In this document: positions 1-9,824 of the stretch, piece by piece
How the letters are laid out: each line of letters starts with the position of its first letter
Numbering within the stretch: the stretch's first letter is position 1
Origin: a virus
Lineage: Duplodnaviria; Heunggongvirae; Uroviricota; Caudoviricetes
Direction: 5' to 3' (one strand)
IMG/VR virus record: IMGVR_UViG_2619619133_000002
Location: 1-9,824 of that record
Length of the DNA stretch: 9,824 bases
Program-made: the position numbers and the translations under genes
Notes under the pieces: generated by a model
Databases searched by the model: none
Seen by the model: only the letters and a program-made list of their open reading frames with translations
What the model was told of the DNA's origin: nothing

Positions 1-9
1 GGGTGTAAT

Positions 10-447
10 ATGTTTTATAGTCCATCTTTAAACATTTTTGTGAATCCTGCACTTAAGGATGATTACATTAATGCAAATTCATGGCCAGATGATGCTCTGG
101 CTGTCAGTGATGATGTTTATAATGAATTTGCAATCAATACGCCTCCAGATGACAAAATTCGTGTTGCAGGAAAAAATGGATTACCCACATGGGCACTAAT
201 ACCTCCACCATCGCATGAAGAACTTATTCAACAGGCAGAATCAGAAAGGCAATTATTGCTTAATCAGGCCAACGAATACATGAACAGTAAGCAATGGCCC
301 GGTAAAGCCGCTATTGGTCGTCTGAAAGGTGATGAACTGGCGCAATATAATTTGTGGCTGGATTATCTGGACGCACTGGAGCTGATCGATACTTCCGGTG
401 CGCCAGATATTGAATGGCCTACGCCTCCGGCAGTTCAGGCCAGATGA
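10..447 (+). CDS. tfa: tail fibre assembly protein (lambda Tfa / Caudo_TAP-like), alternative copy inside the invertible segment
   Basis: ATG at 10 sits 1 nt after a frame-3 TAA (6-8) that closes an upstream ORF running off the window. The C-terminus ...[26 protein letters not shown] matches the conserved Tfa C-terminal motif (compare lambda Tfa ...VDTSTAPDIEWP, from memory). It converges on and overlaps the minus-strand tfa by 29 nt. Confidence 0.8.
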   Translation: MFYSPSLNIFVNPALKDDYINANSWPDDALAVSDDVYNEFAINTPPDDKIRVAGKNGLPTWALIPPPSHEELIQQAESERQLLLNQANEYMNSKQWPGKAAIGRLKGDELAQYNLWLDYLDALELIDTSGAPDIEWPTPPAVQAR

Positions 448-1024
448 CATCCGGCGCTGTGCTGGTATCTGTTGCCGTCACCGCGTCAATGTAATCCAGC
501 ACAGCGTTAAGGCGGGTTGTTTCTGCCTGCGTCAGCTTCCGTCCGGCCTGTAATTTCAGTTGAATCAGACTGATGGAGGCCATTGCAGTATCAATCAGCG
601 ACTGGCGCTGTGCTTCTGCTGCATCTACTGCTGCGCCGTGCTGTGCCTCGGTATCTGTCACCCATTTCTCACCATTCCATTCATCGTATGGCGTTAACGG
701 GGCGATAGTGGTTGTATTTTCAGGATAATCACCCGGAGCTGTGATTTCTTTCGATTCTCCTGTTTCGGTGCTATAGACGATTTCACCGCGATGATCTGGC
801 ACATATTCCCATGAATTTAAATCTACAGAGCGACAGATTGCATAACCAGCTTTATGTGTACCTGGTGCATCCAAACAAGAACATGCCGGGATACCGACGC
901 CGACAGCGAGATATTCAGTTGATGTAGAAATATATTCACGCGTTTCACCATCATAATTATAAATGATAATGTCTCCCGTTTTTATGGCAATGAGTTCACT
1001 ATTTAATACAGCTTTATTCATCAT
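419..1024 (-). CDS. tfa: tail fibre assembly protein (lambda Tfa / Caudo_TAP-like)
   Basis: 201 aa with Tfa-like blocks ([41 protein letters not shown]). The start codon overlaps the tail-fibre stop in an ATGA arrangement, suggesting translational coupling. Confidence 0.85.
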
Positions 1025-1806
1025 GCGGCCCTCACAATATAATTAAAGGCGATGTTACGTGGACGATTTTCATTTGCTGTTGGAACAACATTTGCCGCCG
1101 AGAAGTGAACATCTTGTCGGATTTTTCGGTCATTAGCGTATGTCATAGATACGTTGATGTTATTCCGGACTGAGGTACCTCCGTAAAAAGCACCACTCAC
1201 ACTTTGAACATCAACAATTGCATTTATTTCGCTGTTTACGCGCAACTGACCAAAACCGCCAGTAATGTTTCGAATAGCATCTCCTTGCGCTGAAAGCAGA
1301 GTTCGCCCACTATCCACACCACGTTCATCATCCCAGCCACGAATAAACTCACCGCGTAAATCTGGCAATTTATTTGTCGGATAAACTTTTGCCAGTTCCG
1401 GATACTCTTCGGCAGAAAAAGGCGCACCATTGCATTTCAGCCAGCCTGTTGGCGGAGTGGCTGAAGGCCACGGAACAGGCACACCAACGGGTAATGCCGA
1501 ACCTTCTCCCAAACCAAGGTTTTCGAGAGCCGTTTTCACGGTGCCATCCGATTTGATATCGCCAAACGGATTCTTGCGGCTTAACAGCAGCGCACGAAGC
1601 GCGGTAAGCAGCTGGTCGTGTTGCGCCTTCTCCAGACTAGCACCGGATGCCTCCACCACGCTGCAAAGCTCCTCCTGCAACATGTCAAAGTAGTCATCAT
1701 CCAGATCGGTAGCAGGCGTGCCAGTCTGGGGGTTACCACGGGTAAAACCGTTTTTACCCGCGCCGAACTTATCCTTCTGCGCGGTTTTCGTGTCTATACG
1801 ATGCAT
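1021..1806 (-). CDS. stf: short side tail fibre protein with a tail-collar-like C-terminal domain; N-terminal constant part joined to the C-terminal variable part at an invertase crossover site
   Basis: ATG at 1806 is preceded by GGAG and an in-frame TAA. The C-terminal region ([23 protein letters not shown]...[22 protein letters not shown]) looks like the phage tail collar / tail fibre tip family. Codons 93-101 (ALENLGLGE) are encoded by the putative crossover site. Confidence 0.75.
1504..1529. other. putative serine-invertase (Pin/Gin/Cin/Hin-type) crossover site embedded in the tail fibre gene
   Basis: 26-bp imperfect palindrome TTCTCCCAAACC-AA-GGTTTTCGAGAG; 9 of 12 half-site positions are symmetric. 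The AAACC-AA-GGTTT core resembles hix/gix/cix sites as recalled (e.g. hixL TTCTTGAAAACCAAGGTTTTTGATAA). Confidence 0.55.
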
Positions 1807-2617
1807 GGATTACTCCGGATACCGAACCGTTGAGCATCTCGATAACTTCCCGCCGCTTGTCGTAGCACGGCCCCTCAATGTTGTACCCGGCGGTGGTGAT
1901 GGCCCACATCAGTGGCTGACGTCGCGCGCCCATCCCGGTAAGCATCGTGGTATAAAGCGCATCGGTGGCGTGCTCGTGATATTCATCCACCACGGCACAG
2001 TGGGGTGATGAACCATCACCGGGGTTACCGATCAGCGGTTCAAACCGCGCGCCATCCTCCGGACGGTTCATGTTTGAGGCGTTAACCTCAATCCCGAACG
2101 CTTCCGTCAGCATGGGTGTGCGTTTACACATCAGTCGCGCCGGGCGAAAGACTTCCCACGCCTGTTTCTCTGTCGTGGCACCGGAATACACTTCCGCGCC
2201 AAACTCGTTATCACAGGCAAAACAATACAGGGCAACACCGGCAGAGATTGCCGATTTGCCGTTCTTACGGGGGATTTCGGTATACCCCTCCCTGAAGCGG
2301 CGCAGCCGGGAGCCTTTATTGACCCAGCCAAACGCACAGCAGATCACAAAGAGCTGCCACGGTTCCAGCGTGATGGGCATCCTCTTGAATGCCCACTCCC
2401 CCTTGGTGTGTGGCAACAGCTGAATAAATTTCGCGGCCCGTTCAGCCAGGTCCTTGTCGAAGCGGTAACGAAACGACTTACTTTTTTCCGCCATCAGGTC
2501 ATCAAGATGGCGCTGGCAGGCCTGAATCACAAACTGGCAGGCCACAATCTTTCCGCGCACGACATCACGGGCATACTGATTGGCAGCATTTACGTTGGGG
2601 TAAGATTTCCGGCTCAT
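1769..2617 (-). pseudogene. terL: terminase large subunit (HK97/Terminase_1-like), truncated: ATPase domain only
   Basis: Walker A-like PRKNGKS and Walker B-like AVVDEYHE are present. Only 282 aa are encoded, against roughly 550 aa or more expected; there is no nuclease domain. The frame ends 37 nt inside the next gene. ATG overlaps the terS stop (ATGA). Confidence 0.75.
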
Positions 2618-3108
2618 GATTCGATGATTTTCAGAAACGGGTTAGTGGCTTTCTTCTGCCCCGCCAGGCCAATCAGACGCTGGCGGCTGCTGGGGTCGAG
2701 TCCGAGCATTGCCCCCGTGCTGCTCATCTCGGACTCCTGTTCTTTCTTGGCGGTCAGCTCCGGATTTTTGACCATGCCACCCATTGCACCGGTGATGGTG
2801 TTGCCCTGTCTGGCAATATTTTTCACGGCACGCCGCCAGAACTCGTAGGCCACGCACCACCGCTCAAGCACCGCGAGGTCAGTCACGCACAGCAGGCCCT
2901 GACCGCAGAGTTCTTTGGTTGTCAGTTGCCACATGATCGTGGCGAGAGGGAGATCTTCTTCAGCGAACCACTCCGGTGGCTCAACACCTTTGATGGGCGT
3001 AAAAACAGGTTCATCTTTATTCAGGGCTCGCTTGCCGGGGTTTCCGGCCAGCGCCTTGCGCGCCGTTGGCTTGGGGCGACGCCCGGACCCCCCCGCCGTT
3101 CCAGCCAT
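2614..3108 (-). CDS. terS: terminase small subunit, P27 family
   Basis: N-terminal [26 protein letters not shown] is typical of P27-family TerS. ATG at 3108 has GGAG about 11 nt upstream; the ORF track starts at an in-frame GTG at 3117. It overlaps the terL start. Confidence 0.8.
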
Positions 3109-3143
3109 ATGCGGCACTCCTGGTTAAATTTCATTTTTCGCGG

Positions 3144-3210
3144 GTATAAAAAAACGAGGGGGCGGGCAGTCCGGAAGACGTCAGGTCACAGGGATGTGCC
3201 CCGCCCCTCC
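3144..3210 (-). terminator. GC-rich imperfect palindrome followed by a T7 run on the minus strand: putative intrinsic terminator and/or cos-region element between HNH and terS
   Basis: Arms CGAGGGGGCGGGCA (3155-3168) and TGCCCCGCCCCTCC (3197-3210) pair with two bulges. The loop contains the GACGTC palindrome. The minus strand reads stem then TTTTTTTA. Confidence 0.45.
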
Positions 3211-3233
3211 CCTCAGACAGTTGAGAGTTATTA

Positions 3234-3584
3234 TCACTTTAACCGTTCACGGACCGTCTTCGCCTTATGACACGGCCAACACAGACTCTGCAGATTACAG
3301 TCGGCATCAGTGCCGCCATGCGCTTTAGGGATGATGTGGTCAACGGTTTTCGCCTCACGCACCACACCGGCACGCAGACATAACTGACATAAACCTTTGT
3401 CACGCTTCAGCACACGCGCGCGGATAGCGTCCCACTTCGAACCATAACCGCGCTGATGACGGGACTGACCTGGCTTGTATTGCTTCCAGCCTTCGCTTTT
3501 GTGGCTTTCGCAGTAGCCTGACGGGTCTGTGGTTGTAGAGCGGCAGCCGCGAACACGGCAGGCTTTTGGGGTTCGTGGTGGCAT
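3234..3584 (-). CDS. phage HNH endonuclease (terminase-associated)
   Basis: 116 aa with CxxC...H...N...H...CxxCH signature (CRVRGC, CESH, DHIIPKAHGG, CWPCH). Position immediately upstream of terS is typical of HK97-like packaging modules. ATG has GGAG upstream. Confidence 0.85.
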   Translation of the reverse strand: MPPRTPKACRVRGCRSTTTDPSGYCESHKSEGWKQYKPGQSRHQRGYGSKWDAIRARVLKRDKGLCQLCLRAGVVREAKTVDHIIPKAHGGTDADCNLQSLCWPCHKAKTVRERLK

Positions 3585-3593
3585 TGGTAAGCT

Positions 3594-3628
3594 CCAATAA
3601 AAAAGCCACCATCGATTGCTAGTGGCTT
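3594..3628 (-). terminator. putative Rho-independent terminator downstream of the moron ORF
   Basis: 7-bp stem AAGCCAC / GTGGCTT (3603-3609 and 3622-3628) with a 12-nt loop, followed on the minus strand by TTTTTTATT. Confidence 0.45.
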
Positions 3629-3654
3629 AGCATCTACTAATGTGAAGAGTAGGT

Positions 3655-4413
3655 TTATTTTTTCTTCTTATTTAACTTATCTAAATTGACGGGATCTTTC
3701 CCTGTGGCAGCTAAACACCAAAAAGAATAACTCTTTTGCATGACATAGGTTCTAATTCTCTCTAATGTTTCATTATATTTTTTCTCAACAACCTGTATCG
3801 CATGTTCAAATAAATTAATCATATCAACATGCTCGTCCTCGACACCAATCATGCTCAGTTGTTTTCTATCTGTCACTGCTTGATAAAATGTTTTCCCATT
3901 TTTCCTTATTAGTAACAATGAAGTTTCTGCTGACTCATAGTCTTGGTTGCCGCTATGTGCTGCAAAATTATGCCTGTAGTTAATAATACAGTCATGCAAC
4001 CCAAAATATTCAGAATCAAGCCAATCACGCTCCATCTTTAACTTTCTCCCTTTAGCTTCAGAGAAAGCTTTACCATAAAACGTTAGGCTTGCCACAAATA
4101 ACGCTCTAATTTCACTTGATAAATCTAGATCAAGTATATTCCCGTATAACTTGCCATCTGTCCTTAATTCGTTTCTCCCTGCCAGTTCATTAGCTATTTG
4201 GTACCACTCTTTAGCACTTTTTAAGTCCCTATGAATTAGTGACAGTGAAGATGCTCTATCGGCAATACGCCCACTCAATTTTATGCGATCTACAATTTCA
4301 TTATTGAATGTATAAACCGCTTTAAATTCCCCCGTTTCGGAATCAATATAATATTCAACATCTAACCCTTCATATGATTCACACCCGGGACCTTCTAATT
4401 TTTTTCTTTTCAT
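3655..4413 (-). CDS. hypothetical protein in an AT-rich moron; contains an Rx5H motif (possible HEPN-like RNase)
   Basis: Long ORF in a sharply AT-rich island between Rz and HNH. ATG at 4413 is used here; the ORF track starts at an in-frame TTG at 4437. Motif NYRHNFAAH lies at 3955-3975. No family recognised by eye. Confidence 0.55.
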   Translation of the reverse strand: MKRKKLEGPGCESYEGLDVEYYIDSETGEFKAVYTFNNEIVDRIKLSGRIADRASSLSLIHRDLKSAKEWYQIANELAGRNELRTDGKLYGNILDLDLSSEIRALFVASLTFYGKAFSEAKGRKLKMERDWLDSEYFGLHDCIINYRHNFAAHSGNQDYESAETSLLLIRKNGKTFYQAVTDRKQLSMIGVEDEHVDMINLFEHAIQVVEKKYNETLERIRTYVMQKSYSFWCLAATGKDPVNLDKLNKKKK

Positions 4414-4494
4414 ATAGAATATCCATATACGTTTCAATTCTCAGTCAGCATAGTAGAAAAAAAAGATGTCCAGATCCATACATCGAAAGCAATT

Positions 4495-4959
4495 TTAGTT
4501 TTCACACTGACTAGAGATATAGTCCTGCAATGCTCTTATCTGTTTATAACTGATTTCAATTCTCTCTCTGAGGGTGAAATAATCCCGTTGAGCGGTGTCA
4601 GTAAGTCGGGGGGCGGTAGCATCATCCAGGCTGGTGGTAATGGTCGTTGATTGCACTCTCGGGCAACTAGCGGCGAGGAACAGCCGCTTAGTGCCAACAG
4701 CAACATCACGCTGAAGCTGTTCAATAGTTGCTTTAGCATTTGCAAGTTCTCCGGTGTATTTCGCATCGAGCGCAGAAACATCACGCTGGCGCTGCTGCAT
4801 CTCAGTAATGGTGGCGTTCGCCTGGCTGAGTTTTTCCTTCGCTTTATCGCGCTGTTCTTTGTAGGCGATGGCGTTATCACGATAATGATTAACAGCCCAT
4901 GATAGGCAGACGATGGTGCAGATAACCAGAGAGGACAGAATCGCAGTTACTCTACTCAT
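4495..4959 (-). CDS. Rz: i-spanin Rz
   Basis: [31 protein letters not shown]... is near-identical in pattern to lambda Rz as recalled. ATG at 4959 overlaps the end of R by 8 nt (ATGAGTAG). The ORF track's longer form begins at a TTG inside R. Confidence 0.85.
4536..4739 (-). CDS. Rz1: o-spanin Rz1 lipoprotein, embedded in the +1 frame of Rz
   Basis: [20 protein letters not shown] has a signal peptide and lipobox (LSGC). The proline-rich mature part [27 protein letters not shown] resembles lambda Rz1. Confidence 0.75.
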
Positions 4960-5434
4960 ATAGCTGAATTTCTCTGACCGTTCCGCCCGATTCTTTGAAT
5001 TTTTCAATCAGGCTGTCAACCTTATGTTCGAACTGACCATAACCAGCGCCCGGCAATGACGCCCAGATATTGCTGCAACGATCAATAGCCTGACGGATAT
5101 CGCCGCGATCAATCATCGGTAAAGCACCACGCTCTTTAATCTGCTGCAATGCCACAGCATCCTGGCTTTTTGGAGAGAAGTCTTTCAGCCCAAGCTGCTT
5201 ACGGTAAGCATCCCACCAGCGTGAAAGAAGCTGATAACGTCCTGCGGCTGTTGATTTAAGTTTCGGGTTTAGCGTGACAAGTTTGCGAGGGTGATCGGAG
5301 TAATCAGTGAACAGTTCACCTCCGACAATAACGTCATAACCGTGGTTACGTGTCGGTTGTCGCCCGTTATCCGTTCCTTCTGACCATGCCACCATATCGA
5401 GGAAAGCTTTACGCTGGGAATTTAGTACCTGCAT
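4952..5434 (-). CDS. R: endolysin, lambda R-type lytic transglycosylase
   Basis: [47 protein letters not shown]... matches lambda R as recalled along its whole length (160 aa). Confidence 0.9.
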
Positions 5435-5437
5435 AAA

Positions 5438-5764
5438 TTACTCCTTAGAGCCACCAAACTTATTACCGATTACTCTCATTGCAGCCCCACGAATAGCATC
5501 GACCCCGATCAGCCCAACGCCGCCACCAATGGCAACAGAAAGAGATTTAGGCCATCCGACATACTCAAGAGCGGATGCAAAAGTCAGCGTCAGAGCACCA
5601 CAGAGCAAAATCTCGAGCGTTTTTCGTTTCCAGCCACCACCACCGCCAAAATAGGCAATGCGCAAGCCAGCCATAACGATCGACATAATCACTGCGCCCA
5701 GCGGTGTGTCTCCACGCCACCAGCTCTGGACCAACTCCAGCCAGGTATTTGGGTTATGAGGCAT
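5438..5764 (-). CDS. S: holin, lambda S-like class I (three predicted TM segments)
   Basis: 108 aa with three hydrophobic segments and a G-rich loop (AYFGGGGGWKRKTL), comparable to the lambda/P22 S holin layout. Stop lies 3 nt from the R start. Confidence 0.8.
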   Translation of the reverse strand: MPHNPNTWLELVQSWWRGDTPLGAVIMSIVMAGLRIAYFGGGGGWKRKTLEILLCGALTLTFASALEYVGWPKSLSVAIGGGVGLIGVDAIRGAAMRVIGNKFGGSKE

Positions 5765-5902
5765 TTGTAGTTATCTCTCACCTCGCTGATACAGCAGGTG
5801 CAAATTGAGGGAACATCATGTACCGCAAATCAGAAGCGGAAACATCAAAGAAGCCGAACCGATGGAGAACTGCGGAATAGGCCAGGACCAACGAATCCCC
5901 AG

Positions 5903-5938
5903 CCACAGAAACGACAAAACCCGCTCGACGGCGGGTTT
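5903..5938 (-). terminator. putative Rho-independent terminator upstream of S (candidate tR'-like late terminator)
   Basis: Perfect 8-bp stem AAACCCGC / GCGGGTTT (5917-5924 and 5931-5938) with a 6-nt loop; the minus strand continues TTTTGTCGTTTCTG. Confidence 0.45.
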
Positions 5939-6015
5939 AAGCTGTGTGGCGAAGTAACCACTCTTAACAGATTACAATGTTTTTTGCGGACCGCGCTAAT
6001 GATTTCCTCTTTTTT

Positions 6016-6045
6016 TTGTTGTATTTTTCACACGGTTGCTAAAAT
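6016..6045 (+). promoter_or_regulatory. possible sigma70-like promoter for the cargo operon
   Basis: TTGTTG (6016-6021), 18-bp spacer, TAAAAT (6040-6045), about 15 nt before the ATG at 6061. Weak; by-eye only. Confidence 0.25.
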
Positions 6046-6060
6046 TATTTCGGATCGATA

Positions 6061-7002
6061 ATGAGTACAGAAAATAAGAATAAAACCAGGCGAGTGAGAG
6101 TTGGTTTTTTCACTGGTAATGGAAGCAAAAAAGATGGCACATCTGCTGCAAAACTAGCCTTTGAGCAAATGACCACAGCAGATACTGTAACTTTTCCAAT
6201 AACTTACACAACAGACACCCCAAATCGAGGGTTAAAGTTAGTTATTCTTCAAAAAGATACCACACTGCAATGTTACTTTGGTTACGTATCGTGGAGAAGG
6301 GAATGCCTACTACCGTTCATCGAGGATGCTACAGGTAGTGAGAGAACAATTCCTTTAAATGATAAAGATTCTGTAGTTGAAAGAACATATTTTATCTATT
6401 ACTACGAAACGGACTTATTAGCTATGACCCTCAACCATATAGGGCCCAAAGTAAATGATCTGGCATTCATTTTGTATAACAAAACTGATTTAAAAAGCGT
6501 CACTTTTGAAGCCATTTGGAAACAAGAGAGCATGAAGGAACTGCTTGAGGACGGAAATATCCTACGTAGTTTCGATCTTATAGTTGCTGCTCCAAGAAAC
6601 TTTAACAAAGCTAATTATAAGATTAAAAACCCTTTAGCTAATGAAATTATTGACATGGTTGTTGGTATGGGCGGGTCGCATCTAAGATTAAATATGCGAG
6701 GTCGGATTCGCCCGAAAAAACAAGGGTTTAACTATCTAAAAACTTCTGTCACCGATGCTATTAAGGAACTACTTGAACTTTTTCCAAAAGGTTCTGGAGG
6801 TCTAAAAATTAAAAAAATTGATGTAACAGAGCCATCCAATAGAACGCCCAAAAGTCTACTTGACCAAGTATTGGTCAGTACAAAGACAATCATTGTCAAA
6901 AGCGGTTATCCATCCGATTCTGATATCAGAACGGCGATGATATCTGCTAAAATTGATAACGCGAACTATCTTGCACAGTATGAGCTCGCTAGCAGAGACT
7001 AA
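6061..7002 (+). CDS. hypothetical protein, 313 aa, soluble; first gene of the AT-rich cargo operon
   Basis: Long ORF in an AT-rich island, on the opposite strand to all flanking phage genes. ATG is preceded by an in-frame TAA. No motif or family recognised by eye. Confidence 0.6.
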   Translation: MSTENKNKTRRVRVGFFTGNGSKKDGTSAAKLAFEQMTTADTVTFPITYTTDTPNRGLKLVILQKDTTLQCYFGYVSWRRECLLPFIEDATGSERTIPLNDKDSVVERTYFIYYYETDLLAMTLNHIGPKVNDLAFILYNKTDLKSVTFEAIWKQESMKELLEDGNILRSFDLIVAAPRNFNKANYKIKNPLANEIIDMVVGMGGSHLRLNMRGRIRPKKQGFNYLKTSVTDAIKELLELFPKGSGGLKIKKIDVTEPSNRTPKSLLDQVLVSTKTIIVKSGYPSDSDIRTAMISAKIDNANYLAQYELASRD

Positions 7003-7023
7003 TAACCAAGCATGGAGGACACA

Positions 7024-7473
7024 ATGAGAGAATTAGCCACTTTTCTCTGGAAATGCGTCCTCTGGATTCTGTTGACCTATGCAGCGACAAAACTGTTTAA
7101 ACCGATGAAGCATGCTGACGTACTCACAACAGCGGGGGTGCTCTCGACTATATCAGGCATCCTGTTTGGTTTTGTTCTGGCTGCAATATCTATATTTAGT
7201 AGTGCAAACAGCGATAAGGAAGGAGCAATTAATGCCCTTAAGCAAAACAACGTGTTACCAACTCTGGTAAATAGATTACTTTCAACAGGGTTAACTCTCA
7301 TCGTCGCATGTATATTTCCATTGATAGCGATGTTTCTACCTGATGATGTTATTGTTGCGGGCAAACCTATTGATTTCCTATTCATACTGTTAGGCTTATC
7401 CTCCCTTATAATTTCGCTATATACCTTCGGAAGGTGTTGGTTAGTGTTACGAAAAATCTTCCCCCACTTGTGA
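7024..7473 (+). CDS. small integral membrane protein, 3-4 predicted TM helices; second gene of the cargo operon
   Basis: ATG at 7024 has a perfect GGAGGA 6 nt upstream; the ORF track starts at ATG 7012. Four hydrophobic stretches (FLWKCVLWILLTYAA, GVLSTISGILFGFVLAAISIF, LLSTGLTLIVACIFPLIAMFL, IDFLFILLGLSSLIISLYTF). Starts 21 nt after the upstream gene. Confidence 0.6.
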   Translation: MRELATFLWKCVLWILLTYAATKLFKPMKHADVLTTAGVLSTISGILFGFVLAAISIFSSANSDKEGAINALKQNNVLPTLVNRLLSTGLTLIVACIFPLIAMFLPDDVIVAGKPIDFLFILLGLSSLIISLYTFGRCWLVLRKIFPHL

Positions 7474-7474
7474 C

Positions 7475-7502
7475 AGGTTGGCCTCATATGGGGCCAACCT
7501 GT
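7475..7502. other. perfect 10-bp inverted repeat (hairpin) between the convergent cargo operon and Q
   Basis: CAGGTTGGCC (7475-7484), 8-nt loop, GGCCAACCTG (7493-7502). No U-tract on either strand. Confidence 0.4.
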
Positions 7503-7508
7503 GCAACC

Positions 7509-7874
7509 CTAAGCGTCCATTTCAAGGTTAACATCCAACATTGAAAGGCAACCATCAATAAATCCTTCGGCTAGTTGTATTTCTATGCGTACCAATTTTT
7601 CATCCTTTCCACGCACCTTTGCAATCTTACGCTTGGATATTCTGTATAAATAATGTGCCACAAGCAGCGAGTGCTCATCTGGCTTTTTTTGCTTTAGACG
7701 AGCAAGACAACCTTCAATAATTAATGCATCACTATCTGAACAAGCCTGACGTGTTTTGCTTGTGTAGGGAAGAAGCCCCTTAAACCCAGCAGCTATAGGC
7801 GAATAGTCTACTCCAGAACTATCACTCGCCGCCCATGCTCCCCAACGCTCCAGAACCATCTGAATATCACGCAT
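7509..7874 (-). CDS. Q: late antiterminator Q (phage 82 / QuuD-type)
   Basis: MRDIQMVLERWGAWAA... matches the N-terminus of E. coli prophage QuuD-family Q proteins as recalled. ATG at 7874 has GGAG upstream; the ORF track begins one codon earlier at TTG. Confidence 0.85.
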   Translation of the reverse strand: MRDIQMVLERWGAWAASDSSGVDYSPIAAGFKGLLPYTSKTRQACSDSDALIIEGCLARLKQKKPDEHSLLVAHYLYRISKRKIAKVRGKDEKLVRIEIQLAEGFIDGCLSMLDVNLEMDA

Positions 7875-7891
7875 CAACTTTCTCCACCAAA

Positions 7892-8887
7892 TCAGGCCAA
7901 CACACCAATCGCCAGCGCGCGATCGATAAAACGAAATATCAGCTCCAGTTGGGAGCCATACTTCTCTTCAAATGCCACGGTATCCGCATGCAGCTCGTCG
8001 TGATGCTTTCTGCACAAAGGCAACACAAAGAGGTCATGCGCTTTTGTACCCATTCCACCCTGACCGTGACCTATCAGGTGGTGGGGATCATCAGCAGGCT
8101 TTCCACAACATGCACACGGCTGTGTCTTAACCCAGCGCGTGTACTTTTCATTAACCCAGCGGCGGCGTTTTGGGCGTAACATAAAAGACTCCGGCGACTC
8201 CGGATCCACTTTCAGCGCCAGCACCTTTTTCGCTTTATCCTGGATAATGCTGGTGGCAGGAACCGAAGGTACAAGGTCACTTTCCCGGGTGACCGCCTGC
8301 ACAACAGGCTTCGGTAATCTCAGTGCCTTACGGGCTGCGCTTTCCGGTAAGGCATCCGCCAGATCATTACGAACCAGCCACCAGCACAGTTCCGGCATTG
8401 TCACAACGTGACTGTCATCAAAACCAAGATCCCGACGCACAACAGACAACACCCAGCGGGCACAGTTATCCGTTGCCATTGATTCCAGCCGTTCCGTGAA
8501 CTGATCGCGCAGCTGGTTATCGCAGTGCCAGCACAGACGGATTGCGCCCGGAGCGTGTCGCATTGTGGTCATGTTCTCGCTGTGCCAGTCGGAATGAGGC
8601 CACTGGCAGCCTTTTTCACGAAGTAACCAGCTTTCAAGACATTCCACGCCACCAGCACGACGGATCACTGCCTCATTGCGGAACACGGCCCGAACGGCAG
8701 GATCATCCGCCAGCGGTTGTGATGCCGCCGGAACGGCACCACTGGCGAAAGATGAATAACGTTCCGGCTCAGGCTCCAGCAGGACACGCCCCTGCATAAA
8801 CAGGGGCATCAGCTCTGAACCTGGTCTGAACAAAACGATCCCCATACGCGGGGCAATTTCAGGGGTCAGTAGTGCTCTCACGGTCAC
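7892..8887 (-). CDS. DUF968-like prophage protein with C-terminal HNH/zinc-ribbon-like motif
   Basis: 331 aa. C-terminus CACCGKPADDPHHLIGHGQGG...LPLCRKHHDELH. Position immediately upstream of Q matches YdfU-like DUF968 genes in E. coli cryptic prophages (from memory). Apparent GTG start 1 nt after the upstream stop; the true start is uncertain. Confidence 0.65.
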   Translation of the reverse strand: MTVRALLTPEIAPRMGIVLFRPGSELMPLFMQGRVLLEPEPERYSSFASGAVPAASQPLADDPAVRAVFRNEAVIRRAGGVECLESWLLREKGCQWPHSDWHSENMTTMRHAPGAIRLCWHCDNQLRDQFTERLESMATDNCARWVLSVVRRDLGFDDSHVVTMPELCWWLVRNDLADALPESAARKALRLPKPVVQAVTRESDLVPSVPATSIIQDKAKKVLALKVDPESPESFMLRPKRRRWVNEKYTRWVKTQPCACCGKPADDPHHLIGHGQGGMGTKAHDLFVLPLCRKHHDELHADTVAFEEKYGSQLELIFRFIDRALAIGVLA

Positions 8888-8888
8888 C

Positions 8889-9686
8889 TCAATGAACGGT
8901 ATCGAGCAGCTTTAACAGCTCAGGGAATCGGGACTCGAAGAAATGCGGCTGCGTCTCGCGCGGATTTGCGGGACTGGTGATGTTCTTGCCGAACATGCAG
9001 CCTTTCGCTGTCAGCGACCAGAATTTTTTGATGTTGTTAATCGCGGTACGGCTGTATCGTTCGCGCTGCTCGACGATCCCCAGCTTCACCATCTGGTGAT
9101 ATGCCTGATTAGCCGTCAGGCGGATACCATACTGTTTCAGCAGTGCACTCAGTGACAGTGTCGGGCGACTTGAGCCATCGTGTGCATCAGCAGGAGCATC
9201 AATGGCATAGCGCGGTGCCAGATTCGGTAAGCCAACAGCCTCCTGAAGCTTCTGACAGGCTCCAAGCACTGATGAGTTAGACAGGTTTAATTCCCGGCGC
9301 ATAAAGTCCAGCAGGATCACGCCAGCCTGCATCTTGTCAGCAGCCTGCCCGGATAATTTTTCAGGTGTGCTGGTTACCATATCGAAAGTACGGATCACCT
9401 TCAGATGGAATGACGGGCTGATCCACATTGCATAGGCATACACCAGTTCTTTGCAGACATACGTCCCCTGGTTATTTCCGCCACGAATAACGTTAACTGG
9501 CTCTATATTGACCGAGTTGCAAATTTGCAACTCGCTTATTAAACGTTCAGTTTGCTCATTGCGGAGCCAGAATGCAGGCTTATGCTTATCCAGAGAACCG
9601 GCAGCCCTGTGCAGATCGTTCAGGCTGTAACGCCCATAAGCATCACGACGAACTTCAATACCATCAATAACCATCAGATTATTCAT
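8889..9686 (-). CDS. KilA-N domain-containing protein
   Basis: N-terminus MNNLMVIDGIEVRRDAYGRYSLNDLHRAAG...FWLRNEQTERLISEL fits the KilA-N pattern (IDG.EIR.D..GR..LNDLH). Strong AGGAGA RBS upstream of ATG 9686. Confidence 0.7.
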   Translation of the reverse strand: MNNLMVIDGIEVRRDAYGRYSLNDLHRAAGSLDKHKPAFWLRNEQTERLISELQICNSVNIEPVNVIRGGNNQGTYVCKELVYAYAMWISPSFHLKVIRTFDMVTSTPEKLSGQAADKMQAGVILLDFMRRELNLSNSSVLGACQKLQEAVGLPNLAPRYAIDAPADAHDGSSRPTLSLSALLKQYGIRLTANQAYHQMVKLGIVEQRERYSRTAINNIKKFWSLTAKGCMFGKNITSPANPRETQPHFFESRFPELLKLLDTVH

Positions 9687-9705
9687 ACTTCGTTTCTCCT
9701 CTTAA

Positions 9706-9824
9706 TCAGGCGGCTGCCCCCGCCGGTTTCTCGTACTTACTGATAGTGATCTCGACCTTCCCTTCCGGGATAACCGGTCCCCACTCCACCAGCATTCTTT
9801 TCACCTGACTGTCGTCTTCCCACA
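9706..9824 (-). CDS. partial CDS, C-terminal end only; product unknown
   Basis: Open frame from the window edge to TGA at 9706-9708, ending ...WEDDSQVKRMLVEWGPVIPEGKVEITISKYEKPAGAAA. The 5' end is outside the window. Confidence 0.35.
   Translation of the reverse strand, partial: WEDDSQVKRMLVEWGPVIPEGKVEITISKYEKPAGAAA

Follow-up and report, generated by a model that had tools for sequence, protein, structure and literature searches.

A probable e14-type P segment retained in a lambdoid prophage that is too deleted for virion production

Introduction

At the left end of a prophage contig two tail fibre assembly (tfa) genes face each other, and the neighbouring tail fibre gene contains a 26-bp palindrome. 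This arrangement raises the question whether the locus is part of an invertible segment that exchanges the C-terminus of the fibre, and what such a segment can still mean in the prophage that carries it. The whole stretch of DNA that was analysed, in the following called the window, comprises 9824 bp and corresponds to the entire draft contig JNMH01000042.1 (locus L016, assembly GCA_000700245.1) in reverse-complemented form; the contig was identified by an exact-protein look-up of the fibre. A Logan contig of SRR1186469, the probable read set of this assembly, agrees with the window except for 1 mismatch in 2292 bp. All close matches of the window are from Escherichia coli, and the window covers the late region of a lambdoid prophage, which reads along the minus strand (Table 1). 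As position 1 is the physical end of the draft contig, sequence further to the left is unreadable in the source assembly.

An invertible segment of this kind, the P segment of e14 with its invertase PinE, was described for E. coli K-12 (Plasterk & van de Putte 1985, as cited in PMC4272514 and PMC12529663). The original prediction for the window, made from its letters alone, was a fibre segment of the Mu G, P1 C or e14 P type whose partner site and Pin-family gene should be located to the left of position 1.

Table 1. Features of the left end of the window and gene content of the prophage remnant
Feature	Position	Strand	Details
End of fibre C-terminus B (..GV*, gggtgtaa)	1-8	+	two last full codons and stop; remainder past the contig end
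Tail fibre assembly gene, 145 aa	10-447	+	Caudo_TAP, E 1.2e-32
Tail fibre assembly gene, TfaE-like, 201 aa (200 aa from the second ATG at 1021)	419-1024	-	Caudo_TAP, E 3.5e-32
Tail fibre gene, 261 aa	1021-1806	-	Pfam Collar
Variable C-terminal part A of the fibre, codons 102-261	1021-1503	-	Collar, E 1.2e-15, residues 108-155; within the predicted invertible segment
Pin crossover site, 26 bp, fibre-side	1504-1529	.	26/26 identical to the K-12 e14 site
Core AA of the crossover site	1516-1517		inner half-site TTCTCCCAAACC; outer half-site GGTTTTCGAGAG
Constant N-terminal part of the fibre, codons 1-92	1530-1806	-	outside the predicted invertible segment
Remnant of the ymfQ 3' end	1807-1821	-	three last codons and stop, with the GGAG ribosome-binding site of the fibre gene
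Truncated large terminase gene	1769-2617	-	ATPase domain alone; Pfam TerL_ATPase
Small terminase gene	2614-3117	-	
HNH endonuclease gene	3234-3584	-	
Lysis cassette (Rz, lysozyme, holin)	4495-5764	-	
Antiterminator Q gene	7509-7877	-	
DUF968 gene, KilA-N gene			after antiterminator Q in the listed order

A characterised crossover site inside the tail fibre gene

The sequence TTCTCCCAAACCAAGGTTTTCGAGAG occurs only once in the window, and in 200 shuffles no match with three or fewer mismatches was obtained. Its two 12-bp halves, which match at 9 of 12 positions, form an imperfect dyad about the central AA. Within the fibre ORF, which runs from 1806 to 1021, the site is in frame and comprises codons 93-101 (ALENLGLGE), exactly where a hix/gix-like site had been proposed. 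At 18 of the 26 positions it matches what we take to be the sequence of gixL. The agreement with the e14 P-segment site inside stfP of strain K-12 is complete (26/26). Positions 1502-1517 of the window read CCTTCTCCCAAACCAA and match the published inverted repeat of e14; Kirigo et al. (PMC12529663) give CCTTCTCCCAAACCAA as the inverted repeat of the 1797-bp e14 P segment.

The original prediction placed the joint between a constant and a variable part of the fibre at this site. The similarity to the P2-like locus L002 and the recombinant joint of the contig L011 (see below) both break at 1504-1529. A search for additional crossover sites, as in a multi-inversion system, detected none in the 9.8-kb window besides this one.

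Two convergent tfa genes and two fibre C-termini

At their 3' ends the tfa genes, which face each other, share 29 nt (419-447). Both gene products were recognized by the Caudo_TAP model (PF02413) with scores of 113.2 and 111.8 bits at a Pfam gathering cut-off of 22.1, and they are just 34% identical over their last 80 residues, which identifies them as different genes, as the original prediction had stated. The TfaE-like gene additionally overlaps the stop codon of the fibre gene (ATGA). In NCBIfam no family was found for the fibre or the Tfa proteins.

Comparison with relatives assigned the first bases of the window. Bases 1-8 are the end of a 128-aa ORF present in L001 and L002, which belongs to Pfam Gp53-like_C (E 1.3e-12), and the suggestion that an alternative fibre C-terminus ends at the window edge was thereby borne out. 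In the window orientation this ORF, which contains C-terminus B, begins at the conserved pin-side start MPFARYFFIFINVGLGE. The sequence of C-terminus A is also found beside pin in flipped relatives, and L011 and L019 have C-terminus B on the same constant fibre part. The reading frame is kept through the site in both states, and the constant part together with B forms an intact ORF of 212 aa (L011, L019). C-terminus A, which is currently expressed, has the TfaE-like protein of 200/201 aa as its cognate chaperone, and the 145-aa Tfa, silent in the window orientation, is the chaperone cognate to C-terminus B.

The partner site and the invertase gene in close relatives

No recombinase gene was detected within the 9.8-kb window, neither among the ORFs nor by Pfam. 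The region to the left of position 1 can be read in relatives. Locus L001, from the complete E. coli genome of strain A29, is 98.8% identical over window positions 1-1821, and L002, from the complete E. coli genome of strain PCP06021, is 99.5% identical over positions 1-1528. In both genomes a 387-bp alternative fibre C-terminus, annotated as gp53-like, is located directly to the left of the position equivalent to window position 1. It is followed by the partner site TTCTCCCAAACCAACGTTTATGAAAA, which is inverted, on the opposite strand, and occupies window-equivalent positions -353 to -328 (L001 5647-5672). The inner half-site and AA core of the partner site are those of the window site (L001, L002, L012, L019 and K-12), and the window-type site and the partner site form a 19-nt inverted repeat of 95% complementarity with 1831 nt between the arms.

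Beyond the partner site, at about window-equivalent positions -962 to -408 and on the opposite strand to the 387-bp ORF, L001 and L002 carry a pinE/serine recombinase gene. Pin of L001 shares 96% identity with K-12 PinE, and its match to the Gin crystal-structure sequences 3uj3/4m6f has an E value of 7e-94; NCBIfam gave serine-recombinase matches to Pin below threshold only. When ten further places encoding the exact 145-aa Tfa were inspected, all ten had a Resolvase+HTH_7 gene beside the segment, with seven segments in the window orientation and three flipped. These ten places span e14/SfV-like tail modules (Mu Gp48/YmfQ) as well as P2-like ones (gpI, gpH-type fibre).

The predicted partner site and Pin-family gene are therefore present in every close relative, at the place that in the source assembly is cut off by the contig end. 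By comparison with these relatives, the source strain would have its partner site about 0.33 kb, and its pin gene 0.4-1.0 kb, past the contig end on the left. When IMG/VR was scanned for both pin-side joints, 38 contigs were obtained, with the half-site joined to A in 25 and to B in 13; none of them came from the genome of L011 (IMG taxon 2609459803).

Two of the relatives contain damaged segments: L018 has IS66 inserted, and in L064 the insertion comprises 491 aa.

Both orientations of the segment

A scan of IMG/VR with 40 nt across the junction of the terminase/fibre deletion identified a single contig, L011. The same 40-nt scan of genome contigs found nothing, look-ups of the truncated TerL and of TerS as exact proteins gave no match, a look-up of a 313-aa moron protein returned intact prophages only, and that of the 145-aa Tfa gave only long contigs of other strains. 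Positions 461-4933 of L011 are 99.35% identical to window positions 1504-5976 (about 4.5 kb). L011 1-132 and window 1-132 are exact reverse complements of each other, with the L011 sequence running on into the B ORF, and L011 1-479 corresponds to the reverse complement of L001 5654-6132 with 99.6% identity. In this contig the 26-bp site links the constant fibre part to C-terminus B, and the gene of the 145-aa Tfa comes next. By these alignments L011 is a sister prophage that shares the deletion and carries the segment flipped, joined within the site. Homologous exchange with a different prophage could in principle also have produced the orientation of L011 without site-specific inversion, but the joint falls exactly in the crossover site.

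Further loci show both states. Between the two sites, L019 (strain FDAARGOS_1373) is the full mirror image of L001. With a query coverage of at least 80%, the constant part was joined to A in 39 complete E. coli genomes and to B in 24, and across all loci retrieved each variable start was seen on both sides. For e14 of K-12, inversion of the segment in clonal cultures was shown by sequencing and PCR (PMC4272514), and inversion was also shown by qPCR (PMC12529663).

In the source assembly the contig runs straight through the fibre-side site, which indicates that one orientation dominated. The 145-aa Tfa was located solely on contigs shorter than 2 kb in 503 of 1202 index blocks, compared with 300 of 4340 for the moron protein. 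This excess of short contigs is suggestive of a segment of about 1.9 kb that often assembles alone.

The deletion in the host prophage

A comparison of the window with L001 and L008 located the deletion junction at 1821/1822, with a microhomology of 2 nt; alignment H5 stops at window position 1821. Relative to the intact 577-aa TerL of L008, the large terminase is cut after about residue 265. The TerL remnant is joined to the tail of ymfQ (three sense codons and the stop) and runs out of frame into the start of the fibre gene. The fibre gene retains its GGAG ribosome-binding site and in the late operon now comes after what is left of the terminase gene. No head, tail or baseplate gene remains, and judged from this junction the window represents a lambdoid/SfV-like prophage without any gene between about codon 265 of terL and the end of ymfQ.

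This prophage is too deleted for the production of virions. With no virion genes left, a host-range role of the segment in the window is moot, and of the host-range switch in the original prediction only the ancestry holds: the locus is by descent an e14-type switch, but host range is not its present function. The occurrence of the same deletion in both orientations, in the window and in L011, argues that flipping went on after the deletion, and suggests that the switch may keep working after the death of the phage.

Proposed explanation and alternatives

Taken together, the identity of the site with that of e14, the collinear arrangement and the relatives in both orientations make it very probable that window positions 1-1529 make up most of an e14-type P segment, about 1.86 kb long, which would be flipped by a Pin serine invertase between inverted 26-bp sites, and that this segment is a relic that can still be flipped and not a working host-range device. 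Wherever the original prediction was open to testing, the outcome agreed with it. The e14 P segment system as such has already been described; to judge from the comparisons, the window carries other alleles of its variable parts.

The 92 constant codons of the fibre lie outside the segment. The segment itself holds two alternative C-termini, each followed by its own tfa gene, in tail-to-tail arrangement. In the window orientation the constant part is continued by the Collar-domain C-terminus A and then by the gene of the TfaE-like chaperone; after inversion it would be in frame with the Gp53-like C-terminus B, followed by the gene of the 145-aa Tfa. On the Hin/Gin paradigm, Pin dimers would bind to both sites and undergo synapsis on a Fis-bound enhancer, both strands would be cut at the central AA/TT, and the DNA would be religated after a rotation by 180 degrees. 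In systems of this type the enhancer has two Fis sites and is usually located in the 5' part of the invertase gene. Pin of L001 contains the QxxRL Fis-contact motif of the DNA-binding domain, here as QAGRL.

Inversion could instead have been lost in the source strain, with the window containing a frozen descendant of the e14 P segment whose partner site and/or pin were deleted. We regard this as unlikely. Loss of the switch would suit a prophage that has lost roughly all of its head and tail genes, a contig that stops at position 1 with the left part of the segment unseen in the source strain, and the damaged state of the segments in L018 (IS66) and L064 (491-aa insertion); but bases 1-8 match the end of B, so that the segment reaches at least to the contig edge, and the sister contig L011 with the same junction in the opposite orientation implies flipping after the deletion. 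In addition, the invertase was kept in all ten relatives with the same Tfa. A loss of pin alone would also not necessarily stop inversion, because Pin-family enzymes of other prophages can act in trans, as PinQ does on e14 (PMC12529663), although the partner site would still be required.

The switch could also have been kept by domestication, in which the product of one orientation, either the fibre or the pin-side short ORF with its fibre C-terminus, would benefit the host, e.g. by masking outer-membrane receptors against other phages. We consider this explanation improbable. The fibre gene, both tfa genes and the site are intact amid a massive deletion, but this intactness may just reflect that the deletion is recent. 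The same deletion lineage exists in both orientations, and the conserved pin-side start MPFARYFFIFINVGLGE opens a 128-aa ORF with C-terminus B that would make a product analogous to StfE2. Inversion of the K-12 e14 segment is reported to block adsorption of T2 (StfE2, PMC12529663); the published claim is, however, limited to one strain and one phage, and the window has variable C-termini different from the K-12 ones (37% identity between B and the C-terminus of StfP). A switch that is retained and still flipping in a virion-less lineage for the benefit of the host, for instance as a StfE2-like receptor-masking defence with a different pair of fibre tips (Collar-type and Gp53-like), is a speculative proposal to which we give little weight. 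If it were true, defective prophages would contain a family of allelic, phase-variable anti-phage "fibre decoys".

A chance juxtaposition of two unrelated prophage tail remnants around a fortuitous palindrome is extremely improbable and was rejected, because mirror-image relatives exist (L011 and L019 versus L001), the site is identical at 26 of 26 positions to a characterised crossover site for which no chance match is expected, and the whole arrangement including the 29-nt overlap is collinear with e14, even though Tfa and fibre fragments are frequent repeats in E. coli (7741 places in 3371 genomes).

On the preferred reading, that of an e14-type P segment which can still be flipped, the region should be annotated as an e14-family P segment whose orientation is the reverse of that in the MG1655 reference, and the contig end as an assembly break within the P segment. 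One invertible cassette, identical Tfa included, is common to e14/SfV-like and P2-like prophages, which points to an exchange of modules at the crossover site. That two sister prophages share one deletion but differ in orientation bears on recent claims that relic switches serve phage defence. Beyond the correct annotation the significance of the locus is small.

Comparison with known systems

The closest known system is the P segment of e14. In the e14 region of K-12 MG1655 (L020) the order is ymfQ, stfP, tfaP, the convergent tfaE and stfE', and pinE. As in the window, ymfQ is located upstream of the fibre gene, where the window keeps the ymfQ remnant, and the overlap of tfaP and tfaE amounts to the same 29 nt. 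StfP is 95% identical to residues 1-105 of the window fibre and TfaE is 90.5% identical to the 200-aa Tfa. The similarity is lower for the remaining parts: StfE is 59% identical to fibre residues 96-261 (C-terminus A), TfaP is 50% identical to the 145-aa Tfa, and the C-terminus of StfP shares 37% identity with the Gp53-like C-terminus B. The pin-side site of e14 is identical to that of the relatives of the window, and the host prophage is defective in both cases. In contrast to the window, which has a StfE-type C-terminus on the constant StfP N-terminus, the MG1655 reference contains the segment in the opposite orientation. The spacing between the site centres is 1857 bp in L001 and 1827 bp in e14 (L020), which is about 30 bp longer in L001. 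The deletion of the window, with terL fused directly to the end of ymfQ, is unlike e14, and relatives such as L001 adjoin ssrA, whereas e14 is located in icd.

The same cassette with both tfa genes, both C-termini and an adjacent recombinase gene is found in P2-like E. coli prophages (e.g. NZ_CM129877, L002). In these prophages a long P2 gpH-type fibre (514-519 aa) supplies the constant part, and the similarity to the window ends at the crossover site, whose outer half-site has 3 differences; the invertase is a 188-aa variant.

The G segment of Mu with Gin and the C segment of P1 with Cin follow the same logic, with a constant N-terminus outside and two C-termini with their chaperone genes inverted inside. 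As in the e14-type segment, the Mu and P1 systems use 26-bp sites and an adjacent serine invertase gene, but their fibre, tfa, phage backbone and site sequences are unlike those of the window. Hin/hix of Salmonella is a DNA invertase system that depends on Fis and an enhancer and has a 26-bp site architecture (PMC3798978). The Pin system shares this enzyme subclass and site architecture, but Hin flips a promoter, whereas a Pin-type segment switches a fusion of coding sequences.

Exchange of the invertible cassette at the crossover site

The look-up of the exact 145-aa tail-fibre-assembly protein (Tfa) revealed that the identical cassette is present in two groups of prophages. In P2-like prophages (L002 from strain PCP06021, L059, L062-L064 and L068) the invertible cassette is joined to a fibre of the P2 gpH type, whereas in e14/SfV-like prophages (L001 from strain A29, L060, L061 and L065-L067) it is joined to a short fibre of the StfP type. 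The cassette shows 99.5% DNA identity as far as the crossover site. Since the similarity stops at this 26-bp site, the site also marks the edge of a module that passes between the two kinds of phage.

A further group of prophages (L012-L015) encodes the identical 261-aa fibre, but a third cassette replaces the Gp53-like alternative C-terminus (B) and its 145-aa Tfa. The 163-aa C-terminus of this cassette gave no Pfam match. The presence of a different cassette beside an unchanged fibre gene indicates that the silent half of the segment is exchanged independently of the expressed half.

Coordinates of the features analyzed (window, unless a locus is named)
Feature	Coordinates	Strand	Remarks
Contig ends	position 1; 132; 692		window; start of L011 (reverse complement); end of L017
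Deletion junction	1821/1822		TerL' 1769-2617, ymfQ remnant 1807-1821
252-aa ORF	3655-4413	-	between HNH endonuclease and Rz, low GC (35-37%)
313-aa protein gene	6061-7002	+	first gene of cassette
153-aa hydrophobic protein gene	7012-7473	+	second gene of cassette
Pin-side short ORF	L001 5622-6008; L019 2450-2983; K-12 L020 6120-6656
Third cassette	L012-L015 7360-8297		163-aa C-terminus and 147-aa Tfa
LEM-3-like GIY-YIG nuclease and EcoRII-type pair	L001 1124-4977; L012 8942-12786

Deletion of the structural genes and contig ends

An internal deletion fused terL at about codon 265 directly to the final four codons of ymfQ (three sense codons and the stop), with a 2-nt microhomology (TA) at the junction. 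All head, tail and baseplate genes were lost through this deletion. The identical junction was also found in the IMG/VR sister contig L011 and in the Logan contig L017 (SRR1186469). The short-read assemblies that gave the window, L011 and L017 are independent of one another, and in each of the three the contig from this prophage lineage ends within the invertible segment. Because these ends lie at different places and none of them at the crossover site, the breaks suggest repeats common to other prophages (the conserved 3' ends of tfa) rather than heterogeneity of orientation.

Insertions in the late region

The two-gene cassette at 6061-7473 has a low GC content (36-41%) and is located between antiterminator Q and the holin gene, oriented against the late operon; this is a typical moron position. 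Neither protein had a significant Pfam match (DUF4064 was only sub-threshold for the 153-aa protein) or a PADLOC match. More than 4000 index blocks contain the exact sequence of the 313-aa protein. In all eight places among the matches listed, its gene adjoins Q and is followed by an ORF of about 150 aa. The two genes may constitute an undescribed defence or exclusion cassette. The 252-aa ORF, for which Pfam and PADLOC searches gave no match, is a further moron-like insertion in the late operon; L007 and L009 contain a 252-aa gene at the equivalent position.

Comparison with e14 of K-12 and other prophages

K-12 e14 and strain LR-03 (H2) each carry a deletion of the terL-ymfQ region other than that of the window. 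In the e14-like relatives that are integrated beside ssrA (L001 and L012), the genes after pin encode a LEM-3-like GIY-YIG nuclease and the two members of an EcoRII-type restriction-modification pair, a Dcm-like methyltransferase and the EcoRII endonuclease; at the equivalent position K-12 e14 contains mcrA. The pin-side crossover site is enclosed by a short conserved ORF start, MPFARYFFIFINVGLGE, and therefore the "silent" C-terminus always makes an additional, shorter ORF, of 128 aa when it is B and of 177 aa when it is the Collar-type C-terminus A. The analogue of this ORF in K-12 is StfE/StfE2, for which a block of T2 adsorption was claimed in a 2025 paper (PMC12529663).

Follow-up and report, generated by a model that had tools for sequence, protein, structure and literature searches.

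The window analysed here (the whole stretch of 9,824 nt) carries a phage late region in the order Q, holin, lysozyme, Rz, HNH, cos, P27-type terS and terL, as read from its open reading frames (ORFs) and their Pfam matches. All of the genes discussed lie on the minus strand, with the exceptions given in the following list.

7509..7877, minus strand: late antiterminator gene Q, intact (Pfam Phage_antitermQ)
6061..7473, plus strand: pair of cargo genes with no assigned function in the Q–holin interval, running antisense to the late operon (matches to PHROG 7651 and 8552)
4495..5764, minus strand: lysis cassette, all intact (Pfam Phage_holin_3_1 and Phage_lysis; lengths equal to those in FREC5)
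5438..5764, minus strand: holin gene, within the lysis cassette
4952..5434, minus strand: lysozyme gene, within the lysis cassette
4495..5007, minus strand: Rz gene, within the lysis cassette
3655..4437, minus strand: cargo gene between Rz and HNH, with no assigned function (match to PHROG 8440)
3234..3584, minus strand: HNH endonuclease gene of the packaging module, intact (Pfam HNH)
3159..3168, minus strand: cos, the exact 10-nt cohesive-end sequence TGCCCGCCCC, in the HNH–terS spacer (match to SfI cos)
2614..3117, minus strand: small terminase gene terS of the P27 family, intact (Pfam Terminase_4; length as in FREC5)
1820..2617, minus strand: native 5' part of terL (nt 1–798, codons 1–266), encoding the ATPase with Walker A and B motifs (FREC5 TerL alignment, Pfam and SNP analysis)
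1820..1821, minus strand: deletion junction (three-way alignment; BLAST mapping to L003, L001 and L002)
1769..1819, minus strand: out-of-frame end of the terL ORF, 16 foreign codons and the stop codon TAA, running through the ymfQ remnant into the beginning of the tail-fibre gene (translation and comparison with FREC5)
1807..1819, minus strand: remnant of ymfQ, a Mu gp48-like baseplate gene, with its last codons, its TAA stop (1812–1810) and GGAG (1816–1813) (alignment of the LR-03 and FREC5 ymfQ–stf regions)
1021..1806, minus strand: complete tail-fibre gene, 261 aa, Collar domain (Pfam and PHROG matches)
1504..1529, plus strand: pix crossover site of the Pin invertase, TTCTCCCAAACC AA GGTTTTCGAGAG (inverted repeats in L001 and L002)
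419..1024, minus strand: tfa, tail-fibre assembly gene of the expressed orientation (Pfam Caudo_TAP)
10..447, plus strand: tfa', alternative inverted tail-fibre assembly gene (Pfam Caudo_TAP; layout in L001 and L002)

The late region is collinear with the FREC5 and EC11 prophages, and its synteny is that of SfV, SfI, SfII, SfIV and these two intact prophages, with which it also shares an identical cos 10-mer (for SfI, the cohesive end is TGCCCGCCCC; PMC3636060). The terS–terL segment is 96.8–97.6% identical to those of SfV, SfI, SfII and SfIV, as measured with the FREC5 sequence as the query, to which the window is itself 99.3% identical. Every retained ORF has the same length as its counterpart in the intact FREC5 prophage, which bears out the claim, made in an earlier sequence-only reading of this DNA, that the lysis, Q, tail-fibre switch and cargo genes are intact. 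FREC5 has the same cargo genes. It should be noted that the content of the Rz–HNH cargo slot varies among relatives and that other cargo occupies the Q–holin slot in L015 and further relatives. However, SfV, SfI, SfII, SfIV, FREC5 and EC11 are complete, with a 577 aa TerL, an HK97-type head and a Mu-like contractile tail, all of which are absent from the window: no HK97-type head gene and no Mu-like contractile tail or baseplate gene is detectable in the window between terL and the tail fibre. The earlier HK97/P27-type placing of the terminase can be refined to the SfV/SfI/e14 family (P27-type TerS, HK97-type head and Mu-like contractile tail), of which the element is a defective derivative and not a complete member. 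Nor does the window hold a tailocin-type gene set, as no similarity to any sheath, tube, tape-measure or baseplate protein was found in it.

The terL ORF (2617..1769) encodes only 282 aa and ends in a TAA at 1771–1769. The sole Pfam match of its product is TerL_ATPase (residues 86–256), and a Walker A motif (PRKNGKS, residues 116–122) and a Walker B motif (CAVVDE, residues 207–212) can be read from the translation. In the 577 aa TerL of the intact relative, Pfam identifies both TerL_ATPase (residues 86–256) and TerL_nuclease (residues 268–558), and there is no trace of this C-terminal RNase H-like nuclease domain in the window. The gene therefore has the form previously described for it, a 282-residue frame stopping at 1769 with both Walker motifs and without a nuclease domain. 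Residues 1–266 match FREC5 TerL save for V111G, a private substitution at 2286, and are followed by 16 foreign residues. A split TerL, or a C-terminus encoded in an alternative frame, a case that the sequence-only reading had itself raised, was rejected, as tblastn of the C-terminal half against the window gave no hit better than E = 0.15.

The junction lies at the dinucleotide TA (1821/1820), within the interval 1760–1840 where it had been expected. This dinucleotide is common to both parents, terL (...TCGGTA/CCC) and ymfQ (...AAATA/TCCGG; the slash marks the join). FREC5 can be followed along the window from 9824 to 1820 at 99.3% identity and then continues into the 577 aa TerL and a full structural module. 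What stands to the right of the junction is the 13 nt end of ymfQ, in which both its stop codon and the ribosome-binding site of the tail-fibre gene are found. The deletion does abut the tail fibre, as had been stated, but the intact upstream neighbour is ymfQ, which precedes the tail-fibre gene in all 12 complete genomes considered and which, when intact, matches Pfam Phage_Mu_Gp48. The overlap between the terL frame and the tail-fibre gene also exists, although it spans 38 nt including the stop codon and not 37. Alignment to intact relatives, proposed as a check on the claim, mapped the breakpoint to the base: compared with the intact FREC5 prophage, the element lacks 15,548 bp with about 20 genes. 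The head and tail module is indeed missing, with everything from the TerL C-terminus to ymfQ absent; tblastn searches of the window with all 20 deleted proteins and the TerL C-terminal half gave no remnant better than E = 0.15. The right arm (the ymfQ remnant and the tail-fibre N-terminus) is 95–97.6% identical to the best intact relatives found, with FREC5 at 95% and carrying a different allele; because of this level of identity, the exact parent is not among the relatives found and was a mosaic relative to FREC5. Taken together, the window very probably comes from the late region of a lambdoid SfV/SfI/e14-family prophage, now defective, in which a single illegitimate deletion took out about 15.5 kb and fused terL nt 798 to the final 13 nt of ymfQ. 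What is retained is, with high confidence, a single late transcription unit comprising Q, cargo, holin–lysozyme–Rz, cargo, HNH, cos, terS, the TerL ATPase stub, the tail fibre, tfa and the Pin-invertible alternative cassette.

The tail-fibre gene starts with an ATG at 1806–1804, preceded by the GGAG at 1816–1813, and its product has the same length as the LR-03 protein. The N-terminal part of the gene, upstream of pix, is constant, and the C-terminal part, inside the invertible segment, is variable. The 26 bp pix site has a unique exact match in the window, and it is there that homology with the IMG/VR contig L015 breaks and flips. Of an e14-type Pin-invertible tail-fibre switch, the window holds pix inside stf and two opposed tfa genes, and pin and the second pix are beyond it; the rest of the invertible segment, like pin, lies past the left edge.

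L015 is also the one IMG/VR contig in which the identical junction was found, with the invertible P segment flipped. Window and L015 share 24 variants relative to FREC5, differ by three private SNPs and are 100% identical in the right arm. Judged from these shared variants, the junction in L015 is the same by descent. Since the shared event, three SNPs in about 4 kb, one exchange of cargo and one Pin inversion have come to separate the two, and every ORF is still intact; this divergence fits neutral change over a brief period. The exact junction string was not found in species-representative genomes or metagenomes.

The e14 element of Escherichia coli K-12 belongs to the same phage family, with a terL remnant 97.2% identical, and it also has ymfR, ymfQ, stf/tfa, the Pin-invertible segment and pinE. 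An illegitimate deletion likewise cost it the head and tail genes, and this deletion starts at the GGTACC at portal nt 408 (GGTA/TATGCGC). In contrast to the window, e14 joins the portal to baseplate J, has lost terS and the first 597 nt of terL by a second deletion, is devoid of Q, the lysis genes, HNH and cos, all of which the window has, and carries the allele GGTGCC, not GGTACC, at terL nt 798. By sequence comparison, e14 is a differently deleted member of the window's family. The closed genomes LH10-b-1, PCP06173 and FT130 break at the same terL base as the window by independent deletions, with different right ends: ymfQ -84 in LH10-b-1, gp46 in PCP06173 and the tape measure in FT130, where an in-frame terL::TMP fusion ORF results. 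In LR-03, terL nt 408 is joined to baseplate J instead. All four keep the lysis–HNH–terS block, as does the window.

Loss of head and tail genes by one deletion is ordinary for a prophage; the location of the breakpoint is the exception. Position 798 of terL falls in a GGTACC hexamer. Deletions have started there repeatedly, the left end being joined to at least 23 distinct partners when DNA junctions and fusion ORFs are combined. At the DNA level there are 11 distinct junctions (window/L015, L005, L006, L007, L012, L013, L014/L017, L016, L127, L128 and L125/L126). At the protein level, where ORF length in the census was limited to less than 1.75 times that of the query, 16–17 distinct terL(1–266)::X fusion ORFs were found, versus about 27 for the remaining codons from 160 to 300 together; three fusion ORFs also occur as DNA junctions, hence the combined figure. 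A second GGTACC, the e14 breakpoint at portal nt 408, has at least 24 distinct partners. Of the ten GGTACC sites that the prophage has, the survey covered these two; in a census at a third, terL nt 1197, the list was filled by full-length homologues of up to 574 aa. In the joins free of microhomology (L127, L012, L143 and L145) the left end lies exactly after GGTA. A single ancestral deletion behind all of the terL nt 798 junctions can be rejected, since divergence among the left-arm alleles reaches 5% and the TerL of one lineage is only 88% identical; this lineage also breaks at its own GGTACC. The GGTGCC allele is represented by 11 intact copies, too few for statistical power, and its three apparent junction matches are unrelated sequence. 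No reciprocal junction (x::terL from nt 797) was found among viral contigs; as protein P0242 starts at TerL residue 268 and P0241 at residue 263, an asymmetry is not established.

Several candidate causes were considered. A role for terL nt 798 as a cos or pac site is rejected, as the SfV, SfI, SfII and SfIV records begin in the HNH–terS spacer, where the exact SfI cos 10-mer is found. A hairpin or cruciform is also rejected (DNA folding z = 0.38; the flanking inverted repeat is only 73% complementary). Pin recombination at quasi-pix sites is unlikely: the pix centre is AA and its half-site differs, several junctions have no TA and the right ends are not at pix. Gyrase cleavage is a further candidate. 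Quinolone-stabilized gyrase cuts precede G with a 4 nt stagger (PMC6379681), and G/GTAC/C fits this pattern, which is far too unspecific to explain a hot spot; the blunt joins, moreover, put the end after GGTA. A GIY-YIG nuclease gene stands beside pin in FREC5 and LH10-b-1; it is the known defence gene PD-T4-3, with no link shown to GGTACC. We found no literature precedent for a GGTACC breakpoint.

For the window, we propose that the DNA broke inside the GGTACC hexamer at terL nt 795–800, that the left end would have been retained up to ...GGTA and that it was probably joined, with the 2 nt TA as microhomology, to ...AAATA/TCCGGAGTAA, immediately in front of the tail-fibre gene. The deletion removed the TerL nuclease domain together with every portal, protease, capsid, connector, sheath, tube, tape-measure and baseplate gene. 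One may wonder whether the junction arose in two steps, a deletion from terL nt 798 to gp46 or ymfQ -84 (as in PCP06173 or LH10-b-1) being followed by a small deletion between TATC(CG) repeats that kept the left end. GGTA/TCCGGAG is indeed the product expected from a deletion between GGTATCCG (the L006 junction) or GGTATCT (the L005 junction) and AATATCCGG. We nevertheless hold this route to be improbable: the L005 flanks are about 4–5% away from the window, including two SNPs within 27 nt of the junction, L006 is near on the left arm but an intermediate with the right-arm allele of the window was not found, and one-step events explain the many different partners more simply. A chimeric assembly join, with the structural genes really present, is hardly credible. 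The exact junction is absent from the 5,426 complete E. coli genomes, which would suit such an artefact, yet it recurs in an independent IMG/VR contig with private differences, same-base junctions exist in the closed genomes LH10-b-1, PCP06173 and FT130 and at the portal GGTACC in K-12, and a 2 nt overlap is unable to mislead an assembler.

The retained genes raise the question of selection. The sequence-only reading had seen selective retention in them; the data do not bear this out in that form. Every deletion from terL nt 798 leaves the left block (Q to the truncated terL) in place, so that the position of the break accounts for it and selection is not needed. A domesticated module, in which Q, the lysis genes, terS, the TerL ATPase stub and the switchable tail-fibre cassette are under selection for a function of the host or the element, seems unlikely to us; examples of such functions would be the hindering of packaging of related phages by a nuclease-less TerL with TerS, or tail-fibre donation. 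All retained ORFs are intact, the deleted lineage lasted through three SNPs, a cargo swap and a Pin inversion, and the break falls exactly in the linker between ATPase and nuclease. Against this, base-level recurrence with microhomology, also at the portal GGTACC where there is no domain logic, points to mutation bias and not to selection, one of the three private SNPs is nonsynonymous and near Walker A (V111G), and other deletions from terL nt 798 cut into and destroy the tail-fibre genes (L016, P0008 and P0061). The window and L015, with their common deletion, supply the sole positive indications that the remnant is maintained.

Packaging of the remnant by a co-resident SfV-like helper, in satellite fashion, is very unlikely. 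The exact cos 10-mer and intact terS and HNH would suit it, and E. coli often harbours several related prophages (up to 10–15 matching places per genome). Nonetheless, the element is about 15.5 kb shorter than its relatives of about 35–38 kb and, by analogy with lambda for the minimum genome size, may fall below the length that cos packaging needs; the genes for integrase, excision and replication are beyond the window, and the junction is rare (one other contig). Of the parts relevant to a phage satellite the window shows only cos, HNH and terS, the early region being outside it. On its own, the element would be unable to package DNA because the nuclease, portal, protease and capsid genes are missing, which agrees with the earlier claim drawn from the same absences; it presumably could neither make particles nor cut cos alone. 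It might in principle still lyse an induced cell.

We return to the recurrent breaks themselves. The reading that we favour, by a modest degree of confidence, is that GGTACC hexamers are sequence-specific fragile sites in SfV/e14-type prophages: the left end lies at GGTA, possibly through a staggered cut with a 2 nt TA 3' overhang, and is joined by 0–5 nt of microhomology to variable downstream sites, so that the morphogenesis module is repeatedly deleted. This process would account for about half of the detectable terL and portal truncations, including e14 of K-12, and prophage grounding would then stem largely from a specific nuclease or DNA-processing activity and not from random decay.

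The deletion in the window is in itself one more case of a temperate phage turned cryptic remnant and alone changes nothing. A caution for annotation is that ORFs labelled 'terminase large subunit domain-containing protein', and a number of chimeric ones labelled 'tape measure', 'GP46' or 'portal', would be junction artefacts of such breakage. The useful part is the survey, in which two GGTACC hexamers, in terL and in the portal gene, start dozens of independent deletions in E. coli and relatives, including e14 of K-12. If the proposed reading is true, inactivation in a very common prophage family would be strongly biased by one sequence-specific breakage process, and how prophages become grounded would be directly testable.

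The sequence-only reading had described, at 1760–1840, a 282-aa terL frame limited to the ATPase and abutting a tail-fibre gene with its own ribosome-binding site, and had taken this as a deletion junction with the structural module lost. The description is correct, and mapping against the intact prophages of strains FREC5 (L003) and EC11 bears out the loss. The window genes discussed here all lie on the minus strand:

terL frame: 2617..1769, minus strand, 282 aa, stop codon TAA at 1771–1769
tail-fibre gene: 1806..1021, minus strand, 261 aa, Collar domain
pix (Pin crossover site): 1504–1529, inside the tail-fibre gene

The TerL ATPase (residues 86–256) is the sole Pfam domain in the window terL ORF, in the translation of which we read the Walker A (PRKNGKS, residues 116–122) and Walker B (CAVVDE, residues 207–212) motifs. 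The tail-fibre gene has its own GGAG at 1816–1813, and the two frames overlap by 38 nt. Residues 1–266 of the window TerL are native except for one substitution, V111G, and the final 16 residues are foreign-frame read-through. Since the nuclease domain spans residues 268–558 of the full-length 577-aa TerL, the break lies in the linker between the two domains. V111G (codon 111, window 2285–2287) precedes the Walker A motif by five residues and is private to the window, being absent from FREC5 and from the IMG/VR contig L015 (UViG_2609459803_000002).

When the region was compared by megablast with 5,426 complete E. coli genomes, homology to intact terL ended at about window 1817–1820; over 9824–1820, the window has 99.3% identity to the FREC5 prophage. 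In FREC5, terL encodes the full 577 aa, and downstream of it come ymfR, portal, HK97-type protease, major capsid protein, connectors, Mu-like sheath, tube, tape measure, DNA circularisation protein, baseplate genes, ymfQ and tail fibre, and EC11 has the same layout. By three-way alignment and direct comparison of the strings, the join maps to the TA at window 1821/1820, between terL (...CTCAACGGTTCGGTA|CCCAACG) on the left and ymfQ (...TTTTTAAATA|TCCGGAGTAATCC-ATG) on the right; the 13 nt that remain of ymfQ hold its TAA stop and the tail-fibre ribosome-binding site. The deletion, 28015..43562 in FREC5 coordinates (15,548 bp; about 16.2 kb when measured against EC11), takes TerL beyond residue 266 and about 20 genes, which have left no trace in the window (tblastn with every deleted protein and the TerL C-terminal half, best E = 0.15). 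The feature marks a deletion, and the cryptic prophage that bears it has lost its morphogenesis module. The element is an ordinary example of a familiar kind and closely resembles K-12 e14, which belongs to the same family but carries other deletions.

The terS–terL region of the Shigella phages SfV, SfI, SfII and SfIV is 96.8–97.6% identical to that of FREC5, and that of Salmonella phage ST64B about 80%. The records of these phages start within the HNH–terS spacer, and the SfI cohesive end is the 10-mer TGCCCGCCCC (PMC3636060). The retained window ORFs (KilA-N, DUF968, Q, two cargo genes, holin, lysozyme, Rz, one cargo gene, HNH and terS) have their FREC5 lengths; the window edge falls within the alternative, inverted tfa gene, and pin lies beyond it.

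cos 10-mer TGCCCGCCCC, exact SfI copy: 3159–3168, minus strand, in the HNH–terS spacer
Rz–HNH cargo slot: 3655–4437, minus strand, PHROG 8440
Q–holin cargo slot: 6061–7473, plus strand, PHROG 7651 and 8552

HNH and terS, which flank the cos 10-mer, are intact, and the remnant still has a packaging signal. The cargo genes of both window slots have no Pfam or PADLOC match. Relatives carry quite different cargo there (an MBL-fold hydrolase; a cytosine methyltransferase with an ATP-dependent nuclease; a KAP NTPase; DUF6236; a trypsin-like peptidase), and the slots look as if they take exchangeable accessory or defence genes. Just past pin, at the prophage end, FREC5 (L003 46799–47572, minus strand) and LH10-b-1 (L005 10282–11055, minus strand) carry a GIY-YIG nuclease gene whose product matches the single-gene defence system PD-T4-3 (PADLOC E = 2e-140).

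The window junction was not found in complete E. coli genomes, GTDB representative genomes or JGI metagenomes; one IMG/VR contig, L015, has it. Over window 1820–5786, the two share 24 variants relative to FREC5 and are told apart by just three positions (3158 and 3199, both within the cos spacer, plus V111G, the only non-synonymous one, beside Walker A), and their right arms (1504–1821) are 100% identical; a single deletion event was therefore inherited by both. Since then L015 has come to differ in its Q–holin cargo and in its early region (95% identical), and its invertible segment has flipped exactly at pix (L015:1–132 is the reverse complement of window 1–132). The same deletion thus occurs with the Pin-invertible tail-fibre segment in either orientation (window 1–1503; L015 1–460), as seen over the roughly 460 nt that L015 reaches beyond pix before the contig ends. 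From these exchanges and the flip it follows that the remnant persisted for some time and that the tail-fibre switch operated on it. The suggestion of selective retention of the remaining genes is unproven and the evidence does not require it: every deletion from terL nt 798 leaves the left block in place, and other deletions from this base enter the tail-fibre gene or the invertible segment (prophage DNA L016; ORFs P0008 and P0061).

The left end of the junction is recurrent. Three closed genomes have the same terL break base, the centre of the hexamer GGTACC, with different partners: ymfQ −84 in LH10-b-1, gp46 in PCP06173 and the tape-measure gene in FT130. Further junctions came from scans for ...GGTTCGGTA with any base except C after it: to the head-closure region (a food-metagenome contig), a protease gene (one contig), the DNA circularisation gene (two contigs) and the inside of stf (one contig).

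terL GGTACC: L003 28011–28016 (terL nt 795–800); window 1820–1825 keeps the GGTA half
portal GGTACC: L003 29548–29553 (portal nt 405–410)
reused right sites, L003: baseplate J 42210–42213; ymfQ −84 43487–43492; sheath GGTGACC 35135–35141; gp46 41767; capsid gene 31953

When the many chimeric ORFs found by protein search with the 282-aa fragment were mapped, 16–17 distinct fusions parted exactly after ...EMLNGSV (codon 266/267), with about 27 diverging over all other codons 160–300, counts shaped by the fact that no returned protein exceeded 1.75 times the query length (491 for 282; 346 for 200; 574 for 328). The position was confirmed on DNA for three fusion ORFs, including a lineage with just 88% TerL identity that also has GGTACC there. 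Pooled, the DNA and protein evidence shows at least 23 distinct partners, each counted once. The left-arm alleles differ by up to 5%, and the deletions are therefore independent.

In K-12 e14 the deletion begins at a different GGTACC, that at portal nt 408. When fusions were surveyed with the portal N-terminus, at least 24 different tails parted after ...DPGCVV(P), and one to three at any other codon; DNA examples also end at GGTA (GGTA|TGGGG, GGTA|ACCGAA). Each surveyed stretch contains one GGTACC, on which its breakpoint peak falls; the chance of both coincidences is, by a rough estimate made by hand, of the order of 3 x 10^-4 (about 6/423 x about 6/306 positions). Lesser clusters fall at GTTAAC (terL codons 178–179) and GATATC (portal codon 163). 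Independent deletions in SfV/e14-type prophages have these two GGTACC hexamers as their dominant left breakpoints. Several right partner sites are also common to the terL and portal breaks (gp46 'RGYIRECLQW', 'LGENILSCDTEK', sheath 'TEMNDTSGRW', portal 'LHMVQNTDRATF'). Several are reused by different left ends: baseplate J GGGTA|TATGC is used by e14 and LR-03, ymfQ −84 by L005, P0062 and L143, and sheath 'TEMNDTSG' by four different junctions.

At the terL break, right partners mostly have GGTA, GTA or TA in common with the left end, and joins without microhomology have a left end exactly after GGTA (GGTA|ACCGAA, GGTA|TGCC). The pattern is compatible with a sequence-specific break at GGTA^CC whose ends were then joined through microhomology. 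Products of the reciprocal kind, which keep the right arm, are rare: one ORF begins at TerL residue 268, and none were found among viral contigs. A cos or pac site at the break is excluded or unlikely, the cos 10-mer and the phage record starts lying in the HNH–terS spacer instead, as are a hairpin and Pin acting at pseudo-sites. Possible leads for the break agent are type II topoisomerase cleavage (PMC6379681), a restriction-like nuclease, and the prophage-borne nucleases HNH, RusA and the PD-T4-3 protein. The searchable literature yielded no description of a GGTACC hot spot. At the hot-GGTACC position, the e14 terL allele (L004 about 12184–12230) reads AACGGCTCGGTGCC. It contains what we take to be the EcoKI recognition sequence, AAC(N6)GTGC; the hot allele, AACGGTTCGGTAC, would fit AAC(N6)GTRC.

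Deletion junctions of this kind make long in-frame chimeric ORFs (terL::tape measure, terL::GP46, terL::sheath, terL::protease, terL::capsid; among others P0001, P0005, P0043, P0047 and P0049). Public annotation labels them after the C-terminal partner, as with the terL::tape measure ORF of FT130 (L007 4283–6766), annotated as a tape measure, and this naming is a source of misannotation. What the analysis adds beyond the deletion itself is the recurrence of breaks at GGTACC; should this stand up to a pangenome-wide census and to mutational tests, one specific breakage process would be behind much of the decay of SfV/e14-type prophages.

Follow-up and report, generated by a model that had tools for sequence, protein, structure and literature searches.

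The minus strand of positions ~3122–3214 of the window (the whole stretch of 9,824 nucleotides analysed here, from IMG/VR record IMGVR_UViG_2619619133_000002) is very probably the cos site of a lambdoid prophage of the SfV/SfI/e14 type, present here as a relic, with the GC-rich palindrome within it as a by-product. At such a site the terminase and an HNH endonuclease would cut concatemeric DNA into unit genomes. A first-pass annotation had suggested that a cos region lies here, as part of an HNH-associated packaging module like that of HK97, and this is borne out by the cohesive end mapped in Shigella phage SfI and by the conserved register of sequence blocks around it. The site belongs to a family with experimentally mapped cos (SfI/SfV, HK97) and is thus already known; nothing fundamental is changed, mechanism and site having been described for SfI/SfV and HK97. 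A cross-family block architecture and a predicted binding site for small terminases (TerS) of family PF05119 are a modest, testable by-product of the comparison.

The packaging locus and its cohesive end

Genes in the HNH–terS part of the window all lie on the minus strand, in the order Q, holin, endolysin, Rz, an unknown ORF, HNH, terS and a terL fragment:

7509–7877, minus: Q (PF06530)
5438–5764, minus: holin, lambda family (PF05106)
4952–5434, minus: endolysin
4495–5007, minus: Rz (PF03245)
3234–3584, minus: HNH endonuclease gene, 116 aa (PF01844, E = 1.1e-14; similarity to HK97 gp74, E = 2e-10)
3117–3121, minus: AGGAG ribosome-binding site of terS, read from the sequence and kept in all family members
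2614–3108 (3117 if the start is GTG), minus: terS, small terminase, 164 aa from ATG (PF05119, E = 2.3e-21)
1769–2617, minus: truncated terL, residues 1–266 of 577 plus 16 unrelated residues, nuclease domain lost

The HNH gene carries the same annotation in RefSeq for a 99%-identical relative, and its matches point to a product that serves as the nuclease partnering the terminase in packaging of the HK97 type. TerS is 98–99% identical to that of SfIV. The 116 bp previously given for the HNH–terS gap is right to the GTG codon, the distance to the ATG used as start by relatives being 125 bp. The earlier description of the element as a mosaic stands for terS (PF05119, named ‘P27 family’ in RefSeq), for the HK97-like TerL and HNH and for the lambda-family holin, but TerS itself is not HK97-like. 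The closest Q proteins are those of the cdtI phage (87%) and of Stx phages.

Several other features of the window lie outside the packaging module. The 260-aa ORF between Rz and HNH (3655–4437, minus) is AT-rich (34–38% GC vs 55–61% in the flanks), has no match in Pfam or PADLOC and occupies a position like that of a moron insertion; 3′ of it lies a canonical terminator (3603–3628, minus; 9-bp stem, 8-nt loop, T-run). Two plus-strand ORFs (6061–7002 and 7012–7473) run opposite to their neighbours between Q and the holin, an interval that is a classic cargo position in lambdoid phages; no family could be assigned to either with confidence, the sole hit being a sub-threshold one to DUF4064. Convergent tail-fibre-assembly genes (10–447, plus; 419–1024, minus; both PF02413) adjoin a tail-fibre gene with a Collar domain (1021–1806), an arrangement that resembles the invertible tail-fibre segment of e14-type prophages.

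The prophage is defective. Its terL fragment matches the intact TerL of E. coli FREC5 at 265/266 residues and then diverges, DNA similarity to intact prophages stops at ~1820, and positions 1–1821 match ymfQ, tail-fibre and tail-fibre-assembly genes, to which terL is joined directly near 1821. The truncation of terL and the identity of the adjoining segment imply that the portal, protease, capsid and most tail genes of an e14/SfV-type prophage have been deleted. TerS and HNH are intact and TerL is truncated; lacking the nuclease half of terL and the head genes, the prophage would carry its cos as a relic, which only a related helper phage could cut, in trans. The word remnant in the first-pass annotation is apt in view of the truncated terL and the loss of head and tail genes.

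In SfI, run-off sequencing of virion DNA outward from primers in HNH and terS revealed a 10-nt gap relative to the prophage, TGCCCGCCCC, and packaging was concluded to follow a cos mechanism (PMC3636060). The same 10-mer is terminal in the SfI record. The window contains it exactly, on the minus strand at 3168..3159, in the palindrome arm nearer to terS, and its flanks are near-identical to those of SfI. In HK97 and phi1026b it corresponds in the alignment to the terminal 10 nt (CGCCGCCAAA and CGCCCGCTTC, respectively). The cohesive end of a related phage thus falls within the proposed region, in the comparison that the first-pass annotation had named as its check. Positions are numbered below from the predicted top-strand nick, with +1 at 3158. 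Nicks would be made at 3159|3158 on the coding strand and at 3169|3168 on the other strand, leaving 10-nt 3′ overhangs; the bottom-strand nick between 3168 and 3169 is predicted from the SfI gap and the HK97 record. A 3′ polarity in the SfV/SfI lineage is suggested by the SfI ‘gap’ and by analogy with HK97 (PMC9410871) and phi644-2/phiE125 (PMC2920897).

A megablast search of 2900–3450 against phage records returned Shigella phages SfV, SfIV, SfII and SfI and Salmonella phage ST64B. The SfV and SfIV records are linearised within the HNH–terS gap, and those of SfI, SfII and ST64B break in the gap or at its edge. In window coordinates the records start at 3175 (SfV, U82619; SfIV, KC814930), 3233 (SfII, KC736978) and 3124 (ST64B, AY055382). 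As these starts differ, and the end mapped in SfI lies at 3158/3159, most record ends in this group appear to be conventions and not mapped termini; the SfV GenBank record begins 7 nt upstream of the 10-mer mapped in SfI, so that the published ends of the lineage are not fully consistent. One IMG/VR contig (IMGVR_UViG_2630968705_000007; L053) ends in ...TTCCGGACTG, 2 nt into the cohesive-end 10-mer, as expected of an assembly break at a physical cos end.

Taken as found, the site lies between HNH and terS on one strand, directly upstream of terS–terL, contains a mapped cohesive-end sequence, and has flanks in register with those of HK97 and phi1026b.

Block architecture of the cos site

Nick-anchored, almost gapless alignment of HK97, phi1026b and 40 prophage sites from Gamma- and Betaproteobacteria revealed a common order of blocks: a G-rich segment is followed by one resembling TCAAATC, after which come a variable spacer and AC, the C-rich overhang of 10 nt, a tract rich in T, and CCCGCGAAA at +15. 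In the window these are:

3199–3214, minus: G-rich block GAGGGGAGGGGCGGGG (−56..−41), forming most of the left palindrome arm and placed as is lambda cosQ; candidate recognition block by position
3190–3198, minus: CACATCCCT (−40..−32), local form of a conserved TCAAATCTCT / TCGAAAGTCT block in the alignment of 40 sites
3173–3189, minus: variable spacer, including GACGTC (3177–3182), its sequence not conserved across the family
3169–3170, minus: AC (−12, −11), beside the predicted bottom-strand nick, in 40/40 sequences
3159–3168, minus: cohesive end TGCCCGCCCC, cosN equivalent, identical to the 10-nt gap of SfI, inside the right palindrome arm
3148–3154, minus: T7 tract (+5..+11); 5–7 T in 40/40 sites (mean 5.9), whatever hairpin lies upstream
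3124–3144, minus: CCCGCGAAAAATGAAATTTAA (+15..+35), candidate TerS-binding site and cosB equivalent, lying mostly outside the segment first singled out

The 40 sites come from a scan of one genome per bacterial species with the pattern CCCGCGAAAWWWRAAATTY followed by AGGAG, which gave 47 loci, almost all between an HNH homologue (33–94% identity) and a TerS homologue (43–98%). The 40 distinct sequences among them align with only rare single-base gaps. Since CCCGCGAAA was part of the search pattern, its invariance in this set is by construction; the G residues at −48..−46 and the AC at −12/−11 lie outside the pattern. G is found at −48..−46 in all 40 sites and at −49, −43 and −42 in at least 90% of these diverse sequences; the same frequency holds for C at −4 and −6 and for G at −9. 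At −38, 39/40 have A, the single C being that of the window; FREC5, the closest E. coli relative and not one of the 40, also has C. Unusual bases in the window are those at −41, −38 and +1. In several lineages the spacer holds small, unrelated palindromes.

Independent evidence for CCCGCGAAA is confined to three phages found through TerS protein similarity, phi1026b (51% identical), Pseudomonas SC_8_H2H8 (49%) and Moraxella Mcat30 (46%), all with the same layout and with CCCGCGAAA or CCGCGAAA kept upstream of these 46–51%-identical TerS homologues. Psychrobacter Psymv2 (TerS 41%) keeps the upstream blocks and has GAGCGTTTAA, not CCGCGAAA, at +15, while Klebsiella ST101-KPC2phi6.3, found by DNA similarity to this region of the window, keeps both the layout and the +15 element. 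Vibrio phage P2 (TerS 49% identical) has no HNH–terS gap, so the architecture is not universal for the PF05119 TerS family.

HK97 has a G-rich block at the same offset, and its equivalent of the −40..−32 block is TCAAATCT, in the same register. Nick-anchored and ungapped, HK97 and SfI are identical at 29/56 positions from −56 to −1, a value reached by 2/20,000 shuffles; they share the G-run followed by TCAAATCT in register, and GAC before the C-rich 10-mer. In these alignments, which need hardly any gaps, the conserved architecture extends from enterobacteria to Pseudomonas, Burkholderiales and Moraxellaceae, and HK97 shares the part upstream of the nick. Chance is far from accounting for the agreement with cos sites mapped in related phages. 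We searched the literature available to us for an earlier cross-family comparison of these cos sites and found none.

Three loci of Phytopseudomonas / Pseudomonas (L118, L129, L130; TerS 56–57% identical) represent a variant with no HNH homologue detected in the locus, in which the G-block lies nearer the overhang and ~14 extra bases (ACGGGGGGAGCC...) separate the C-rich segment from the T-tract. Genes annotated as ‘holin’ lie directly upstream of cos/terS in two phages (phi1026b gp82, L089:208–564; Vibrio phage P2, L140:335–694): the gp82 translation reads like the HNH protein of the window, and the P2 record itself carries the note ‘hnh endonuclease protein structure’.

Complete cos-type sites without an adjoining TerS or HNH homologue were found in Pseudomonas sp. 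Ant30-3 (L093:7428–7560) and Azotobacter chroococcum (L104:246–400). Both were considered as cos-carrying satellites and rejected, being deletion remnants that parallel the window: in the latter the start of terS is decayed, and in the former an ORF resembling a lambda gpI-type tail gene is fused directly with the cos site and ribosome-binding site.

The inverted repeat and its possible roles

The inverted repeat reported by the first-pass annotation is present, with arm limits that differ from those given (3155–3168/3197–3210) by 1 nt. Its arms (3156–3168 and 3197–3209) are 13 nt long and 28 nt apart, with 11/13 pairs (85% complementary) and a perfect 8-bp core (GGGGCGGG/CCCGCCCC, at 3200–3207/3159–3166). 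The GACGTC described as central exists at 3177–3182, but its centre (3179.5) is 3 nt from that of the palindrome (3182.5), and it is therefore not strictly central. Taken bare, the palindrome stands out only marginally: 163/2000 dinucleotide-preserving shuffles of the gap contained an inverted repeat with an equal or better score. The hairpin has an energy of −29.0 kcal/mol (z = −1.64), with 32/500 shuffles folding equally well; for the fold of the whole gap, z = −1.14.

Hairpin covariation was tested in four ways: with RNAalifold, by pair counts in two registers, and by within- versus between-genome duplex energy. RNAalifold gave no consensus hairpin for the 40 homologous sites (−1.96 kcal/mol). 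Across the same sites, paired cells made up 62.3% for the 11-pair stem of the window (62.4% when shuffled) and 72.0% for the 8-bp core (72.0% when shuffled), and the duplex between G-block and overhang was no better within a genome (mean −21.3 kcal/mol) than between different genomes (−20.4). As own partners pair no better than foreign ones, the complementarity is what any G-rich and C-rich blocks would show. The palindrome thus appears to be a by-product of the G-rich block facing the C-rich overhang and not to be needed for cos function. As a conserved or defining element of cos it fails, showing no covariation at the 40 sites and being weaker in the functional phages SfV and SfI and in each of the 1,150 E. 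coli genomes with the site. GGGTCA faces CCCCATC (CCCCGTC in SfI) in these two phages, in the E. coli relatives closest to the window and in 80 relatives from IMG/VR, giving 9/13 pairs.

Pairing in the window is the strongest of the 40 sites (−28.6), owing to substitutions at 3199 (−41; G for T) and 3158 (+1; C for A/G), which bring the number of pairs in the palindrome from 9/13 to 11/13. The best E. coli match to the gap (98.5%) differs at exactly these two positions, and the two substitutions together occur in 0/5,426 complete E. coli genomes; in the family at large each of these positions is polymorphic. The two changes, each turning a mismatch into a G–C pair, could be a coincidence at polymorphic positions or could reflect a template-switch ‘palindrome correction’.

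A role as an intrinsic terminator or attenuator in the late transcript, besides or instead of cos, by which the hairpin and U7 would stop polymerase not modified by Q before the packaging genes, is unlikely, and what had been proposed as a terminator amounts to a resemblance. The resemblance itself is clear. The minus-strand T7 run reported after the stem is indeed there, and the transcribed strand has a GC-rich stem (−29 to −31 kcal/mol) whose end at 3156 is separated from U7 (3154–3148) by a single G; the SfV-type sequence folds too (−26.9 kcal/mol), and the T-rich tract is conserved and strand-specific in 40/40 relatives. Intrinsic terminators are, however, compact hairpins with a loop of about 3–8 nt, and the loop here is 28 nt. 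A promoter/terminator scan made no call in the gap, its sole call being the canonical terminator that already lies upstream of HNH (3603–3628), and an Rfam scan of 2900–3700 at E up to 1 returned nothing in the gap. The fold is not clearly better than those of the shuffles, the 40 sites yield no consensus hairpin, and stem pairing equals that of shuffled controls, with no compensatory changes keeping the stem in homologous sites. At Pseudomonas-type sites ~5 nt separate the best complementary stretch from the T-tract, a tract conserved regardless of any stem.

Still less likely, and very doubtful on the covariation results, is that the inverted repeat is a functional element through which terminase and HNH recognise cos, whether by extrusion as a cruciform or by offering a binding site with two-fold symmetry. 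It would account for the position of the cohesive end inside one arm and for the G-rich and C-rich blocks facing each other in every member (duplex −14 to −29 kcal/mol), and a few enterobacterial lineages do pair better with their own partner arm than with a foreign one. Against this, duplex energies are about the same within and between sequences, the palindrome is centred at −24.5, 19 bp away from the midpoint of the nicks (−5.5), SfV and SfI, both functional phages, reach only 9/13 pairs, and there is hardly any complementarity between G-block and overhang in HK97 and phi1026b. Finally, that the palindrome is a chance feature of GC-rich intergenic DNA, in a gap with no sequence-specific function, is almost certainly wrong: a comparable inverted repeat does appear in 8% of dinucleotide-preserving shuffles, but the gap is 90–98.5% identical in 1,150/5,426 E. 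coli genomes, contains an experimentally mapped cohesive end, and keeps its blocks across bacterial classes while the adjacent proteins fall to 33–50% identity.

Candidate TerS site and comparison with known cos systems

Within the preferred reading of the gap as a cos site, the blocks may be assigned to proteins. In HK97, TerS binds +15..+29 of its own cos (CTAACCCGATTTTTT; CCCG plus an A:T tract), where it recognises a single G:C pair and the shape of the A:T tract beside it (PMC11331095), and the HNH protein GP74 stimulates cos cleavage (PMC11331095, PMC9410871). The numbering of the HK97 record is that of the TerS–DNA structure paper (T16, C:G pair at 21, A:T run 24–29). The conserved element of CCCGCGAAA plus A:T likewise starts at +15 (3144), which points to 3144–3124 as the TerS site of the window. 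From position and conservation we infer the proteins assigned to the G-block and the CCCGCGAAA block: the upstream half (G-block, TCAAATC-like block, AC and C-rich overhang) would be read by TerL and HNH, and the downstream half (T-tract, then CCCGCGAAAAATGAAATTT from +15) would be where the PF05119 small terminase binds.

In an intact close relative, TerL is homologous to HK97 gp2, with 26% identity over 522 residues (E = 4e-30). BLASTP found no similarity between the window TerS and HK97 gp1, gp1 had no PF05119 hit in Pfam, and no relationship was found between the window TerS and PDB sequences. ‘HK97-like’ accordingly holds for TerL and HNH and not for TerS, and the analogy between the TerS sites rests on position, not on homology. 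Homologous TerL and HNH alongside an unrelated TerS fit a site in which the DNA upstream of the nick is HK97-like and that downstream is not. The upstream half is common to HK97 and to phages of at least four proteobacterial orders. We tentatively propose, as a possibility a little short of evenly balanced, that cos is modular, its upstream half travelling with TerL/HNH and its downstream half being swapped with the TerS family, where CCCGCGAAA plus A:T at +15 would be the PF05119 element.

PF05119 is a very common small-terminase family for which we know of no solved DNA complex, and the modular reading, if true, provides a testable DNA target for its (‘P27-family’) TerS proteins. For annotation, the packaging site and predicted genome ends are fixed for a prophage family present in ~1/5 of complete E. 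coli genomes, the copy in the window being a relic in a prophage unable to package itself. The order of G-block, AC, 10-nt C-rich segment, T-tract and CCCGCGAAA may serve as a signature for the cos of HNH / PF05119-TerS phages across Proteobacteria, and the comparison also yields a testable prediction of where TerS binds.

The closest known systems are those of the e14-like lambdoid phages SfI, SfV, SfII and SfIV of Shigella flexneri, in which cos also lies between HNH and terS with the identical 10-mer TGCCCGCCCC, at 89–98% DNA identity over the matching surrounding stretches. They differ in that the window prophage is without the 3′ half of terL and without head and tail genes, and its site would have no action in cis.

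HK97 cos has a 10-nt 3′ overhang and needs TerS gp1, TerL gp2 and HNH gp74 (PMC9410871, PMC11331095). It shares with the window the HNH–cos–terS order, the G-block and TCAAATCT at equal distance from the nick, GAC before the C-rich 10-mer, an element of CCCG plus A:T tract from ~+15, and homologous TerL and HNH. In contrast, its TerS belongs to another sequence family, +15..+29 reads CTAACCCGATTTTTT in HK97 and CCCGCGAAAAATGAA in the window, and the HNH stop codon is ~320 bp from the end in HK97 and 65 bp in the window.

In the Burkholderia phages, CGCCCGCTTC is reported as the 3′ single-stranded extension of phi644-2 and the cos site of phiE125 and phi1026b (PMC2920897); it forms the last 10 nt of phi1026b. 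These phages have a TerS of the same family as the window (51% identity) and the same block order and spacing, including CCCGCGAAA, and phi1026b has a probable HNH gene, apparently mis-annotated as holin. They differ in the overhang sequence, in a T4 instead of a T7 run, in a G-block that is not complementary to the overhang and in a separate small hairpin in the spacer.

Phage lambda has 12-nt 5′ overhangs, no need for an HNH protein and, to our knowledge, no sequence similarity between its cos and that of the window. Its cosN has partial symmetry centred on the nicks, whereas in the window the symmetry is centred at −24.5 and the nick midpoint lies at −5.5. The late transcript of lambda reads through cos, as that of the window would. 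Lambda cos (cosQ–cosN–cosB) comprises an upstream element, a nicking site and a downstream small-terminase site beside the terminase genes, and this three-part layout is shared by the site in the window.

Follow-up and report, generated by a model that had tools for sequence, protein, structure and literature searches.

[quoted passage not shown] HepS is not toxic by default and represents a trigger-activated abortive-infection RNase. Tha, encoded in S. aureus prophages (Tha-1 and Tha-2), comprises 301 aa with a C-terminal HEPN domain carrying the motif R265NSIMH270, and has an inhibitor, Ith, in a noncontiguous operon (PMC11087260). The HepT protein of the HepT/DUF86 group (PF01934; PDB 7ae2, 5yep, 1ylm) carries an RX4HXY motif with an AMPylated tyrosine, and AbiD/AbiF (Abi_2, PF07751) are single-gene abortive-infection proteins with a HEPN motif of the R-N-x-x-A-H type. 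In Csx1, a β-hairpin follows directly after the HEPN motif (PMC3710099).

We analyzed a window of 9,824 nucleotides (the whole stretch of DNA under study), which belongs to an SfV/e14-like E. coli prophage. A single AT-rich gene at positions 3655..4413 (minus strand) had been proposed, in a sequence-only reading of this DNA, as a stand-alone defence or toxin gene with a HEPN-like motif. Compared by description, its product shares with HepS that it is a single prophage protein with an RX4-6H motif, without partner or inhibitor, encoded in a lambdoid accessory slot, and HepS served as the template for the mechanism proposed below. Unlike Tha-1 and Tha-2, the window gene has no partner, its product shows another architecture and its host is Gram-negative.

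Structurally, the proteins closest to the family of the window protein (WP_001407090.1) are those of the HepT/DUF86 group. However, the family has the motif R-x5-H-S-G in place of RX4HXY and lacks the tyrosine that is AMPylated in HepT, its members do not match PF01934, and neither an adjacent MNT antitoxin gene nor any other recurrent neighbour was found, so that membership in the HepT/MntA type VII toxin–antitoxin systems was rejected. Further, the family members are about twice as long as HepT because of added β elements. A kinship with AbiD/AbiF, which had also been suggested, was not upheld, since 71 members compared with Pfam hit neither Abi_2 nor any other HEPN model at E ≤ 1, and PADLOC gave no match either. 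With Csx1-type HEPN proteins, the window protein shares the point at which a β-hairpin is inserted, right after the motif (strands within 160-185), but it has no CARF domain, CRISPR context or detectable sequence similarity to them.

The Gene, Its Product and Its Family

The coding sequence starts with an ATG at 4413, ends with a stop codon at 3655-3657 and encodes 252 aa, as derived from the ORF list, RefSeq and PHROG 8440. This form corresponds to WP_001407090.1, a hypothetical protein in the RefSeq annotation of an identical locus. A TTG start at 4437 (ORF 3655-4437, 260 aa) was disfavoured by RefSeq and by the N-termini of the homologues (MKRKKL / MPRKKL), which back the ATG at 4413. The residue numbers R155 and H161, previously assigned to the gene at 3655-4413, belong to this longer ORF; in the 252-aa protein the two residues are R147 and H153.

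The GC content of the gene was 35.3%, compared to 56.4% in the HNH gene, 59.7% in terS and 47.6% in Rz, confirming that it is AT-rich unlike its neighbours. Among the PHROGs, the protein matched only phrog_8440, of unknown function (E = 3e-117). No Pfam, NCBIfam or PADLOC model matched the 252-aa protein or 70 relatives, namely 60 aligned and 10 distant members of the family, at E ≤ 1, and a literature search on the family returned nothing relevant. A resemblance to the PAP2 signature SRX5HX3D was set aside, this being a membrane phosphatase signature whose downstream D is not conserved in the family. A lipoprotein identity was likewise rejected, as the N-terminus of the 252-aa protein has no hydrophobic region.

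Homologues were numerous. There were 197 matches in a collection clustered at 90% identity, and a profile search of a 50%-identity library recovered 893 clusters at E ≤ 1e-3, 458 of them at E ≤ 1e-10; among the matches listed, all members were single-domain proteins of approximately 225–260 aa. Members of the family were also present on 38 IMG/VR contigs, and the gene itself is carried by 23 of 5,426 complete E. coli genomes.

An Invariant R-x5-H Motif in a Predicted Four-Helix Bundle

The putative HEPN catalytic motif, R147-H-N-F-A-A-H153, is encoded at 3955..3975 on the minus strand. The longer string NYRHNFAAH, from which the HEPN proposal had started, is indeed present; it spans 3955-3981, as 3955-3975 covers RHNFAAH only. 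A single motif had been called weak evidence from the outset; by itself it carries no weight, given that 67% of shuffled versions of the protein contain an R-x4-6-H. The R147/H153 motif nevertheless stands above chance because both residues are 100% invariant and separated by a fixed spacer of 5 residues in all 240 aligned homologues; it is the most conserved element of the family. Position 148 was H in 182, N in 52 and D in 6 of these homologues, with no other residue; in a survey of HEPN proteins, the residue after the conserved R is polar and typically N, D or H (PMC3710099).

Two further residues of the alignment (n = 240), Y113 and H140, were also 100% invariant, and D63, W70, K115, R123, A152 and G155 were conserved in at least 98% of the sequences. 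In helix 2 of the predicted structure, a basic residue at position 103 (K/R, 94%) is preceded by N/D at position 100 (61%), with no clear acidic Ex3[KR]. This second acidic residue in helix 2 is an optional feature, found in many but not all HEPN families (PMC3710099).

An AlphaFold2 model of the window protein, built from a 61-sequence alignment, reached a pLDDT of 87.5 and a pTM of 0.83. The predicted topology comprises strands within residues 4-36, helix 1 (49-80), helix 2 (96-115), a non-helical insert (116-133) with the near-invariant G122 and R123, helix 3 (134-151), a β-hairpin (160-185) and helix 4 (195-225). The model of a second member, from Pseudomonas and 31% identical, showed the same topology with a pLDDT of 91.6. 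Both models place the motif at the C-terminus of helix 3: R147 falls in the last turn of this helix and H153 where the connection to helix 4 begins, and the equivalents in the Pseudomonas member are R132 and H138, with helix 3 at 119-137. The predicted arrangement is that of the four-helix up-down bundle of two α-hairpins by which HEPN domains are defined, and the insert at 116-133 lies between helices 2 and 3, where inserts are frequent in HEPN bundles (PMC3710099).

When the two models were submitted to a fold search, the top-ranked natural structures for both independently modelled members were HEPN toxins. Scores for the two members were 6.7 / 7.5 (rank 4) with 5yep_B, 7.0 / 7.3 (rank 5) with 1ylm_B and 7.6 / 6.6 (rank 21) with 3jrt_A, an integron-cassette HEPN protein. 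The entry 8xdj_A was found with one member only (6.5 / outside the top 60), as were 1wwp_B (outside the top 60 / 6.3, rank 31) and 4nqf_B (outside the top 60 / 6.1, rank 41). Since the HEPN scores overlap those of generic bundles, such as chemoreceptor ligand-binding domains, FliS and designed proteins, and since Foldseek returned nothing below E = 0.05 from the PDB, the fold search is supportive rather than decisive.

At the sequence level, the family profile had no match among PDB sequences at E ≤ 10. Profile comparison by hhalign with 120 HepT/DUF86 proteins (PF01934), gathered with a consensus sequence, gave a weak match (score 19, P = 0.02, probability 2%), compared to a score of about 12.8 and P = 0.23 in reversed-sequence controls; a consensus for DUF4145 retrieved no comparators. 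The alignment to DUF86 was collinear, with R147 placed on the catalytic R and H140 on a conserved DUF86 histidine. This result is weakly consistent with HEPN and is no proof of it.

An alternative is that the protein forms a four-helix bundle outside HEPN, in which the conserved His, Arg, Tyr and Asp serve metal, nucleotide or ligand binding, or a protein–protein interaction, and the R-x5-H is coincidental. We regard this as unlikely: R-x5-H is the family's most conserved element and is followed by H, N or D, the insert between helices 2 and 3 agrees with the published HEPN definition (PMC3710099), and HEPN toxins head the natural structures retrieved with either model. As far as prediction can tell, the modelled bundle supports the earlier HEPN-like proposal. 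The outcomes that could have spoken against it computationally, namely another fold, a motif in a non-conserved loop or homologues without the R and H, were not encountered, R and H being kept in 240/240 homologues. Against the HEPN-like assignment, no Pfam HEPN model hit the 71 members at E ≤ 1. Altogether, a HEPN fold of the 252-aa protein is probable on the strength of these models. In predicted structure and motif, the family agrees with what defines the HEPN superfamily, and we describe it as a new family of a known kind that carries no annotation.

A One-Gene Cargo Cassette between Rz and HNH

The gene is flanked upstream by the Rz spanin gene (4495..5007, minus strand; Pfam Phage_lysis, E = 2e-40), which lies on the late-operon strand, and downstream by an HNH endonuclease gene (3234..3584, minus strand; annotation and Pfam HNH, E = 1e-14), with which the packaging module starts. 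A prophage at the thrW/proA site of strain LD22-1 matched positions 3500-4600 with 100% identity. In many related prophages, this Rz–HNH slot is occupied by iss/bor, on the opposite strand. Homology to these relatives stops at about 3608, inside the stem of the terminator described below, and restarts within the 3' end of Rz, at about 4562; other phages with an HNH gene likewise lose homology inside the terminator stem, at about 3608. These breaks indicate that approximately 950 bp were exchanged as a unit. The swapped cassette, delimited by alignments with the E. coli EC28 prophage, lies at approximately 3609..4561 and includes the last ~67 nt of Rz, which is why the C-terminus of Rz differs from that of iss-carrying relatives.

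Relatives of the gene occupy accessory positions in several kinds of temperate phages. A 60%-identical copy (prophage L008) and a 50%-identical one, in a Citrobacter lambdoid prophage with a λ-type terminase, lie in the same Rz–terminase slot. Others were found in the int–xis slot of Escherichia phage 2H10 and of many IMG/VR relatives, immediately behind zot in a filamentous phage of Vibrio (inovirus), in islands antisense to early genes in Pseudomonas prophages, and in chromosomal variable regions of Burkholderia and Paraburkholderia. An immunity hot spot has been described in the slot that precedes the packaging module (PMC11364771).

The notion of an independent moron was sustained with regard to cargo status: iss/bor takes its place in the same slot, homologues sit in other accessory slots of unrelated temperate phages, and the gene is present or absent between conserved flanks with an atypical composition (35% GC vs. 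48–56% in the flanks). We thus read the locus as a cargo cassette of one gene, acquired horizontally, in the lysis–packaging hot spot of an SfV/e14-like prophage.

The Vibrio homologue mentioned above, from the V. cyclitrophicus filamentous phage PQ189351 (L016 4986-5723), is 33% identical and carries the depositor's note 'endonuclease', for which no explanatory paper was found.

Transcription with the Late Genes

A scan identified an intrinsic-terminator-like hairpin with a T-tract (-12.8 kcal/mol) just before the HNH ribosome-binding site, in agreement with the terminator reported earlier at 3594-3628. On the minus strand it consists of a stem of 9 pairs with an 8-nt loop (3628..3603), followed by TTTTTTATT to 3594 (T-tract 3594-3602). 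No other terminator-like site occurs in 3400-4700; as shuffled sequences likewise yield about one such site per region, the weight of this one derives from its position right after the stop codon and not from its existence. The spacer between the Rz stop codon and the ATG (4414..4494, minus strand; 81 bp, 32% GC) contains a weak Shine-Dalgarno sequence (GGA). The weak hairpin with a T8 run that had been noted after Rz is real and very weak: GATGT/ACATC with a 10-nt loop at 4457-4484, -3.2 kcal/mol.

The promoter that an independent unit would call for was not recovered, since a consensus scan of the minus strand of the 81-bp upstream spacer gave no sigma-70 promoter. In L008, the 60%-identical copy has a likely GTG start about 68 bp after Rz and its stop codon 19 bp before HNH, and no terminator follows it; the terminator is thus present in the window and absent there. 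Given the location on the late-operon strand, the promoter scan and the packing in L008, the gene is surely transcribed with the late genes, as far as the sequence layout tells. Expression in lysogens, which defence would require, is the weakest point of the defence reading.

These observations bear directly on an alternative in which the HEPN-like RNase is produced only from the Q-dependent late transcript and benefits the phage, through host shut-off, competition with co-infecting phages or counter-defence, without protecting the lysogen. Such a role would fit a gene that shares its strand with holin, lysozyme, Rz, HNH and terminase and that, in L008, is packed like a part of the late operon. 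It also has a parallel in phi80, where the late-strand gene of the same slot, atiEcA, encodes a Q-dependent counter-defence factor and the immunity gene lies on the opposite strand (PMC11364771).

Against this, a separate transcription unit is the usual arrangement for cargo expressed during lysogeny. The homologue forms such a unit of its own in phage 2H10 and the Pseudomonas prophages, where it runs antisense to the lytic operons or stands apart from them, and some copies lie in chromosomal regions without evident phage genes. Further, the copy in the window is intact in a prophage without head and tail genes, where a purely lytic gene would not be under selection. We therefore consider an exclusively late, phage-serving role improbable, to about the same degree as a bundle outside HEPN.

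Absence of a Recurrent Partner

HEPN toxins are commonly paired with antitoxins, as in HepT/MntA and RnlA/RnlB, and it had been suggested that a cognate antitoxin, as a small ORF or an antisense RNA, be sought in 4414-4494 and 3585-3654. These AT-rich spacers could in principle encode a small RNA. However, they held only the terminator and one 23-aa ORF (4434-4505), and they are not conserved between copies, the downstream one being reduced to 19 bp in L008. No Rfam family was detected in the window at E ≤ 1, nor were inverted or direct repeat arrays. Clustering of the neighbouring ORFs at 95 loci from 53 lineages revealed no family in more than 5 lineages, the most frequent neighbours being a UmuC-like polymerase, an integrase and an NA37 protein (each in at most 5 of the 53). 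The search thus yielded neither a plausible small ORF, nor an Rfam RNA, nor the conserved adjacent antitoxin gene or RNA that characterizes type II and III toxin–antitoxin systems. The HEPN-like gene is solitary, and we deem it very unlikely that it encodes the toxin of such a pair.

In three Pseudomonas prophage contexts (L012-L014 6766-7329), two small same-strand ORFs follow the homologue, the first of 77–81 aa and the second of 63–89 aa, in an island antisense to the surrounding genes. They did not recur in other lineages and could be lineage-specific partners.

Least probable of all is a role in lysogenic conversion or virulence like that of the Bor/Iss lipoprotein. The gene shares the iss/bor slot and the AT-rich composition typical of such cargo, but its product, which is unrelated to Bor/Iss, lacks both signal peptide and lipobox and is modelled as a soluble helical bundle, and its relatives occur in environmental Proteobacteria and a Vibrio inovirus rather than in pathogens.

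A Proposed Mechanism and Its Implications

Taking HepS as a template, two protomers would pair their R-x5-H motifs to form a metal-independent RNase site, and the enzyme would remain dormant until an infecting phage provides the activating signal. The N-terminal strands and the hairpin that directly follows the motif make up an additional β-sheet, which may act as a sensor or as an oligomerization surface. Once activated, the enzyme may cleave RNA (tRNA or bulk RNA), leading to growth arrest and abortive infection, as is the case for HepS and Tha.

That the protein is an active RNase is somewhat more likely than not, while an anti-phage role, argued by analogy with the solo HEPN systems, falls slightly short of an even chance. 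To the chain as a whole, i.e. horizontally acquired cargo encoding a cytoplasmic HEPN protein that acts as a trigger-activated RNase with an anti-phage role, we assign a probability of roughly 0.45.

A bolder version of this reading is offered only tentatively: the protein might be the founding member of a new and widespread one-gene anti-phage family of about 900 clusters at 50% identity. Its members would be solo R-x5-H RNases with a built-in β-sheet sensor, activated by a phage-derived trigger and, being switched on only by that trigger, in no need of an antitoxin. They would be spread mostly among Gamma- and Betaproteobacteria, in the cargo hot spots of lambdoid, Pseudomonas and filamentous prophages.

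By its predicted fold and invariant motif, the gene is a credible one-gene anti-phage candidate of an already known kind, as solo prophage HEPN defences are established; the family itself has no Pfam, NCBIfam or PADLOC model. If the trigger-activated defence reading is true, an unannotated family would join the solo-HEPN abortive-infection proteins, which have only recently been shown to act partner-free (HepS, Tha). The locus would also provide a tractable one-gene E. coli system in which to address the identity of the trigger and the way in which the carrier prophage avoids targeting itself. Further, it would encourage searches of the Rz–terminase (bor/iss) slot and the neighbouring Q–holin slot of SfV/e14-like prophages as hot spots of defence genes. 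Were the gene expressed only late, it would represent a phage HEPN RNase serving its own lytic programme, which is less expected.

Other Features of the Window

Within Rz, an ORF in the +1 frame (4536-4880, minus strand) encodes a lipobox-like LALSGC and corresponds to the expected embedded Rz1 o-spanin.

The large-terminase ORF of the window (1769-2617) stops after approximately 282 aa, overlapping the C-terminal portion of a tail-fibre gene (1021-1806). LD22-1 carries about 17 kb of head and tail genes between the points that are joined at window positions 1021-2617. As this segment is present in LD22-1 and missing here, a large deletion has taken place and the prophage is probably defective; the HEPN-like gene is intact despite this loss. 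No complete E. coli genome matched the terminase/tail-fibre junction in one piece.

A second AT-rich cargo island (6061-7473, plus strand; GC 0.38 and 0.41) is located between holin and Q. Its first product has 313 aa; the second, of 153 aa, is hydrophobic and has weak matches to membrane proteins. Both were assigned only to PHROGs of unknown function (7651 and 8552), and Pfam, PADLOC and NCBIfam gave no assignment. An ompC-like porin occupies this holin–Q slot in L002 and Kiwa occupies it in L008, where KwaA/KwaB Pfam matches were obtained at 2759-4172. Given these occupants, the 313-aa and 153-aa proteins are a candidate two-gene defence system. As L008 is also the prophage with the 60%-identical copy of the HEPN-like gene, both cargo slots of this phage type can hold defence genes.

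What the first reader, a model, noticed from the sequence alone, without database searches (positions are those of the whole stretch)
5765..6060. Late regulatory region is displaced: a tR'-like terminator lies just upstream of S but no clear pR'/qut is found next to Q
In lambdoid phages pR', qut and tR' lie immediately downstream of Q. Here Q (7509-7874) is separated from S by the 1.5-kb antisense cargo operon. A good minus-strand terminator (stem 5917-5938 plus T-tract) sits about 150 nt upstream of S, consistent with tR'. pR' would then have to lie in roughly 5950-6060, back to back with the cargo operon promoter region, and I could not identify a convincing -35/-10 there. Either the cargo insertion separated Q from its target promoter or the lysis genes are no longer under Q control.
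Basis: partly seen in the sequence, partly recalled or inferred. Interest (0 to 1): 0.45.

Follow-up and report, generated by a model that had tools for sequence, protein, structure and literature searches.

The report
Late promoter cassette displaced by cargo
The phage's late-gene switch (promoter, probable antiterminator docking site and terminator) is intact just upstream of the lysis genes and has only been separated from its regulator gene Q by an inserted two-gene cargo, which is the usual layout in this phage family.

Summary
A minus-strand intrinsic terminator (stem 5938-5917) lies about 145 nt upstream of S. Q (7877-7509) is separated from it by a 1.5-kb antisense two-gene cargo. No consensus sigma-70 promoter scores in 5940-6070.

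Window 6015-5907 is a conserved ~100-nt module. In Stx phages with a 76%-identical Q, the same module starts within about 10 nt of the Q stop codon. Its size and order match the curated pR'-QBE-SDPE-tR' cassette of phage 21.

The module has these parts:
- an A-rich tract;
- an invariant 11-mer, CGCGGTCCGCA (5995-5985, contains a palindrome);
- a conserved TAnTnT -10 (TAATCT, 5974-5969);
- an invariant TGnTAAGnnTGG start region (5969-5958);
- the terminator.

Across 232 loci the palindrome tracks the Q sequence class without exception, in three classes. In 93% of these loci, 0.7-3.8 kb of almost always antisense cargo lies between Q and the module. E. coli K-12 DLP12 (quuD-nmpC-essD) and phage PA-2 have this layout.

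So the cargo did separate Q from its promoter, and Q very probably still acts on it in trans. Loss of Q control is unlikely. This is an ordinary arrangement for the family. The exact start site, the pause element and Q binding remain untested.

The parts
7509..7877 (-). Q antiterminator gene (122 aa from TTG 7877; ATG at 7874), window class of the PF06530 family
   Evidence: Pfam PF06530, E = 7.7e-52. PHROG 79, anti-termination protein Q-like. Distant match to the phage 21 Q structure 6p18, E = 0.002. 76% identical to the Q of phage 1720a-02, whose deletion abolishes Stx and phage production (PMC6328086).
7476..7506 (.). Strong hairpin between the convergent ends of Q and the cargo operon, with no U tract. 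It belongs to the cargo insert, not to a promoter.
   Evidence: Fold: -21.4 kcal/mol (minus strand, z = -3.3) and -27.1 kcal/mol (plus strand, z = -6.0). Homology to the cargo-less relative ends at about 7514, inside the last Q codons.
6061..7473 (+). Antisense two-gene cargo (313 aa, and 153 aa that is probably membrane-embedded) inserted between Q and its target module. The insert spans about 7513 to 6007.
   Evidence: ORFs. PHROG 7651 and 8552, function unknown. No Pfam family above the curated cut-off (only a sub-threshold DUF4064 match for the 153-aa protein) and no PADLOC hit. GC 0.35-0.44 against about 0.5 in the flanks. The same pair sits at the same junction in 17 fetched loci and in 73 complete E. 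coli genomes.
6016..6045 (+). Candidate cargo promoter (TTGTTG, 18 nt, TAAAAT), divergent from pR'
   Evidence: Read directly from the sequence. It scores 8/12, below the scan threshold. Inference only.
6003..6017 (-). A-rich tract upstream of the operator (UP-element-like). Left edge of the conserved module.
   Evidence: Positions -39 to -35 carry 1.0-1.6 bits across 68 unique modules, although the cargo upstream differs. In cargo-less phages this tract is the 3' end of Q.
5985..5995 (-). Invariant 11-mer CGCGGTCCGCA containing the palindrome GCGG-T-CCGC. Candidate Q-binding element; it occupies the -35 position.
   Evidence: About 2 bits per position. Fixed 16-nt distance to GnTAAG. Operator type follows Q class in 231 of 232 loci; the exception is disrupted. 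Single match in the window, 0 expected.
5969..5974 (-). -10 element TAATCT (family pattern TAnTnT)
   Evidence: A at position 2 and T at position 6 are invariant in 50 of 50 aligned unique modules, and in all 67 listed. The only variant is cAGTAT preceded by TGn. The middle positions vary.
5957..5968 (-). Invariant GTTAAGAGTGGT: start-site region (predicted start about 5963-5961) with a -10-like TAAGnnT resembling the phage 21 pause element TAAGCT
   Evidence: G0, T2, A3, A4, G5, T8 and G10 are invariant. Phage 21 annotation. Resemblance to lambda +1 to +18, AACGATGGGTTAATTCGC. The start site is not mapped.
5946..5961 (-). Possible 5' leader hairpin GUGGU-N6-GCCAC
   Evidence: Predicted in the minimum-energy fold. 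91% of cells pair, but there are few compensatory changes. Weak evidence.
5907..5938 (-). Intrinsic terminator tR' (stem 5938-5917 plus an interrupted T tract 5916-5907)
   Evidence: A hairpin plus T tract follows in 92 of 109 unique modules, ending 49-53 or 61-65 nt after GnTAAG, with varied stems and loops.
5765..5906 (-). Untranslated spacer between tR' and S
   Evidence: 95% identical to SfII, 87% to SfIV and about 73% to PA-2/DLP12-type phages over the stretches matched upstream of their holins. In relatives the sequence after the terminator can be replaced by sense-strand cargo.
5438..5764 (-). S holin, first late gene, followed by R (5434-4952) and Rz (5007-4495)
   Evidence: PF05106, E = 5.7e-25; Rz PF03245, E = 2.1e-40.

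Best explanation
Window 6015-5907 (minus strand) is the late regulatory cassette of this prophage. It comprises a sigma-70 promoter (pR'), a Q-class-specific operator, a short initial transcribed region and an intrinsic terminator (tR'), directly upstream of S-R-Rz.

Proposed mechanism:
1. Without Q, RNA polymerase starts at about 5962 and stops at about 5910, making an RNA of about 50 nt.
2. Q, made from 7877-7509, binds the palindrome at 5995-5985 and loads onto the polymerase at the promoter-proximal region.
3. The loaded polymerase reads through tR' into the lysis and packaging genes.

Q is a diffusible protein that recognises DNA at the promoter, so the 1.5-kb antisense cargo between the Q stop codon and the cassette does not break the circuit.

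Shown: the homology, position, conservation and terminator of the module, and the class-for-class match between Q and operator.
Inferred: the start site, the pause element, Q binding and Q-dependent readthrough.
For: 1. Window 6015-5916 is 86-88% identical to the 100 nt that begin within the last 10 nt of the Q gene in phage 1720a-02 and in Stx2a phages.

2. The curated phage 21 record places -35, QBE, -10, start, SDPE and terminator within about 90 nt after Q, giving an RNA of about 50 nt. The size and order are the same as here.

3. Of 80 fetched IMG/VR loci encoding this Q class, 75 (plus 1720a-02, Stx2_14040, SfIV and the window) carry one module downstream on the Q strand. Of the five without one, two have contigs that end at the Q stop, two carry slightly variant copies that the pattern missed, and one is unexplained. 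The -10 key positions, the 11-mer and TGnTAAGnnTGG are invariant while the flanks vary.

4. Operator type follows Q class: 79/79 GCGGTCCGC-type, 74/74 GCGTACGC, 78/79 ACGTACGT. The adjoining 58-nt block is shared almost unchanged between classes, so the class boundary falls just beside the operator.

5. A terminator follows in 92 of 109 unique modules.

6. The module with a window-class Q upstream recurs in nine species-representative genomes of Enterobacterales.

7. Deleting the 76%-identical Q of 1720a-02, with primers that leave the module in place, abolishes Stx and phage production (PMC6328086). The Q of DLP12 is reported to control the DLP12 lysis operon, which lies across the nmpC insertion (PMC7918800 citing Rueggeberg 2013).
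Against: - No start site, pause or Q footprint has been mapped for this module. My searches of three E. coli K-12 transcript-end data sets found nothing at the DLP12 copy.
- There is no recognisable -35 (best is TTAGCG at a 19-nt spacing), and no promoter is called by the consensus scan.
- If the -10 is TAATCT, the conserved -10-like TAAGAGT overlaps the start site rather than lying at +1 to +8 as in lambda and phage 21. The pause geometry is therefore unresolved.
- The Q-operator match could partly reflect physical linkage, if cargo is exchanged by recombination within Q and the module.
- The operator is a palindrome, whereas the only solved relative (Q21) binds a direct repeat.
- This prophage is a remnant, so the circuit may be intact but idle.
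Confidence: 0.8

Rival explanations
1. The module is primarily a gene for a small regulatory RNA: a constitutive ~50-nt transcript acting in trans, as StxS does in Stx phages. Its conservation would reflect that RNA, not Q loading.
For: The transcribed block is invariant over 58 nt between phages whose flanks are about 70% identical. A 5' hairpin is predicted. An inverted repeat shows one compensatory change. Short terminated prophage transcripts can act as sRNAs (StxS and HnrS, mentioned in PMC13502914).
Against: The strongest class-specific signal lies upstream of the start, in the operator, and follows Q. The module sits exactly where pR' sits relative to Q in cargo-less phages. The two roles do not exclude each other. 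There is no Rfam match.
Confidence: 0.1
2. The lysis genes are no longer under Q control. The module is a relic, and S-R-Rz are expressed, if at all, from another promoter. A sigma-E promoter has been reported for DLP12.
For: The prophage is deleted for head and tail genes. The DLP12 lysis cassette is reported to respond to RpoE and Hha as well as to Q (PMC7918800). No consensus promoter is scored.
Against: Every conserved position of the module is intact in the window and identical to that of other loci. Q is full length and 100% identical in several other contigs. The tR' terminator would still block any upstream transcription unless Q is present.
Confidence: 0.08
3. The palindrome at 5995-5985 is the operator of a regulator other than Q (for example a repressor of late transcription). 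It tracks Q only because the two are inherited together.
For: Perfect dyad symmetry is typical of dimeric repressors. Q21 binds direct repeats, not a palindrome. Linkage could explain the association.
Against: No other regulator gene is consistently linked. The genes between Q and the module fall into about 62 unrelated protein clusters. The element lies between the -35 and -10 positions, where the QBEs of lambda and phage 21 lie. The association has no exception in 231 intact loci.
Confidence: 0.12
4. pR' lies next to Q (7474-7508, or inside the 3' end of Q), and late transcription runs 1.5 kb antisense through the cargo before reaching tR'.
For: Only the textbook position of pR'.
Against: That interval is a hairpin belonging to the insert. 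It has no match to the module. The Q-adjacent module of cargo-less relatives is found here at 6015-5907 instead.
Confidence: 0.02

Closest known systems
Phage 21 late regulatory cassette (pR'21, QBE, SDPE, terminator; GenBank OL657228 annotation; Yin, Kaelber and Ebright 2019)
   Same: Q of the same Pfam family (PF06530). The order is -35 position, protein-binding element, -10, start, -10-like TAAG element, terminator. The whole cassette is about 90-100 nt and the terminated RNA about 50 nt.
   Different: Q is only distantly related (E = 0.002). The binding element here is a palindrome, not two 8-bp direct repeats. There is no TTGACA -35. The distance from the -10 to the TAAG element is 8-9 nt instead of 13. 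Here the cassette is 1.5 kb from Q.
E. coli K-12 DLP12 (quuD - nmpC - essD) and phage PA-2 (Q - lc - S)
   Same: Identical layout: Q, an antisense cargo gene, then the same module (58-nt block with one C/T difference) about 170 nt upstream of the holin. The Q of DLP12 is reported to control the DLP12 lysis operon.
   Different: Different Q class (50% identity) with operator ACGTACGT. The cargo is a porin. The holin family is different.
Stx phages 1720a-02 and Stx2_14040
   Same: Q 76% identical. Same operator (one base differs in Stx2_14040), same start region and terminator. Q is experimentally required for late gene (stx) expression.
   Different: The module directly abuts Q. Cargo (orf, methylase, tRNAs, stx) lies downstream of tR' in the sense orientation.
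Lambda pR'-qut-tR' (6S RNA)
   Same: Constitutive promoter, promoter-proximal -10-like element, terminator before S. The initial transcribed sequence AACGATGGGTTAATTCGC resembles AAGAGTGGTTACTTCGC here.
   Different: Unrelated Q family (PF03589). 194-nt RNA. Good -35. The cassette is adjacent to Q.
Shigella phages SfII and SfIV
   Same: Q (in SfII), a two-gene antisense cargo, the module and the holin, with 87-95% identity over the module-to-S stretch matched.
   Different: Different cargo (SfII carries PADLOC candidate PDC-M53). The SfII Q is of another class with operator GCGTACGC.

Membership tests
Q-dependent late regulatory cassette of lambdoid phages (pR'-QBE-SDPE-tR') | A Q antiterminator of a recognised Q family is encoded in the element | tested here: met
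   PF06530, E = 7.7e-52. PHROG 79. Q21 structure, E = 0.002.
Q-dependent late regulatory cassette of lambdoid phages (pR'-QBE-SDPE-tR') | The cassette lies immediately downstream of Q | tested here: not met
   In the window it lies 1.5 kb from the Q stop. The same module is Q-adjacent in 17 of 79 loci of this class, so the position has been changed by insertion.
Q-dependent late regulatory cassette of lambdoid phages (pR'-QBE-SDPE-tR') | A sigma-70 promoter with a -10 element | tested here: inconclusive
   A TAnTnT hexamer with invariant A2 and T6 at a fixed position. No recognisable -35 and no hit in the consensus scan. The start is not mapped.
Q-dependent late regulatory cassette of lambdoid phages (pR'-QBE-SDPE-tR') | A Q-binding element in the promoter, specific for the cognate Q | tested here: inconclusive
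   The class-specific palindrome follows Q class in 231 of 232 loci. Binding itself cannot be tested with these tools.
Q-dependent late regulatory cassette of lambdoid phages (pR'-QBE-SDPE-tR') | A sigma-dependent pause element (-10-like) in the initial transcribed region | tested here: inconclusive
   The invariant TAAGnnT resembles phage 21 TAAGCT and lambda AACGAT. It overlaps the predicted start if the -10 is TAATCT.
Q-dependent late regulatory cassette of lambdoid phages (pR'-QBE-SDPE-tR') | An intrinsic terminator a short distance downstream, ahead of the late genes on the same strand | tested here: met
   Conserved in 92 of 109 unique modules. S-R-Rz follow.
Q-dependent late regulatory cassette of lambdoid phages (pR'-QBE-SDPE-tR') | Readthrough of the terminator depends on Q | not testable with these tools
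   Indirect evidence only: a Q deletion in 1720a-02 abolishes Stx, and the Q of DLP12 is reported to control the lysis cassette.
Phage 21-type QBE (two direct 8-bp repeats ATTGAGCA/AATGAGCA) | A direct repeat of the Q21 subsite between -35 and -10 | tested here: not met
   No such repeat in 6060-5960. The conserved element is a palindrome. Q is only about 30% identical to Q21 over 80 residues.

The most novel reading that the evidence does not exclude
Two linked possibilities.

(a) The QuuD-like branch of the Q21 family may recognise a short, perfectly symmetric operator: GCGG-T-CCGC, GCGTACGC or ACGTACGT, changing symmetrically with Q class. That would mean a head-to-head Q dimer at the promoter, unlike the head-to-tail pair seen for Q21.

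(b) Because Q acts in trans, the Q|pR' junction may have become a dedicated slot for lysogen-expressed, antisense cargo. This sample holds about 62 protein clusters there, several of them candidate defence systems, while a second slot just after tR' takes sense, Q-dependent cargo. The window's 313-aa plus 153-aa pair would then be an uncharacterised defence or exclusion system.
Probability: 0.4. Interest if true: 0.55.

Novelty: new member of a known kind. Interest (0 to 1): 0.3.

Why it matters
For annotation, it shows where the late promoter of a very common group of enterobacterial prophages lies. The group includes E. coli K-12 DLP12 and some Stx phages. It also shows that a gap between Q and S does not mean the lysis or toxin genes have lost Q control.

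It gives a simple sequence signature, CGCGGTCCGCA-N10-TAnnnT-GnTAAGnnTGG, for locating pR' and for separating two kinds of cargo:
- upstream of pR': antisense, and probably expressed independently of Q from its own promoter in the lysogen;
- downstream of tR': sense, Q-dependent, as for stx.

The three operator classes are a ready-made specificity-swap experiment for a Q subfamily whose DNA recognition has not been described in anything I could find.

Tried and rejected
- A Q-proximal pR' (7474-7508): rejected. The interval is a hairpin belonging to the insert and has no similarity to the module.
- Direct transfer of the phage 21 QBE/SDPE coordinates: rejected. Q is too distant and the spacings differ.
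- Alternative -10 hexamers (window TGTAAT 5976-5971; extended -10 TGtTAAGAG; hexamers in the A/T tract): rejected as the main -10, because they are not conserved in register or lack T at -7.
- Published start sites or 3' ends for the K-12 DLP12 copy (about 577,205-577,290): nothing found in the three supplements that are held. The Rueggeberg 2013 and 2015 and Thomason 2015 papers are not held.
- Rfam: no family.
- HnrS sRNA paper: not related to this module.
- RNA structure of the leader: only weak covariation support.
- Similarity of the window cargo to the SfII cargo PDC-M53: none.
- Caveat on method: the locus filter required A at -5 and T at -1. The invariance of these two positions therefore rests on the unfiltered sets. 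The four window-class loci that one search dropped either had contigs ending at Q or differed elsewhere in the module.

Full report
**What is in the window.**
The minus strand carries a lambdoid late region:
- KilA-N protein, 9686-8889
- DUF968 protein, 8887-7892
- Q, 7877-7509 (PF06530, E = 7.7e-52)
- S holin, 5764-5438
- R, 5434-4952
- Rz, 5007-4495
- a low-GC ORF, an HNH endonuclease and TerS
- a TerL fragment that abuts tail-fibre genes

Between Q and S lie two plus-strand ORFs, 6061-7002 (313 aa) and 7012-7473 (153 aa). Their GC content is 0.35-0.44. The 296-nt non-coding stretch of the finding follows.

**Checking the observation.**
The terminator is found by the scan (stem 5938-5917) and folds at -12.8 kcal/mol. 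No consensus sigma-70 site is scored in 5940-6070 on either strand. The 35 nt between Q and the cargo end form a strong hairpin without a U tract.

**Where the stretch comes from.**
A BLAST search against phage records split the stretch into informative pieces.
- Window 6015-5916 is 86-88% identical to 100 nt that begin inside the last 10 nt of the Q gene of phage 1720a-02 and of Stx2a-converting phages. Their Q is 76% identical to the window's.
- The same block, together with the spacer down to S, is 87-95% identical to Shigella phages SfIV and SfII over the stretches matched. There it also follows a two-gene antisense cargo.
- A 200-nt core is about 73% identical to PA-2-like phages and to E. 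coli K-12 DLP12. There it lies between an antisense porin gene (lc/nmpC/ompD) and the holin.

In the seven-way alignment, TGTTAAGAGTGGTTACTTCG(C/T)CACACAGCTTAAACCCGCCGTCGAGCGGGTTTT is nearly invariant, while the flanks are about 70% identical. Compared with 1720a-02, homology on the Q side stops at about 7514, after the codons for LEMD. It resumes at about 6007. The cargo insert, with its own hairpin and promoter region, therefore spans about 7513-6007.

**Comparison with a curated cassette.**
The GenBank record of phage 21 (OL657228) annotates these features:
- Q stop codon
- -35 TTGACA, 6 nt after the Q stop
- QBE (ATTGAGCA AATGAGCA)
- -10 AACACT
- transcription start
- SDPE TAAGCTG at +2 to +8
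- a terminator that ends 91 nt after the Q stop

In 1720a-02 the present module occupies the same about 95 nt after Q. Lambda pR' was re-read. Its initial transcribed sequence, AACGATGGGTTAATTCGC, resembles AAGAGTGGTTACTTCGC here.

**Anatomy from 250 related loci.**
I fetched 80 IMG/VR loci for each of three Q classes: the window class, the SfII class and the QuuD class.

Of the 80 window-class loci, 75 contain one module downstream of Q on the same strand. So do 1720a-02, Stx2_14040, SfIV and the window itself. Of the five without one, two have contigs that end at the Q stop, two carry slightly variant copies that the pattern missed, and one is unexplained.

The conservation profile over 68 unique window-class modules shows these elements:
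- an A tract (-39 to -35)
- T-30 and A-29
- an 11-mer, CGCGGTCCGCA (-27 to -17, about 2 bits per position)
- a W4 tract that is either AAAA or TTTT
- a hexamer TAnTnT (-6 to -1; A-5 and T-1 invariant, middle positions variable)
- G-n-TAAG-nn-T-G-G (invariant)

In window coordinates the operator is 5995-5985, the -10 (TAATCT) is 5974-5969 and the invariant block starts at 5968. The full pattern occurs once in the window, against 0 expected in shuffles.

A hairpin plus T tract follows in 92 of 109 unique modules. It ends 49-53 or 61-65 nt after the G, and the stems and loops vary.

A -10 at 5974-5969 predicts a start at about 5963-5961 and an RNA of about 50 nt.

**Link to Q.**
The element at -27 to -17 depends on the Q class:

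| Q class | Operator | Loci |
|---|---|---|
| window | nGCGGTCCGCA | 79/79 (four variants differ by one base) |
| SfII | A[CT]GCGTACGCA | 74/74 |
| QuuD | TTACGTACGTA | 78/79 (the exception is disrupted) |

All three cores are perfect palindromes: GCGG-T-CCGC, GCGTACGC and ACGTACGT. GCGTACGC and ACGTACGT differ by symmetric changes at both ends.

The helix-turn-helix-like segment of Q also differs by class: K[DS]EK..RIE.Q in the window class against CSDG.I.K.LQ in the other two. The 58-nt block just downstream is almost identical across classes. The class boundary therefore falls beside the operator.

This is what a cognate Q-binding element would look like. Linkage could contribute, and binding is untested.

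**How usual the split is.**
The distance from the Q stop to the module varies by class:
- Window class: 8-38 nt in 17 of 79 loci, and 0.7-2.25 kb in the other 62.
- SfII class: at least 1.3 kb in all 74 loci.
- QuuD class: at least 1.67 kb in all 79 loci.

Of 350 ORFs lying between Q and the module, 341 are antisense to Q. They fall into 62 protein clusters. Some match PADLOC candidates: PDC-M53, PDC-S42, PDC-S20 (PifA-like), and an OLD/AriA-like ATPase.

In E. coli strain 1283 the same Q, cargo and module are followed by a sense-strand ORF and a DNA methyltransferase before S, directly after the terminator. In Stx phages the methylase, tRNA genes and stx occupy that position. There are therefore two cargo slots, one upstream of pR' (antisense) and one downstream of tR' (sense).

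The module pattern is present in 11 species-representative genomes, ten from nine genera of Enterobacterales and one labelled Actinomycetes (probably contamination). Nine of the 11 also show a window-class Q upstream within the fetched stretch.

**Experimental anchors from papers.**
- In phage 1720a-02, deleting exactly this kind of Q abolished Stx2 and phage production. The primer arms end at the module, so the module was left in place (PMC6328086).
- The DLP12 lysis operon is stated to be controlled by the prophage Q-type antiterminator (PMC7918800 citing Rueggeberg et al. 2013). That is a case of Q acting across an nmpC (plus IS5) insertion.
- Q21 binds its QBE in the promoter and loads onto a sigma-dependent paused complex (bioRxiv 10.1101/651190).

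**What remains open.**
- The -35 is not recognisable, because the palindrome sits at that position.
- The conserved -10-like TAAGnnT lies only 8-9 nt after the start of the -10 hexamer, against 12-13 nt in lambda and phage 21. Its role as a pause element is therefore uncertain.
- The inverted repeat TGnTAAG...CTTAn'C shows A/T to T/A covariation: 9 of 9 modules with n = A have n' = T, and 69 of 71 with n = T have n' = A. Its 5' arm would lie upstream of the predicted start. The formal pair count gave only weak support.
- No mapped transcript ends could be found.

**Verdict.**
The cargo did separate Q from pR', but the cassette is intact and of the type that goes with this Q. The arrangement is the norm for the family. 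It is a new member of a known kind, of modest interest.

Two things would reward follow-up: the symmetric, class-specific operator, and the use of the Q|pR' junction as an antisense cargo slot.

Noticed in passing
window 6061-7473 (+): The cargo pair is a 313-aa protein (PHROG 7651) and a 153-aa probable membrane protein (PHROG 8552). Neither matches a Pfam family above the curated cut-off (the 153-aa protein has only a sub-threshold DUF4064 match), and neither has a PADLOC match. The same junction in relatives holds PADLOC candidate systems and porins, so this pair is a candidate lysogen-expressed defence or exclusion system.
   Followed up: partly
L001-L250, interval between Q and the module: 341 of 350 cargo ORFs in this interval are antisense to the late operon. 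They fall into about 62 protein clusters. The junction behaves as a hotspot for antisense cargo.
   Followed up: partly
L251 2400-3990; L001 2600-5100: A second cargo slot begins right after the tR' hairpin and holds sense-strand genes (a 95-aa ORF and a DNA methyltransferase; in Stx phages also tRNAs and stx). The recombination junction lies within or just after the terminator loop.
   Followed up: partly
window 5969-5963 and about 5941-5935 (-): The inverted repeat TGnTAAG...CTTAn'C shows A/T to T/A covariation across 86 unique modules (9/9 and 69/71). The 5' arm would lie upstream of the predicted start site, so an RNA helix does not obviously explain it.
   Followed up: partly
window 7476-7506: An 11-13-bp perfect hairpin lies between the convergent stop codons of Q and the cargo operon, with no U tract on either strand (-21 and -27 kcal/mol). 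It is part of the cargo insert.
   Followed up: partly
window 5981-5984 (-): The four bases after the operator are either AAAA or TTTT, in roughly equal numbers of modules, and almost never mixed with G or C.
   Followed up: no
window 3655-4437 (-): A low-GC (about 0.35) 260-aa ORF (PHROG 8440, unknown function, no Pfam or PADLOC hit) lies between Rz and the HNH/terminase genes. It may be another cargo gene, in the sense orientation.
   Followed up: no
window 1-2617: The prophage is a remnant. Only the ATPase domain of TerL is left (1769-2617), and it abuts the Collar-domain C-terminus of a tail fibre (1021-1806). Two tail-fibre-assembly genes face each other (419-1024 on the minus strand, 10-447 on the plus strand), as at invertible tail-fibre segments.
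   Followed up: partly
L125 (QuuD-class locus), operator position: The palindrome is replaced by unrelated sequence (GGCAGCATCAC), and the distance from Q is 2.4 kb. This suggests an insertion that disrupts the operator.
   Followed up: no
L005 1730-1750 (phage PA-2 record J02580): The 1986 GenBank record annotates a CRP-binding site over the inner GTGG...CAC repeat of the module. The match to the CRP consensus is partial.
   Followed up: no
L026, L041, L049, L081 and similar loci, about 60-110 nt after GnTAAG: Many modules of the more divergent variant (GTGGTTTCTACGCCACGGACTTAAAACG...) carry two tandem intrinsic terminators after the start region.
   Followed up: no
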